From Ferruginibacter sp. (GTDB lineage Bacteria; Bacteroidota; Bacteroidia; Chitinophagales; Chitinophagaceae): DNA of 64,000 bases. The notes beneath the pieces were generated by a model. The model made no database searches, was not told where the DNA came from, and saw nothing but the letters and a program-made list of their open reading frames with translations. The stretch spans positions 15,573-79,572 of the forward strand of contig JBDSIB010000073.1 in assembly GCA_039918155.1 (NCBI GenBank). Direction: 5' to 3'. Below, piece by piece: positions 1-64,000 of this stretch (within the stretch, counting starts at the first letter, position 1; each line of letters opens with the position of its first letter). A program made the position numbers and the translations under genes.

Positions 1-1017
1 GAAAGCCAATGCACTGCGACCACTCCTTGCCGTTAGCACAATCTTTGAACTGTCAGCACCCACATCTTCCGGATTTATAATTTCATACGTCAATGCATCT
101 TTTAAAAATCCATCCTGGTGAATACCCGAGGAATGAGAGAATGCATTGCTGCCTACAATCGCCTTATTCGGCTGTACCGGCATACGCATCACATCAGACA
201 CAGTGCGGCTTAGAGGATTAAGCATGCGGCTTTGTATATTAGTATAAAATCCAAGAGCTTTATGTTGTTGTATGATCATTGCTACTTCTTCGAGCGAAGT
301 ATTTCCTGCTCTTTCGCCAAGGCCATTCATGGTACATTCTATTTGCCTTGCACCATTTATAATTCCTGAAATGGAATTTGCAGTTGCTAAACCAAGATCA
401 TTGTGACAATGACAGGAGATAACTGCTTTATCAATGTTCGGTACATTGTTTACCAGGTAGGCAATCTTTTCGCCGTATTGATGCGGTAAACAATAACCGG
501 TTGTATCCGGAATGTTTACTGTAGTTGCTCCTGCTTTGATAACGGCTTCGATTACACGAGCCAAATATTCATTTTCTGTACGGCCGGCATCTTCTGCATA
601 AAACTCTACATCATCTACAAAATTCTTTGCCCATTTTACAGCTTGTATTGCTCTTTGTAAAATTTCATCCTGTGTAGCATTGAACTTTGCTTTTATATGC
701 AGATCAGATGTGCCGATACCCGTATGAATACGTGGGCGTTTGGCATATTTTAAAGCATCTGCAGCCACTTCAATATCTTTTTGCACGGCACGGGTAAGAC
801 CACAGACCGTTGCATTTTTTATAACTTTTGATATTTCATTTACAGAAGAAAAATCTCCGGGTGATGAAATAGGGAAACCGGCTTCGATAATATCCACGCC
901 TAACTCTTCGAGTTGCAATGCCAGTTCTATCTTTTCTGCTGTATTTAATTTACAACCGGGAACCTGTTCGCCATCTCTTAAAGTAGTGTCAAAAATGAAA
1001 ATTTTATCTTCTGCCAT
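1..1017 (-). CDS. leuA: 2-isopropylmalate synthase (5' part; runs off the left edge)
   Basis: Manual minus-strand translation from ATG at 1017: [25 protein letters not shown], later [15 protein letters not shown] and HSSGIHQDG, which are DRE-TIM/LeuA motifs; absent from the ORF track because it is truncated. Confidence 0.93.
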
Positions 1018-1192
1018 TTGTGAAATATTTAAATATATAATGCAGCAGTAGTGCCGTAAATTTGAATTGCATGTAAACTATCTTTGTTATTACCGGAAAA
1101 AAAATCAAAATAAATGTGGATTACGTTGCGGAATATGTGGGTAAATTGGCCAGAAGTGCCTGAAATACTGTATTTTGACCAAATAATTTACG

Positions 1193-2743
1193 ATGCCAAA
1201 CAATACAAATGATCCTCTCTTTTTACTTATAAAGTCCCTTGCTGGTGCTGAGAAGCGGCATTTTAAGTTGTATATATCCCGAAACCAGGCAAATGAAGAA
1301 GCCAAATTTGTAAAACTATTTGATGCTTTGGAGAGCAGCCGGGAGTATAATGAAGAGCAGATATTAAAAAAATGCCCTACGATTGCACGCCAGCAATTGC
1401 CTAATATTAAAGCTCATTTGTACGGAGAACTATTAACTGCTTTGCGTTTACTCCACAGCGTTAAGAACATGGAGATACAGATAAGAGAACAGATAGATTT
1501 TGCCAAAATATTATACAACCGTGGATTAATATTACAAGCTTTAAAAATTCTTGATAAAGCAAAAAATCTTGCAAAGTCAAACAGTCATTTTATACTTACG
1601 TTAGAGATATTGCAATTTGAAAAAGATATTGAAAGCAGACATATAACCAGGAGCCTGAAAGGCAGGGCAGGAGCGCTTATTGATGAAACAAATTTTATTG
1701 TCAAGCAGATAAATGAAGTAACGCATCTTTCAAATGTTGCATTGCGGATGTACGAGTTGTACCTGGAGAACGGGCATGTAACAGATGAAGCACATAGTGT
1801 AGTAATAGAAAAAATATTCAGAGAGAATATTGCAGGCATTAATGAAGCCCAGGTTAGTTTTTTTGGTAAAGCTTATTTGCATCAAAGCTATTGCTGGTAC
1901 TATATTATACAACTTGATTTTACAAAATACTACCGGCATGCAGAAAAGTGGGTGCATCTGTTTAAAGAACATCCTGAAGTAAAAAAAGAAGATCCCTTTT
2001 TGTATGTGAAAGCAATGCACAACCTGCTGAATGCACTATTTATAATTGGGCGGCACAAAAAAATGGTAGAAGAGCTACAGCATTTTGAAAAATTCTACTC
2101 CATAGCTGGAGCTTATAATGAAAACCTGGAGATACAGACCTTTGTTTATTTGTTCACTGCAAAAATAAACCTGCATTTTTTAGAAGGAACTTTTACAGAA
2201 GGATTGAGCCTTGTAAAGCCTATTGAAGAAAAATTGAAACAATACCAGCAATATATTGATACGCACAGAGCGTTGGTTTTTTATTATAAAATTGCCAGTC
2301 TTTATTTTGGTTCAGGCGATAGTGAAAATGCGATTGTGTATTTGAGCAGGATCATTAATTTAAAAGTAGGGCAGTTGCGGACGGACATACAATGCTTTGC
2401 CCGTCTGCTTCACCTGATTGCACATTATGAATTGGGCAATATGGAACTGGTGGAATACCTGATAAAATCTGTTTACCGCTTTTTATCAAAAATGGAAAAC
2501 CTTGATGCTGTATTGGCAGAAATATTTATCTTCTTACGTCGTTCACTTTCTTCCAAACAAAGAGATATAAAGAAATCTTTCATTCAACTACGGGATACAT
2601 TAGAAACAATATCGACCAGCAAATACAACCGCCGATCTTACCAATACCTGGATATTGTAAGCTGGTTAGACAGTAAGATTGAAGGAGTTCCGGTGCAAAA
2701 TATTATTAAAGCAAAATTTAATAAAGCCGATAAAATGGTTTAA
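1193..2743 (+). CDS. conserved hypothetical all-alpha (TPR-like) protein, divergent from leuA
   Basis: 516-aa ORF; N-terminal LFxLIKSLxxxEKRHFK pattern and helical-repeat character, typical of a Bacteroidota family of unknown function. Confidence 0.75.
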   Translation: MPNNTNDPLFLLIKSLAGAEKRHFKLYISRNQANEEAKFVKLFDALESSREYNEEQILKKCPTIARQQLPNIKAHLYGELLTALRLLHSVKNMEIQIREQIDFAKILYNRGLILQALKILDKAKNLAKSNSHFILTLEILQFEKDIESRHITRSLKGRAGALIDETNFIVKQINEVTHLSNVALRMYELYLENGHVTDEAHSVVIEKIFRENIAGINEAQVSFFGKAYLHQSYCWYYIIQLDFTKYYRHAEKWVHLFKEHPEVKKEDPFLYVKAMHNLLNALFIIGRHKKMVEELQHFEKFYSIAGAYNENLEIQTFVYLFTAKINLHFLEGTFTEGLSLVKPIEEKLKQYQQYIDTHRALVFYYKIASLYFGSGDSENAIVYLSRIINLKVGQLRTDIQCFARLLHLIAHYELGNMELVEYLIKSVYRFLSKMENLDAVLAEIFIFLRRSLSSKQRDIKKSFIQLRDTLETISTSKYNRRSYQYLDIVSWLDSKIEGVPVQNIIKAKFNKADKMV

Positions 2744-2756
2744 ACGTAGTGCTGCA

Positions 2757-2786
2757 TTGAGTTGTATGTTTATTTTACTATATTTG
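2757..2786 (+). promoter_or_regulatory. Bacteroidota housekeeping promoter (-33/-7)
   Basis: TTG at 2757-2759, 19-nt spacer, TATATTTG at 2779-2786, upstream of the CDS at 2860. Confidence 0.5.
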
Positions 2787-2799
2787 CATGAATTGCGAT

Positions 2800-2830
2800 A
2801 AGCCCATAAACTTATGTTTATGGGCTTTCT
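2800..2830 (+). terminator. 12-bp hairpin (terminator of 1193..2743 or 5'-UTR stem of 2860..3327)
   Basis: aagcccataaac-ttat-gtttatgggctt. Confidence 0.5.
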
Positions 2831-2859
2831 ATTAAAAAACTATTGTAAACAACACAACT

Positions 2860-3327
2860 ATGAAGAGGAAAATAACTTTTACATTGCCTGCGGAAGCACT
2901 GGCAGAAGCTACAGGAGCGTTATTATTAGGAGATTTTAATGACTGGAATACTGAAAAAGGAATAGCATTAAAAAAGCAAAAAGATGGCTCATTAAAAGTA
3001 GTAACAGAACTAGAAGCCGGCAAAACGTATCAATATCGTTTTTTACTGAATGACGGAAGGTGGGTGAACGATTACAATGCTGAAAACTATGCACCTGTAT
3101 CCGGCTTTCATATAGAAAACAGCATGATTACTGTTGCTGAAGTATTGGATGCAGCACCAAAACCTAAAAAAGAAACTGCCCCAAAAGCTGTTGCTACTAA
3201 AGCACCAGTAAAAAAGAAAGCTGCTTCAAAAGAAGTAGTTTCAAAAGAAGTTACAGAAAAAGCTGCGGTTGCGCCTAAATCTAAGGTTGTAAAAGCAAAA
3301 GCGGAAAAAGTACCTTCTACAAAATAA
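2860..3327 (+). CDS. isoamylase early-set (CBM48-like) domain protein with Lys/Ala-rich tail
   Basis: LLGDFNDWN, YQYRFL..G.WVND motifs; low-complexity KKA-rich C-terminus. Confidence 0.85.
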   Translation: MKRKITFTLPAEALAEATGALLLGDFNDWNTEKGIALKKQKDGSLKVVTELEAGKTYQYRFLLNDGRWVNDYNAENYAPVSGFHIENSMITVAEVLDAAPKPKKETAPKAVATKAPVKKKAASKEVVSKEVTEKAAVAPKSKVVKAKAEKVPSTK

Positions 3328-3342
3328 AACAAAAGTGAACTT

Positions 3343-3378
3343 AAAAAAGTAGCCCCTTTCTTATAAAGAGAGGGGCTA
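3343..3378. terminator. intrinsic terminator between convergent genes
   Basis: tagcccctttctt-ata-aagagaggggcta with an A-run on the left (U-tract for smpB). Confidence 0.7.
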
Positions 3379-3384
3379 AATAAT

Positions 3385-3822
3385 TTATATACCGTATTTC
3401 CGTTTTACATCCCGGTCATTTTCTCTGGTCTTAATAGTTTCCCGCTTGTCGTAATTCTTTTTTCCTTTTCCAAGACCTATTTCCACTTTAGCCAGGCCTT
3501 TTTCGCTCAGGAATATTTTTAAGGGAATAATGCTGTACCCTTTCTCTTTTATTTTACTTTCAAGCTTTTTTAATTCTCTTTTGTTGAGGAGTAATTTTCT
3601 TTCCTGCAAAGGCTCGTGATTAGCATAAGTACCAAAAGCATATTCTGAAATGTGCAGGCTTTTTACATACAGTTCTCCTTTGTCGAAGATGCAATAGCTG
3701 TCATTAAAACTGGCTTTACCTGCCCGCAGTGATTTTATTTCGGTGCCCTGCAATACAATGCCTGCAATGTATTTTGCTTCAAAAAAATATTCGTAATACG
3801 CCTTTCTGTTACTCAGATCCAT
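3385..3822 (-). CDS. smpB: SsrA-binding protein SmpB
   Basis: NRKAYYEY, AGIVLQGTEIKSLR, RKLLL, GKGKKNYDKRE motifs. Confidence 0.97.
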   Translation of the reverse strand: MDLSNRKAYYEYFFEAKYIAGIVLQGTEIKSLRAGKASFNDSYCIFDKGELYVKSLHISEYAFGTYANHEPLQERKLLLNKRELKKLESKIKEKGYSIIPLKIFLSEKGLAKVEIGLGKGKKNYDKRETIKTRENDRDVKRKYGI

Positions 3823-3871
3823 CGGACAAATATACTATAATAGATGTTGTATTTCAGGGATGAGCCATGAA

Positions 3872-4516
3872 TCAACTTAAAACTGTTGCCCGTATTGCAA
3901 AAAAGAAAAAAATATTACCTATCAATACAAATAAATGCCATAGCGCATGATGATATTTCCATTTTCTCCATACAAAAAATAAAATCCCGATTGCGGTCAA
4001 GCCTACACCTGTCAGTATCAGTTTTATTATTGCCAGAGGTATGGAAGAAATAAAAGAATGGTAGAAAAATAAGAACATTAACCCTTGCAGCAAATACACA
4101 GTTATCATTAATAATGAATTTTTTGTGCTGTATCGCCAAATGAGTCCAATCCCTACAGGTACAAATGTCCACACAATTATTAACAACAGCATGCCTTTAC
4201 TATTCTCCATATATTTATAAACAAGTGGGAGATAAGTTGCAGCGATCAGTAAGTGGATGCTTGCCTGGTCTATTTTTCTAAAATTTTCCTTCACCGTGGA
4301 GCTTGGCAGCAAATGATATATTGTCGAAAAAAGAAAAGTACAAAGCAAGGAAATGCTGTACAAAACAATGTCCAGGAACTGGTTCACATTTTTTAATTCA
4401 TAAGCATCAGATAAAATTACGGGAATAAAGAAAAGGCTAAATAAAATGCCCAATGCGTGTGTTATGCAGTTCCATTTTTCCGCATCTGATATGCTATTCA
4501 GGTTAATTATTTTCAT
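3872..4516 (-). CDS. hemolysin III / PAQR (TrhA-like) membrane protein
   Basis: EKWNCITH, STIYH, DQASIHLLIAATYLP, HALWHLFVL motifs; about 7 TM segments. Confidence 0.9.
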   Translation of the reverse strand: MKIINLNSISDAEKWNCITHALGILFSLFFIPVILSDAYELKNVNQFLDIVLYSISLLCTFLFSTIYHLLPSSTVKENFRKIDQASIHLLIAATYLPLVYKYMENSKGMLLLIIVWTFVPVGIGLIWRYSTKNSLLMITVYLLQGLMFLFFYHSFISSIPLAIIKLILTGVGLTAIGILFFVWRKWKYHHALWHLFVLIGNIFFFFAIRATVLS

Positions 4517-6008
4517 TTATTTTGTTGAAAGTATCAATCAATTTTACATCATTTACCAAGTGTTTATTCTTTTGCTGTACAGTATTACTTTTATTATATT
4601 CTTTAAAAAATCCCAGTTTAACCCGGATTATTTTTGGCAATAAAAAAATCCCCGCTCTTTTAAATTCTTCATAGTTATCATTTTCAAGTGATAAATTATG
4701 ATGAAGGTTTTCTGCAAATAATTCTTCGCTTATCCTTATATCATCAAATTCTATATAGCATAAATAACGATGCCCATCCTGATGATCATAGCCAGGTAAT
4801 ATGCAAAAATCAACAATAGATGTATTTGTTTGATAGCATACTTTAGCCATTGCCCTTTCTGCCTGAATTGGTAAAAGATGTTCACCAAAGGGAGAAAAAA
4901 TATCTTCCATTCTTCCACTTACACATATACGATAGGGATCAATAGAAACAAAGTAAACTATATCATTTACCTTATAAGCCCATAAGCCGCTTACATTTGA
5001 AATGATCATTACATATTTTTTATTTTTTTCTACTTCATTTAAAGAAATTCTTTCTGCATTATTCACTGTATAATTTTCAAGCGGAATAAACTCATAAAAA
5101 ATCCCCTGATTACAGATCAGTTCCATTCCTTTTTCTCCGGGTACTACCTGGTAAGCAAAATTGCCTTCGGTAGCTGTATAGTTTTCCATTAAGAAAATAT
5201 TATTTCCCATGTGCTGCCGTATAATATTTTCATACGGCTCATAATTCATCCCTGATAAAAACAAAAGCCTGAAAGACGGAAAATGTTCGGAGAATTTTTT
5301 ATCGGTCGTTTTTTCAATCGTTGTTAATAACTGTATTAGCCAAACGGGCAATGCAACCGCTGATCTTATATCATGCTGTAATAATATTTCAATCGTTTTA
5401 TTTAATTTTTCATCAAAATCCTTAATACTGTTTATTTTTTTACCTGGCAGTGCAAATTGTTGCGCCCAATGTGGCATTAGGTAAGATTTTATTGCAGAAA
5501 CAGAGGCACATTTAAATTCATTTTTTATTTCAAAAATTTGAGGATCAGCCTGGTAAAAAATTTTGCCGCCAATAAAACTTGTTGTCTTTAATTGATCTAC
5601 CAGGTTTGCAATCATATACCTGGCTGCAAATTGAGTGCATGTCAATTGTTCATTGGTAATAGGAATATATTTTGATCCATTTGTAGTGCCACTGCTTTTT
5701 CCAAAATATGCGGGAAGCCCGGGCCACAAAACATTTTTTTCCTGTTTAAATATTCTTGCTGTGTAAGGTAAAATATCTTTGTAACTAATTACCGGCACAT
5801 GAGCTTTAAAATCACTGTAAGTTTTTATCTTATCAAAAGAGTGTTCTCTGCCAAAAGCCGTATCTGCTGCATTTGAAATAAGTTCTTTAAAAACAAGCTG
5901 TTGACATTTGATTGCAGAATGCCTGTTTTGATTAACAAGCTTTATATACTTTTTAAAGTAAATGTTTTTGAAGTAATAATATTTTACAGCCTGCAATAAA
6001 TTCATCAA
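4503..6008 (-). CDS. GH3 (auxin-responsive promoter family) acyl-acid amido synthetase-like protein
   Basis: TAFGREH, KSSGTTNGSKYIP, YTATEG, FYEFIP, GLWAYKVND motifs. Confidence 0.88.
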   Translation of the reverse strand: MMNLLQAVKYYYFKNIYFKKYIKLVNQNRHSAIKCQQLVFKELISNAADTAFGREHSFDKIKTYSDFKAHVPVISYKDILPYTARIFKQEKNVLWPGLPAYFGKSSGTTNGSKYIPITNEQLTCTQFAARYMIANLVDQLKTTSFIGGKIFYQADPQIFEIKNEFKCASVSAIKSYLMPHWAQQFALPGKKINSIKDFDEKLNKTIEILLQHDIRSAVALPVWLIQLLTTIEKTTDKKFSEHFPSFRLLFLSGMNYEPYENIIRQHMGNNIFLMENYTATEGNFAYQVVPGEKGMELICNQGIFYEFIPLENYTVNNAERISLNEVEKNKKYVMIISNVSGLWAYKVNDIVYFVSIDPYRICVSGRMEDIFSPFGEHLLPIQAERAMAKVCYQTNTSIVDFCILPGYDHQDGHRYLCYIEFDDIRISEELFAENLHHNLSLENDNYEEFKRAGIFLLPKIIRVKLGFFKEYNKSNTVQQKNKHLVNDVKLIDTFNKINENN

Positions 6009-6021
6009 TCTGGTTTATATA

Positions 6022-6624
6022 TCAGCCATTGAATAAGCTAAAACGTTTGAATGTTTTTCCTTTGCGAATAAGCCATGCATGGTAAGTGCTTGGAACGTCA
6101 TGTTGCCATTTTGGTAATACAAGTGTGATAAAAATTCTGTCAAGATGAGATATTATGCCTGCGATAAGACAAAAATAAAAAAGGAATCCAGCATGGCCAT
6201 TTAAAATAAGATCTATAAAAGCAGCCAGTAAAGTAAGTCCCCAGAATTTTGAAAGGTATGCGTGGGAGCATGTTTCTCTTTTAAATTTTAAAAAACTTAC
6301 CAGGTAACAAAGTGCCTCCATTCCTAATAAAATATAAATAACAAAATTATTTTCTCTTATTACATCCGGCCAGATGAACCAGGCAGTAAAGCCTGCCGAT
6401 AGCCAAAAGATCATATCCGTCTGGCTATCTAACCGGCGGAGTGTAGTGGTAGAAGTATTTTGTTTGCGGGCAATAATACCATCAAAAATATCTGATAATA
6501 GTCCTGCAATTAGTAAAACTATAATCAATTGCCGGTACGTAGTTTTATAAAAATAGCCGAGGTAAAGCATCACAGGTGCCAATAGAAATCTGAAAGCAAT
6601 AAGAAGAATAGGGATCTGTTTCAT
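6022..6624 (-). CDS. CDP-alcohol phosphatidyltransferase family protein
   Basis: SDIFDGIIARK...LDSQTD signature; hydrophobic. Confidence 0.88.
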   Translation of the reverse strand: MKQIPILLIAFRFLLAPVMLYLGYFYKTTYRQLIIVLLIAGLLSDIFDGIIARKQNTSTTTLRRLDSQTDMIFWLSAGFTAWFIWPDVIRENNFVIYILLGMEALCYLVSFLKFKRETCSHAYLSKFWGLTLLAAFIDLILNGHAGFLFYFCLIAGIISHLDRIFITLVLPKWQHDVPSTYHAWLIRKGKTFKRFSLFNG

Positions 6625-6672
6625 TAAGCAGATTATATAATTAACTACTAAGAAAATTAATTATATAAAATG

Positions 6673-6703
6673 AAAAATGCAATACTTTTTTTGTATTGCA
6701 TTT
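6673..6703 (-). terminator. intrinsic terminator after accD
   Basis: aaatgcaatac-ttttttt-gtattgcattt hairpin with an A-run on the left. Confidence 0.55.
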
Positions 6704-6721
6704 GTTTATTAATTTTTTAAG

Positions 6722-7633
6722 TTAATTCTTAAATAGTGTAAGAAGTGCTGTTAGTCTGTCTTTCAATGTTTTTCTATGAACAATGAAATCTAAAAAACCA
6801 TGCTCCAGCAAAAATTCGCTGCGTTGAAAGCCTGGTGGTAGATCTTTTTTGATGGTTTCTTTAATGACCCTTGGACCCGCAAACCCAATCAGGGCGCCGG
6901 GTTCGCCGCAAATAACATCGCCCAGCATTGCGAAAGATGCCGTAGTGCCGCCAAAAGTAGGATCGGTACACAAAGAAATATAAGGAACGCCGGCATTGCT
7001 GAGTTGAGTAAGCTTGCCGGAAGTTTTTGCCAGTTGCATTAACGAAAATGCGCTTTCCATCATACGGGCGCCACCACTTTTATTGATGATCATAAAAGGA
7101 ATCCTATGCTGTACACAATAATCGCAGGCACGACAAATTTTTTCGCCCATTACGCTGCCCAGGCTACCGCCGATAAATTCAAAATCCATACAGGCTACAA
7201 CAAGATCATTGCCATTTACTTTGCCATGTGCAACAGTGATGGAATCGTGAATATCTGTTTTTGAATAAGTATCTGCCAACCGGTCTTTGTAAGATTTAAG
7301 ATCTACAAAGCCAAGGAAATCTTTAGAACGGATATTTGCAAAAAACTCTTCGTATTGATTGTTATCAAAGATAATTTCAAAATACTCTTCGCTGCCGATG
7401 CGATGATGATATTCGCATTTAGGACATACAAAATAATTTTCTGCCAGTTCTGAAATAGTGCAGGTGTATTTGCAGTTAGGGCATTTTGCCCATAACCCTT
7501 CAGGAGCATCTTTTTTATCTTTTGTAGAAGTAAGTATTCCTTTTTTTATTCGTTTGAACCAGCTTTTTTTTGTTTCTTCTGAAACGCCATCTTCGCCGGC
7601 CAGGTTTGCATCAAAATCTTCTTCTTGCATCAT
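6722..7633 (-). CDS. accD: acetyl-CoA carboxylase carboxyltransferase beta subunit
   Basis: GLWAKCPNC..CPKC zinc finger, GGSLGSVMGE, SGGARMME, IGFAGPRVI. Confidence 0.97.
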   Translation of the reverse strand: MMQEEDFDANLAGEDGVSEETKKSWFKRIKKGILTSTKDKKDAPEGLWAKCPNCKYTCTISELAENYFVCPKCEYHHRIGSEEYFEIIFDNNQYEEFFANIRSKDFLGFVDLKSYKDRLADTYSKTDIHDSITVAHGKVNGNDLVVACMDFEFIGGSLGSVMGEKICRACDYCVQHRIPFMIINKSGGARMMESAFSLMQLAKTSGKLTQLSNAGVPYISLCTDPTFGGTTASFAMLGDVICGEPGALIGFAGPRVIKETIKKDLPPGFQRSEFLLEHGFLDFIVHRKTLKDRLTALLTLFKN

Positions 7634-7667
7634 TAAACAAATTTAATAAAATAAATTGAAGCTTGTT

Positions 7668-8735
7668 TTATGCATTGCGATTTAAACAATTAAGATCGTC
7701 AAAGGCCGTTTCCAGCCTTTTTATAAAGGATTCTTCGCCTTTTCGAAGCCACGCTCTTGGATCGTAATATCTTTTATTTGGCTTATCCGCACCATCCGGA
7801 TTACCAAGCTGCGCCTGGAAGTATGCTTCGTGTGCTTTGTAATTATCTAAAACACCTTCCCAGAAAGCCCACTGAAGATCAGTATCAAGGTTCATTTTGA
7901 TAGCACCATAACCAATGGCTTCTCTTATCTGGCTTTGCGGACTGCCGCTGCCACCATGAAAAACAAAGTAAACTGGTTTTGGACCGGTTCCTAATTCTTT
8001 TTCAATATATACCTGGCTGTTGTTTAAAATTTCAGGCCTCAATTCTACATTACCCGGTTTGTACACGCCATGTACATTGCCAAAAGCTGCGGCTACGGTA
8101 AATAAATTTCCAACCTTGCTTAATTCTGTAAAGGAATAAGCCACGTGTTCTGGTTGTGTATATAATTTATCATTTTCTACATCGCTATTATCTACACCAT
8201 CTTCTTCGCCACCAGTAACGCCTAATTCAATCTCAATGCTCATGCCCAATGGTGCCATGCGTTTGTAAAATTCTACTGAAGTAGCAATGTTCTCTTCAAT
8301 TGGTTCTTCAGAAAGATCCAGCATGTGAGAACTAAAAAGTGGTTGTCCTTTTTCTTTAAAATATTGCTCGCCGGCATCTATCAAACCACTGATCCACGGC
8401 AACCATTTTTTAGAGGCATGATCTGTATGTAATACAACAGGCACACCATAATATTTTGCAACATTGTGAATATGCAATGCACCCGAAATGCCCCCGGAAA
8501 TATTTGCCTGCAATTTATCATTAGGCATTCCTTTGCCGGCAATAAACTGTGCGCCGCCATTGCTGAACTGTATGATGATAGGTGAATTTACTTTTGCAGC
8601 AGCTTCTAACGCCGCATTGATAGTGTTGGTGCCGATGGTATTTACCGCAGGTAAAGCAAACTGATTATCTTTTGCATCATTGTACAATGCTTCCAATTCT
8701 TTTCCGTGTAATACGCCGGCGCTGTATTTAGCCAT
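7668..8735 (-). CDS. fbaA: class II fructose-bisphosphate aldolase
   Basis: HTDH, SSHMLDLS, GNVHGVYKPG, FHGGSG, YYDPR motifs. Confidence 0.97.
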   Translation of the reverse strand: MAKYSAGVLHGKELEALYNDAKDNQFALPAVNTIGTNTINAALEAAAKVNSPIIIQFSNGGAQFIAGKGMPNDKLQANISGGISGALHIHNVAKYYGVPVVLHTDHASKKWLPWISGLIDAGEQYFKEKGQPLFSSHMLDLSEEPIEENIATSVEFYKRMAPLGMSIEIELGVTGGEEDGVDNSDVENDKLYTQPEHVAYSFTELSKVGNLFTVAAAFGNVHGVYKPGNVELRPEILNNSQVYIEKELGTGPKPVYFVFHGGSGSPQSQIREAIGYGAIKMNLDTDLQWAFWEGVLDNYKAHEAYFQAQLGNPDGADKPNKRYYDPRAWLRKGEESFIKRLETAFDDLNCLNRNA

Positions 8736-8790
8736 GTTTTGTTTTGATTTTATTTGGTAATTAGTTATCCCTCATTATTTTGATGGGGTA

Positions 8791-8798
8791 CAAAAGTA
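8791..8798 (-). promoter_or_regulatory. -7 promoter element for fbaA-accD
   Basis: TACTTTTG (TAnnTTTG) on the minus strand about 55 nt upstream of fbaA; no clear -33 seen. Confidence 0.45.
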
Positions 8799-8864
8799 AG
8801 TTAAATGGATTTTAGTTTATTGCAATTTTAAATTGAATTTTAAAGGGTTATTGAAGCGTTCTCC

Positions 8865-9656
8865 TCATTTTGAAGAGTGATTCTCTATATTTTGATGAAG
8901 TTTATCAAAATAATCAACGGCTTTCAATAGACGACTTCCGTACCAACTGAACATTTCTCCATCTACCAATATAATTTTCACCTTGGGTAAATACGCCTTT
9001 AATTCATCTACATGCTTTTGTGTAAATGGAAAAGGCTCTGAAGAAAGAAAAAGGTAATTACACCCTGAATTTCGGATATCCGCTATGGTTATCTCGGGAT
9101 AACGCTTGCTTTCTTGATAAATGTTTTTATAACCGGCATGCAAAAGCATATTGCTTATAAAAGTATCGCCGCCAATGGTCATGTAAGGGTTTTGCCATAT
9201 AAGATAAATTACTTTTTTAAAAGGCTCAATAAATTGCAGGGATGCAAATTTTTGTTGAATATCTGTTATAAGATCGGTGGCTTTAGTAGTTTTCCCTGTC
9301 AGCATTCCAATATCATTAATCATATTGAGTGCATCCTGCAAATTTTTTACATCAGTAACCCATACATTTAATTCTTCTGCCAATGTTTCTACCTGCTGCT
9401 TTACATTTTCTTCTTTATTGGCTAAGATAAGGGTAGGAGAAAGGCTTTTTATTTTTTCAAGATCCAGCATTTTTGTACCGCCAATTCGTGTCTTTGTATC
9501 AAGCCATTGTTTGGGGTGAATGCAGAATTTTGTAATACCGATAGTTTCTTCTTCTAAACCAAAATAGTAAAGTAGGTCTGTTTGAGATGGAACGAGGGAA
9601 ATAATTCGGTTTGCACCTGCAGTAAATGCACGTGTGTCTGTTAGAAGCATCCTCAA
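8865..9656 (-). CDS. helical-backbone metal receptor (BtuF-like substrate-binding protein)
   Basis: RIISLVPSQT, GITKFCIHP, IGGTK, NKEEN, LSSEPFPF, DGEMFSWYGSR. Confidence 0.88.
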   Translation of the reverse strand: MRMLLTDTRAFTAGANRIISLVPSQTDLLYYFGLEEETIGITKFCIHPKQWLDTKTRIGGTKMLDLEKIKSLSPTLILANKEENVKQQVETLAEELNVWVTDVKNLQDALNMINDIGMLTGKTTKATDLITDIQQKFASLQFIEPFKKVIYLIWQNPYMTIGGDTFISNMLLHAGYKNIYQESKRYPEITIADIRNSGCNYLFLSSEPFPFTQKHVDELKAYLPKVKIILVDGEMFSWYGSRLLKAVDYFDKLHQNIENHSSK

Positions 9657-9676
9657 AAATACCGAAGTTGTAAAAT

Positions 9677-9723
9677 AAAAAAAACTTCCACAGGAATTTG
9701 CAAAAGCAAATAGTCTGGGGAAG
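9677..9723 (-). terminator. intrinsic terminator of ncRNA copy 1
   Basis: minus strand CTTCCCCAGACTATTTGC-TTTT-GCAAATTCCTGTGGAAG followed by 8 T. Confidence 0.65.
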
Positions 9724-10150
9724 CTAAATTTTGACCAACTTTAAAAAAGTTGTTGGTTTCTCAGGAGATTTTTACTTTTCAGACGGGGGTCGTATAGTAA
9801 AAAATGATTTGTCCTGGTTTCAGTTTGGTTTTTCGCCATCATCGCTGTGGTTAGCAGCATAGGCTGGATAATTGGTTTGGTTGGTTTTTTAAAGGACTTT
9901 AGATTCTGGTTTTGCTATCATCGCTTTTTACAGCATAAGCATTAGGTATTGGTTCTTTTTCGATTCTTCGGTTGGTTATTCTGGATTTTAAAACGTATGC
10001 TTTATTCAAAAAAAAAGGAGAAGTTGACTGATATTGAATTTTAATGGCTTTTCTTCTTTCGAGTTTTTGGATATTGGAAAACTCAGTGTTTGGCTTTATC
10101 AGGATTCTTTGGATAATGATTGATACTTAATCGCTATCAATCAACTTCTG
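9677..10150 (-). ncRNA. putative large structured ncRNA, copy 1 (about 470 nt), family not recognised
   Basis: No credible ORF; paralogous to 10547..11038; promoter at the right end, terminator at the left end, conserved helices. Confidence 0.65.
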
Positions 10151-10153
10151 AGA

Positions 10154-10184
10154 CAAAGATGCAACACTAACAGTTCTTTAACAA
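10154..10184 (-). promoter_or_regulatory. promoter of ncRNA copy 1
   Basis: minus strand TTG (10184-10182), 20-nt spacer, CATCTTTG (10161-10154; one mismatch to TAnnTTTG); same arrangement in copy 2. Confidence 0.55.
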
Positions 10185-10546
10185 GAGCGTTATTGCTCTT
10201 TTTTTGGGATGAAGTTATTACTGCTTCTAATAGTACATAAACTCAAATAACGGGGGAACTATACCTATCTTACTATCGTAAAAATACGTTCTTTAAGTTT
10301 TAAAATAATTATTAAAATGTCCTGTATATCAATGCTATAGAACATCTCAGCTCATTTTTTAATTATAAGGCATTAGTAGAAAACTATTTTGCTTGCAAGA
10401 AATATGCTGAGTACGGTTTTTCTATTGTGTAAAAATAGTACCATTCTTTTAAAGGCAACTATTCCTACAACCTTAGCTGATCTGTAATTAGATAGAAGAA
10501 TTATGTAAGATTTTCAATTGGGAAAGATGAGCTCGTAGAGCATATC

Positions 10547-10579
10547 AAAAAAAAACTTCCATACTAAAAAGTATGGAAG
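10547..10579 (-). terminator. intrinsic terminator of ncRNA copy 2
   Basis: perfect 10-bp stem CTTCCATACT-TTTT-AGTATGGAAG followed by 9 T on the minus strand. Confidence 0.8.
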
Positions 10580-11038
10580 CCTAATTTGTTAAACCAACTT
10601 TTTTGCTTGTTGGTTTTTCAGGATGGTTTACTTTTCTGAGGGGGCTCATTATAGTAAAATATCTTTATCCTGGTTTCAGTTTGGTTTCGCCTCGCTCTTC
10701 GCTTTGGCTTAGGATATTGGTTATTAGTTTTTTTAAGGCCGGGGACAACTTTTTTTCAGCTCGGATATTGGTTCGATTTGGCTTTCTACAGGAATTAGAT
10801 TGTAGTTTTGCTATCGCTTTTTAGAGCGTAAGCATTGGATATTGGTTTTTGGTCGGTTCTTCTATTAGATATTCTGGATCTTAAAACGTATGCTTAATTT
10901 TAAAAAGTAGAAGTTGACTGATATTGAATTTTAATGGCTTTTCTTCTTTCGAGTTTTTGGATATTGGAAAACTTAGTTTGGCTTTATCAGGATTCTTTGG
11001 ATAATGATTGATACTTAATCGCTATCAATCAACTTCTG
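10547..11038 (-). ncRNA. putative large structured ncRNA, copy 2 (about 490 nt), family not recognised
   Basis: Paralogue of 9677..10150 with a near-identical 130-nt block (10909-11039 vs 10019-10151); four exact CCAATATCC motifs. Confidence 0.65.
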
Positions 11039-11041
11039 ACA

Positions 11042-11072
11042 CAAAGATGCGGCGCTGACAGTTGCGTAACAA
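11042..11072 (-). promoter_or_regulatory. promoter of ncRNA copy 2
   Basis: minus strand TTG (11072-11070), 20-nt spacer, CATCTTTG (11049-11042); elements conserved while the spacer diverges from copy 1. Confidence 0.55.
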
Positions 11073-11202
11073 GAGCGATATTGCGCTTTTTTCGGGGTGA
11101 AGTTATTACGGAGCTCTCCGTAAATGATACACAAAACAGGAAGGGCTACTACTAAAAGTGATTTAGTAAAAATACTATTTATGAAGAAGACGAATCTAAA
11201 AT

Positions 11203-11235
11203 AAAAATGATGTATCTATTTCTAAATACATCATT
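11203..11235 (-). terminator. probable terminator of the cystathionine beta-synthase gene
   Basis: aatgatgtat...atacatcatt stem with an A-run on the left. Confidence 0.45.
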
Positions 11236-11274
11236 ATCAATATGTTATCAACTATAGTAAAAATTCGATAGGCT

Positions 11275-12630
11275 TTATTTTGAAAGGCTTTGTATAATGT
11301 CATATTTAGTAACAATATGATACATTCCACTTTCATCCTTACTAAGCACAGCTCCATTTTCACGGGTAATAAACTGGCTTAATCGTTCTACCGGAGTATC
11401 AAATCCTACTTCGGGGTAGGCCTTTTCCATTACATTTTTTACCAACTCAGACTTTACATCTGCGTTATCCAGTATCTTATCAAAAAGGCCGTTTTCAGAA
11501 ATAGCGCCGAGGTTCTCTTCGCCATTTAGCACAGGTATATTTTCTATATCGTACTTCTTCATCAAAGTGATGGCTTCCATTACAGTTTGCTCCGGTTTAA
11601 CCGCAATGATCTTCTGCGAACCACGGCCGCTCACAAGGTCTCCAAAAGTTTTTACATCTAAAAATCCTCTTTCTAGCATCCATTCGTCATTGTACACTTT
11701 TCCTACATACCTGCTACCATGATCATGAAATATCAATACAACTACATCGTCTTTTTTAAGCTTACTTTTTAATTGCAGCATTCCCTGTAAACAACTGCCC
11801 GCACTGTACCCACAAAACAATCCTTCCTCTTTGGCAATACGTCTTGCCATGACGGCCCCATCTTTATCAGTCACTTTTGTAAACTCATCTATCAAACTCA
11901 TGTCATAATTGGCAGGTACAAAGTCTTCTCCAAAGCCTTCACTAATATATGGGTAAACCTCTTTTTGATCCAATTCACCCGTCTCAAAATATTTTTTAAG
12001 TAAGGAGCCATAACTATCTATTGCCCATACTTTAATTTCAGGATTTTTTTCTTTTAAATACTGTGCTGTGCCTATAATTGTACCACCTGTACCGGTAGCT
12101 ACAACAAGGTGAGTCACCTTGCCTTCTGTCTGTTCCCAAATTTCAGGACCTGTCTGCTCATAATGTGCCTGGCGGTTTGCAAGATTATCATATTGATTTA
12201 CGTACCATGAGTTAGGAACTTCAGTTGCCAATCTTTTTGAAACAGAATAATACGAACGGGGATCCTCCGGTTCTACGTTTGTTGGACAAACAATTACTTC
12301 AGCACCTACAGCTTTTAAAATATCCGCCTTTTCTTTAGATTGTTTATCAGTAGTGGTAAAAATACATTTGTAGCCTTTTACACATGCTGCCAGGGCTAAA
12401 CCCATACCGGTGTTTCCACTGGTTCCTTCTATAATGGTTCCCCCGGGCTTTAGTTTGCCTTCTTTTTCTGCAACCTCCAGCATTTTTAAAGCCATCCTGT
12501 CTTTAATAGAATTACCGGGGTTAAAATATTCTACTTTAGCCAAAACGGTACATGGGAGCTCCTTCGTTATCTTATTTAATTTTATAAGAGGCGTATTACC
12601 AATTGTTTCCAAAATATTATTTAACCACAT
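11275..12630 (-). CDS. cystathionine beta-synthase (PLP-dependent CysK/CBS family with C-terminal CBS domains)
   Basis: IGNTPL, NPGNSIKDR (PLP Lys), EGTSGNTG, GTGGT; C-terminal CBS pair. Confidence 0.92.
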   Translation of the reverse strand: MWLNNILETIGNTPLIKLNKITKELPCTVLAKVEYFNPGNSIKDRMALKMLEVAEKEGKLKPGGTIIEGTSGNTGMGLALAACVKGYKCIFTTTDKQSKEKADILKAVGAEVIVCPTNVEPEDPRSYYSVSKRLATEVPNSWYVNQYDNLANRQAHYEQTGPEIWEQTEGKVTHLVVATGTGGTIIGTAQYLKEKNPEIKVWAIDSYGSLLKKYFETGELDQKEVYPYISEGFGEDFVPANYDMSLIDEFTKVTDKDGAVMARRIAKEEGLFCGYSAGSCLQGMLQLKSKLKKDDVVVLIFHDHGSRYVGKVYNDEWMLERGFLDVKTFGDLVSGRGSQKIIAVKPEQTVMEAITLMKKYDIENIPVLNGEENLGAISENGLFDKILDNADVKSELVKNVMEKAYPEVGFDTPVERLSQFITRENGAVLSKDESGMYHIVTKYDIIQSLSK

Positions 12631-12761
12631 ATCTTTTTTTGGTAAAGGTAATAATTATTAAACGCCTTATAAATTACCTTCATTTTTATTTAGAAATATT
12701 ACTACATCAATATCATAAAACCGACTACAACTTTAAAATCTTAATTAACTAATTTTACATA

Positions 12762-12898
12762 TAACCAATTATCCGGTGAAAGATTTATATCTTATCAAAC
12801 ACCACCAATTATCCTTGTAAAGATCACACCTCAAAACCCATGAAGAACTGTCATGGAAAAATAAAATTAAATGCCCTCTTTTTTAAGAGGGCATTTTT
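12762..12898 (+). ncRNA. putative small RNA with two CCAATTATCC motifs
   Basis: Intergenic; TAATTTTA -7-like element at 12750-12757; 21-nt direct repeat ACCAATTATCC-N4-AAAGAT at 12764 and 12804; ends in a 12-bp hairpin with a short T-run. Confidence 0.45.
12869..12898 (+). terminator. intrinsic terminator
   Basis: aaatgccctctt-tttt-aagagggcattt followed by tt. Confidence 0.7.
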
Positions 12899-13040
12899 AG
12901 TAGAATGCAGTCTAAATTTTTTTGAAATCATTTTCTACATTTATTAAAAAAAAGTAATGGTAAGTTTGGCGATAATTTCAGGTAATAATAAAATAAGAAA
13001 CTTCCTTTAAACCCTTAACCAGATAGATTTAAAATACAAA

Positions 13041-13072
13041 TAAGAAGCCTTCCTCCAACGGAAGGTTTCTTA
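13041..13072 (-). terminator. hairpin at the stop codon of the S41 peptidase gene
   Basis: taagaagccttcc-tccaac-ggaaggtttctta. Confidence 0.5.
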
Positions 13073-14689
13073 TTTTTTCAATATCTCCAATGCTTTTTTT
13101 ACAGCATTATCATCTTTATTTTCAGTTTCAAAAAATCCTTCAGATTGAAAGAGTTGGCGTGCCACAGATAATTTTAAAGCATTCTGTAAATACAGCTTTT
13201 CTTTACTATCAACATCATTCACATTGATAGAATCTTCCTGGGCCATTGTTGCAAAAAGTTTTAGATCAGCATCAGATAAGCTAAACGATTTTACAAAACT
13301 TTCTGGTGTTTTATAATTCTTTGCCATGGCAGGATTTAGCATAATGAGCCTGTAACCATAATCACTGATGACGCCTTTACTATAAACCTTTGCAGTTGTG
13401 AGTCCCATTCTGGATGTATCTACAGAAATAAAATAATCTGGCGTAATACCACCACCACCATATATTTTTTTACCAGCCCTTGTTCGATAAATTTTTGTTG
13501 TATCATTTTTAATGGAGTCGGCACTTGTTAATTCTCCTTCTTTTATCCTATTGTAAAATTCGTCATAGTATGCCTTACCACCTTCAGCGTAAGAGCGTTG
13601 TATACTTCTTCCAACAGGCGTATAATAGCGTGCAATCGTTAACCTTAATGCACTGTGATCACTTAGATCAAATTGGTCCTGTACCAGGCCTTTACCAAAA
13701 GTGCGTCTACCTACAATTGTTGCTCTGTCCCAATCCTGTAAGGCGCCAATTAAAATTTCGCTGGCACTTGCAGTTCCTTCATTTGCCAATACAACCAGTT
13801 CACCTTTTTCAAACTGGCCTTCCCTACGACAACGATATTCTTTTTTGGCAACATGGGCACCTTGTGTGTAGGTTATCAGTTTATCGCCATCTAAAAATTC
13901 ATCTGCTATTTCTACCGCTTCATCTAAAATACCGCCGCCATTATCTCTAAGATCCAATATCAATTTCTGCAGATGCTGGGTCTTTAATTTCTCAAGACTC
14001 GTCATAAACTCACGATAGGTTTGTGTAGAAAATTTATTTATACGGATATAACCTATGCCAGCATCCATCATATACGCCGCATCAATGCTGCTAATGGGAA
14101 TAATGCCTCTTGAAATATCAACCGTTTTTAATTGGCCATTTCTTAATACGGTTAAATGAACTTTAGAATTCAAAGTTCCTCTTAATAGCTTTCTTATTTC
14201 GTCGATACGAACTTTTTTTCCTGAAATGCTGCTGTCGCCTGCTTTTAAAATACGGTCACCTGTTAAAAGGCCGGCTTTAAATGCAGGGCCATCTTTCAAA
14301 ACATTAATTACATTCAGCGAATCATTTATTATGCTGAACTCTATACCAATTCCAAAAAAGCTTCCCTGTATGTCTTCATTTACTTTTTCAAGATCTTCTG
14401 CAGGAATGAATGCAGAGTGTGGATCTAACTGAGATAATAAAGCCTGAATGGCCGTATCAGAGATCGCTTTCAAATTAACAGTATCAACATACCGGTTTTT
14501 TATCAGATCCAGAATTTCCTGCACGGGCCTTGCTTTTTCTACATAAAAAAAAGACTTACCTGGCATCCTGTCCCTCATTTTGTAACCTATAAACATACCT
14601 GCTATCATGGTAATGCTGAAGAGCAGCGGCAACCATACCTGGATTTTCCTTTTTTTCATCATCAAAAAAATATTAAACCGGTTTTTCAT
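13070..14689 (-). CDS. S41 family carboxyl-terminal processing protease (PDZ + S41)
   Basis: LDPHS, GIGIEF PDZ loop, DLRDNGGG, ASASEI, TFGKGLVQ; true start probably MKKRKIQ a few codons downstream. Confidence 0.93.
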   Translation of the reverse strand: MKNRFNIFLMMKKRKIQVWLPLLFSITMIAGMFIGYKMRDRMPGKSFFYVEKARPVQEILDLIKNRYVDTVNLKAISDTAIQALLSQLDPHSAFIPAEDLEKVNEDIQGSFFGIGIEFSIINDSLNVINVLKDGPAFKAGLLTGDRILKAGDSSISGKKVRIDEIRKLLRGTLNSKVHLTVLRNGQLKTVDISRGIIPISSIDAAYMMDAGIGYIRINKFSTQTYREFMTSLEKLKTQHLQKLILDLRDNGGGILDEAVEIADEFLDGDKLITYTQGAHVAKKEYRCRREGQFEKGELVVLANEGTASASEILIGALQDWDRATIVGRRTFGKGLVQDQFDLSDHSALRLTIARYYTPVGRSIQRSYAEGGKAYYDEFYNRIKEGELTSADSIKNDTTKIYRTRAGKKIYGGGGITPDYFISVDTSRMGLTTAKVYSKGVISDYGYRLIMLNPAMAKNYKTPESFVKSFSLSDADLKLFATMAQEDSINVNDVDSKEKLYLQNALKLSVARQLFQSEGFFETENKDDNAVKKALEILKK

Positions 14690-14787
14690 TTAAACCAGGC
14701 TGCGAAGATAATTTTTTAAACCCAATTATATTTTGCATAAAATTTACAACGGAATGATTTACCTTGACATTTCAAATGGCATAATAG

Positions 14788-15633
14788 ATGACTCCAGTAT
14801 TAATTGCCGATAGTGGCTCCAGTAAAACAGAATGGTGTTTAGTTATTGATAAAAGAAAGAAGACGATTGTTACACAAGGCATGAGCCCTTACTTTTTATC
14901 TAGCGAACAGATAAAGGAAATAATTGCTGATAAAGTTTTCCCAAAAATAAAAGATACCCTTCCTGAAAAAATATTTTTCTACGGTACAGGTTGCAGCAAT
15001 GCCGGCAATGTCGCAATAGTGAAGAATGCTTTCAAATCAGTATTTAAAAAAGCTGCTATACATGTAGACCACGACCTGATGGGTGCGGCCAAAGCTTTAT
15101 GTGGTAATGAAAAAGGCGTTGCATGTATTTTAGGAACGGGCTCAAACTCCTGCTATTACAACGGAAAAAAAATAGTCAAAAATAGCCCAGGCCTTGGTTA
15201 TGTATTAGGGGATGAAGGAAGTGGGGCTTATCTGGGTAAAAAGGTCATACAATATTATCTATATAACACTTTTGATGAAGACCTGATGGACAGATTTGAT
15301 GCTAAATACAAAACTACATCCTCAGAGATTCTGGATGCTGTGTATAAACAACCGCTTCCCAATAAATATCTTGCTAATTTTACTCACTTCCTTACAGAAA
15401 ACAGGGGACATTTTATGATTGAAAATATCATTGAAGATTCTTTTAATGATTTCTTTTTTAACCATATTTATAAATACCGGGAGAGCTGGACCATGCCTAT
15501 AAACTTTACGGGTGGTGTTGCTTTTGCTTTTAAAGATGTATTAAAAGAGATGTGCCATACCTACGAGTTACAACTTGGCAAGGTATTACAAAGACCAATG
15601 GAAGGATTAATAAAATTTCATTCACAAAATTAA
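14788..15633 (+). CDS. BadF/BadG-type N-acetylglucosamine/N-acetylmuramic acid kinase
   Basis: IADSGSSKTEW, ILGTGSN, LGYVLGDEGSG; adjacent to murQ. Confidence 0.88.
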   Translation: MTPVLIADSGSSKTEWCLVIDKRKKTIVTQGMSPYFLSSEQIKEIIADKVFPKIKDTLPEKIFFYGTGCSNAGNVAIVKNAFKSVFKKAAIHVDHDLMGAAKALCGNEKGVACILGTGSNSCYYNGKKIVKNSPGLGYVLGDEGSGAYLGKKVIQYYLYNTFDEDLMDRFDAKYKTTSSEILDAVYKQPLPNKYLANFTHFLTENRGHFMIENIIEDSFNDFFFNHIYKYRESWTMPINFTGGVAFAFKDVLKEMCHTYELQLGKVLQRPMEGLIKFHSQN

Positions 15634-15637
15634 ATTT

Positions 15638-16453
15638 ATGGCTTTTAAGAAGATAACTGAGTCTGATTCCCATTATCATCACTTGGAGAAAATGAAAATT
15701 AAGCAGTTGCTTATTAATATTAATGAAGAAGATAAAAAAGTACCCGAAGTAATTGAAAGAGTAATACCAGAAATAGAATTATTGATTCAAGCGGTGGTAG
15801 ATAAAATGTTATTAGGGGGTAGATTATTTTATATAGGTGCAGGCACCAGTGGACGCCTTGGCATTGTAGATGCAAGTGAATGCCCGCCGACGTACGGCGT
15901 GCCACATGGCCTTGTAGTTGGTGTTATTGCAGGTGGAGTAAAAGCAATAACTGAAGCTGTTGAATCTGCAGAAGATAATACCGAACAGGGTTGGATTGAT
16001 CTGCAGGAGCACAATATAAATGATGCAGATGTGGTTATTGGTATTGCGGCCAGCGGAACTACACCTTATGTTATCAATGCTTTAAACAGATGTAGGGAAA
16101 ATAATATTGTCACAGGTAGTATTTGCTGCAATCCCGATGCTCCTTTAAGTGCAGCGGCAGATTTCCCCGTAGAAGTAGTGGTAGGGCCTGAATTTGTAAC
16201 GGGTAGTACAAGAATGAAAAGCGGCACGGCCCAAAAACTGGTGCTTAATATGATCTCTACAGCAACCATGATACAGCTCGGCAGGGTAGAAGATAATAAA
16301 ATGGTGAATATGCAGCTTACCAACGATAAAGTAGTAGACCGCGGGGTAAAAATGGTAATGGAAAACCTGAAGATCTCAGATTACGACCTGGCTAAAAAAC
16401 TGCTGCTGCAATATGGTACTGTAAAAAAAGCCATGAAAAACTACCAGCCATAA
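15638..16453 (+). CDS. murQ: N-acetylmuramic acid 6-phosphate etherase
   Basis: GAGTSGRLG, DASECPPTYG, GSTRMKSGTAQK. Confidence 0.96.
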   Translation: MAFKKITESDSHYHHLEKMKIKQLLININEEDKKVPEVIERVIPEIELLIQAVVDKMLLGGRLFYIGAGTSGRLGIVDASECPPTYGVPHGLVVGVIAGGVKAITEAVESAEDNTEQGWIDLQEHNINDADVVIGIAASGTTPYVINALNRCRENNIVTGSICCNPDAPLSAAADFPVEVVVGPEFVTGSTRMKSGTAQKLVLNMISTATMIQLGRVEDNKMVNMQLTNDKVVDRGVKMVMENLKISDYDLAKKLLLQYGTVKKAMKNYQP

Positions 16454-16519
16454 AATTTTATTGCAGTCATGAAAATTAAATAGTAAATTGGTTAAGCATT
16501 ATTAACCAAAATTTACTTT

Positions 16520-17761
16520 ATGAAATTTAAACTTCTACTCAGCATTTGTTTTTTCACAACAGCATTTACAGCATCTGCGCAAAAAAATAATATTGCGTAT
16601 GCCATCACCGGTGATGGAGTTAATAACTTTAACTGGATGAATATCCGGGAGGTTAACCTTAGCACAGGCCAAATTGAAAAAACTATTTTTGATCATTCTA
16701 AAACTGCTTTTTCGTTAACGGATGTTTCCACAAAAACTACTACTGATCAATCTTCTTTGTCTACAATCGGTCCGGCTGCCAACCCTACAACTTCTTTTGT
16801 AGCTGCAGCAGCTTTTGATAAAAGAAGTAACCGCCTTTATTTTATGCCAATGCTTGGTAATGAACTTCGCTGGCTTGAGCTTGATTCAAAAAATAAAACA
16901 CCACAGTTTTATACATTAACAAGTATTGTACTAAACACCGGAAGCATGAATGATGAGGCCAATCATATTACCCGAATGGTAATTGCGTCTGACGGTAATG
17001 GTTATGCCGTTACAAATGATGGCAACCATCTTATTCAATTTACTACTGGTAAAAAACCGGTATTGACTGATCTTGGTAATTTGGTTGATGCAGAGCAGAA
17101 TAGCGGTGTTTCAATTCACAACAAATGCAGCAGTTGGGGCGGCGATATGCTGGCAGATGCTTTTGGGAAATTGTACATCATCTCTGCAAGCAGGAATGTA
17201 TTTACCGTAGATATTGACACAAGGATCACCACATTTAAAGGGTTTATTTCCGGCTTACCGTCAAATTACAGCACTAACGGTGCTGCAGTAGATGCTGATG
17301 GAAATATTATTGTAAGCAGTGCAAATGTGTTTGAAGGATATTATAAATTAAAGCTTTCTGACCTGGCTGCTGTAAAAATTGAAGGCTCTGATAAAGTTTA
17401 CAATGCATCAGACCTGGCAAACAGTAATTTATTATTGCAGAAAGAAGCAGATGCCAGCAACAAGTTTGATTTTTTACCACCTACTTATGCCGCAGACGCT
17501 GTAAGCAATAAAGTATTTCCAAACCCTGTAACAGGTAATTCTTTTAAAATATTGCTAGATGGATACAAAGAAGGCGGCTACAGTATTTTACTTACAGATA
17601 TTGCAGGCCGTGCTTTACAAATTACTAAATTAAATATGGCTAAAGGTCAGGAGTATCAAACTGTAGTGCTTGCCACAAGACCTACCCCAGGCACTTATCT
17701 TGTAAAAGTTTTAAATGGTCAACAACAAATTATACTTACAGAAAAATTAATTATTCAGTAA
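16520..17761 (+). CDS. T9SS type A sorting-domain secreted protein (beta-propeller-like)
   Basis: Signal peptide; C-terminal VFPNP...PGTYLVKV...TEKLIIQ. Confidence 0.85.
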   Translation: MKFKLLLSICFFTTAFTASAQKNNIAYAITGDGVNNFNWMNIREVNLSTGQIEKTIFDHSKTAFSLTDVSTKTTTDQSSLSTIGPAANPTTSFVAAAAFDKRSNRLYFMPMLGNELRWLELDSKNKTPQFYTLTSIVLNTGSMNDEANHITRMVIASDGNGYAVTNDGNHLIQFTTGKKPVLTDLGNLVDAEQNSGVSIHNKCSSWGGDMLADAFGKLYIISASRNVFTVDIDTRITTFKGFISGLPSNYSTNGAAVDADGNIIVSSANVFEGYYKLKLSDLAAVKIEGSDKVYNASDLANSNLLLQKEADASNKFDFLPPTYAADAVSNKVFPNPVTGNSFKILLDGYKEGGYSILLTDIAGRALQITKLNMAKGQEYQTVVLATRPTPGTYLVKVLNGQQQIILTEKLIIQ

Positions 17762-17784
17762 AATATTTTATGGGTTATAAGTTC

Positions 17785-17812
17785 GAGGCTGCCATTGGCA
17801 GCCTCTTTTTTT
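17785..17812 (+). terminator. intrinsic terminator
   Basis: gaggctgcc-att-ggcagcctc followed by 7 T. Confidence 0.85.
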
Positions 17813-17903
17813 GTAAATATTATACAGCATTTCATTCAGAAATAAAAATATTGCTTCTGTATGTTTTAATTGGTTTTGGCACAATTTTGCACAAATAAAT
17901 TAT

Positions 17904-18467
17904 ATGCAGGATATAGAACCATATTATAACTGGCGACATCTTTACTCGGCAGAAGAAGATAAGCAATCTCCTTTTTACCGCCGCTCTTACAGTGAGTTTG
18001 AATATTCCCAAACGCTTTATAATTATTACATACATCCACAATGGGATTTTTTTGGTTCCAAAACGCTGTACATGAAAATTCTCTATGCAGATCATGATCT
18101 TCACTTTGTAATTATTGAATTACTCGGCGAATGGAACGATGCAATTGAAAATGATATTATGACAATGCGGCGTGATATAACGGATCAACTATTTCAACAA
18201 GGCATTACGAAATTCATCCTGATAGCAGAAAATGTTTTGAATTTTCATAGCAGTGATGATAGTTATTACGAGGAATGGCACGAACAATTGGAAGATGACA
18301 ATGGCTGGGTAGCAATATTAAATATGCCCGAACAAAGCCAGTATGATTTTAAAAGAGCAAGGCTCACTAACTATATTCAATTGCTCGAAATGCCTCAATG
18401 GCGCACTTTACTACCGGAATATATTTTTCAGATAATTGATGAAGAAATGCGGATGAGGTTACAGTAG
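17904..18467 (+). CDS. conserved hypothetical protein
   Basis: 187-aa acidic/aromatic ORF (IEPYYNWR, YNYYIHPQWD, GEWND) resembling a conserved Bacteroidota family. Confidence 0.75.
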   Translation: MQDIEPYYNWRHLYSAEEDKQSPFYRRSYSEFEYSQTLYNYYIHPQWDFFGSKTLYMKILYADHDLHFVIIELLGEWNDAIENDIMTMRRDITDQLFQQGITKFILIAENVLNFHSSDDSYYEEWHEQLEDDNGWVAILNMPEQSQYDFKRARLTNYIQLLEMPQWRTLLPEYIFQIIDEEMRMRLQ

Positions 18468-18738
18468 CCCGACATTGGTTATCTGTTTAGTCTTGGTTCT
18501 ATTTTTCATTGCAAGGCCGCCACAAAGCCTACCCAAAATGCCTCAGCGGGGTTTTTATTGCAAGCTTCCTTAAGTAAGGTTTGTCAGCGCTATAAGCTCA
18601 ACCCAATATCTTCATTGCAACATTTCAGTAAGAAATTTGTTGTTAAATCTAACACATCAAAAAAAATAAAATTCAATATCGGTAATTGGCCTTGGCATCG
18701 TACTTTTGCACCTCCATTACTTCACACACATATTCAAT

Positions 18739-19449
18739 ATGACCTGGAAACATTTTTTTAGTTCTTCTCTCGGGAAAAAATACACAATGGGCCTTACCGG
18801 TTTTTTTCTGATCACATTTTTATTAGTTCATTGCTTTATAAATTCAATGATATTTTTTAATGATGGCGGCGAAACCTTTAACCATTGGGGACATTTTATG
18901 GGTAGCAATCTTATTATCCGAACGATGGAAATAGGGCTGTTTGTATTTTTAATCATACATATAGTGCAGGGACTTATTTTGTGGAAACAAAACAGATCAG
19001 CCCGGCCGATAAGATATGCAGTAGCTCATCCTGAAAGAAATAGTACCTGGTACAGCCGCAGTATGGGCCTGCTGGGAACATTGGTTTTAATGTTTTTGAT
19101 TCTGCACCTTTATCATTTTTGGGTGCCATCGAGGTTTGGTGGTATGGCTAACATTCATCCATTGGAAACTACAACTCTGGGCGATTATGCCAACCAGGAA
19201 GCCCATAACCTTTACCGTGAAATGCAGGTCGTTTTTCAAAATGTTTGGGTTGTAATTATTTATGTGTTAGGTGTATTTTCATTGTGCTGGCATTTGCTGC
19301 ATGGTTTTCAAAGTGCTTTTCAAACATTTGGTATCAATCACAAAAAGTATTCGCCTATTATTAAAACAATTGGTTTTGCATATTCAATTATAATATGTCT
19401 TTTGTTTGCACTGATGCCAATTTCGATTTATATGAATTGGATTAATTAA
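18739..19449 (+). CDS. sdhC: succinate dehydrogenase/fumarate reductase cytochrome b subunit
   Basis: MGLTGFFLITFLLVH, HLLHGFQSAFQT; start moved to ATG 18739 because a TACTTTTG -7 element lies at 18701-18708. Confidence 0.93.
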   Translation: MTWKHFFSSSLGKKYTMGLTGFFLITFLLVHCFINSMIFFNDGGETFNHWGHFMGSNLIIRTMEIGLFVFLIIHIVQGLILWKQNRSARPIRYAVAHPERNSTWYSRSMGLLGTLVLMFLILHLYHFWVPSRFGGMANIHPLETTTLGDYANQEAHNLYREMQVVFQNVWVVIIYVLGVFSLCWHLLHGFQSAFQTFGINHKKYSPIIKTIGFAYSIIICLLFALMPISIYMNWIN

Positions 19450-19636
19450 TAAAGTTCGCAAATTGGTGAACAATGGTATACTGTACAAGTGAGTGACACA
19501 AGGATGATGAAAAATGGTATATCGTTCGCCAACAAAAAAATAAAATAAGTATATAGAAGTTGATAAAGAAAAATGCATCATTAATGTAACCTGATTTCTC
19601 TCAACTGTCAACTATTAACTATCAACTAAAAATGCT

Positions 19637-21613
19637 ATGGCTTTAGATTCAAAAATTCCGCAGGGTGAAATGGATAAAAAGTGGGAAGATTACAAAGCGC
19701 ATGTAAAGCTGGTGAACCCATCAAATAAACGCAAGCTGGAAATTATTGTAATTGGTACCGGTCTTGCCGGTGCTTCTGCAGCAGCATCGCTTGGAGAAAT
19801 GGGTTACAAAGTAAAAACATTTTGTTTTCAGGATAGTCCACGCCGGGCACATAGTATAGCTGCGCAGGGTGGTATCAATGCTGCAAAAAATTATCAAAAT
19901 GATGGCGACTCTGTTTTCCGTTTATTTTACGATACAGTAAAAGGTGGTGATTACCGCAGCCGTGAAGGAAATGTGCACAGGCTTGCGGAAGTAAGTACTT
20001 CTATCATTGATCAATGTGTGGCGCAGGGTGTTCCTTTTGCAAGAGAATATGGTGGCTTATTGAGCAACCGAAGTTTTGGTGGTGTGCAGGTACAGCGTAC
20101 TTTTTATGCTGCCGGGCAAACGGGCCAGCAGTTGTTGTTGGGCGCTTACAGTGCCTTAGAAAGACAGGTTGCATTAGGAAATATAACTCAATACAGTCGC
20201 CACGAAATGCTGGATATTGTAATGATAGATGGCAAAGCACGTGGTATTATTGCACGTGACTTGGTTACAGGAGAGTTGGAAAGACATTTCGGACATGCGG
20301 TACTGTTATGCAGCGGTGGATATGGTAATGTATTTTATTTAAGTACCAATGCAATGGGTAGCAATGTAACTGCAGCCTGGAAAGCACATAAGCATGGTGC
20401 TTATTTTGGAAACCCATGTTTTACGCAAATACATCCTACATGCATACCTGTTAGTGGCGATCATCAAAGCAAATTAACGCTGATGAGTGAAAGCTTACGA
20501 AATGATGGAAGGATATGGGTTCCTAAAGCAAAAGATGATACAAGAAAAGCAAAAGATATTCCTGAAGATGAAAGAGATTATTACCTGGAAAGAAGATATC
20601 CTGCTTTTGGAAACCTAGTGCCGAGAGATGTGGCAAGCCGAGCAGCTAAAGAGCGTTGCGATGCCGGCTATGGCGTAGGTACTACAAAAATGGCAGTATA
20701 TCTGGATTTTGCGGCAGCAATAAAAAGATATGGAAAAATAGAAGCCGGTAAACCAGGAAATGAGAAGACAGAAGAGGAGGGCATTATTGCTTTAGGCAAA
20801 GATGTAGTGAAGGAAAAATATGGTAACCTGTTTGAAATGTATGAAAAGATAACAGGCGAAAATCCTTACGAAACACCGATGAGAATATACCCGGCGGTGC
20901 ATTATACGATGGGTGGTTTATGGGTTGATTATGAGTTACAAACGTCTATTACCGGTTTATATGCTTTAGGTGAAGCCAACTTTAGTGATCATGGTGCGAA
21001 CAGGCTTGGTGCGTCTGCTTTGATGCAGGGATTAGCAGATGGTTATTTTGTAATACCATACACATTAGGAAATTATCTGGCGGATGATATTCGTACAGAA
21101 GCTATTCCAACTACGCACCCGGCATTTGAAGCAAGCGAGAATGCGGTGAGTGAAAGAATAACCAAATTGATGAATATTGGTGGTAAACAATCAGTAGAAA
21201 GTTTCCATAAACGCTTAGGAAAAATAATGTGGGATAAATGCGGCATGGCACGAAATGCACAGGGCTTGCAGGAAGCCATTAAAGAAATTCAGGCATTGAA
21301 AAAAGAATTCTGGAGTGATCTTAAAATACCAGGAACTGTAAATGAATTTAATGCTGAATTAGATAAAGCAGGAAGGGTAGCGGACTTCATTGAATTAGGA
21401 GAATTGATGTGTCTTGATGCTTTAGACAGAAATGAAAGTTGCGGCGGCCATTTCAGAGAGGAAAGCCAAACAGAAGATGGTGAAGCAAAAAGAGATGATG
21501 CAAATTTCAGCTTTGTATCAGCCTGGGAATATAAAGGCGATAGCAACTGGGAACTTCATAAAGAACCTTTGGAATTTGAAATTGTAAAACCAACGCAAAG
21601 GAGTTATAAATAA
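19637..21613 (+). CDS. sdhA: succinate dehydrogenase/fumarate reductase flavoprotein
   Basis: [33 protein letters not shown]. Confidence 0.97.
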
Positions 21614-21665
21614 TTAAAGAAGCAGTTAGCTAATAGCTAATGGCTTATAACTAATAGTTTTATTT

Positions 21666-22430
21666 ATGGAACATTACAGCATGAACCTCACTTTAAAAGT
21701 GTGGAAACAGAAAAACAGCAAAGCAAAAGGAAGTTTTGAAACTTATAAAGTGAATGATATTTCATCTGAAATGTCTTTTCTTGAAATGTTTGATGTGCTT
21801 AATGAACAATTGGTACATGATGACAAAGAGCCAATTGCTTTTGATCATGATTGCCGTGAAGGAATTTGTGGCTCCTGCAGCATGTATATTGATGGGCAGC
21901 CACACGGACCATGGCAGCAGAATACTACCTGTCAGTTGCATATGCGTGCATTTAAAGATGGTGACACGATTGTAGTAGAACCATGGCGCAGCCGGGCTTT
22001 CCCGGTTATTAAAGATTTGATTGTAGATCGTACAGCGTTTGACCGTGTAATACAGGCTGGTGGTTATATTAGTGTAAATACGGGTAATGCGCAGGATGCA
22101 AATAATTTACCTATCAATAAGCAAGATGCAGATGATGCTTTTAGTGCAGCAGCCTGTATTGGTTGTGGTGCATGTGTAGCAGCTTGTAAAAATGGTAGTG
22201 CTATGCTTTTTGTAAGTGCAAAAGTTTCTCAACTGGCTTTATTACCGCAAGGCCAGCCGGAAAGAGAAACAAGAGTATTAAGCATGGTAACGCAGATGGA
22301 TAAAGAAGGTTTTGGAAATTGCACCAATACATACGCCTGCGAAGCAGAATGCCCTAAAGGTATTTCGGTTGCAAATATTGCCCGGATGAACAGGGAATAT
22401 CTTGGCGCAGGATTAGATGCCAAAGAGTAA
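21666..22430 (+). CDS. sdhB: succinate dehydrogenase/fumarate reductase iron-sulfur subunit
   Basis: [32 protein letters not shown]. Confidence 0.97.
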
Positions 22431-22454
22431 TTTTATTAAAATAATTTTATACTT

Positions 22455-22480
22455 AGCCCTCTATCACAGAGGGCTTTTTT
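22455..22480 (+). terminator. intrinsic terminator of sdhCAB
   Basis: agccctct-atcac-agagggct followed by a T-run. Confidence 0.85.
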
Positions 22481-22524
22481 ATTAAAATTGTTTAACTTGA
22501 TGCATAATTAAACTAACCGTACCC

Positions 22525-23733
22525 ATGAAATTTCGATTAACAATTATCTTCTGCTTGCTAGTTAGTTTGTCGTATGCACAGGTTATAGTAACTGGTAAAA
22601 TTATGGATGCTACAACAGGCAAAGCTATACCTGGTGCAAGTGTATATATTAATCAAACCCGTATTGGCACTATGTCCGACGGTGCCGGGAACTTCAAGAT
22701 CAGTAGTGCAACTAATGCAAATTTTGATCTGGTTGTCTCTTGTATCGGCTATAAAACTTATTTCAAAGCAATCTCTCTTAGTAATAATCATTTTTTAAAT
22801 ATAAAGCTTGAGGCTAAGACAAAGCAATTGGAGAATATTGTGCTTCACCATTATGAAAAAAATGGCTGGGAAAAATGGGGCGACTTATTTACTAAATTTT
22901 TTATTGGTAAGTCGGCTTATGCAAAAAATTGTCGTATAAAAAATAAGGATGTTATTAAATTCTGGATGGATGATAAAAATAAAATTCTCAGCGTAGAAGC
23001 CCTGGAACCAATTCAAATAGAGAATAAAGCACTAGGTTATATCATCCGGTATGATATGCAAAAATTTGAATATGATATTAATGGAAAGTTTATTGCTTTT
23101 TCAGGCTTTCCTTTTTTTATTGATATGAAAGGTTCTAAATCGGATGCTCTTAAATGGGTAGTAAAGCGAAAAGAAGCGTATACAGGCAGTGTAATGCATT
23201 TTATGCGTAGCTTATTTAGCGACAGTTTAAGAGCAGATGGATTTATTGTACAGCATTTACAACGAACTCCAAACTTAGAAAGACAGAGGGTAAAAGAAAT
23301 TTATGAAAGAGACGTTAAGCCTTTAAAGGAGGGGACAAATAATTGGAAGTACACGGAGGATGACAGCATTAGCTATTATAATCGTATTATGGCGCAGCCT
23401 GATTATTATGATGTTTATGATAGAAATATCCTTTCAGCTGATAGTATTTCATTTAAAGTAGATGAAAGTAAGAAGCAAATGTTTTTTGAAAACTATCTAC
23501 AGGTTATTTGCACAAACAAAAAAGAAACCAAGGAATTCATGCTGGCAGCAGGAGATCATACCTCCCACTATATCAAGTCCTTTATTAAATTACTTTCGCA
23601 TGATCCTGTTTCGATCTATTCTAACGGGCTTTACTACGATACCCAGAATTTATTTGTAGAAGGCTATTGGAGTTGGAGTGAAAAGGTTGCAGAAATGCTA
23701 CCGTATGATTACCAACCCGAAAATTGGTCTTAG
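22525..23733 (+). CDS. carboxypeptidase-like regulatory domain-containing exported protein
   Basis: Signal peptide; TGKIMDATTGKAIPGASV...GTMSDGAGNF...VSCIGY (CarbopepD_reg_2-like). Confidence 0.82.
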   Translation: MKFRLTIIFCLLVSLSYAQVIVTGKIMDATTGKAIPGASVYINQTRIGTMSDGAGNFKISSATNANFDLVVSCIGYKTYFKAISLSNNHFLNIKLEAKTKQLENIVLHHYEKNGWEKWGDLFTKFFIGKSAYAKNCRIKNKDVIKFWMDDKNKILSVEALEPIQIENKALGYIIRYDMQKFEYDINGKFIAFSGFPFFIDMKGSKSDALKWVVKRKEAYTGSVMHFMRSLFSDSLRADGFIVQHLQRTPNLERQRVKEIYERDVKPLKEGTNNWKYTEDDSISYYNRIMAQPDYYDVYDRNILSADSISFKVDESKKQMFFENYLQVICTNKKETKEFMLAAGDHTSHYIKSFIKLLSHDPVSIYSNGLYYDTQNLFVEGYWSWSEKVAEMLPYDYQPENWS

Positions 23734-23862
23734 GTTTTATCGTTAACAATGGCTGATTGGGTAAATATTTGTGAAAAATCTACGTTATTCTATAAATCCT
23801 ACGGCATTTGGTAAAAGACCAGCCTAATAGTGGTAATTTTAAAGTAGACTAACTCCCAAAGA

Positions 23863-26800
23863 TTGAATTTTAGAAGGCTATACTTATTTGTTATTGCATT
23901 ACTGCTTGGCCAAATGTTGTATGCACAGATAAATCCTTCGCCTTTATCCAATCTCCGGAGAAAATATATCATTGTAAAAACGCCTTTTCAAAAAATAGAT
24001 AGTGCCAGTATTGCACCAAATACGCTAATCATTTTAAATGTTCCCGCATCTTCATACAAGTTAGATGAAGTAAATGCGACTATTTACTGGAATACAAAAC
24101 CTGCATTTGATACGCTATTCGTTACCTATCGGGTTTTCCCTTTTAAATTAAATGCGATCGTACAACGCTATAATTACGATAGCATCAAACAGAATTTTTT
24201 GGCTGAGCGCCCGGTAAAGATCAATAATACATTGAATGGCCAAAATCCCTTGCTGGACTTTGGCGGCATTCATACAGAAGGTAGTTTTGGCCGGGCCATA
24301 TCTTTTGGAAATGCGCAGGATGCCGTTGTGAACAGCACCATGAATCTTCAGTTGAACGGTTTTATCGGTGATAGCCTTGAACTTACAGCAGCAGTTACCG
24401 ACAACAATATTCCAATACAACCGGATGGCAATACCCAGGATCTTAGAGACTTTGACCGTATTTTTTTACAGGTAAAAAAAAGGAATTGGCAGGTAAACTT
24501 TGGCGATATCGATATAAGGCAAAGCAAAAACTATTTTCTTAATTTTTATAAAAGATTACAAGGCGTTTCTTTTATAACTGATAATAAGATAGGCAAGAAC
24601 ATTTCCAACTCCTTGTTATTAAGTGGCGCCATTGCAAAAGGGAAATTTACACGTAATGTATTAACTACATTAGAAGGAAACCAAGGACCATACCGACTTA
24701 CAGGCTCTAACAATGAATTATACTTTGTAGTACTTGCCGGTACAGAAAAAGTTTTTATAGACGGCGTACTGATGCAAAGAGGCGAAGACCAAGACTATGT
24801 TATAAATTATAATACAGCTGAAATAACGTTTACCCCTAAACGACTTATTACAAAAGATAGCAGGGTGCAGGTTGAATTTGAATATGCAGATCGCAATTAT
24901 CTTAACTCACAATTATACGCCAGCGATGAAGTTAGTATTTCTAAAAAACTTAACGTGTATATGGGGGCGTACGCAAATACGGATGCTAAAAATTCTGCCA
25001 TTGATCAAACGCTGGACAACCAGCAGAAGCAATTTCTTTCTCAAATAGGAGACAGTATCAACTCCGCATTTTACCAGAGTTCTGCAAGAGATACTTTTGC
25101 TGTTGGCAAAATATTATACAAAAAAATTGATACGGTTTATAATATTTCCATTCATGATTCCATATTTGTACAGTCATCTAATCCGTCGGATATATTGTAC
25201 AATTTATCTTTTAGTTATGTTGGTGCAGGTAGAGGAAATTACACTCAACTGCTGAATGCTACCAATGGTAAAGTGTTCGGCTGGGTACAGCCAGATAATA
25301 ATGATTTACCACAAGGAGATTGGGAACCGGTCTCATTGTTGATCACACCAAAAAAATTACAGGTATTTACCGTAGGTGCAGACTATTTTTTTAATACCCA
25401 TCTTAAACTAAAGTCTGAAGTTGCAATGAGTAATTATGATGTAAATCTCTTTTCAACAAAAGATAAAGACAATGACAGGGGTGTGGGTGCAAAATTCGTT
25501 TTGCAGAATGATAGTCAAAAAGTAAAATTCGGTGATAAATTATTCAATCTGCAAACGCTTGCGGGCTATGAATTTGTGCAGAAGAAATTTACCCCATTGG
25601 AACGTTTAAGAAATGTAGAATTTCTGCGTGACTGGAGCCTGCCCTACGACGCACCTGCTGCGGATGAACAGCTAAGCAACGCATCTGCAAGGCTTACAGA
25701 CAAAAAAGGAAATAACCTGCAATATGATATTACCAATTATCAACGAAGTGATAGTTACAATGGATGGCGGCAGAGAATAAGCAATTACAATGAGTACAAA
25801 GGCTTTAAAATAACAGATGATATAAGTTATACAGCATTTAACAGCAACCAGCAAAAAGGTAATTTCTTTCGTCCAACTATTGACGTGAAAAAAGTATTGA
25901 AAAAATTCAAATTGATGGAGACAGGAGTAAAATATACCGGTGAGTATAATAAACTTTTAGATAAGGCAGCAGATTCCCTGACGGCTTTTAGTTTCGCATT
26001 TAATATGTATGAATTTTACCTCCGCTCCAACCAGGCAAAATTAAATAAGTGGGGCTTTTCTTTTTTTACAAGAAATGACTTGTTACCAGAAGCAAAATCG
26101 TTGGTAAAAGTGAATAAAAGCAATAATTATAATTTCACTACCGAGCTGTTGAAAAACGAAACACAACAGATAAAATTTAATCTTACCTATCGTACACTGC
26201 ATGTGATCAACCCGACACTTAGTCCGCAGAAAGAAGATAAAACATTATTGGGAAGAACAGAATATAATGTAACTAAATGGAAAGGCTTTTTAATAGGAAA
26301 TGCACTTTATGAAATTGGCAGCGGCCAGGAACAAAAGCGGGAATACACTTATATAGAAGTGCCGGCAGGACAGGGCCAATACACATGGATCGATTATAAC
26401 GGAGACGGGATTCCGGAATTAAATGAATTTGAAGAAGCAGTTTTCCAGGATCAGAAAAAATACATCAGGGTATTTACACCGGGTAGCGCATATGTGAAAG
26501 CAAATTATCTGCAATTCAATTACAGCATCAGCATTGACCCCAAAGCAATAATTAAAGACAGCAATCCGAAAGGCATTAAAAAAATATTTGTACGTAGTAA
26601 TACAACTTCTGCATTGCAGATCAGTAAGAAAAATTTATCAGATGCTAATTTTTTATTCAACCCTTTCAGTCAGAAATTAGTAGATACAACTTTACTTTCG
26701 CTCAACTCATTTTTTTCAAATACATACTTTTATAACCGCACCAGTTCAAAATGGGGCTTCGATTTTACGCATAGCAAATCATCTAACAAAGCCATTCTCG

Positions 26801-27360
26801 CATACGGGTTTGAAAGCCGGAACCTTACAACACTTTCCAGCCGGATAAGAATAAATCTTAATAAAAATTTTGTAAGCAACTTTGTATTACGGGAGACGAA
26901 AAATATACTTGCAACGGCAGCCGCACAATTTGGTAATCGTAATTATAATATCAGGCAGAAAGCAGTTGAGCCAAATATCAGTTACATCTACCGCTCTAAT
27001 TTAAGAGTTACTTTAGGCTATTCTTATTCAAGCAAGCATAATACGATTGATTCTCTCGAAAGTTCTATCAATAATGCCTTGACAACTGAAGTTAAATACA
27101 ATATACTTTCCAGCAGTAGTATTAATGCAAAATTTACTTTAAACCAGATATCTTTTAATGGCTATTCCGGCTCGGCAAATACTACTGTGGGCTATATTTT
27201 ATTAGATGGTCTTGTACCTGGAAAAAATTATTTATGGAATATCGATTATACAAAGAGAATAGGAGGAAATATAGAAATGAGCCTTCAGTACGAAGGGCGT
27301 AAGCCAGGCAGTTCGAGAGTTATAAATATCGGGCGGGCGTCTGTGAGAGCATTGTTCTAA
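23863..27360 (+). CDS. large conserved outer-membrane (beta-barrel-like) hypothetical protein
   Basis: 1165-aa ORF, signal peptide, [13 protein letters not shown] motif, C-terminal Phe (VRALF). Confidence 0.75.
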
Positions 27361-27361
27361 C

Positions 27362-27392
27362 AAAAATAGCGACAAATAAATTTGTCGCTATT
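27362..27392. terminator. hairpin terminator between convergent genes
   Basis: aatagcgacaaat-aa-atttgtcgctatt. Confidence 0.7.
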
Positions 27393-27469
27393 CTAATTGG
27401 TTATAAAGTAAGGTATTTGGTTTTTCTACTGGAATTCTGTAATCTTTCTAAGGATATTAAACTTTAAAA

Positions 27470-28468
27470 TTAGCTAAAAAGCCCACCTTTTTTTAAAGGT
27501 CTGTAAGCTTCGCCTACTTTAAAGCCGTTATTAAATACTTCAATTTTATAATTACCTGTAAGGAAGTTACTGTTTTGTTTCCAGTCGAAAGTTACATTCT
27601 GTTTTTTACTCTGAGTATAATTAACATCTAACTTCTGAGTAAAAGCTTTTGACTCACCATCTCTTGTTGTGAAATTGCCGGATCCTAAAGCATCAACTGC
27701 TATTGGTGTACCGTCTGGTGCCGTAATACAAACATATAATTCTTTCGTTCCTGATGGTGTTACCATGTTCTCGTCAAGATCAAAACTGATACGCAATTTA
27801 TCCACTCTTTTAGCTGTTTCAGTTTCTTTCTCTTTACCATTCTTCTTGTCTTTTATACCAACAATATTAAAATTAGAGGCATGTAAAGTAGAAGCTATGT
27901 CAATTTGTTTATTTCTATCCTGCAAAACAACAGTGGTAGAATCATAATCTTTCTGAATTCTATTTCTCTGTTGAGTGACAACTGCTTTTTCCTGTGTCAA
28001 TTGTACTTTCTGACCCTGTAATATTTCAACCTGGTTTTTGTAACCTTCAATATCTCCGTTCAAAGATGCTATCAGGTTTTTAGCTTCAGAAAGTTCTGCC
28101 GCTGTTGCATTAGATTTGCTAAGTAAAGCCTGAATTCTTGTTCTTTTTTCTTGTATATCAGTGTCTTTTGCAGAGATCGTGCTGTCTTTTTTTGAATTGG
28201 AAGTCTTAAGCATATCATAGCGCATTGCTGCATCTTCCAGTTCTTTCTGCAATTCATCTCTTTGAGTAGATGTAGTTGCAATTACATTTTCTTTTTGATC
28301 TACTACCTCTTTAGTTTTGCTATGATCATAAATGATATAACCCCAGGTACCTAACAGCGCAGCTACCAACAAACCGGTAATAATAGCACGGTTGCTTTTT
28401 CTAGATGAGTTAGAAGAGGTTACCTCTCTATTCGGTTGTTCTGCCTCGGGAAAGTTTTCGAAAGCCAT
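27470..28468 (-). CDS. membrane-anchored coiled-coil hypothetical protein
   Basis: Single N-terminal TM, long coiled coil, C-terminal beta domain. Confidence 0.75.
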   Translation of the reverse strand: MAFENFPEAEQPNREVTSSNSSRKSNRAIITGLLVAALLGTWGYIIYDHSKTKEVVDQKENVIATTSTQRDELQKELEDAAMRYDMLKTSNSKKDSTISAKDTDIQEKRTRIQALLSKSNATAAELSEAKNLIASLNGDIEGYKNQVEILQGQKVQLTQEKAVVTQQRNRIQKDYDSTTVVLQDRNKQIDIASTLHASNFNIVGIKDKKNGKEKETETAKRVDKLRISFDLDENMVTPSGTKELYVCITAPDGTPIAVDALGSGNFTTRDGESKAFTQKLDVNYTQSKKQNVTFDWKQNSNFLTGNYKIEVFNNGFKVGEAYRPLKKGGLFS

Positions 28469-28660
28469 AATGGTAAGTTTTTCTTATTAGTAAATATGAT
28501 TCAAGTTCAATTAAAACTTTGTATCCACTTAAAGCCGATTATTGGATATTTTTGCTTTTTAAGTGATTACTGCATGCTATTTTCCAAAACTATGCCAAAA
28601 ACAAAAATGCTATTATTTTTTATTAAGATTAATGCTAATATTGGTTAATAACTATTATAA

Positions 28661-29659
28661 ATGAGTGCCGAAAAAATACTTGCCGCCTGGCAAAAAAAAG
28701 ATTTTAAACCTGTTTACTGGTTATCCGGTGACGAGGACTATTATATTGACCAACTTGTAAATTATGCCGAGCATAACCTGTTAACACCTGAAGAATCGTC
28801 TTTTAATCTGACTATTCTTTACGGTCGTGATTCCGACTGGGCATCTATTGTAAACGCCTGCAAGCGGTATCCGATGTTTGCCGAGAGGCAGGTCGTTATA
28901 TTAAAAGAAGCTCAGCATTTAAAAGAAATTGAAAAACTGGAGCAATACATTTCTTCGCCACTTTCATCCACGGTTTTTATTGTTGCATATAAAGAGAAGA
29001 CGTTCGACAAACGAAAATCTTTTTACAAAATGCTGCAAACAAAGGCAGAAGTATTTAATACCATAAAGCTTAAAGATGAAAAGCTTCCGGAGTGGATCGG
29101 TGAACTTGTACAGGCAAAAGGTTATAAGATCGGCAGCAAAGCCATTGCATTGCTGCAGGAACATATTGGAAATGATCTTAGCCGAATTGCAAATGAGGTA
29201 GACAAATTATCTGTAAACCTTAAAGGCAAAAAAAGTATTGATGAAGACGATATTGAAAAATACATCGGTATCAGTAAAGAATACAACGTTTTTGAGTTGC
29301 AGGCCGCTATTGCAAAAAAGGATCTTTCAAAAGCTATAAAAATTCTGGCATATTTCGAAAGCAATCCAAAAGCAGGCCCTATTCAACAGACTTTGCCGGC
29401 GCTTTATTTTAATTTCAGTAAAATTTATGGCGTGTATGGTATGAGTGATAAAAGTGACAATGCATTAAAGCCGGTTTTTTATTTTAACCCAAATGCATTG
29501 CAGCAGGCAAAAGACCTGATGAAAAATTATGGCTATGCAGGTATTGAAAAAATGCTGCTCCTTTTACACCATTATAATTTAAAAAGTATCGGAATTGATA
29601 ACGGCGGGGTGGAGCAGGGTTCGCTAATGAAAGAAATGGTTTTAAAAATGATGATGTGA
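28661..29659 (+). CDS. holA: DNA polymerase III delta subunit
   Basis: FKPVYWLSGDEDYYID, YPMFAERQVVILKEAQ, IGISKEYNVFEL. Confidence 0.93.
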   Translation: MSAEKILAAWQKKDFKPVYWLSGDEDYYIDQLVNYAEHNLLTPEESSFNLTILYGRDSDWASIVNACKRYPMFAERQVVILKEAQHLKEIEKLEQYISSPLSSTVFIVAYKEKTFDKRKSFYKMLQTKAEVFNTIKLKDEKLPEWIGELVQAKGYKIGSKAIALLQEHIGNDLSRIANEVDKLSVNLKGKKSIDEDDIEKYIGISKEYNVFELQAAIAKKDLSKAIKILAYFESNPKAGPIQQTLPALYFNFSKIYGVYGMSDKSDNALKPVFYFNPNALQQAKDLMKNYGYAGIEKMLLLLHHYNLKSIGIDNGGVEQGSLMKEMVLKMMM

Positions 29660-29749
29660 TTTTAGAATACCAGCTTTAGTATTTCATGGAAGCATCGTTG
29701 CGTCGCACTCCGTTCATCGGCATACCAATGGGCAACAGTAATTGTGTGG

Positions 29750-30673
29750 TTAGCTTTCTGCTTCAGCTTCTATTTTATCCTTTGCAAGTTGTGCTTTCAG
29801 TTCGTCAAGGCTTTTAAATTTTACTTCAGACCGCAGTCTCTTTTTTATTGTAACCTTTATTGTTTCACCATAAATATCCATATCAAAATCAAAAATATTT
29901 ACTTCAATTACTCTTTTGCTTCCGTCAACCGTTGGCCTTACGCCAATATTCATCATCCCTTTGTATTTTTTTCCAACCACTTCGGTATCTACAGCATATA
30001 CACCATTTGCAGGTATCAACTTATTAGCATCTTCAGGTTCCAGATTTGCGGTTGGGTAACTGATCGTTCTGCCTAATTTATTTCCTTCAACTACTTTTCC
30101 TGAGAAAAAATATTCGTATCCCAAAAAGTTCTTTGCCGTTTCAATATCACCATTCAGCAATGCTTCTCTTATTTTGGTAGAGCTCACTGTCACATCCTGC
30201 AATACATGCTCCGGTATTTCTTTCACCTTAAATTGATAATTAAGTGCTTCTTTTTCCAACAGCTTATAATCACCTTCCCTGTTTTTTCCAAACCGATGAT
30301 CATACCCGATTATAATGGTGGCCGGGTTCAGTTTATCTACTAAAAAATCTTTTATATAATTCAGCGCAGGCTGTTCCGCAAAAGCTTTCGTAAATGGCAC
30401 TACAACAATATTATCTATACCTTTTGAATAAAGCAGTTTGTATTTTTCTTCTGGTGTATTTAAAGTGTATAGAGGCTTTTTTGTAGTTTCTATTACCTGC
30501 TTTGGATGAGGAAAAAAAGTTATTAGAACAGGTGTTCCGTCTATAAGCGCCGCTTCTTTTATAAGCTGATCTATGATCTGGGTATGTCCCAAATGCACGC
30601 CATCGAAAGTACCAATGGTAACGACAGTATTTTTAAACTGCGGTAAATGATTAATTTCTTTGTAAACCTTCAT
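29750..30673 (-). CDS. ribF: bifunctional riboflavin kinase/FAD synthetase
   Basis: GTFDGVHLGH, GYDHRFG, VSSTKIR, GRTISYPTAN; start placed at MKVYKE (30673). Confidence 0.96.
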   Translation of the reverse strand: MKVYKEINHLPQFKNTVVTIGTFDGVHLGHTQIIDQLIKEAALIDGTPVLITFFPHPKQVIETTKKPLYTLNTPEEKYKLLYSKGIDNIVVVPFTKAFAEQPALNYIKDFLVDKLNPATIIIGYDHRFGKNREGDYKLLEKEALNYQFKVKEIPEHVLQDVTVSSTKIREALLNGDIETAKNFLGYEYFFSGKVVEGNKLGRTISYPTANLEPEDANKLIPANGVYAVDTEVVGKKYKGMMNIGVRPTVDGSKRVIEVNIFDFDMDIYGETIKVTIKKRLRSEVKFKSLDELKAQLAKDKIEAEAES

Positions 30674-30962
30674 AAAAAACTGTTGCAAATCTAATGGATA
30701 ATTTAGTAATCTACGTACTGGTAAACTGAAAGAGTACAAATTGCTAACCGGCATACCCTTATTCTTAAAATATTCAAAGGCTATAACCAGCGGAAGTTGG
30801 TATCAGAACGCTTTACTAGAAGAAACTTTACCTGTAGTTTACGGTGGCTATTATGGAACAATGCAGGCTTACTAAAAAAACCGGAAGTCCATTTTTCCGT
30901 CAATGCCTGTAATAAGATTTAATAATCATAAAAATGAGATCATTGAAAGTAGTACAGTCATT

Positions 30963-31733
30963 TTATTTATGCCGAAACCAGCAATCCGCTCTTTCGCTTT
31001 CATATTTTTTAAAAACTGTGTTTACTGGTTTTCCATGAAGTATTTTATCTGCAAAAACAGTCCGGGCTATGTAGTTAAAAACGCCCATGTCTAAAGTGTA
31101 AGCAGTTTTATTTGTAGATGAGTAGGCTTTGTGCATATCTACCATTTTATCCAGCAATAATTTCATCACTGTTATGTTTGCGCCAATAACGCCGCAGTTA
31201 AGCAATGGTTTATTTTTGTTTAATGCTTCGTATATACTAAATTCAGGCATTGAATTTCTTAGATGATCATTGTGGGCCTGCATCCATTCATTATCCAATA
31301 GTTTAGGCTCATCTCCGCAAAATAAGCAGTCTGAATTTTCTATAAAAATACTGCTTTCAAATGGATCATTAATTACTTCTACATCAGTAATATCAGTAAT
31401 AAAAAGATGGTTGATCTGCTGCGAATATTGCCTGATAAAATCCTGGTAAATAAAATAACGAAATACATTTGGATTTAATTTTTCATCATATGCAACTTCA
31501 ATAAACTGAACATAATCGTTGGCATATTTTTTAATAATTTCTTTTGAAAAAGCATTGTGAAATACAATGGCATTTAATTTAAGCTTTACAATGGAGTCAT
31601 ACCATTTTTGTATAGTTGCAAAATTATCTTTCTCTAAAACTTCATTTCTGTTTACATCATACACGCCAGTGAGCAATGAAGCGAAAATGAAATCAGTAGC
31701 GTTATTAGAGTGTGTATTACCAGGCATTAGCAA
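30963..31733 (-). CDS. hypothetical protein, possibly a GT-A fold glycosyltransferase
   Basis: FITDITDV (DxD-like), LNCGVIG, DMGVFNY, C-terminal FRHK; abuts a GT2 gene. Confidence 0.55.
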   Translation of the reverse strand: MLMPGNTHSNNATDFIFASLLTGVYDVNRNEVLEKDNFATIQKWYDSIVKLKLNAIVFHNAFSKEIIKKYANDYVQFIEVAYDEKLNPNVFRYFIYQDFIRQYSQQINHLFITDITDVEVINDPFESSIFIENSDCLFCGDEPKLLDNEWMQAHNDHLRNSMPEFSIYEALNKNKPLLNCGVIGANITVMKLLLDKMVDMHKAYSSTNKTAYTLDMGVFNYIARTVFADKILHGKPVNTVFKKYESERADCWFRHK

Positions 31734-32396
31734 CTAATTTGTCTGTAGAAGAACTTTACTATGTTTCATATTGGCAGTAATACTGTTTATATGATTACGG
31801 TAGTAGATGTAAGTACGGGTTGCTAGTTTTGATACTTTATATTTTTTTGAAGCCTTCTCAAAAAATTCACTGTCGGCTGCATATTTATTTTCAAAAATAT
31901 TATTTTCAAAAACTTCTTTTTTACCAAACAGGGTAGCAAATAATATACAATCATCTACATGGATGTTATCCGTAGTATTATATTTATCCGGCACATAATA
32001 ATCTTGCAATCCATCTACAACAGTGTCGGTATGTGTAGCTACCAAATCAAAATGCTTCATTGCTTCAAGGCAGATAGAAAGGTGATTTGGTTTATATTCA
32101 TCATCTCCGTCTATAATACTAATGTACGTACTGTTACTAAGCCGGATCCCACGATTAATGCTCTCAGATTGCCCCCTGTTCTTATGCCAGAAATAGCTTA
32201 TTTTATTATTAAAATTCTGAATGTATTCCAGCAACTTCATGCTCGTGTCAGCATCGCTGCCATCGTCAAGAATAATTAGTTCAAAATCATGGAAATCCTG
32301 ATTTAAAACCGAATCGATAGCTCTTTTTGCCATATTGAAAGGCGTATTGTAGGTTGCCATCAATACATTAACCGTTACCTTCTGTTGCAATTTCAT
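31734..32396 (-). CDS. glycosyltransferase family 2
   Basis: VLMATYN, SVLNQ, ILDDGS, NRGQSESINRG, IDGDD. Confidence 0.9.
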   Translation of the reverse strand: MKLQQKVTVNVLMATYNTPFNMAKRAIDSVLNQDFHDFELIILDDGSDADTSMKLLEYIQNFNNKISYFWHKNRGQSESINRGIRLSNSTYISIIDGDDEYKPNHLSICLEAMKHFDLVATHTDTVVDGLQDYYVPDKYNTTDNIHVDDCILFATLFGKKEVFENNIFENKYAADSEFFEKASKKYKVSKLATRTYIYYRNHINSITANMKHSKVLLQTN

Positions 32397-32659
32397 AATA
32401 ATTTCCTTGGTATTATATGTAGTAATATAGAGAAATTGAATTTAACAGCTTGTAAGATCAATTTCCGATTGATATATAACCCCATGGTTAGCAAATTGTT
32501 TGAGAGTTGGAATTATTTCTTTGTGACCAGTATACATAGAATGCAAATTACCCTGGGCATAGTCCCGAGCTATGGCCAATAGTAACTGCATCGGCTACCC
32601 GATCATAAGAAGAAGAATTTAATACAATTGAAAACAAATCATTCGTTAATTTAGCAGCT

Positions 32660-33118
32660 ATGGTAATTATAAAAAGTCATGCAGAGTTTGAATCATATTT
32701 AGGTAAGGAGATCGGTGTATCCGACTGGCACCAGATAACACAGGAGCAGATCAACCAATTTGCCGATGCTACGCTGGATCATCAGTGGATCCATGTAGAT
32801 ACGGAAAGAGCCAAAACGGAAAGTCCTTTTAAGACTACGATAGCACATGGCTACCTTACACTCTCCCTAATACCTTATTTCTGGAAACAGGTTGCCGAAG
32901 TACAGAATCTTAAGATGGAAGTAAATTATGGTATAGAGCAGCTTAAGTTTCAGCAGCCGGTACTTGTAAACAATGAAGTTCGCTGTAGGGTTGGGGTTAA
33001 ATCAATCATCAACCTCCGGGGTATTACCAAGGCCACGCTCTTTATTAAACTGGAAATAAAAGACGAGGCAAAACCTGCATTTACCGGCGATGCTTTATTT
33101 CTTTATCATTTTATGTAA
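32660..33118 (+). CDS. MaoC family dehydratase
   Basis: FADATLDHQWIHVD, TIAHGYLTLSL. Confidence 0.93.
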   Translation: MVIIKSHAEFESYLGKEIGVSDWHQITQEQINQFADATLDHQWIHVDTERAKTESPFKTTIAHGYLTLSLIPYFWKQVAEVQNLKMEVNYGIEQLKFQQPVLVNNEVRCRVGVKSIINLRGITKATLFIKLEIKDEAKPAFTGDALFLYHFM

Positions 33119-33256
33119 GTGTATTGGTTATTTCGGTGCACACCTGGACATTCAAAAAAGCGAATTAAAAGCTCCATTAATATAACCATCATTTTATAAT
33201 TCGGTCTTCGGGGAGACCTATAAAGAAAGAAGATCGCCTAAAACAAATGTTTACAA

Positions 33257-33274
33257 ATCCGATAGCAATCGGAT
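33257..33274. repeat. short REP-like palindrome
   Basis: atccgat-agca-atcggat between convergent genes. Confidence 0.45.
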
Positions 33275-33316
33275 CATTTATCGTCGTTAATTTTAAAAAC
33301 CACCCCATGTGAAAAA

Positions 33317-33679
33317 TTAAAGCTTTTGTAATAGTTCAACTCTATTTCCAAATGGATCATTAAATGAAAAACGTTTTTGTCCAGGTATTTGTATTTCTTC
33401 TTTAATTTTTACACCGAGGTCTTCCAAATGCTTTTTCGATTCTTCAAAATTTATAATTTCAAATGCAGGGTGTCGTTTCGACGTATTTATTTCATCCTCT
33501 ATACCAATATGAAATTGTATATCTGCAACCTGATACCATAATCCTCCGTTCGCAATCAGATCGAGTGGCTTTGGTATTTCTGTTAGTCCGATAATATCTG
33601 TGTAAAATTTTCTTGCTTCATTTTCTTTGCCTGTCGGAATGCAAACCTGGATATGATCAAGGCGTTTAAATTTTATCAT
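33317..33679 (-). CDS. VOC/glyoxalase family protein
   Basis: LDHIQV, ARKFY, HPAF, DPFGNRVEL. Confidence 0.9.
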   Translation of the reverse strand: MIKFKRLDHIQVCIPTGKENEARKFYTDIIGLTEIPKPLDLIANGGLWYQVADIQFHIGIEDEINTSKRHPAFEIINFEESKKHLEDLGVKIKEEIQIPGQKRFSFNDPFGNRVELLQKL

Positions 33680-33720
33680 TGAATATTTTACAGATTTAAA
33701 GTATTGTCCAGGTTCCTTCT

Positions 33721-35160
33721 TTATTGTGCCTTAAAATTCCATTTAGAATCATCACTATTTACATCAAATGCAGCAAGTGTTGGCCTGCTGTCTCCAACAG
33801 ATATCAATGCCAATTGCTTTGTTGAATTGGGAACTATTTTTGGCATTATGCGGTATGTTCCATCAGTTAATTGTTCTATCCGCCATAATTGTTCGGGTGC
33901 ATTATTGAATGCCGGTACAGTAATTACTTCTGCCTCTGCTGTTGCAGCCAATGCACGGTCTGTTCCTGCCAATAGTATTTTATAGTAATGACCACCTATA
34001 TATCCTGATGTATCAGGAGCGGCCGTAACTGTCCATTTTTGGCTGGGACGTGATATGTAATCACCCAATCTTACATCAATGTTTCCGTTTGGCCAGTTTT
34101 GATTAACTGAATCCAATGCCTGCGCCGGAACAGGTTTTACAGGTTCATCATTGCCGCGGCCAAACCGCATTCCACCAGCCATCCTTATAAGGTCAACTGC
34201 TATTTCAAGTCCATATCCTCTTCTTTCAGATTCTATTTTATAAGTTCCTTCTTTAAAATTTTCTCCAGCTACAGGCCATCCGTTTTTCCAAAGCAATGGG
34301 CGAATGCCTAACACACTGCGTGCACCCTGCTCCAGGTCTGCTTCATAATGCAAAGACATTTTTTCAATTCCATCACCAAGAATCATGCGACCAAAATGCC
34401 CGGGACCTATCAAACTGCCCTCGGTTGCAACAACCATTTTGCCCCCACCTTCCAGCATACTTCTTCCTACATTATCAATGTATGGCCCTGTAACTTTTTT
34501 TGACCTGCCAACAACAATATTGTAGGTAGAATTAGCACCATCACAGCAGGTGCCATGCGTTGCAAGAAGATAATACCAACCATCATGATAAATGAGATCG
34601 CTTGCTTCGCATGTTATGGCTACATCTACAGGTTTGTTACCTTCCACCAGCTTGCCGGTCTTAGGATCTAGTTCAACAATGCGGGTAAACCCAAAATAAG
34701 TACCATAAGAAAGCCAAAGCCGTCCTGTTACAGGATCCAACATAATACCTGGATCAATCGCATCACATTCTTCATAACCGTCGGAGGTAGCAACTACAAC
34801 AGCATCTGTGTATTTAAAATCGGGCGAACCGGGATCAAGCGTTTTATTCCACATGGTAAGAATAGCACCTTTGTGATTGCTTGCGCCACCCGTTGCGCCA
34901 TATACCACCAGGTAGCGGTTGCCAATTTTGATGGCATCAGGGGCAGCTCCACCGCCCGGTCTTACTCCTCCACCATGCCAAATCCAACCGTCAGCAGATA
35001 TCAATCCGCCACCGCCCGTACCAAATGTGTAATACTTTCCGTCACATTCTACGATAGTTGACGGATCATGTATAAATGGTTGTCCTACCTGCGCTGTTAG
35101 TGTTCGTGTGATCATTACCGTTAGCAAGGCAGTGAGGCCGATTATTTTAATTCTTTTCAT
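33721..35160 (-). CDS. GH43 glycoside hydrolase (arabinanase-like) with C-terminal ricin-like domain
   Basis: IHDPS, AAPD, DAIDP, CEAS, GPGHFG; QxW repeats in the C-terminus. Confidence 0.88.
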   Translation of the reverse strand: MKRIKIIGLTALLTVMITRTLTAQVGQPFIHDPSTIVECDGKYYTFGTGGGGLISADGWIWHGGGVRPGGGAAPDAIKIGNRYLVVYGATGGASNHKGAILTMWNKTLDPGSPDFKYTDAVVVATSDGYEECDAIDPGIMLDPVTGRLWLSYGTYFGFTRIVELDPKTGKLVEGNKPVDVAITCEASDLIYHDGWYYLLATHGTCCDGANSTYNIVVGRSKKVTGPYIDNVGRSMLEGGGKMVVATEGSLIGPGHFGRMILGDGIEKMSLHYEADLEQGARSVLGIRPLLWKNGWPVAGENFKEGTYKIESERRGYGLEIAVDLIRMAGGMRFGRGNDEPVKPVPAQALDSVNQNWPNGNIDVRLGDYISRPSQKWTVTAAPDTSGYIGGHYYKILLAGTDRALAATAEAEVITVPAFNNAPEQLWRIEQLTDGTYRIMPKIVPNSTKQLALISVGDSRPTLAAFDVNSDDSKWNFKAQ

Positions 35161-35208
35161 AATAATTACAATTTCAGAATAATTGATATTTAAAAAAGCG
35201 AACTCATT

Positions 35209-35955
35209 TTATTGATAACTAATAGTGAAGTTCTTTACCGGCAATCCTTTTTCATCCAAAAAACGAAAACAAAAGTTGCACATACCCGGGCCATTTATTA
35301 CTGCCGCACGGATGATGTTCTTTCCTTTCTTAAGCGTTAAACGGGAAGAAGTAACATTGTCTACGATCATGTCTCTGTCACCAGAAAGCATCAGCGCTTC
35401 GGCACCATTCAGCCAAAACATACCTGCGGAATTAGTTCCTGCAGCCATCCTTACATTTTTAATTTCCTGCGGGCAATCAATTACGGTGACCAGCCAAAAA
35501 AGTACACCGTAGGGCGGCTTGTTAAGGGCGTAAGTAAAGTTGTATAAATTAAAGTTGAACGTCTTGCTGTCCAGCGCATACCATTTTAGTTCCTCGCCGC
35601 CCACTTTTACCTGCTCACCATTTTTGGGAACAGTATTGTAATCATCTGAAAAATTATCGGCAGCAAATGTTGCTTTGAGGTACTTTTCGGTGAAGATGCT
35701 GTTCCTGGTAATATCTTTCCGCACAGGTTCCAGCACCATCCAGCGCTGAATAAATCCTTTGGGATCCGTTGCCTTTTTGCTGCTAGCTGTCGGGGTAAAA
35801 TGGATAGACAGAGAATGTGTAGTATCACCTTTTACAGGAATGGGAGGGAGGGGAATTCTTTGTCCCGGAGGCTGCGCCAATACTATAGTAACCTGCAACC
35901 CTAACAAAATAATAAATGAGATAGCTGTTAATAAAAAATTCTTTCTTTTCATCAT
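35209..35955 (-). CDS. exported hypothetical carbohydrate-associated (beta-sandwich) protein
   Basis: Signal peptide; GFIQRWMVLEP, WLNG, LKKGKNII patterns; apparently co-transcribed with the GH43 gene. Confidence 0.65.
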   Translation of the reverse strand: MMKRKNFLLTAISFIILLGLQVTIVLAQPPGQRIPLPPIPVKGDTTHSLSIHFTPTASSKKATDPKGFIQRWMVLEPVRKDITRNSIFTEKYLKATFAADNFSDDYNTVPKNGEQVKVGGEELKWYALDSKTFNFNLYNFTYALNKPPYGVLFWLVTVIDCPQEIKNVRMAAGTNSAGMFWLNGAEALMLSGDRDMIVDNVTSSRLTLKKGKNIIRAAVINGPGMCNFCFRFLDEKGLPVKNFTISYQ

Positions 35956-36262
35956 AGTAAAATATTTTAGGCTGATTTAGTTATTATTGGTTCAAGCAAG
36001 CTGGTTACAGTAATTTTTTTATCTGAAATTAAAATACGATGTTAATTTAGGCAATTGTTTGCAATCGATTGCAAAATAAGTTTCTTTCTCTATACTTACT
36101 TTCCAGCGGTTGTATATGAGGTTGCCATTCATATACAGGTAAACGGAATTTTTAATCTCACCATCTTTGCCATAAATAGTTTTCAATAAAAAAGACGCCC
36201 ATTGCACTTTTTTTTTAAAAACAACAGCATTTCACCATTTAAATGCTTGCATACCTTATATA

Positions 36263-36305
36263 ACAATTCCAATGGGTGCAGTAGATCGTAGCCCATTGGA
36301 ATTGT
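36263..36305 (-). terminator. long hairpin downstream of 36368..38863
   Basis: acaattccaatggg...cccattggaattgt, 14-bp stem. Confidence 0.55.
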
Positions 36306-36367
36306 ACTTTGTAAAAATGCCTGAATTTATTGCTGTTGTGCCTTGTTGATATTTTTACTTCCTGATT

Positions 36368-38863
36368 TTATTTTTTAGCATCTTTAAACGCCTTCTGAAT
36401 AGCTGCTAAATTGGCTACATAAATGCTGCGGCCATGAGTGCCTATCACCAAATCATTTTCACGGTTTTGTATTACCAGGTCATGTACGGGCACATTAGGT
36501 ATATTTTGCCCAATGTCCATAAAAGATTTTCCCTGGTTAAAAGATGCATACAGGCCATTATCAGTTCCTATGTATACAATGTCTTCATTTTTATTGTCTT
36601 CCAATATCACATTTATTGGTTGATTGGGTAGGTCTTTGCCAAGCTGTACCCAGGTTTCACCGAAATCATCACTCATATAAACATAAGGAGCAAAATTATC
36701 GGTACGATAACCATCTAAGGTTGCATAAACTCTACCTAGTTTATATTGCGAAGCTCTTACCCTGCTAACATATAAATTGGGAGGTAGTTTTTTGCTTACT
36801 AACGTCCAGGTATACCCGCCATCTTTGCTCAATTGTATATTACCATCATCGGTGCCTACATACAGCAGACCAAACCGCAGTGGCGATTCGCAAATAGTAG
36901 TAATAGTGCCATAAGGAACATTACCTTCTTTTTTCCCTTTGGTGAGGTCCGGGCTTACGGTTTCAAAAGTTTCACCCTGGTTCAGGCTTTTATGCACTCT
37001 GTCGCTGCAGATGTAGAAAACGTCCTGATTTAATTTGCTTAGCAAAATAGGTGTTTGCCAATTATATCTAAACAATTCATCACCCAAATCCGGCATTGGG
37101 TGTATATACAAACCTCTGCTTCTTTCCTCCGTATTTTTTCGGCCATAAGAGCCAAATTGAGAGCCACCGTAAACGGTTTTATTATCACGGGTATCTACCT
37201 GCACCTGCATACCATCGCCACCACCAATATTTTTCCATGCGTACGGTCTTTCATAATTCCATTGATCATTGTCTTTAGTTGTTACAGGGCCATACCATGT
37301 ACCATTGTCCTGAAGGCCTCCATATACATTGTAAGGTTTGGCATCATCTACTGCTATATTGTAAAACTGGCCTACAGCAGGTGTTGTTACTTTAAACCAA
37401 TGCTCGCCATTATCATACGTTACATTACAGCCACCATCATTTACCGCTACCCAATGTTTATTGTTGCGGGGATTTATCCAGCATCCATGCCAGTCAGGAT
37501 GAGTAGAAACTTTATCCTGCGATGTAAAAGTTTTACCGCCATCTATACTCATTTCAATATCAAAACCGCAAATCACTAATTTGTTTTCATCATCATTTGC
37601 AACTGCCATTTTACCAAAATAATAACCATACGTACTGTATAGACTCAACCCTTTTTCATTTACTTTTTTCCAGGTTGCGCCTGCATTATCACTCCTGTAA
37701 ACTTCACATCCAATGATAGGTGTATTAAACAGGGCCTCATCGGCATCAAAAAGATAATCGTAAATCGCACTAGGTTTTATAGTGCCATCATTGACCATTT
37801 TTTTAACACTGGAAGTAGTATATTTTTTATCAAAATAATTTTCTTTTAAAAAGCTATCTAGCTTTTTATCATCTAGGGCAGCAAAACTTTCCTTGTTCAA
37901 ATCTTTAAAATTGTTAAGAACATATCCATTGATAGCTTTTTTTGAAGCTGTATCTGGCCGGTGGTTTTGATTATCTACTGTGGCATAAATAATATTTGGA
38001 TTGCCTGCATATACGGCAAGGCCTATACGCCCGGTTTTGGGCCCAGTAGCAAAACCTGCTGCTGATGATGTGATCAATTTCCAATGAGCGCCTCCATCGG
38101 TACTTTTATAGATACCTGAAGTATTACCGCTTTCTACAAAATTCCAGGCACTGCGGGTGCGATACCAGGCGCAGGCATACAATTCATTCGGATTTTTAGG
38201 ATTTATGTCCATATCAATCACTCCTGTATTTTCGTCTATGTATAACTGTTGTTTCCAGGTATGGCCACCATCTTCAGTTTTATACACGCCTCTTTCTTTG
38301 TTGGGCGTATACAGATGGCCTATAACAGCTACCCAGGCCACATTGCTATTGTTGGGATCTAATAAAATTTTACCTATATGCTGGCTTTGGGGTAGCCCAA
38401 GCCATTGCCATGTTTTTCCATGATCAACGCTTTTATAAACACCATTGCCTGCATAAGATGAACGGCTGCTGTTAGATTCGCCGGTACCAATCCAAATGAT
38501 ATTATTTTTCCAGTCAACAGCTATATCGCCAATGGTCATAGCGGCTTCTTTATAAAATAGTGGTTCAAAACTTTGCCCATTATTTACTGTATGCCATAGG
38601 CCGCCGGTGGCATAAGCGGCGTAAAATTCTGCAGGGTTATCAGGATTAACTTCTACATCTACTACACGGCCACTCATGATGGAAGGACCAATATTCTTAA
38701 ATTTCAATTCGTTTGCCCACTTGTTATCCATAGTTGGTGGTGGCAGTGGCGATTCGGTTACTACAGATTTTCTTGCACTGGCTTTTTTACTTTGCGAAAA
38801 AGCAGTATTAATATTTATAAAAAGCAGTAGAGCTGTAAATTTGACAATAATATTTTTTGTCAT
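36368..38863 (-). CDS. VPS10/BNR (Asp-box) repeat beta-propeller glycosyl hydrolase-like protein
   Basis: IGPSIMSGRV, repeated S/TxDGGxTW Asp-boxes, GGLQDNG, GTHGRS. Confidence 0.88.
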   Translation of the reverse strand: MTKNIIVKFTALLLFININTAFSQSKKASARKSVVTESPLPPPTMDNKWANELKFKNIGPSIMSGRVVDVEVNPDNPAEFYAAYATGGLWHTVNNGQSFEPLFYKEAAMTIGDIAVDWKNNIIWIGTGESNSSRSSYAGNGVYKSVDHGKTWQWLGLPQSQHIGKILLDPNNSNVAWVAVIGHLYTPNKERGVYKTEDGGHTWKQQLYIDENTGVIDMDINPKNPNELYACAWYRTRSAWNFVESGNTSGIYKSTDGGAHWKLITSSAAGFATGPKTGRIGLAVYAGNPNIIYATVDNQNHRPDTASKKAINGYVLNNFKDLNKESFAALDDKKLDSFLKENYFDKKYTTSSVKKMVNDGTIKPSAIYDYLFDADEALFNTPIIGCEVYRSDNAGATWKKVNEKGLSLYSTYGYYFGKMAVANDDENKLVICGFDIEMSIDGGKTFTSQDKVSTHPDWHGCWINPRNNKHWVAVNDGGCNVTYDNGEHWFKVTTPAVGQFYNIAVDDAKPYNVYGGLQDNGTWYGPVTTKDNDQWNYERPYAWKNIGGGDGMQVQVDTRDNKTVYGGSQFGSYGRKNTEERSRGLYIHPMPDLGDELFRYNWQTPILLSKLNQDVFYICSDRVHKSLNQGETFETVSPDLTKGKKEGNVPYGTITTICESPLRFGLLYVGTDDGNIQLSKDGGYTWTLVSKKLPPNLYVSRVRASQYKLGRVYATLDGYRTDNFAPYVYMSDDFGETWVQLGKDLPNQPINVILEDNKNEDIVYIGTDNGLYASFNQGKSFMDIGQNIPNVPVHDLVIQNRENDLVIGTHGRSIYVANLAAIQKAFKDAKK

Positions 38864-38942
38864 TTGCGGTTTTATTAAAGATTAAAAAAAGGATAAATGC
38901 ATACTATAAAATTACATCGAATAACTGTTTCGCCGTTTTGAA

Positions 38943-39068
38943 TTTCTATCGGTACAAAATGCAAGCGAACAATATAAAGATTACAAGGTAAGCAGTAAAG
39001 GCGATACGATTAATACCGTTGATAAAAAAGGTTTGAAACAAAGTAAATGGCTGATACAGGTAGATTAA
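38943..39068 (+). pseudogene. truncated N-terminal gene fragment
   Basis: Reads FLSVQNASEQYKDYKVSSKGDTINTVDKKGLKQSKWLIQVD-stop, resembling the start of a MORN/YwqK-like exported protein; no intact start or continuation seen. Confidence 0.45.
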
Positions 39069-39156
39069 TTTAAGGCAAAAATTTATCAGGAGCTGCCTGA
39101 TGTAAAAGCCTTGCTTTATCATCAATCAATTTCTTTTTAGATATTAAACCTGATTT

Positions 39157-39606
39157 CTAGCTTCTTTTTATTAATGTTGAATGAAGATGTTTTACTTTCC
39201 ATTGTCGATCCTGAATTACTAAGCATACTGTTTCCAACCATTGTATAAGAGTTTCCCCGGAGTCCCTGGTAATAACTGAACTAAGTCGATAAGTGAGCCA
39301 TGCTTTTGTTTGACCTGTTTCCACATTAATGAAGTCAAAAGTATTAGTACGTTTAAAGTCTGTGGACTGGTTCATCGTAATTGCCTTCCTGATAAGCGTA
39401 TCTATATTCCATATCTGACCATATTCATAAAATGTAACATCAGGAATGCAAAATGATTTCAAGGCTATTGAATCTCGATTGGATAAAGCCTCAAACATAT
39501 TTACAACCGTCTGTTGTAATTTCTTCTGCTCTTTTGAAAATTGTTGCTGTCCTGTTGCAAATACTGTAACAAATAATGCAATAATGAGGATGGTTATTTT
39601 TTTCAA
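39157..39606 (-). CDS. NTF2-like (SnoaL/DUF4440-type) exported protein
   Basis: Signal peptide; WLETVCL..WKVKHLHST. Confidence 0.75.
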   Translation of the reverse strand: MKKITILIIALFVTVFATGQQQFSKEQKKLQQTVVNMFEALSNRDSIALKSFCIPDVTFYEYGQIWNIDTLIRKAITMNQSTDFKRTNTFDFINVETGQTKAWLTYRLSSVITRDSGETLIQWLETVCLVIQDRQWKVKHLHSTLIKRS

Positions 39607-39670
39607 TTGTATACTTTATTTTTTCCTGAAAGAATGGTGAAGATTCCAAATGTATAGCAGCTTACAGACA

Positions 39671-39842
39671 GGGCTTTATGCAGGTTGGGAATTAGTATTC
39701 CGTCTACCGATAACCGCTGCTGATTTAAAATATATTGTTGAAGTTATGTACAAAAATTGATAGTAATTCGTCTGACAGAACTGAAGCTGGGATTTGCAAT
39801 TAGCTGATGTTAAAAGGTCCAATATTGCAGAACCCCTTGTTG
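39671..39842. repeat. intergenic repeat family B, copy 1
   Basis: Colinear similarity to 46105..46306 (ggaatt, gattt.aaa, tgaagtta, gaac..aagctg, gca.aacc...tgttg). Confidence 0.55.
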
Positions 39843-40036
39843 AACTAAACCCCTATCGGGGTAGCCAACAGGAGTTCATTTGTCATCTTGTCCTGAATTG
39901 TTTATCTTCGAATTAATCCACTCAAACCCTTTATAGGACTCAATCTACCTAATTTTGAAAAACGACAACTCCATATAGATATAACAGGCACTTTGGCAGC
40001 ATCATACAAGTACCCCGATGGGGGTTCCGTTCAACA
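39838..40036. mobile_element. 199-bp MITE/REPIN-like element with 26-bp terminal inverted repeats
   Basis: tgttgaactaaacccctatcggggta versus the reverse complement of 40011-40036, tgttgaacggaacccccatcggggta (23/26); no ORF inside. Confidence 0.6.
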
Positions 40037-40099
40037 GTGCCTTCATTTCTTGCCCGTTGGGCAAAACGAAAGCTTAGTTATTAGCGGCTCGTTGTTGTC

Positions 40100-41518
40100 C
40101 TACCAAACATAAATTTTCGAGTACATATCTGGTCCTGTCCCAACATACATCATATTTATTTTATCAGTTAGGTTATCATTGTTCACTCTGAATTTATAAA
40201 TATTTTCTCCTTTTGGCATTAAAGCCTCACATGTCCACACACCATTTTGCTTTGTCATTTTTATTGCGTTCTTAGCCCATTGTGTAAATTCTCCCATTAG
40301 CGAAACTTGCTCTGCACCTTCAAAATCATTTAGTTTGAAAGTTACTTTTTGATTGTCTTGCTTTCCCCAAAGTGTCGCTAAGTAATCGTTAGGTTGTTGC
40401 TCAAAAGCCTTTGAGAAATTTTTAGAACTTTCATTTAGATTGTTGTCCTTTCGGTAAGCAACGCCTAACCAAGAATAAATTTCTGTTTTGTTTGGGTCAA
40501 ATTCTTTTAGCATTTCTAAAAGTGAAATGGCTTCTTTTACATTTCCTTTGTCTATCCATTTAATGGCTAAATTTATCACAGAATTATTTTTAAAATTATA
40601 TTGGTCTGACGATGTTTTTCGCAACTCTTTGTAGGTTGCGATGGCTTCATTAATTCCATTTGTTTCAAATTTATTTTCTATCAAGTTAGAAACGCCCTTT
40701 GGGAAATAGTCAACCAAATCTTTGTGGTGTTTTCCACTTTGCAATTCTTCTTTAAGGTTTATAATTTTTTCGTTGGCGAAATCATTTTTATAGTACAAAT
40801 GAATTGTACCGTTTTTCAAATCAACCGCCATTGAAAAATTTGTGATTAAAGTTTGCGCTTGTTTTTGGGTGGATTTTTGAAGAATATTTTTAATATCGTT
40901 TAACTGAAAAGATTTTGTTGAGCTTAAATAACTTGTAGCTACATCTCGTCTGTAACAGGCTTCCTTGTGATCGTTATTGATGTTATAATTTGTCAAAGCA
41001 AAATTACTGGTCGCTTTCCGAACTATATAGCCGCCGGTTACAGTTGCATAATCGCCGCTTTTGTCACCAATAAATAATTGAGCCTTGTTGAGTTTCACCA
41101 AATTGTATTTGTTGATATAGTTTAATGCTTCATCGACAGTCCTGCATTTTCGTAAAATATCTGTTACCACTTGCTTTTTTCGGTCTGTTCTGCTATTGTC
41201 TTTTGTAACAGGAACTTCATCAATTACTGTATAATCCATAAAAAGTCCGCACTCATTAAGTCCTCCTTGCGGATTTTTATACATAAGTCCATAAAAAAGT
41301 TTGCCGATGGTTAATTCCGTCCAAATCATATAACCGTAATCTTGCTTTTGTGCCGGGTAATACCACATTCTATATTTTGTAGAGGAAATTTCATCTTCAT
41401 TATTTCCTACCCAAACATTCTGTCCGTCATTAGCCATAAAAATTGTACAGGCATTTGAAATTAAAGTATTTGTCAAAATGATAAAGAGGAAAACGAGTTT
41501 TGAAATTTTTTGAAGCAT
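40100..41518 (-). CDS. Ntn-hydrolase (C45/choloylglycine hydrolase-like) + TPR + CBM48/E-set fusion protein
   Basis: Signal peptide then A|CTIF nucleophile, GNNED, GGLNECGL, LTNY; TPR-like helices; VSLMGEFTQW..YKFRVN; start moved to MLQKISK. Confidence 0.75.
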   Translation of the reverse strand: MLQKISKLVFLFIILTNTLISNACTIFMANDGQNVWVGNNEDEISSTKYRMWYYPAQKQDYGYMIWTELTIGKLFYGLMYKNPQGGLNECGLFMDYTVIDEVPVTKDNSRTDRKKQVVTDILRKCRTVDEALNYINKYNLVKLNKAQLFIGDKSGDYATVTGGYIVRKATSNFALTNYNINNDHKEACYRRDVATSYLSSTKSFQLNDIKNILQKSTQKQAQTLITNFSMAVDLKNGTIHLYYKNDFANEKIINLKEELQSGKHHKDLVDYFPKGVSNLIENKFETNGINEAIATYKELRKTSSDQYNFKNNSVINLAIKWIDKGNVKEAISLLEMLKEFDPNKTEIYSWLGVAYRKDNNLNESSKNFSKAFEQQPNDYLATLWGKQDNQKVTFKLNDFEGAEQVSLMGEFTQWAKNAIKMTKQNGVWTCEALMPKGENIYKFRVNNDNLTDKINMMYVGTGPDMYSKIYVW

Positions 41519-41998
41519 AATTATTTTTTGTCTGTTGAAAGTTGTAGGGTGTTGCTTTACAATGGCCGCTAACATTTGTATTACCGAATGTACGAATATC
41601 CAATCTCGTTCTTTTAAAAAAATTGTTTTGTTCATTACCAATATTTTAGGCAACTTTTGCGAACCATTTCTTACAGAAGATATTGTTTCGCAAATACAAT
41701 TCTGCAGCAGTCTTTTTGTGGTTTATTTATCGATAGAATTTGTAGCTATTATATTGTCCGGCGAAAGCCAGCTTGATGAGCAGATCATGAGTTGCAAACT
41801 CATCATAGCATTCAGCAATAGTTCTTTATCAAACCATCATTCTAAAATATTTTTAGCGTGGGTAAGAGACTACGGAGAGCGGGTGGCTTGTAAAATATTA
41901 TTGGATTAACAACGGGGGCGAAAACTTATCTTTATAGTTCAGGGTTGATTAAACCAGGAATGAAAGTATTTTTATTATAACATTAATACATCGCCATC

Positions 41999-43423
41999 AT
42001 GAAAAAATTATGTCTTTTTCTTACGCTATTATTTTCAGGAATATTTACAGGCTTCAGCCAGCAAAACGCAACTCCTGTTTTAAAGGTTGAAGGCGGAAGC
42101 CTGCAGGGTGTTTCAACTGCAGTAAAAGGAATTACATCTTACAAAGGAATACCTTTCGCCGCAGCTCCGGTTGGCAGCTTGCGTTGGAAAGAACCACAGG
42201 CGGTAGTGCCATGGAAGGGTGTGAAGCAGGCAGATAAATATGGTGCCGCAGCCATGCAGGTAACCTGGGATCCTAATAGTTTTTATGGAAAAGAATGGCG
42301 TGCAAGTGGGAGCGTACCTTTTAATGAAGATTGTTTATACCTTAATATATGGACACCCGCAGCCGGTAAAATGAATGCTAAGCTCCCTGTTGCCATGTGG
42401 ATACATGGTGGTGGGTACAGAGAAGGTTTTGCCTTTGAACCAGAAATGGATGGCGGCGAAGACTATGCTTCCCGTGGAGTGATATTAGTTACTGTAACTT
42501 ATCGCCTTGGCGTATTCGGCTTCTTTTCTCACCCATTATTGTCAGCAGAAAGCGCCCATGGTGTGTCTGGTAATTATGGAATAATGGACCAGGCAGCAGC
42601 ACTAAAATGGATCACACAAAACATTGCTCAGTTTGGTGGCGATGCTGGTAATATTACCATTTTTGGACAAAGCGCAGGTGCAGGAAGTGTACAATCTTTA
42701 TGTGCTTCGCCGCTCTCTAAAACCATGGTGAGTAAAGCAATCATAATGAGTGGTGGTGGCCTGGGCGATGCCAGGCCTGGCCTTTCACTCGATTCTGCAC
42801 AACTGGCAAACAAGAGGATGATGGATTATTTTGGCAAAACAACACTGGAAGATATGCGTGGTCTTTCTTTTAATGAGCTCATTAACATGTCAAAAGATTA
42901 TGCAGATAAAACCAAACTCAGGATTGGCTGGTCGCCGGTTATTGATCAATATTTTTTAAAAGGAACTTTTTCAGAAACAGCAAGAGCAAATCAAATTGCT
43001 GATATACCTTACATCATCGGTTTTACCGCCAATGATATGAATGACATGAGTAAAGCCGTAGGTGATTTTTGTACGTTGCGGGCCACTCAAAGTAAGCAGC
43101 CGGCATACGCTTATTTGTTTCAGCGGCAGCTACCGGGAGACAGCAGCGGTGCTTTTCATTCATCAGACCTATGGTTTATTTTTCATTCTATAAAACACAG
43201 CTGGCGCCCTTTTACTGCCGCAGATAATACGCTAAGCAATAACATGGTTGATTTCTGGACGAACTTTTCAAAGTATGGTAATCCTAATGGTAAGTCTGGT
43301 AATACCTGGCAAGCATATACACCGGCTCATCCGGAGTTTATCAGCTTTGATGTAAAAGATAATAAAGCCGTGATGAGCATGACGGCCACGCCTAAATACT
43401 TAGGTAGTTCTTTCAAGCGATGA
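41999..43423 (+). CDS. type B carboxylesterase
   Basis: YKGIPFAAAPVG, EDCLYLNIW, WIHGGG, FGQSAG, AFHSSD. Confidence 0.93.
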   Translation: MKKLCLFLTLLFSGIFTGFSQQNATPVLKVEGGSLQGVSTAVKGITSYKGIPFAAAPVGSLRWKEPQAVVPWKGVKQADKYGAAAMQVTWDPNSFYGKEWRASGSVPFNEDCLYLNIWTPAAGKMNAKLPVAMWIHGGGYREGFAFEPEMDGGEDYASRGVILVTVTYRLGVFGFFSHPLLSAESAHGVSGNYGIMDQAAALKWITQNIAQFGGDAGNITIFGQSAGAGSVQSLCASPLSKTMVSKAIIMSGGGLGDARPGLSLDSAQLANKRMMDYFGKTTLEDMRGLSFNELINMSKDYADKTKLRIGWSPVIDQYFLKGTFSETARANQIADIPYIIGFTANDMNDMSKAVGDFCTLRATQSKQPAYAYLFQRQLPGDSSGAFHSSDLWFIFHSIKHSWRPFTAADNTLSNNMVDFWTNFSKYGNPNGKSGNTWQAYTPAHPEFISFDVKDNKAVMSMTATPKYLGSSFKR

Positions 43424-43555
43424 CACCATAGATGTTACACAACATCGGGCAATAAATTTATCACGTGTGCCGGGCAGTTTAGAAAAATTAGAATATTTTT
43501 TATAATTGTTCGGTGGGGCCAGACCGGGCAATTTAGAGTTGGAGTAGGGGCTTGT

Positions 43556-43599
43556 GAAATATTGTTGGAAATATTGTTGGAAATATTGTTGGAAATATT
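43556..43599. repeat. 12-bp tandem repeat (about 3.7 units)
   Basis: (gaaatattgttg)x3 + gaaatatt. Confidence 0.9.
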
Positions 43600-43621
43600 T
43601 ATGGGGGCAAAAAACTATCTA

Positions 43622-44155
43622 TTACATATTTGTTAATCGCCGTTGGTTAAAACGTAGGGGAAGGACAGCTTTATGATACTCGAAAACGAACGCTGGCGAA
43701 GTAACTGAGAAAGTCAGAGTGTCCCGTTTATATGCATTTACTATATGTCCGTCTTGTGTCGCAGGTTTCCATCTTGGTGATCTTTCAATTATTCTGATTA
43801 CCTCCGGTTCCATTCCATACCCAAAATTTGTAGTACAACGTAGTACATTTGGACTCCCATCCCTGGATATCATAAATAAAACGACCACATTATAAATGCC
43901 AACAGGAGATCCATTTATTTTAGGGTTATTGATGTTTAAATTTTGTTCAAGATATTTCGCCCACGCAGAATCGCCTCCCGGAAATACTGCAGCTGTTTCA
44001 ATTTTCCTACAAATAAAACTGTATAATATTGGTAAATTATTTTGTTTAGCGATACTATCTGACTTCGGTTTGTTTTGACTGCTTTTTATATTTTGACAAT
44101 AAGCTTTATTTGAGATCCATAATAAAAGCATTAAAAATAATATCGTTCTTAGCAT
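43622..44155 (-). CDS. TonB C-terminal (energy transducer-like) domain protein
   Basis: AVFPGGDSAWAKYL, GYGME.EVIRII..SPRWKPA.Q.G..V. Confidence 0.75.
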   Translation of the reverse strand: MLRTILFLMLLLWISNKAYCQNIKSSQNKPKSDSIAKQNNLPILYSFICRKIETAAVFPGGDSAWAKYLEQNLNINNPKINGSPVGIYNVVVLFMISRDGSPNVLRCTTNFGYGMEPEVIRIIERSPRWKPATQDGHIVNAYKRDTLTFSVTSPAFVFEYHKAVLPLRFNQRRLTNM

Positions 44156-44540
44156 TTTTGTTTGAAGATTTTATGGAGTAAATGAAAATATTCACAAAGC
44201 TTTTAAGAGAGATGCAATTGTTCAGTGTTTCCGTAATAGTTCTGCTAAATCCTTGCCTTAATCTTCCCACAAATCTTCGCCATCGTTTGGTGTTTTTTCA
44301 CCAACGATGAATGGGTTAGTAAATAAAGCTCGCCATTTTATTGAATATGATTTCGAAGGCTGCGGAGAACATCATTTAAAAAAGGTTCTTAAAAACTATC
44401 TCTTAAAAATGCGTTTATCGCCGTTGGTTAAAAACCACACGGCGGCGGAGCTTTATTCTTGAATACCGACGAAGGCGAACGAATTTATAAATAATTATTT
44501 AAGACCGACGGCGGAAAGTGAAATGCAATGTTAGGTAAAG

Positions 44541-44927
44541 TTATTTATTTACTTGCTCATAAATTGGCTGCATAAACTGAACTACTTTGTCAACCTTTTT
44601 AGTTATCGGATTATTAAATTCTGTATAAGTTAATTTAATATTATTTTGACCTTTCTTTAATCTACTTATTTCATTAGAATCTATCGGCATAATAGTCCTA
44701 AAAGCAACAATACTGTCTGAATTTAATTTTAGATACAAGTTAGATTCTTTTTCATTTAACGTTTCAATTCTTACAAATTGACCTTCGATCTGAACGCCAC
44801 TTTCTTTAGCCTTTTTAAAACTGTTTATTATACTATCTGTATCATTAAGCGTTATAGACTTATTTGAATTCTTACAGGATAAAATAATAACTGATGGAAT
44901 CAATATGTAAATAAGCTTTATCCCCAT
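44541..44927 (-). CDS. hypothetical lipoprotein
   Basis: MGIKLIYILIPSVIILSC lipobox-like start. Confidence 0.6.
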   Translation of the reverse strand: MGIKLIYILIPSVIILSCKNSNKSITLNDTDSIINSFKKAKESGVQIEGQFVRIETLNEKESNLYLKLNSDSIVAFRTIMPIDSNEISRLKKGQNNIKLTYTEFNNPITKKVDKVVQFMQPIYEQVNK

Positions 44928-44979
44928 TGAAAAGTTTTTATATTTTAAGCAAGCCGGCAAGGATGCTGTCAATTAATTA

Positions 44980-45429
44980 TCAGGCTACTTCCTTGTAAAA
45001 TACTTCAGTGCTGTCCAAAGATAGATATCCAGTCTGGGCATAATCTTCGTCAGTTAGAAAGTATTCAAAGGATATACATGAATCCCCTAATTTTCTGATA
45101 TTCCACCATTTCGGAAGAGATGGAATAAGACTTTCGTCAATTTTGCCTGGGTCTTCATACTCCAAGGCAATTTCCGACTTAGTCATTGCTTTAAAAGAGT
45201 AGGGAGCTAACAAAAGAATTCGCTTAATTTCATCTGGACAGGTTTTAAAATGAATATACATCATTTGATCATCAACATCTTTCATATCCCGTGATTCTAA
45301 TATTTGATTACACTTATTTGTTGATCGTCCAAAGAATTGTATATATATTTTTTCCTTTGACCTTTGAGGACGGAAACACGAAATTTGTATAATGGTTATG
45401 GCAAGATATACAGACCAAGTAAGGCGCAA
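44980..45429 (-). CDS. hypothetical (lipo)protein
   Basis: 149-aa ORF with hydrophobic N-terminus and ISC. Confidence 0.55.
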   Translation of the reverse strand: MRLTWSVYLAITIIQISCFRPQRSKEKIYIQFFGRSTNKCNQILESRDMKDVDDQMMYIHFKTCPDEIKRILLLAPYSFKAMTKSEIALEYEDPGKIDESLIPSLPKWWNIRKLGDSCISFEYFLTDEDYAQTGYLSLDSTEVFYKEVA

Positions 45430-45432
45430 GGA

Positions 45433-46080
45433 CTATTCTTTCCCTCTTATTCTAATTTTTTGTAAGTCGCTAATATTAGTTTCTGTTTTTGTCAATATTT
45501 TAATTAGCCCTAAATCGATGTTTTCTTTTGTGTTTTGCACATTCTCAATTATAATTCTCAAAAGACTGGCTTCAGCAACAAAATATTTGTCACTTTCTGC
45601 ATTTATAATAACGCCATCAATCATAAAAATCGACGACTTATTTTTTAAGTTTGTATACTTTTCTTTTAGTGTTTGTAAAGAAATAAGTACAGGGTTAAAA
45701 GGATGTTTTGTCTTAAGACGAATCTGCCCATAATACACAATGTTATCAATTACTATACTGTCTTTAGTAGCAGTAAGACTATCAATGTCATTGGAGTTAA
45801 GGGTTGATAATATTGAGTATTGCCCTGGCAAGAATTTGCCATTTACAAAAATGGCAGGATTATTAATTTCTTTTTTTTGATATAGGATTATCAAATTTGT
45901 GTCAAGTTTGTTAGTTGGAAATTGATCAATTTTGCCAGTTAGCCCTTCATTAAGGGTTTTGTTTTTTAGAAGAGAGGTGTTTGGGGATTTTGGGCTATTG
46001 GAAGTTGACTGACAAAAAGTATGAGTTGAACAAATACAAAAGACAGCTAGTAACAAAAATTTCATTTTCTTTATTTTCAT
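45433..46080 (-). CDS. exported hypothetical protein (TonB-plug-like motifs)
   Basis: Signal peptide; PAIFVNG, LNSNDIDSL, IFMIDG. Confidence 0.6.
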   Translation of the reverse strand: MKIKKMKFLLLAVFCICSTHTFCQSTSNSPKSPNTSLLKNKTLNEGLTGKIDQFPTNKLDTNLIILYQKKEINNPAIFVNGKFLPGQYSILSTLNSNDIDSLTATKDSIVIDNIVYYGQIRLKTKHPFNPVLISLQTLKEKYTNLKNKSSIFMIDGVIINAESDKYFVAEASLLRIIIENVQNTKENIDLGLIKILTKTETNISDLQKIRIRGKE

Positions 46081-46104
46081 TTTTGAAAGTTGTCATTTTA
46101 ACTT

Positions 46105-46306
46105 GCCACCAACGTTGACGGCTTGCTGCTGTGCTGGAATTCATTGAATGTCCAGCCCGGAACTGCAGCCGATTTGAAAAACTGATGATGAAGTTAACAA
46201 CTAAAAGTTGAAAATTGAACTTCGAGCTGGAACCAAAGCTGATAGCGAACTATAGCCGACTGTTACTACGTCTGCCAGCATATAAGCAAACCGATTGTTG
46301 CCTGCT
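46105..46306. repeat. intergenic repeat family B, copy 2 (attC-like ends)
   Basis: Starts GCCACCAAC, ends TGTTGCCTGCT; similar to 39671..39842. Confidence 0.6.
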
Positions 46307-46317
46307 GTTGTTCTTCG

Positions 46318-47190
46318 TCACATGCTACCAGAGTCGGGCCAATTTGTCCAATGCGTATTAGGTTTTAATGCCGGTCTATATAAAGTCGTGTCGCCACTTG
46401 CAATAACCTTAGCAATCAGTTGCCATGTTTCGCATGAACTTGGCCGATTGTCCTTGTATTGATTTTGATTGTATTCGCCTGTTGATTTTTCCTGTTGTCT
46501 AAACATAGAAGCAAAAGTTTCATAGTCTAAAGGATATTCACCGCCAACAAGATTTTTATTGAACTCATAAGTTGTCCGCAAGTGTTCATCACTCATTGTC
46601 GGTTGAATAATTTCATTGAAGTCACGATGATGCCAATCGTCAATAACAAATATTTTTTTAAGCTCTTTAGGGATTGATTTGTAAAGTTCTTCGTCTGTTG
46701 CTCTTAATAAGTCACGGTGTTTTGTTATGAGTAATCTGCCAACTTCTTCTATTGAAATTTCTCCAGGTTCATATTCTTTAAGTTCAATTCCTGCATTCAA
46801 ATAATCTTGCTTGTCGTGGGTAAGTTCAATTTGATTGCCTCTAACATTCCAAAACTTTGCATCAGGTTTTAGAACTTCACCGTCAACTGCGTCGTTGAAG
46901 TCATTCCACTCTATAGGATAAACTGTGTAATTGTTTGTGTCTTGTCCGTTGTAGTGTTCCAAATTTGTAAGACAATTTCCAAAATAACATATGTCAAGCG
47001 TAATGCCTCCACCTCTTGGATTATAACCTAATCGTTCGGAAGCAATTGCCCAATTGTCATTGTCACCTTTGAAAATATTAAGTCGACTGTCTATGAGAAA
47101 AGAATAGACATGTCCCAAGTCTATAAACTGGCAATAGTAGCCTAGTTTATAATCGTCAAGCTTTGCAAGAATTTGGTCTTCTGTAATCAT
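46318..47190 (-). CDS. hypothetical protein, polymorphic-toxin immunity-like
   Basis: Acidic cytoplasmic protein, SRLNIF..WAI..ERLGYN and PSSCETWQLIAKVI..GD..LYRP..PNTHWTNWP; start moved to MITEDQ. Confidence 0.6.
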   Translation of the reverse strand: MITEDQILAKLDDYKLGYYCQFIDLGHVYSFLIDSRLNIFKGDNDNWAIASERLGYNPRGGGITLDICYFGNCLTNLEHYNGQDTNNYTVYPIEWNDFNDAVDGEVLKPDAKFWNVRGNQIELTHDKQDYLNAGIELKEYEPGEISIEEVGRLLITKHRDLLRATDEELYKSIPKELKKIFVIDDWHHRDFNEIIQPTMSDEHLRTTYEFNKNLVGGEYPLDYETFASMFRQQEKSTGEYNQNQYKDNRPSSCETWQLIAKVIASGDTTLYRPALKPNTHWTNWPDSGSM

Positions 47191-47304
47191 AGTAGAGTGT
47201 CGCAATACAATAGCAGGCAACACTGGCATTTATGCTATTGTACGCTACTTCAAATTTATAAATAAATATTAATAATCAACACTTTAGTAATATACATTTT
47301 GTAT

Positions 47305-47322
47305 CTGCCTACCGGCAGACAG
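47305..47322. repeat. short palindromic REP-like sequence
   Basis: ctgcctaccggcagacagg, resembling the CCTGYCTRCCGGCAGRCAGG-type palindromes of Bacteroidota (recalled, not searched). Confidence 0.4.
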
Positions 47323-47489
47323 GTTGTTTATAGCAGCAATGAAATTTGTAAAAAATCATTATTTGTTTTACAGGCATAGTGCCGCCATTTGTTTAATGGT
47401 AAATATTAAACAGGTATAAACTCGAAAATCCTGTTTATACAATCTACTTTACACTCCCTTAATATCTGTTTTTCAAAACTCCCTCTCTT

Positions 47490-47757
47490 TTGTTTGCCAA
47501 ACAGTCTTCTTTTCCTCTCATACAATAGCCATTGTTTGCTATACAATGCCCTTATCCTTTCAAACAATAGGCGTTGTTTGTTTAACAATACCCTTTTCCT
47601 CTCAAACAATGACCATTGTTTGTTATACAATGCCCTTCATCGCTCAAACAATAGCTATTGTTTGTTATACAATGCCTTTCTCCTCTCAAACAATGACCAT
47701 TGTTCGTTATACAATGCCTTTCTTCTTTCAAACAATGACCATTGTTTGTTATACAAG
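47490..47757. repeat. 42-bp (2x21) tandem array with six CAAACAAT-N4-ATTGTTTG palindromes
   Basis: Palindromes start at 47519, 47561, 47603, 47645, 47687 and 47729; acaat recurs every 21 bp. Confidence 0.92.
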
Positions 47758-47879
47758 GAGAATTTTTTAGGGGTAAAACGGGGTATTTCGGGACATTTCA
47801 GGAGCAGTGTATAATAAAATATAGTAGTTATTAGTTATAAATAGTGCCACAATATTGTGGTACACTATAATCCACTCTT

Positions 47880-48497
47880 ATGACCAGGCAAAAGATCACA
47901 ACCAATTTTCAGAGATATACAGATTCTGCCTTTGATACAAAAGCTGCACATATTCTCAACAGCATGATGGATAACCCGGCTTTTGCAGATCCCATTCCTA
48001 CGCTGACAGAACTGCAGATAGTTTTAACTAGCTACAGCCAGCACCTGGTAGCAGCCATAAACGGAGACAAAGTTGCGGTAGCAGAAAAAAATAAAAGCCG
48101 TAGAGGCCTGGAGCGGCTGCTTGTGCAGCTAGGCATGTACGTTATGTACGTGGCCAATGGCAATGTTACCATACTTACCAGCAGTGGCTTTACACTAGCC
48201 AAACAAAGGGAGACGAACTATATTACCAACCCGGGCAGTGTTACTTTGAAAAATGGTATTACATCCGGCCAATTGACGGGTGCTGTAAAAATGGTAAAAG
48301 GGGTACGTGCATACCTGCACCAGATAACGGATGAACCGCCAAAAGAAACTACTGCATGGCAGGAAAAACCGAGTAGCCGTTGCCGTTATACCTTCAACAA
48401 CCTGGTACCCGGCAGGCAATATTGGGTGCGTATAGCTGCTACTGCCAGTGGAAATCAAATTGCTTACAGTGCTGTGTCTTCGCAGTTTGTGCAGTAG
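47880..48497 (+). CDS. helical N-terminal domain + fibronectin type III domain protein
   Basis: NPAFADPIPTL, ILTSSGF, TFNNLVPGRQYWVRIAA (FN3-like); no signal peptide. Confidence 0.75.
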   Translation: MTRQKITTNFQRYTDSAFDTKAAHILNSMMDNPAFADPIPTLTELQIVLTSYSQHLVAAINGDKVAVAEKNKSRRGLERLLVQLGMYVMYVANGNVTILTSSGFTLAKQRETNYITNPGSVTLKNGITSGQLTGAVKMVKGVRAYLHQITDEPPKETTAWQEKPSSRCRYTFNNLVPGRQYWVRIAATASGNQIAYSAVSSQFVQ

Positions 48498-48581
48498 GTT
48501 GTGGTGGGATATTTATTAAATGTTTATTTTTTCTAAAAAAATATAGGGGAGCGGTATGCTTTCGGCTTAATTACTATTTCA

Positions 48582-48650
48582 ATGATGCTTTTATTGTTGT
48601 GTTGGGGTAATAGGGTAACTTTAAAGTGAGGTGATGGGTGAGTTAGCTGT
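48582..48650 (+). repeat. intergenic repeat family A, copy 1
   Basis: atgatgcttttattgttgtgttg...atagggtaacttt...gtgagttagct. Confidence 0.8.
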
Positions 48651-48699
48651 AAGTTTATCAAAAGGCCTCAAATTCAAAAATTTACAACAATAAAAATTA

Positions 48700-49128
48700 A
48701 TGCAACAAAGAATTGTTTTGCTTTTATTTGGACTAATGTTTTTATACAACTCTTGTTGTCCGTTTATAAAAGAAGAAGGTCTTGGTAATAATTTTTATTT
48801 ATCTGAATATGATAATGTGGACAGGAGAATTCTTTATTCCGAAGAATCTTGCTCAAATTCAGGTATTGAAATTGTTCCCATGACAGTTACAGAATATGCT
48901 TATAACTTAAAATGGATTATTGTTAAATCTTCTGAGTCAAGGCAAAAAGAAAAAGATAGATATTGGATTGTTGACAAAGATTTTAAAGTAAAAATTATAC
49001 AAAACAACGACAGTACAATTAATGTTATAAAGTCTCATGTTTTAGGCCCGTTAGATTCGACCAGATTTGTTCAATTATTGTTTGCAAAAGGGATCAAATT
49101 GACTTTAAACAAAATTCAATCAAATTAA
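48700..49128 (+). CDS. DUF3997-like lipoprotein
   Basis: Lipobox NSCC; LGNNFYL, VTEYAYN.KWII, YWIVDK, VLGPLD. Confidence 0.65.
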   Translation: MQQRIVLLLFGLMFLYNSCCPFIKEEGLGNNFYLSEYDNVDRRILYSEESCSNSGIEIVPMTVTEYAYNLKWIIVKSSESRQKEKDRYWIVDKDFKVKIIQNNDSTINVIKSHVLGPLDSTRFVQLLFAKGIKLTLNKIQSN

Positions 49129-49250
49129 ATCCCCGTTTTGTGTGCTACAAACCGAAGCCATAGACCCAAATTATCAATGAAACCATCAACAAGTATTTCA
49201 CATTGTCAAATGCCGGGTCTAATGAATAAAAATCGGATACTATTTCACCG

Positions 49251-49320
49251 ATGATGCTTTTATTGTTGTGTTGCGGTTATAGGGTAACTTTAAGATGCGC
49301 TTATTGGTGTGAGTTATGTG
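49251..49320 (+). repeat. intergenic repeat family A, copy 2
   Basis: atgatgcttttattgttgtgttg...atagggtaacttt...gtgagttatgt. Confidence 0.8.
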
Positions 49321-49354
49321 AAATCGGTTGTTACTCTATAAATTTTGAAAGCAT

Positions 49355-49552
49355 ATGCAGATAGTTATTGCAGTCGGATTATTAATTATAAGTTTTTTTG
49401 CATTCATGTTATTTATTGCTGGAAGTAATGGGCATATACAGTTTCGACCGCACATGACGGAGGATTGGATATTTTGGAGTTTAATGATTATACCTTCATT
49501 AACAGGTGTGGTAATTTTAATTAAGCAAGTATTAAAAATTTCTAAAACATAA
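49355..49552 (+). CDS. small two-TM membrane protein
   Basis: 65-aa ORF with two hydrophobic segments, directly after repeat A2. Confidence 0.55.
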   Translation: MQIVIAVGLLIISFFAFMLFIAGSNGHIQFRPHMTEDWIFWSLMIIPSLTGVVILIKQVLKISKT

Positions 49553-49600
49553 CTAAGCTGTGGGGACAGCGACCGCTAAAAAATAAACTTTACAAGAACT

Positions 49601-50113
49601 ATGAGCTTTTTTAAAAAATCATTTAGTAGTGACAAAAACCCGGGTAATAATAAACCTGATATTGACGCTTTACTTCTTTTACCGAATGCAGACGCTGCAA
49701 TCATTGAAATTGATAACTATGTTTGTGAACTTGGTTCATGGGGCGACACATTAGAACAATTAACAGAGCCACAAAAAAATTTCTATTTTAATCAAAACTT
49801 AGAAAGAGAGATTAACAATGGTGGCTTTGATCAGTTTTTTTCTAACTCAAGTGGTGACTATGCTCATGAGACATTGACGTCGTTAAAACTGATAGGTGCA
49901 AATAAGACAGTCGACATTTTACAAAAGGCAATAGATCAATTTCCTAACTCAACAGTTTCTAAAGACAGAGACAAAAGACAAAATTTTTTAGAGCAGATGG
50001 AAGAAAAGGCAAACGAAGTATGGGAGCAACTCGATCAGGCGTTTTACAAGTATGATGACAATTTAAATGACCTCAATATTGAGTTTATTAAACAAAATAA
50101 AAATTCGTTTTAG
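49601..50113 (+). CDS. DMP19/DUF4375 family protein
   Basis: LEREINNGGFDQFFSNSSG, LKLIGA, LDQAFY. Confidence 0.85.
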   Translation: MSFFKKSFSSDKNPGNNKPDIDALLLLPNADAAIIEIDNYVCELGSWGDTLEQLTEPQKNFYFNQNLEREINNGGFDQFFSNSSGDYAHETLTSLKLIGANKTVDILQKAIDQFPNSTVSKDRDKRQNFLEQMEEKANEVWEQLDQAFYKYDDNLNDLNIEFIKQNKNSF

Positions 50114-50210
50114 TCACCGTTCAAAAGCTATCTGCACCATCAGGTTTTGTGCAATGCTGCCTGCATATGCAAAAGCTACTAAACATTACATCACGAAGTA
50201 ATAAATTAAT

Positions 50211-50639
50211 GTGAACTTACTTACTGTAAAGCAACTTGATGAATGGATGGTAGATAATTGCTTTAATGACAGTTACGGAATTGGCAATAGAAATATTCAC
50301 GAAGGTTGTGGACTTGATACATTTGGCAGTTTATATGTTTGGTATTATACAGAACGTGGGCAAAGAAAAAATTTAAAATATTTTCAAACTGAAAAAGAAG
50401 CCGTTGCATTTGCTTTCAAGACAATTATTGCAGATAAATCTGCGAACATACATATGATCGGGTTCATTAAGGACAAGTCAAAAGAGGATGAACTGTTAAC
50501 GGAACTTCGGGAGAGGAATATAGAGTTTTGGAAAGATGAAATTCCTTATGGTGGACCAAATGATATAAGAAGTCGTGTCTTTGTTTTTGGGTGTGACATC
50601 AAACTAGTATTAGACTTGCAAAAACAATTTGGGGTGTGA
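50211..50639 (+). CDS. hypothetical protein with immunity-like N-terminal domain
   Basis: WYYTERGQ...YFQTEKEAV resembles Imm59-like immunity proteins (recalled, not searched). Confidence 0.55.
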   Translation: MNLLTVKQLDEWMVDNCFNDSYGIGNRNIHEGCGLDTFGSLYVWYYTERGQRKNLKYFQTEKEAVAFAFKTIIADKSANIHMIGFIKDKSKEDELLTELRERNIEFWKDEIPYGGPNDIRSRVFVFGCDIKLVLDLQKQFGV

Positions 50640-50719
50640 CAAAATAAATTTTGCTGATAGGCGTGTTTTGGCAAGCCTTTTAATAAACGGTCACTCAATT
50701 ATCATAACAACGAACAGAA

Positions 50720-51298
50720 GTGAAGAAAATATTAATAATAAACGGACACCCTGACAAAGAAAGTTATTGTAATTCATTATTTGAAGCATATAAAAAGGGG
50801 GCTTTGAGATCCGGAGCAGAACTAAAAGAAATTATAATTGCTGATCTGCAGTTTAATCCAAATCTGCAATTCGGTTATAGAAAAAGAACGGAGCTTGAAC
50901 CTGACTTACTTGAATGCTGGGAGAAAATAAAATGGGCAGACCACCTGGTTTGGGTTTATCCGGTTTGGTGGGCTTCACTTCCTGCAATTTTAAAAGGTTT
51001 TATTGACAGGCTTTTTTTGCCGGGTTTTGCTTTTCAAAAAAGAGAAAATTCTCTTTTGGGTGATGGACTTTTAAAAGGAAAGACTGCACGAATTATTTCT
51101 ACACTAGATCAACCTGTGTTTTTTTATTGGCTGGTAAATCATAAACCGAGCTATTGGGCTATGAAGAGAAACACCCTCTATTACTGTGGTGTAAGAAATA
51201 TAAAAGCTACCACCATAGGGCCAATAAGATTATCGAAGAGTAAGTTCCGTGAAAAATGGTTGCACAAAGTGGAACAAATAGGACATAGGCAAAACTAA
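50720..51298 (+). CDS. NAD(P)H-dependent oxidoreductase (flavodoxin-like fold)
   Basis: ILIINGHP, ADHLVWVYPVWW..LPAILKGFIDR, LKGKTA. Confidence 0.92.
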   Translation: MKKILIINGHPDKESYCNSLFEAYKKGALRSGAELKEIIIADLQFNPNLQFGYRKRTELEPDLLECWEKIKWADHLVWVYPVWWASLPAILKGFIDRLFLPGFAFQKRENSLLGDGLLKGKTARIISTLDQPVFFYWLVNHKPSYWAMKRNTLYYCGVRNIKATTIGPIRLSKSKFREKWLHKVEQIGHRQN

Positions 51299-51333
51299 AT
51301 AATAGTCAAGCCTATTTCAGCGTAAAACAAGAC

Positions 51334-51380
51334 TAAATAATGAATGTAATATTTTGCTCAGCCAAACTTGCGAAATTATT
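51334..51380 (+). repeat. 47-bp exact duplicate of the 5' end of gene 52208..52723
   Basis: Identical to 52202..52248. Confidence 0.95.
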
Positions 51381-51384
51381 TTCG

Positions 51385-51572
51385 CCGCTGCTGGCTAATC
51401 TTAACACAACAAATTTACTCATCTCTTACGGACTGCCGCAGTATCGGCACTTAAAAATCGGAGTATGGGCTTATGAAATATTATAGACTTACCTACGGCG
51501 GCGAAATAATGCTTTATCGCTTATTGGGGTAATAGGGTAACTTTGAAGTGACGCAATCGGTGAGTTAGCGGC
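51385..51572 (+). repeat. long intergenic element ending in family A copy 3
   Basis: Begins gctgctggctaat, contains ggagtatgggcttatgaaatatt and atagggtaactttg, ends gtgagttagcggc. Confidence 0.65.
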
Positions 51573-51599
51573 AAGCGCAACACAAACCTTACACACGGT

Positions 51600-52130
51600 A
51601 TGACAAAAATTATTTACATAACATTTTTCTTAGTATTCATATCTATCACTGCCAGGCCTCAATCTGGCAATAATGATAAATTGATTGGCAAATGGATTGC
51701 TTGTAAAATAATAGATTCAACTGATATTGGTAATATAGGTCTTGAATCCCTTGATTCTTTCAAGGCGAGCGTAAAGGAAATATCAAAGAAAAAAATAAAA
51801 GATCTAAAAGGCTATTTACTTGACACAGTTAAAAACGAGGACAGGAAGTCTCAGTTAATTGAAAATTTCCTGACACCAACTTATAATTTGTTTCATGGCA
51901 ATTGGATTGAATTTTGCGATAATTCGACATTAATTGAACATGTAAATGTTATGAATGGAAAATCTGATAATTTGTTTAGGACTTTTGAATACGACCCTTC
52001 CACAAAAATATTAATAATGGACGAACATGGTATGTCTGAAAGTTTACGGGTATATATCATTTCCAGTGACTCAATGATTTTATCATTTTATTCCGAAGGC
52101 TTAAATTTATTAGTAAAACGGACCGAATGA
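51600..52130 (+). CDS. exported hypothetical protein (lipocalin-like)
   Basis: Signal peptide; KLIGKW motif. Confidence 0.55.
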   Translation: MTKIIYITFFLVFISITARPQSGNNDKLIGKWIACKIIDSTDIGNIGLESLDSFKASVKEISKKKIKDLKGYLLDTVKNEDRKSQLIENFLTPTYNLFHGNWIEFCDNSTLIEHVNVMNGKSDNLFRTFEYDPSTKILIMDEHGMSESLRVYIISSDSMILSFYSEGLNLLVKRTE

Positions 52131-52207
52131 AAATATTAGTGAAAAAACAACGGACTTCCGGAACTTTAGCGGCCCAGGATCGTTACACCTCTAACAAAAA
52201 TTAAATA

Positions 52208-52723
52208 ATGAATGTAATATTTTGCTCAGCCAAACTTGCGAAATTATTAAATATAAAAACCAAGGTTGAGGTAGCAAGCCTGGAAACTGCAACAAATATG
52301 GGGCACTGGAATGCTCATTTGTTTTACCACCAACGCAAGAAGTATATTATTTTCATGAATAAACTGAGTATCTATTCAGTTACCATTAACGATTATAGAA
52401 AAACCGATTTGCTTACCTTAAAAGTTTTATTTATAAAAGCGCTGGAGGCACAGTGTGAGTGGGACAAAATTGTATTGTCTAAAGAAACACTCAGACAGCA
52501 TTTTTCTGAAATTATATTTTCTACAACTGATAATGATAGATCAGCTATTGGATCATTAAATGATTTAATTTATCATGCCAAGGCTTCTTTGGATGGCGAA
52601 AGACCTTCATTTTATTTAACTGATCAAAACGAGATTTTGTTTAACATGAATAAAATGCCAATGTGGCCAATCAACGGTGAGTATCCAAACAAAAGATTTG
52701 TAACACTGTTTGAAGGTGTATAA
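52208..52723 (+). CDS. DUF6933-like hypothetical protein
   Basis: IFCSAKLAKL, GHWNAHLF..RKK, TTDNDRSAIGSLND, N..PM...YP. Confidence 0.65.
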   Translation: MNVIFCSAKLAKLLNIKTKVEVASLETATNMGHWNAHLFYHQRKKYIIFMNKLSIYSVTINDYRKTDLLTLKVLFIKALEAQCEWDKIVLSKETLRQHFSEIIFSTTDNDRSAIGSLNDLIYHAKASLDGERPSFYLTDQNEILFNMNKMPMWPINGEYPNKRFVTLFEGV

Positions 52724-52907
52724 ATTATCTCTTTTTTCTTTTCTCTCAACTTGAACGAGCATATATAGACATTTTATTAAATTGTAAATTTCGTTTCTTA
52801 ATTTACATTAACAACAGGTGTATACAATATCAAATATCCCAGCTGACAACAATGCATCTTATAAGTAATAATTTTACCGACGTCTTTTATATCTGAAGGA
52901 ATTAAAC

Positions 52908-53525
52908 ATGGAAAATAATAAAATTTGGAAAAGTGACGAAAAAGGCGATGACCGGATAATAGCTTACGGTAATGAAACTATTTACAAAGGCAATCCAAAA
53001 TTTAGTGAAATTGACAATTGCATCTTTCAATTGCAAAACACAAAAGATTCGCCTCCATCTCTTTTTGCAATTCCTCTGCGCTACATTGCGGGTATTAAAA
53101 TGCAGGAAAGTAAAAAGTATATCGAAGTTTTATTTAAGGGCGATACTGAACATTTGCGAATTAACAATGACAGATCCCGAAAAGCTGTATTTGACTATTT
53201 TAAGGAAACTATCCCTGGTGCTACTTACTCACTTATTAAATATTCTAAACTAAAGGCAGGAAAGAAACCACTTATAGCAATGGCTGTAATTACAGTTATT
53301 TTCTTATACACGTTGTATTATGCAATCGGTTATGATGAAGGAAACCAATATGATATTACAAATGGACACTATAATTCTATAACTGGTATTGCATTATCTA
53401 TAGCCTCATATGGAGTAGAAAAGACAGTCATAATTTTTGTGTTGCTTTTAGCAATTGCTATTTTTTCTTTTGTAAGAAAGGTAAGTGACCCGCCAGTAAT
53501 TGAACAACTTATTATAAAACATTAA
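52908..53525 (+). CDS. hypothetical membrane protein
   Basis: 205-aa ORF with two C-terminal TM segments. Confidence 0.65.
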   Translation: MENNKIWKSDEKGDDRIIAYGNETIYKGNPKFSEIDNCIFQLQNTKDSPPSLFAIPLRYIAGIKMQESKKYIEVLFKGDTEHLRINNDRSRKAVFDYFKETIPGATYSLIKYSKLKAGKKPLIAMAVITVIFLYTLYYAIGYDEGNQYDITNGHYNSITGIALSIASYGVEKTVIIFVLLLAIAIFSFVRKVSDPPVIEQLIIKH

Positions 53526-53618
53526 ATTCACTGAATATGCTTTAGTAGTTGCTGTCCCCACCCACCACGGCAAATGCACTTCGTTACACAATTCTAATTA
53601 AAAACATCGTAGAGATAT

Positions 53619-54023
53619 ATGAAAAAGGAGTTTGCAGTTAAAAGATATAATTTAATGAAAGAATTTATTTCGGAGGGCGTTTTGACAATTGAAAGTGAAG
53701 GGCCTTCAACATCTTTAACTTATACAGATTCGATCACTCAGGAAACTGCAACCGAATTATATCATCCAACAGCAGCACTCGAAACCTTAAGAAATAATTT
53801 AGAAACAAAGTATAAATCTATCCTTGGTTGTAATGGTTGTAGAATTGATACATCCTATAGACATACAGGAGGCTGGGGAACTTACATTAATGCTCAAGGT
53901 CAACAGGCAACAGAATCGCTGAATATATTTGAACCTACAGAAGAAATTTCCAAATTATGTACAGTAAAAGAACATCAGGCTGCTTACGAGATGTGGTTGA
54001 AAAGTCTTAAGAAAACAATATAA
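53619..54023 (+). CDS. hypothetical protein (immunity-like)
   Basis: 134-aa ORF; CNGCRID, NIFEPT..LCTVKEH.AAYEMWL. Confidence 0.6.
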   Translation: MKKEFAVKRYNLMKEFISEGVLTIESEGPSTSLTYTDSITQETATELYHPTAALETLRNNLETKYKSILGCNGCRIDTSYRHTGGWGTYINAQGQQATESLNIFEPTEEISKLCTVKEHQAAYEMWLKSLKKTI

Positions 54024-54144
54024 CCCCGGTTACAAAGCATTTGCTTTATTGATTGGTGTGCGCCTCAACCACAGCCATGGTAAAAGAATTCCTGTTGGTG
54101 GGAGAGCAACCGGCAAGAAAAAAAATCTTGCTAGTAATTGTTAT

Positions 54145-54696
54145 TTACTTCCCTAACGCTTCATAGTAAAGCGTAACTGCACCAGAATTAAAGATTTTAG
54201 TTTTGAAGAGTTTTAATAAAATCCTGTCGTTTAAATTTTCGAATAATGGCAATCCGTTTCCTCCTATAACAGGATGAATACACAGTTGCAATTCGTCTAT
54301 TAAATTAAGCTTCATCAATTGTATTATTAAGCTACGGCTGCCCACTAAGATATCTTTACCGGGTTGTTGCCTGAGTGCTATAACTTCTTCTCTAATTTCC
54401 TGATTTGCTAACTGTGCAGTTTGCCAATTTGTATTTTTAAGTGTATTAGAGAAAACAATTTTCGGAATATGGTTCATTATATTAGCAAAGTCATCCATTG
54501 ATTTTTCGCCGGAAGGCTTTTCCGCCAGCGGTCGCCAGTATTCCATAAGCTGATACGTTATTCTGCCATATAAAATAACGCCAGCGTTACTTAACAGCTC
54601 AGTATAATGATTGTGTAATTCTTCATCAGCAAGAATGGCTGTATGGTCGCAAAACCCGTCAAGGGTCATATTGATTGCTGCGATTACTTTTCTCAT
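54145..54696 (-). CDS. dihydrofolate reductase / RibD C-terminal family protein
   Basis: MTLDGFCDH, YGRITYQ, PKIVFSNTL, LIDELQLCIHPV..GNGLPLF. Confidence 0.9.
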   Translation of the reverse strand: MRKVIAAINMTLDGFCDHTAILADEELHNHYTELLSNAGVILYGRITYQLMEYWRPLAEKPSGEKSMDDFANIMNHIPKIVFSNTLKNTNWQTAQLANQEIREEVIALRQQPGKDILVGSRSLIIQLMKLNLIDELQLCIHPVIGGNGLPLFENLNDRILLKLFKTKIFNSGAVTLYYEALGK

Positions 54697-55207
54697 GATT
54701 TGTTTTTACTCGAGTGTATATTTGTTCTGTCGTCCTGCAATGCTCTGTTTTTTGGAATCCATGTTCTGAGATTACTTCATAGGGGTCACGATCAATTTGC
54801 GAACCATATATTTGTTTTTTTCCTTGCTGTATTAAAATTCTATCTTGAAGAAGGGCAAGTGCACTTGGGTTTGACTCATTTTCAGCTATAGATGCTTTAA
54901 GTAGTGGGAAATACTTTTCCTGAATTTCCAGCCGGGAATGTTGTATAGCAAGGAACACTGTATTATTGCCTGATCTTCCTACAAAACTTTTACCTGGCCA
55001 ACCATAAAGTGAAATTATCTTTTCAATTTGAACGAGATTTAAACTGTCAATTTGATGCATAAATTTTACTGAATCACCCTTAGTTCTGGTTTTTTGATCT
55101 TGTTCCAGAATTAACGCAAGCTGATTCTTTATAGAAATAGTATCGACTGATTGTGACAGCAATCGGTGTGAGACTAGAAATAGAAGAAATAATAAAATGA
55201 CTCTCAA
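54659..55207 (-). CDS. DUF6624-like protein, apparently C-terminally truncated or chimeric
   Basis: DQKTR, DSLNL..IEKII..YGWPG, IQHS, DRILI..GKKQIYGSQ, then an unrelated tail overlapping the next gene by 38 nt. Confidence 0.6.
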   Translation of the reverse strand: MRVILLFLLFLVSHRLLSQSVDTISIKNQLALILEQDQKTRTKGDSVKFMHQIDSLNLVQIEKIISLYGWPGKSFVGRSGNNTVFLAIQHSRLEIQEKYFPLLKASIAENESNPSALALLQDRILIQQGKKQIYGSQIDRDPYEVISEHGFQKTEHCRTTEQIYTRVKTNHEKSNRSNQYDP

Positions 55208-55363
55208 AAGCTTAATTTAATGATTAAACACGACGTTTGTATTCACACTAAAATACGCTTGTTCTTACAATCAACAATTTTTTGTACGTCGTTACCTGCA
55301 TCTTTAACATCATTCCTTACGGCATTTTTATTTCCTGTAAATTTACAGCAAATATGTTATTCA

Positions 55364-56095
55364 ATGTTTCGTCACAAGGGCAAAAGCAGAACATACATTC
55401 ATAATCTTCGGTTAGCTTCCATTCTTTCCTTTGTAGCTGGTATTGTAAATATTACCGGCGTGCTGGGTGTAAAAGTTTTGACGACAAATGTGACTGGTCA
55501 TTTTGCTTATTTTTCTGAAGATCTTTCCAATAAAAATTATAGTATTGCGGTCGGCTATTTGTTTTTTATCTTATCATTTTTGGCGGGCGCATTCGTGTCT
55601 AATTTTTTAATAGAAATAGTGTCGAGAATAAAGCCACAGGTTTCTCACGCTTTTCCGATGCTGATTGAAATAATTATTTTAAGCGTAGTTGCAGTATCAG
55701 CAAGTTCGGAACAGCTCTCCATTGTAGGCGGGCAAATAATAGCTTGTTTTTTATTGTTTGCAATGGGGCTTCAAAATGCTTTGGTTACAAAAGTTTCGCA
55801 GTCGCTTGTTAGAACTACCCATTTAACAGGCCTCTTCACTGACCTGGGAATTGAACTTTCACAATTATTCTTTTACCGCAAGGCTACGGAGTTTCATCAA
55901 TTATCCAAAAGTATTTATTTAAAACTTGCAATCATCGGATGTTTCTTTTTGGGCTGTATTGTCGGAGGATTTGTGTTTAGAAAACTTGCATTAGAAACTT
56001 TATGGCTTGCTTCGGCTTTTTTAATAATTGCTTTGTTCTATGATAATATTCTTTTTCAGTTTTATAATTTTAAACGGAGAGTGCAGTCGTGGTAG
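55364..56095 (+). CDS. YoaK/DUF1275 family membrane protein
   Basis: LSFVAGIVN, TTNVTGH, AMGLQNA, VRTTHLTGLFTDLG; start moved to MFRHKG. Confidence 0.9.
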   Translation: MFRHKGKSRTYIHNLRLASILSFVAGIVNITGVLGVKVLTTNVTGHFAYFSEDLSNKNYSIAVGYLFFILSFLAGAFVSNFLIEIVSRIKPQVSHAFPMLIEIIILSVVAVSASSEQLSIVGGQIIACFLLFAMGLQNALVTKVSQSLVRTTHLTGLFTDLGIELSQLFFYRKATEFHQLSKSIYLKLAIIGCFFLGCIVGGFVFRKLALETLWLASAFLIIALFYDNILFQFYNFKRRVQSW

Positions 56096-56153
56096 AAATT
56101 GTAAAATATTAATTTCGGTTGGTAGGGATACCAACCGATAAGCGAAAACCCCA

Positions 56154-57134
56154 TTACATCTTAATCACAATTTTCCCTTTAGCCCTGCCGGTTGCCAACT
56201 GTAACATTGCTTCAACACTTTCAGAAAAGGAATACACTTTATCAACGATTGGTTTAATTTCCCCAGCTTCTATCATTGATCTTAGCTGGCCTAATTGTGC
56301 GCCATCCGGATGCATCCAGATATATTTGTAAGTAGCATCTTTGCTTTTGATCAATGCAGTTAATTCTTCCGGCATCTTATAATCTTTCATTCCCATATTT
56401 TTTGCAGCTTCTGCATCTAAAGGCCCCATAATGCTGACGACTTTACCAGCTTGTTTTATCACTTTGAAAGCATCCATCGTATATTCTTTACCAAGCGTAT
56501 CAAATACAATGTCTGCATCCTGTACAATGGTTTTGTAATCTTCTGTTTTGTAATCAATCACACGGTCTGCACCGAGGTCTTTTACCCAGTCAACATTATC
56601 AGTACCGGTAGTAGTATATACATAAGCGCCTTTTGCTTTTGCATATTGAATGGCTATACTACCCACACCGCCGGAGCCTGCATGTATAAGTACGCTGTCA
56701 TTTTGTTTTATTCCAACAGCTTCTAAAGATTGTAAAGCAGTAAGGCCTGCCAATGGAATGCCAGCGGCTTCTTCAAAAGAAATGTTGGTAGGTTTTTTTT
56801 ATACAGCACTACTCACTACAGCAACAAACTCAGTGAGTGTGCCCATTTGTTCCTGCGGTACTCTTGCATATACCTCATCGCCCACTTCAATATTATTTAC
56901 GTCCTTTCCTTTTTCTGTTACAATGCCGCTTACATCATACCCAAGCGTAGCCGGCAACTGCAGCGCAAGGATTTGTTTTAAATGTCCCTGCACAATGCCT
57001 TTATCTATGGGGTTAATGGCAGCAGCCTTAATTTCGATAAGGACATCCTTTGCCTGAAAAGTTGGTTTGGTTACTTCATTAAATGCCAGGCTATCTTTGA
57101 GGTCGGCGTATTTTGTTACTTGTAGTGCTTTCAT
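56154..57134 (-). pseudogene. NADP-dependent (MDR/quinone) oxidoreductase with one in-frame stop
   Basis: ORFs 56799..57167 and 56154..56753 are in the same frame, reading ..SSAV-TAA-KKPTNISFEEAAGIPLAGLTALQ..; AGSGGVG motif. Confidence 0.85.
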
Positions 57135-57213
57135 CTTTTTGTATTTATTTGTTATATCATCATACAAAAATGAAGCCTGTCTTTAAACATAAAATTTAAC
57201 AGCGGAGACAAAA

Positions 57214-57597
57214 CTATTTTTTTGCCGGAGTGGTAAAAGATACCAATGCAAATAGAATTGCAAAAATGGAATAGAGTATGGCGGCTATTAAAATAATTTT
57301 CATATCAAGGTGGTTGACCGCCGCTTTTGCAAGTGCCAAACCTGCCACAGTAAAGTGTAAAAAATTACCAAGACAAAGCGGTTTTGCATAGATGCCGCCA
57401 ATCAAAACTGTTTTTGCCATAAAATTCAGAATAGCAAAACCGAGATAGAGTGCACCGGTGATCTGTATAAGCAGGGTAGGAAGAACAGTTGAATTTAACC
57501 CAACATAATCTAATATCTCCCCAGGTAAAAATGTTGCTGAAAGCCCGAGCAGTGCCATGAATATTGAACTTGCGATCATTAAGTATTTTGTATTCAT
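57214..57597 (-). CDS. hypothetical 4-TM membrane protein
   Basis: 127-aa hydrophobic ORF; GGIYAKP..GNF.HF. Confidence 0.75.
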   Translation of the reverse strand: MNTKYLMIASSIFMALLGLSATFLPGEILDYVGLNSTVLPTLLIQITGALYLGFAILNFMAKTVLIGGIYAKPLCLGNFLHFTVAGLALAKAAVNHLDMKIILIAAILYSIFAILFALVSFTTPAKK

Positions 57598-57714
57598 AGT
57601 AAGTTTGTATTTTATGTCAATTTACCCGTTTGCATTTAGGCAGTAGAGTTACCACCTCAAATTGTTATTTTATCGTCTAATTAAAATGGAATATTTTCAG
57701 GGGACATTACAATA

Positions 57715-58263
57715 CTAGCGGTCTGGCTTTTTAGTTTCAAATTCCTTCCTGTCGATTTTATACCAGTTATGTCTTACCCCTTCGTGATCAAATATTTCTA
57801 TAAATTTTAAGCCTGTTTTTTTTAATACTCTGTTGGAGCCGGTGTTTTCACAATCAGCCCTGGCAAAAACTTCGTTTACATTAAGTATGTTAAATGCATA
57901 TTCTAAAGATGCTAAAGCTGTTTCTGTTGCAATGCCCTGTCCCCAAAACCTTTTATTAAGCCTGTAACCAAGGTCATAATAATTAATATGCCTGTTGGTT
58001 TCTTCTGTTACAAAATCGAGCCCGGTCCATCCAATAAATTCATTTGTTTTTTTGTCAATGATTGCCCAGCGTCCGATCCCGTTGTCAATATATTTCTTTC
58101 TTACAAAATTTATGATGTCAATTATCTGCTCTTTGCTTGTTACAGTTTTGTTTCCTAAATATTTATGAACTTCGGGGTCTGAGTGAAGTTCAAACATTCC
58201 ATCTATATCTGTGGGAAGAATTTCTCTTAAAATAAATCTTTTTGTTTCAGCAAATATTTTCAT
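57715..58263 (-). CDS. GNAT family N-acetyltransferase (RimJ/RimL-like)
   Basis: ETKRFILRE, FIGWTGL, LGYRL..FWGQGIATE, NTGSNRVL. Confidence 0.9.
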   Translation of the reverse strand: MKIFAETKRFILREILPTDIDGMFELHSDPEVHKYLGNKTVTSKEQIIDIINFVRKKYIDNGIGRWAIIDKKTNEFIGWTGLDFVTEETNRHINYYDLGYRLNKRFWGQGIATETALASLEYAFNILNVNEVFARADCENTGSNRVLKKTGLKFIEIFDHEGVRHNWYKIDRKEFETKKPDR

Positions 58264-58348
58264 TGGTTGAAATGTTTTTTTATTTAACAACTGCTATTTT
58301 ATTTCCAGTTGCTTTTTTTACTGTAATAACCTATCTTTTAATTTTTAT

Positions 58349-59104
58349 TTATACTTTGCCAATTCCTCTTCCCAGTGTGAAGCAAAAAAAAATGAATAAC
58401 AGAAAAACTGAGAGATTAAAAATGAAGTAGGTTCTCATTTTATAATTGGTAAATTTTATTTTTTCTTTTATTGAAATAAATATGATCGGAAGGGAAGCAA
58501 TCATTTCCATTAAGCCTTCAAAAGCAGCATGTATTCTATCATTGCTAAAAAACAAACCTGCAATTACAGCTGCGGATGCTGCAGCAAACCATGAACAAAG
58601 AATGCTTTGCCTTAAAGGAAATTCTGGAAAATGAATTCTGATCTTATTTAGAATGACCGTTACTAGCTTTATAGAAAAAACGTAAGCAACGATGCCTGTA
58701 ATTATGAGCAATGGTTTTGCAAATGTGCCTATATTGAATTGCTGTATTAAGTAAGTCCAATCACCAGTCTTACTAAAGCTTGATTGTAAAATGGTGCCGG
58801 AAAACCAAAAGAGGTTATAAGACATTAAAGTAAACAGCAAAAAAGCTAAAAGAGCTGAAAGATCCTTTCTCATTAGAACAAAGAGATAGAGTAATAAGCC
58901 AAAGAGTAAATTAGAAATTGGTCCACCGATATCAGTAATAAAACTACCGGAGCTACTTTTAAAATAAACGGAAGTTAAAAGATTAATTTTATCGCCAAGT
59001 AGTAAACAGGTTCCACCATGACCAAGCACTTCATGAAATGTATCTGCGAGCATGTATGCAAAAACACCGATAGATGATAAAGTGATTGCTTGTTTAAATT
59101 TCAT
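58349..59104 (-). CDS. multi-pass membrane protein with M50-like zinc motif
   Basis: FHEVLGHG, GGPISN, GDW; many TM segments. Confidence 0.6.
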   Translation of the reverse strand: MKFKQAITLSSIGVFAYMLADTFHEVLGHGGTCLLLGDKINLLTSVYFKSSSGSFITDIGGPISNLLFGLLLYLFVLMRKDLSALLAFLLFTLMSYNLFWFSGTILQSSFSKTGDWTYLIQQFNIGTFAKPLLIITGIVAYVFSIKLVTVILNKIRIHFPEFPLRQSILCSWFAAASAAVIAGLFFSNDRIHAAFEGLMEMIASLPIIFISIKEKIKFTNYKMRTYFIFNLSVFLLFIFFCFTLGRGIGKV

Positions 59105-59169
59105 TTATTTAATTAGAAGGCTGCCGAATATAATTTAGTTTATTTACTCGTTACTCTATTTACTTTCTC

Positions 59170-59868
59170 TTACTTTTTACGTTTCAATGTTTTCTTAATA
59201 GCAGCAACTACCAAAGCATCCATTATTTTATAACCCTCTAAAGTAGGATGTACTCCGTCTTTGGTATATCTTTTATCCAAACCTTTTTCATCATCAACCA
59301 TGGCAGGGTAGTAGTTTACATAGGTAAGGTTATTTTTTTTTGCATAAGTTTCGAGCATCGCATTTAAGCTGATCACTTTTTCAGCTGGCTTTATCTCTAA
59401 CCGCCATGGAAAAGTATTTGCAGGCAATACAGAACAAAGAAGTACTTTAATATTATTTGCTTTAGCCAGTTCGGCCATTGACACTATATTCCCGAAAACA
59501 GCTTCTAAAGTTATTGGGCCAGTGTTTTCTGCTATATCATTTATGCCAGCTAAAATCACCACTGCATCAGGTTTCAGGTCAATCACATCTGGCCGAAAGC
59601 GAAGCAGCATTTGTGGAGTTGTTTGTCCGCTGATGCCTCTGTCAATAAATTCTCTATTAGCAAAGAAACTACTATCTGCTCTTTTCCATCCTTCAGTAAT
59701 GGAGTTACCCATAAATACCACACGCTTTTCTGCGGGCATTTTTGGCGGTAAGAGTTTATTGGAGTCAGCATATTTTTTAAGATTTGGCCAGTCCATTTTT
59801 GCCCGGTCATCCTGGGCGTGCGCTGATAAATAAAAAAAAGTGAGGGATAAATAAAAAATTTTTTTCAT
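59170..59868 (-). CDS. SGNH/GDSL hydrolase
   Basis: FMGNSITE, RGISGQTT, AGINDI, DGVHP; start moved to MKKIFY. Confidence 0.93.
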   Translation of the reverse strand: MKKIFYLSLTFFYLSAHAQDDRAKMDWPNLKKYADSNKLLPPKMPAEKRVVFMGNSITEGWKRADSSFFANREFIDRGISGQTTPQMLLRFRPDVIDLKPDAVVILAGINDIAENTGPITLEAVFGNIVSMAELAKANNIKVLLCSVLPANTFPWRLEIKPAEKVISLNAMLETYAKKNNLTYVNYYPAMVDDEKGLDKRYTKDGVHPTLEGYKIMDALVVAAIKKTLKRKK

Positions 59869-60012
59869 TACAATAGATTTATGTGCTTCGAAAATTACAT
59901 TGAATGTTTCATAATTTACTATCAATCTTTATAGCAAAAATTATAATTATGTATAAAAAAATGTTGCCGATATTCAAATCTAAAAATAAATATCTATACT
60001 CTAAGACTATTG

Positions 60013-60522
60013 TTATACATCACTTAGTTTAAACACTTCTAAAATTTCCCATTGCCCACCATCCACCTGCTTAATAAATGAAATATTATCAAAGGTTAAA
60101 AAAGATGGTAATTTGGTTTCCTGAATTTTCTTAAAAATCTCATCTGTACAAACTGAATTTCTAGGGTGCATTAATGTAATGTGAGGTTCATGCTGCCGAA
60201 GAGCTAAACCCAGATCAGCTAATACTTTTAAACGGAGTTGCTGAAATTGTTCATTATCGCCCAAAGCCGGAAGTAGAACTCCTGAGTCATTATTAAATCT
60301 TATCGGCGGACCAAAGTGAATTGTTATTTTGGTTGTATTAAGCTTTTGAAGATTATTAAGAACAACGTCAATATTTTCAATATCATCTTCCCGGCACAAC
60401 GTAACGTGGCTGTCAATTAACCCGTATTGAAGTGAATTAAATGCTTTGCGGATATTTTCAATGCTGTCTGCATCTTTCCTGTCCACAAACAGCGTTAGTT
60501 GTCGTCTTATATTTTTATTCAC
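60013..60522 (-). CDS. 2H phosphoesterase (2'-5' RNA ligase family)
   Basis: Two HxT motifs: HVTL and PHITL. Confidence 0.85.
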   Translation of the reverse strand: MNKNIRRQLTLFVDRKDADSIENIRKAFNSLQYGLIDSHVTLCREDDIENIDVVLNNLQKLNTTKITIHFGPPIRFNNDSGVLLPALGDNEQFQQLRLKVLADLGLALRQHEPHITLMHPRNSVCTDEIFKKIQETKLPSFLTFDNISFIKQVDGGQWEILEVFKLSDV

Positions 60523-60587
60523 TTTTTTAAAATAAAATTAAGCTAAACAGGTATAGCGTTGCCACCGCTCAATTATCGTTACTGTGG

Positions 60588-61112
60588 TTATTCTTTTAAA
60601 TTTAAAAACATTTGGTAATTGTCATTAAAATGTGCGTCTGTAACTTTAAACTGGTGGATTCCAATTATTTTAAACCCAGCCTTCGCATAAAAGCTAATTG
60701 CTCTTTTATTTTCTACCCAGGTAAACAGCCATATGCCGGATTGCTGATGTGCTTTGCAGAATTCGATATTAGCTTTTAAAAGTTGAATCCCTAGTTTAAG
60801 ACCGAAATATTCTTTAAGTAAATAAATGCGGTCTAGCTTAGTAGTGTGTTGCTGTTCAATATTGGGATGTACCTCGTTTAAAACTATTTTAGAGAATCCG
60901 ATAGGAGTGTTATTGTAGATAATAATGTGATAAATATTTTCACTGTTTTTTAATTCTTCTTTAATGGCCTCATTGTTATAATTCTTTTGCAGGTATGCTT
61001 TCATATCTGCTGCCGGGCTACTGTCCCGGTGCGTTTCTTCTACTGCTATGTTACCAATGCCTGCAATTGTTTTAAAGTCTTGTTCTGTCGCTCTTATAAT
61101 AGAGATCATCAT
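60588..61112 (-). CDS. GNAT family N-acetyltransferase (PaiA-like)
   Basis: LDRIYLL..YFGLKLG, IWLFTWVENKRAISFYAKAGF. Confidence 0.9.
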   Translation of the reverse strand: MMISIIRATEQDFKTIAGIGNIAVEETHRDSSPAADMKAYLQKNYNNEAIKEELKNSENIYHIIIYNNTPIGFSKIVLNEVHPNIEQQHTTKLDRIYLLKEYFGLKLGIQLLKANIEFCKAHQQSGIWLFTWVENKRAISFYAKAGFKIIGIHQFKVTDAHFNDNYQMFLNLKE

Positions 61113-61196
61113 TAGTTCTTTTTAAATAATTGCAGCACACAACTGTTTTAATTTAGGATGAGGGTGGAAGATGTGCTGAAATTAATTGAATGCTGC

Positions 61197-61673
61197 TTAG
61201 CCAACCGGTTCCCAAAGCTCTACTTTATTTCCTTCTGCATCCAGAATATGTACAAACTTTCCGTAATCATAGCTTTCTATTCTATCAACAATGATTACGC
61301 CATTCTTTTTCAATTCTTCCACAAGGGCTTCCAGGTTTTCAACCCTGTAATTTATCATATAATCTTTTGTGGAAGGTTCAAAGTCTTTGGTGGTTTCAGC
61401 AAACGGCTGCCATTGTGTTTGTCCCTTCTTTGTGCTATCCGCTCCTTCATACCATTCAAAAGTTGCGCCGCCCCAGGCATTTGTTTCTAACCCAAGGTTT
61501 TCCTTATACCATTCGGTCATTTTTTTTGGGTCTTTACATTTAAAGAAGATGCCACCAATGCCGGTTACTTTTTTCATTGTTGAATTTGTATTTGTTGTGA
61601 TGATTGTTTTAAAAGCGAAGCCAAGACAAAAAGTTGCCGCAAGTACTAAAGGAATTAAAATTGATCTTTTCAT
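61197..61673 (-). CDS. VOC/glyoxalase family protein
   Basis: KVTGIGGIFFK, MINYRV, YGKF..DAEGNKVELWEP. Confidence 0.9.
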   Translation of the reverse strand: MKRSILIPLVLAATFCLGFAFKTIITTNTNSTMKKVTGIGGIFFKCKDPKKMTEWYKENLGLETNAWGGATFEWYEGADSTKKGQTQWQPFAETTKDFEPSTKDYMINYRVENLEALVEELKKNGVIIVDRIESYDYGKFVHILDAEGNKVELWEPVG

Positions 61674-61748
61674 TGTTGTCAGTTAAGATATAAAGTGAAT
61701 GTAAGAAACAAGCGAAAGTTTTTGTTCGATAGCAACTTTATTTATTAT

Positions 61749-62228
61749 TTATGATAACTCGTAAATAAATTCTTCTATCTCTGTTTGTCTTGCGTTTGCA
61801 AAACCTTTATCTGTACCAACTTTTACAAAGCCACATTTTTCTAAAACCTTTTGTGAACCAATATTGTCAAATGCAGCACGCCCGAAAATGGGTCTTTCGT
61901 TTTCCATGGCCAACAAAGTTTTAAGTGCTGCTGATGCAATTCCCTTACCCCAATAGTTTTTGTCTATCCAATAAGTAATTTCTGTATCGCCGAATATTAT
62001 AAATTTTGCAATACTACCAACGATGGTATCATCCACTATTATTGTCTGGTTATTTATTGTTGGGTCATTCAGATGTTTTGTATATTTTTCTATATAGGCA
62101 GCTCTGTCAGCCGGGTCTTTGGAAGTAAATGCTGCTAAGTAATTAGCTTCTTCATCCAATTGAAACTGAAAGAAAAGATCCAGGTCAGACTCTTTAGATT
62201 TCCGTAGTTTTAATTTTGTATGCTGCAT
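61749..62228 (-). CDS. GNAT family N-acetyltransferase
   Basis: AAFT, YWIDKNYWGKGIA, DNIGSQKVLEKCGF. Confidence 0.9.
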   Translation of the reverse strand: MQHTKLKLRKSKESDLDLFFQFQLDEEANYLAAFTSKDPADRAAYIEKYTKHLNDPTINNQTIIVDDTIVGSIAKFIIFGDTEITYWIDKNYWGKGIASAALKTLLAMENERPIFGRAAFDNIGSQKVLEKCGFVKVGTDKGFANARQTEIEEFIYELS

Positions 62229-62285
62229 AATAATTTTTAGTAATAGCTGTCAATGTAAGAATGGCGAATGGCGGTTTAAAGGCTG

Positions 62286-62711
62286 TTAATTGTTACCCTC
62301 TGCAATTTTCTTTAACGACTGCAATACCGGGTTTTCTTCCCCCTGAGGCGCTTCCTGCACAGCATTAGGCCTGGTATCTTCCTGTATTATTTCAAGCTTT
62401 GTCTGTTCATCTTCGGTTGTAAGAATATAAGACATCATAAAATAATTTTCGGGACTGTCTTCAAGATCTGGCCTGGGTGCAAACAGGCTGTACTTTAATA
62501 ATTCCATTGGTCTCACTTCTAATATTTTTCCCCATTGTTCAAATATCTTTCCTTCCCATTCCGTTCTGAATTTAATATCGCTGCCAACTTCCCAACTTGT
62601 AATTAACTCACTACCATACTGCCAAAGTTTTACCAGTTCCGGTTTTGTCAAAGTATCCCATACTTTACTTTTTGTTGCGTCTATTGTAATAGTTGAAATA
62701 TTTGTTGCCAT
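62286..62711 (-). CDS. SRPBCC/AHSA1 domain protein
   Basis: ITIDA..SKVWDTLT.PELVKLW.YG, WEVGS. Confidence 0.85.
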   Translation of the reverse strand: MATNISTITIDATKSKVWDTLTKPELVKLWQYGSELITSWEVGSDIKFRTEWEGKIFEQWGKILEVRPMELLKYSLFAPRPDLEDSPENYFMMSYILTTEDEQTKLEIIQEDTRPNAVQEAPQGEENPVLQSLKKIAEGNN

Positions 62712-62812
62712 AATTTTATTTATTTCAATATAAATGTATAATTTATTTTAAGATAACTTTTGTCAAAAAACAATGATTTGTTGTGGGTTCATATAGCATC
62801 ATAAATATTGTT

Positions 62813-63367
62813 TTAAATTTCATTCTCGAGTATTGAATAAAAATAATTGTCAACCCATTTTCCTCTGATAGGCAAAATCTCTCTTTTTCTACCTTCATTT
62901 GTCATACCTGCTTTTTCCAAAACCCTAATGGAAGCTAAATTTCCAACAGCACATCCAGCTTCAATTCTATGGAGTTTAAGTGTATGAAATCCGAATTTTA
63001 AAATTTCCAGTAACGCTTCAGTTGTATATCCTGTTTTCCAATAATCAGGATGGGTTTTATACCAAACTTCTGCAATTTTGTAATCAGGCTTTCCGATATT
63101 TAATCCTAGTAATCCAATAAATTTATTTGTTTCAATTAATTTAATACAAAAAACATAAGATATTCTTGGTTGAGCACCTTGTTTTTCCAGCCAGTCCAGA
63201 ATTAAGTTCTTTGTTGCTTCTATCGTTTCCGGAATGCCGAGAGTGTTGAATTCGTCGATTTCAGGAAATGAATGGAGTTGATGAATCTCATCTAAATAAT
63301 CCATGGATAAGTCCTTAATCAATAGACGCTCCGTTCGAAGTTCCATAATTCTATTTTTAGATGGCAT
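62813..63367 (-). CDS. GNAT family N-acetyltransferase (RimJ/RimL-like)
   Basis: TERLLI, YWKTGYTTEA, LHRIEAGC, NLASIRVLEKAGM. Confidence 0.9.
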   Translation of the reverse strand: MPSKNRIMELRTERLLIKDLSMDYLDEIHQLHSFPEIDEFNTLGIPETIEATKNLILDWLEKQGAQPRISYVFCIKLIETNKFIGLLGLNIGKPDYKIAEVWYKTHPDYWKTGYTTEALLEILKFGFHTLKLHRIEAGCAVGNLASIRVLEKAGMTNEGRKREILPIRGKWVDNYFYSILENEI

Positions 63368-63457
63368 AGAATTCTTTTATTTCAGGCACAAGCCATTATC
63401 CAAATTTAAAAACAATATTTATAATAAAATTGTTATAGATATTGTTTATTGCTGAAT

Positions 63458-64000
63458 TTAATTTGATCTGGATGGATTTATCATCTCAATGCCACCAAAA
63501 AATCCCAGCATCGTGTCCAACGCATTTTCACTATGCATCCTTTCTCCATTTTCAAGTGATTCTTTTGCTATGAGTGCCGCTCTTTTCTGCATATTTATTT
63601 CATAATCCGCAATAGCTTCCTGTAAGCTATTATATTTATCAGCCATTAAACATTCACTTAGTTCCAAAGCATCCAGCATCGCCATGTTCACGCCTTCACC
63701 GGCAAAAGGCGGCATTACATGTGCAGCATCACCGAGCATGGTAAGGTTGGGCTGCGATTCCCAGGTTTGATCGAAAGGAATACAATAAATAGGTCGTGGA
63801 ATAAAAGGCGTTTCTGTATTTTCAAAAAGCTCATGCCACTTGCTGCTCCATTCGACATATTGTTTTTTAAACCATTCCAATACCTCTGCTTTATCATAAA
63901 AATTTATGCCGCTGTCTGCTCCCCAATTTTCATCGGCTTTAAAGCTTGCATAAAATCCGATCTCGCCATTTCCTTTTTGTCCCATCAATAAATCTTTCTT
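63458..64000 (-). CDS. FAD-dependent monooxygenase, TetX-like family (3' part; start beyond the window)
   Basis: LGDAAHVMPPFAGEGVNMAMLDA..L and YE..M class A flavin monooxygenase C-terminus. Confidence 0.8.
   Translation of the reverse strand, partial: KKDLLMGQKGNGEIGFYASFKADENWGADSGINFYDKAEVLEWFKKQYVEWSSKWHELFENTETPFIPRPIYCIPFDQTWESQPNLTMLGDAAHVMPPFAGEGVNMAMLDALELSECLMADKYNSLQEAIADYEINMQKRAALIAKESLENGERMHSENALDTMLGFFGGIEMINPSRSN

Follow-up and report, generated by a model that had tools for sequence, protein, structure and literature searches.

A multicopy family of large RNAs in Chitinophagaceae with serial predicted pairing sites for a FopS-like small RNA

Two tandem RNA units and the family to which they belong

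The window that we analysed is the whole of a 64,000-nucleotide stretch of a Ferruginibacter sp. genome. Two homologous units lie in a gap between open reading frames, 3' of a gene for a PALP and CBS domain protein and 5' of a PF01497 gene, both on the minus strand. The features of the locus are as follows (window positions).

11275..12630, minus strand: upstream neighbour, PALP and CBS domain protein, cystathionine beta-synthase-like; marks the home locus of the family
11042..11109, minus strand: promoter of the right unit, with GTAAT box (11109), A-tract, GAGCAA..GCTC palindrome running into TTG (11086-11070) and CATCTTTG -7 element (11049-11042)
10547..11037, minus strand: right RNA unit, ~490 nt, 11 predicted sites for the FopS-like small RNA (sRNA)
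10909..11037, minus strand: 5' domain of the right unit, 15-bp helix (11037-11023 with 10923-10909), alternative local hairpin, three predicted sRNA sites
10854..10888, minus strand: strongest predicted site of the right unit, pairing with nearly the whole 30-nt seed (duplex of -29.1 kcal/mol)
10810..10833, minus strand: degenerate copy of the inserted hairpin module in the right unit, assigned from sequence and module statistics
10619..10672, minus strand: CAGGA/UCCUG helix of the 3' domain, right unit
10544..10582, minus strand: intrinsic terminator of the right unit, hairpin (10582-10553) and T-run
10154..10221, minus strand: promoter of the left unit, same elements as in the right-unit promoter
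9677..10149, minus strand: left RNA unit, ~473 nt, 9 predicted sRNA sites
10019..10149, minus strand: 5' domain of the left unit, 15-bp helix (10149-10135 with 10033-10019)
9914..9940, minus strand: hairpin module GCUUAUGC..GCGAUGAUAGC inside a predicted decoy site, left unit
9835..9864, minus strand: second hairpin module of the left unit, between AUCC and GAAAAACC half-sites
9762..9816, minus strand: CAGGA/UCCUG helix of the 3' domain, left unit
9677..9724, minus strand: intrinsic terminator of the left unit, read from sequence and folds
8865..9656, minus strand: downstream neighbour, periplasmic binding protein (PF01497)

A preliminary description of this DNA had proposed two homologous tandem units on the minus strand, each with a predicted promoter and terminator, and our analysis agrees, placing them at 11037-10547 and 10149-9677. 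The right and left copies share 60/72 aligned bases in the promoter, 128/129 in the 5' domain and 223/321 in the 3' part. The near identity of the first ~130 nt that had been noticed is thus confirmed, as is the disregard of indels for a reading frame, with alignment gaps of 39, 1, 4, 2, 3, 3, 1 and 14. Both units are more stably folded than their shuffles (z-scores of -4.3 and -2.7), and a 73-amino-acid ORF that overlaps the right unit on the plus strand shows no conservation among homologues. A single sequencing run, presumed to be of RNA, covered 9765-9971 with a 207-nt contig that has 4 differences, along with another piece of 34 nt; we place no weight on it. An apparent plus-strand terminator at 10183-10200 is the promoter palindrome together with the A-tract.

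A covariance model of the 5' domain matched 52 of 150 Chitinophagaceae genomes, spread over 47 of the 135 genera sampled and with 1–7 matches per genome; outside this family, none of 136 genomes of the order and none of 140 in a phylum sample contained a match. BLAST located copies in 30 of 36 genomes of the same genus and in 0 of 24 genomes of other families. By pattern scan, we estimate ~1,000 stored stretches, and among the 80 matches listed all came from Chitinophagaceae genera or unassigned Bacteroidota bins. Hanamia caeni, Ginsengibacter hankyongi and Paraflavitalea pollutisoli are among the named isolates that gave matches. Viral contigs gave 0 matches to the family, and the named records closest to the units are Ferruginibacter genomes. 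Five copies are present in the genome studied here. We collected 188 distinct units, comprising 129 with a called terminator, 36 without one within 900 nt and 23 that are truncated, with a unit length of ~240–650 nt (5th–95th percentile). The order of CBS gene, RNA and binding-protein gene constitutes the home locus: the CBS gene lies upstream of 70 of the 188 units and the binding-protein gene downstream of 61, and 14 genomes without a family match have no comparable unit upstream of the binding-protein gene. Downstream genes vary and are on the strand of the unit in 102 of 135 cases. We also observed tandem arrays, with five copies at L130:1501-3182 and four at L056, where each inspected copy has its own promoter. 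Three units without a nearby terminator (L055, L058 and L068) carry a conserved short ORF (MQLL.E.R...DFSTW) 3' of the 5' domain.

The units had been judged unlike tmRNA, RNase P, 6S and SRP, and a search of the window units against Rfam covariance models bears this out: it gave weak terminator matches only, the best at E 0.48, with no match to large RNAs (tmRNA, RNase P, 6S, SRP, OLE, GOLLD, ROOL and others), and 12 further loci gave only a tRNA. A conserved, translated small ORF, which the preliminary description had named as evidence that would count against it, was sought among homologues and none was conserved; ORFs are no longer than in shuffled sequence and the peptides fall in mixed frames. 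Its candidate, a large minus-strand non-coding RNA new to the literature, is supported by a family in 47 of 135 genera that has neither an Rfam match nor a conserved ORF, and by compensatory changes in a hairpin module and the terminator. We found no description of this large RNA in a literature that was largely open-access. The main texts of PMC11109978 and bioRxiv 2026.09.15.751765 do not mention Chitinophagaceae, and the RNA may be listed in the supplements of these two papers or of PMC8632094.

Unpaired repeats and predicted pairing with a small RNA

The 5' domain is indeed closed by a helix, which is 15 bp long rather than the 9 bp first proposed and which overlaps, and competes with, an alternative local hairpin. 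Across 57 homologues, 99.1% of the cells of this helix are paired, a frequency that is circular because the units were detected through the helix itself; some units lack it. One-sided changes in the helix all gain or lose a G-U pair, and this identifies the strand as minus; two-sided changes number zero. A clear partner for the closing-helix strand elsewhere in this genome was looked for, and none was seen. Five other proposed helices (ctgata/tatcag, gagtttt/aaaact, aagcat/atgctt, tttact/agtaaa and accaac/gttggt) are lineage-specific, being present in 18, 1, 4, 8 and 11 of 129 units, respectively. The cagga/tcctg helix is also lineage-specific, at 39 of the 129 terminator-called units, and it stands as a helix, paired in 19/19 distinct aligned segments and almost invariant.

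Compensatory changes occur in the terminator and in a hairpin module that is paired in 89/89 instances, 22 and 17 of which show U-A in place of C-G; the internal loop of this module is conserved, and its loop sizes of 6, 7 and 10 nt break the reading frame. We ruled out a K-turn by eye, as there is no A at position 1n. Of the covariation called for at the outset, compensatory changes are seen in the module and the terminator, and two-sided change is absent from the closing helix. The earlier inference that selection acts on RNA structure covers only part of the picture: length varies from ~240 to ~650 nt, the closing helix is missing from some units, and what is conserved at the core is unpaired sequence with complementarity to a second RNA. 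This common core consists of repeats, with a median of 11 DUCC and 7 RACC motifs per RNA at spacings of mostly 6–11 nt. The cytosines of the motifs are mostly unpaired (0.68 versus 0.45; 80 of the 129 units folded), and the conserved feature of the family is a run of unpaired repeats of the form AUCCAAUAUCC...GAAAAACC. The large RNA is not a compactly folded RNA.

We scanned non-coding DNA for the repeat's complement and obtained 22 matches, of which 7 belong to a single type of element of ~62 nt that is composed of a promoter, GGUUUUUCAUAGGAUAUUGGAUUUUAAAAC and a terminator. These are seven copies of a gene for a FopS-like small RNA, all outside the window (contig, position and strand: C14:6041-, C15:2699-, C30:68784-, C40:4632+, C70:78561-, C70:78363- and C153:19957+). 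The same anatomy, multicopy with its own promoter, a single-stranded 5' seed and a terminator, was found in 20/20 small-RNA loci that we fetched. The 21-nt seed is present in 101 of 150 genomes of the family with 0 control matches; it occurs in 52/52 genomes that carry the large RNA (median of 4 copies) versus 49/98 others (median of 1), and in five genomes (L035, L080, L102, L096 and G102) it lies no more than 300 nt from a large-RNA copy.

FopS is described in PMC11697453 as a set of 14 paralogues with a single-stranded 5' seed and a terminator that block translation near start codons. Compared with the FopS-10 and GibS T7 primers in the supplement of that paper, whose letters stand in for the R1 bounds themselves, the seed has 11 identical bases (GTTTTTCATAG), a 2-nt insertion and then 7 of 8 bases alike (TATT(A/G)GAT). 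Four small-RNA loci gave no real match in Rfam, to FopS or to any other model, although a FopS model may be absent from the library, and a widened seed pattern, itself 2 nt too long to match FopS, picked up nothing beyond the family among 140 genomes of the phylum. PMC11697453 names RbpB as the antagonist of FopS, and the word 'sponge' appears 0 times in its main text; RbpB, an RRM protein reported in PMC12119571 to prefer GUAGGAUA, that is, the side of the small RNA, is described as functionally sponge-like in PMC12205990.

In complement, the seed gives AUCCAAUAUCC upstream, linked to UAUGAAAAACC, which spells a start codon and the codons for MK. The right unit has 11 sites and the left unit 9 at a cut-off of -9 kcal/mol or lower, with best duplexes of -29.1 and -22.7 kcal/mol. 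In 45 of the 129 units, drawn at random, we counted 7.2 sites per RNA at or below -13 kcal/mol, against 2.2 in dinucleotide-shuffled targets, 0.8 in the antisense and 1.4 with a shuffled seed, a complementarity of which the GGAUAUUGG part is circular because the seed was found through the repeat consensus. The GAAAAACC-like half-site was not used in the search, and it follows 206 of 1,480 DUCC motifs against 17–34 in shuffled flanks. With folding included, 120-nt tiles of the window units reached -17.3 and -16.6 versus -9.3 and -10.1 when shuffled. Spacers between half-sites form AUG in 20 of 192 cases and restore the exact start-codon site in 2 of 192, and in 48 of 94 cases the two half-sites flank the hairpin module. 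In a test for wobble pairing, substitution frequencies in 344 sites were 0.09–0.12 for A-to-G and 0.08–0.12 for U-to-C. Of the features by which bacterial sRNA sponges are judged, we find seed complementarity above chance as well as co-occurrence with the small RNA, the latter among carriers that share ancestry.

Promoter, regulator genes and secretion cargo

Family promoters have a GTAAT box near -70, an A-tract, a GAGCAA..GCTC palindrome near -42 that abuts TTG, and then the -7 element; TTG and -7 elements were read against what we take to be the promoter consensus of the phylum. Conservation is free of gaps in a set of 28 promoters and also in one of 181, in which the -7 element is TAnnTTTG in 103 and CAnnTTTG in 68. 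The palindrome is likely to be an activator site. A position weight matrix of the promoter hit six sites in this genome, five at family copies and a sixth that precedes a gene for a secreted PKD protein, the leader of which is a degenerate family copy. At this last locus (L377; C44:6182-8387), family promoter and degenerate copy make up a 520-nt leader of a 537-amino-acid secreted PKD-domain protein. One promoter match in another bacterial family proved to be the rpmB promoter and was taken as chance.

By following the promoter matches, we came upon a gene cluster for NarL-type regulators and HisKA_3 kinases. RR_A, a NarL-type response regulator, is present in 52/52 carriers versus 8/98 other genomes; this co-occurrence is not independent because the carriers are largely one clade, and an unrelated 86-amino-acid protein likewise tracks them (45/52 versus 9/98, counted by hand). 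A family copy is divergent from RR_A, at 227–299 bp, in 29 of 52 carriers, from RR_B in 17 of 43 and from either in 35 of 52; the genome studied here has no copy beside the cluster. The family promoter also heads an operon that encodes a short peptide or a 122–130-amino-acid protein, a membrane protein, a kinase and RR_C, an arrangement that looks like peptide quorum sensing. Look-alikes of the 125-amino-acid operon protein were only nameless Bacteroidota proteins. The clusters (L364:3725-8334, on C70 of this genome, and L365-L372) combine NarL-type regulators, three to four in number, with HisKA_3 kinases and membrane proteins, and in some genomes they are headed by a 16–20-amino-acid peptide or by a 122–130-amino-acid protein with a variable, Trp-rich tail.

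RR_A was predicted as a target of the small RNA on the first 5 loci (-17 to -22 in 4 of 5), and the prediction was then tested on 40 newly fetched loci, of which 8 without a called start were dropped (3 carriers and 5 non-carriers). Start regions at or below -14 were found in 26 of 29 scored carriers and 0 of 3 scored non-carriers. The background was 5% among 600 genes taken at random and 7% among 827 whose products begin with MK. The RR_A site is weak in this genome (-11.5; RR_B reaches -15.0) and in the one other genome of the genus that was scored (-9.1). Because the carriers are related, p-values across genomes are overstated. Start regions of SusC-like genes, a set taken from our own profile, were not enriched (6/28 at or below -12, p=0.27).

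We next considered the 41 type IX secretion cargo genes of this genome, defined by our own gene calls and profile. A matrix built from the RNAs of other genomes matched 7 of 36 cargo leaders versus 36 of 2,057 matched genes, and duplexes reached -14 in 9 of 41 cargo genes versus 92 of 2,035 cytoplasmic ones. A doublet of the motif is 4.2-fold enriched over shuffles in the cargo leaders of this genome; across genomes, its enrichment is 3.0-fold in 60 leaders from 5 carriers versus 1.3-fold in 59 leaders from 5 non-carriers. Normalised to shuffled seeds, cargo start regions of carriers and of seedless non-carriers (60 versus 40) did not differ (p=0.68; raw p=0.01), and cargo is for this reason the weaker part of the model. 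The window itself contains a cargo gene (PF18962; 16520-17761), the leader of which is missing the repeat motif.

Proposed mechanism and alternative readings

Given the anatomy of the family, a complementarity that exceeds its controls, the co-occurrence with the small RNA and the linkage to the NarL-type two-component cluster, we think it likely that the units are paralogous multi-site sponges that bind and neutralise the multicopy FopS-like small RNA. Like FopS, this small RNA would repress translation by pairing over start codons (UAUGAAAAA and the upstream AUCCAAUAUCC). Each repeat would serve as a decoy for a start region, one that cannot be translated because its AUG is lost or a hairpin has been inserted, and the closing helix may protect the 5' end. 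RR_A or its paralogues would activate the shared promoter at the palindrome near -42. Because strong pairing with the small RNA is predicted for the RR_A start region too, induction of the sponge would raise RR_A in a positive feedback, and would also free a subset of type IX cargo mRNAs. The best reading of the sequences is thus probably a regulator-induced multi-site sRNA sponge within a positive feedback loop, with type IX cargo as further targets. Tentative, and to be doubted rather than assumed, is a full quorum-sensing circuit in which a Trp-tailed peptide would signal through the membrane protein and kinase to the NarL regulators and on to decoy RNAs with up to a dozen fake start codons each; these would sponge the FopS-like small RNA and release regulator and cargo, making a bistable exoprotein switch.

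Several known systems are comparable. In Staphylococcus agr/RNAIII, a single promoter type serves an operon for peptide, kinase and regulator as well as an effector RNA of ~500 nt with links to exoproteins. Here too, one promoter type heads both such an operon and RNA units of ~500 nt; the differences are the NarL-type regulators, HisKA_3 kinases and separate membrane protein, and that any effect of the RNA on mRNAs would be mediated by a small RNA instead of being direct. CsrB/CsrC and RsmY/RsmZ are multicopy, repeat-rich mimics of leaders driven almost alone by a NarL-type regulator (BarA-UvrY/GacS-GacA). Judged by sequence, our family resembles CsrB/RsmZ in being multicopy, repeat-rich, leader-mimicking and linked to a NarL/UvrY-type regulator, and differs in that its repeats are UCC/ACC instead of GGA, CsrA was not found and the predicted ligand is RNA. 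The eukaryotic microRNA sponges and target mimics ciRS-7 and IPS1 likewise present numerous seed sites that bulge where it matters most, a likeness of logic only, as our family is bacterial and linear and has no Argonaute. Known bacterial sRNA sponges, of which SroC, RosA and QrrX are reportedly further examples, are short or processed and are not known to carry more than one or two sites, whereas this family is a dedicated 240–650-nt multicopy gene with ~7–11 predicted decoy sites. The large RNA is a new RNA family; the sRNA sponge is a kind already known, and pairing with the seed of another small RNA, predicted here, is a feature of AgvB and 3'ETS-leuZ as reported in PMC12205990. The partner small RNA matches FopS/GibS of Bacteroides thetaiotaomicron, as described in PMC11697453, in being multicopy, in its single-stranded 5' seed, in its terminator and in shared seed letters; it differs by the 2-nt insertion and a family-specific extension of the seed, and by predicted targets that are a response regulator and secretion cargo, not SusC. 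According to PMC12119571, Hfq is missing from the lineage.

A sponge in the manner of CsrB/RsmZ, titrating a protein with affinity for AUCC/AACC leader motifs, with the sRNA complementarity arising from shared mRNA sites, was our first reading and now seems unlikely. It would account for many short unpaired repeats at distances of 6–8 nt, for multicopy genes under a UvrY-like regulator, for a repeat motif that recurs in cargo leaders and for sRNA sites that are imperfect, with A-to-G no commoner than U-to-C in the 344 sites. We moved away from it because CsrA was not found in this genome (88.9% complete) and the protein candidates failed. The repeated GGA of CsrB/RsmZ is not seen (GGAH at 0.72 versus DUCC at 2.74 per 100 nt in family RNAs), no candidate binding partner for the repeats held up in a genome with one RRM gene and two cold-shock genes, pairing extends up to 30 nt with flanks on both sides included, and the GUAGGAUA preference of RbpB (PMC12119571) points to the side of the small RNA. 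More improbable still is a stable complex of large and small RNA with a function of its own, such as storage, scaffold or a carrier with the RRM protein. The invariant closing and CAGGA/UCCUG helices, the conserved internal loop of the hairpin module and the single RRM protein would suit such a complex; site number and length vary widely, however, the closing helix is missing from some units, and a regulated promoter with target-like sites suits titration.

Action in cis, with the units serving as leaders or attenuators of downstream genes, is very improbable for the family as a whole and may hold for a subclass only. At L050, L053, L075, L360 and L077, promoter and 5' domain lack a clear terminator and precede the peptide-7TM-kinase-regulator operon, a cargo gene at C44 is headed likewise, and 102/135 downstream genes share the strand of the unit; against this stand tandem arrays of up to 5 terminated copies (L130), a right window unit with no gene behind it and the variety of downstream genes. 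Least probable of all, and disfavoured, is a non-autonomous mobile repeat or a gene for small peptides (a multi-core precursor). Multiple scattered copies and a 15-bp inverted repeat recall the former, and a hairpin module readable as AYAVKSDDG the latter, but the home locus is stable across genera with 0 viral-contig matches, ORFs are no longer than shuffles with peptides in mixed frames, and the reading frame is lost across module loops of 6, 7 and 10 nt, with 89/89 stems still paired.

If true, the sponge reading would provide a bacterial counterpart of multi-site microRNA sponges in the form of a dedicated large RNA of tandem decoy start codons. It would extend FopS-like regulation far past gut Bacteroides, with an antagonist and a conserved target named, and would link it, in bacteria that are common in soil and fresh water, to a gene cluster for two-component and peptide signalling. 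Each step of the model makes a prediction at the level of sequence that compensatory mutations can test.

The 86-amino-acid protein that tracks the carriers (L376:1258-1518, L380-L409) is conserved, with five strands and two helices and no known family. We had guessed at it as a partner from its strand pattern, and rejected it as it lacks a leader motif, has no counterpart in Pfam or PDB and matched no fold at E ≤0.001. A TAGCA-N-TTGC element upstream of its gene resembles a sigma-54 promoter, going by what we take to be the sigma-54 consensus. Intergenic regions of this genome (C6, C51, C81, C84 and C138) contain runs of 8–9-nt tandem repeats, ATCCTAAATC, TTGAACCT and ATGAACCA, that adjoin genes.
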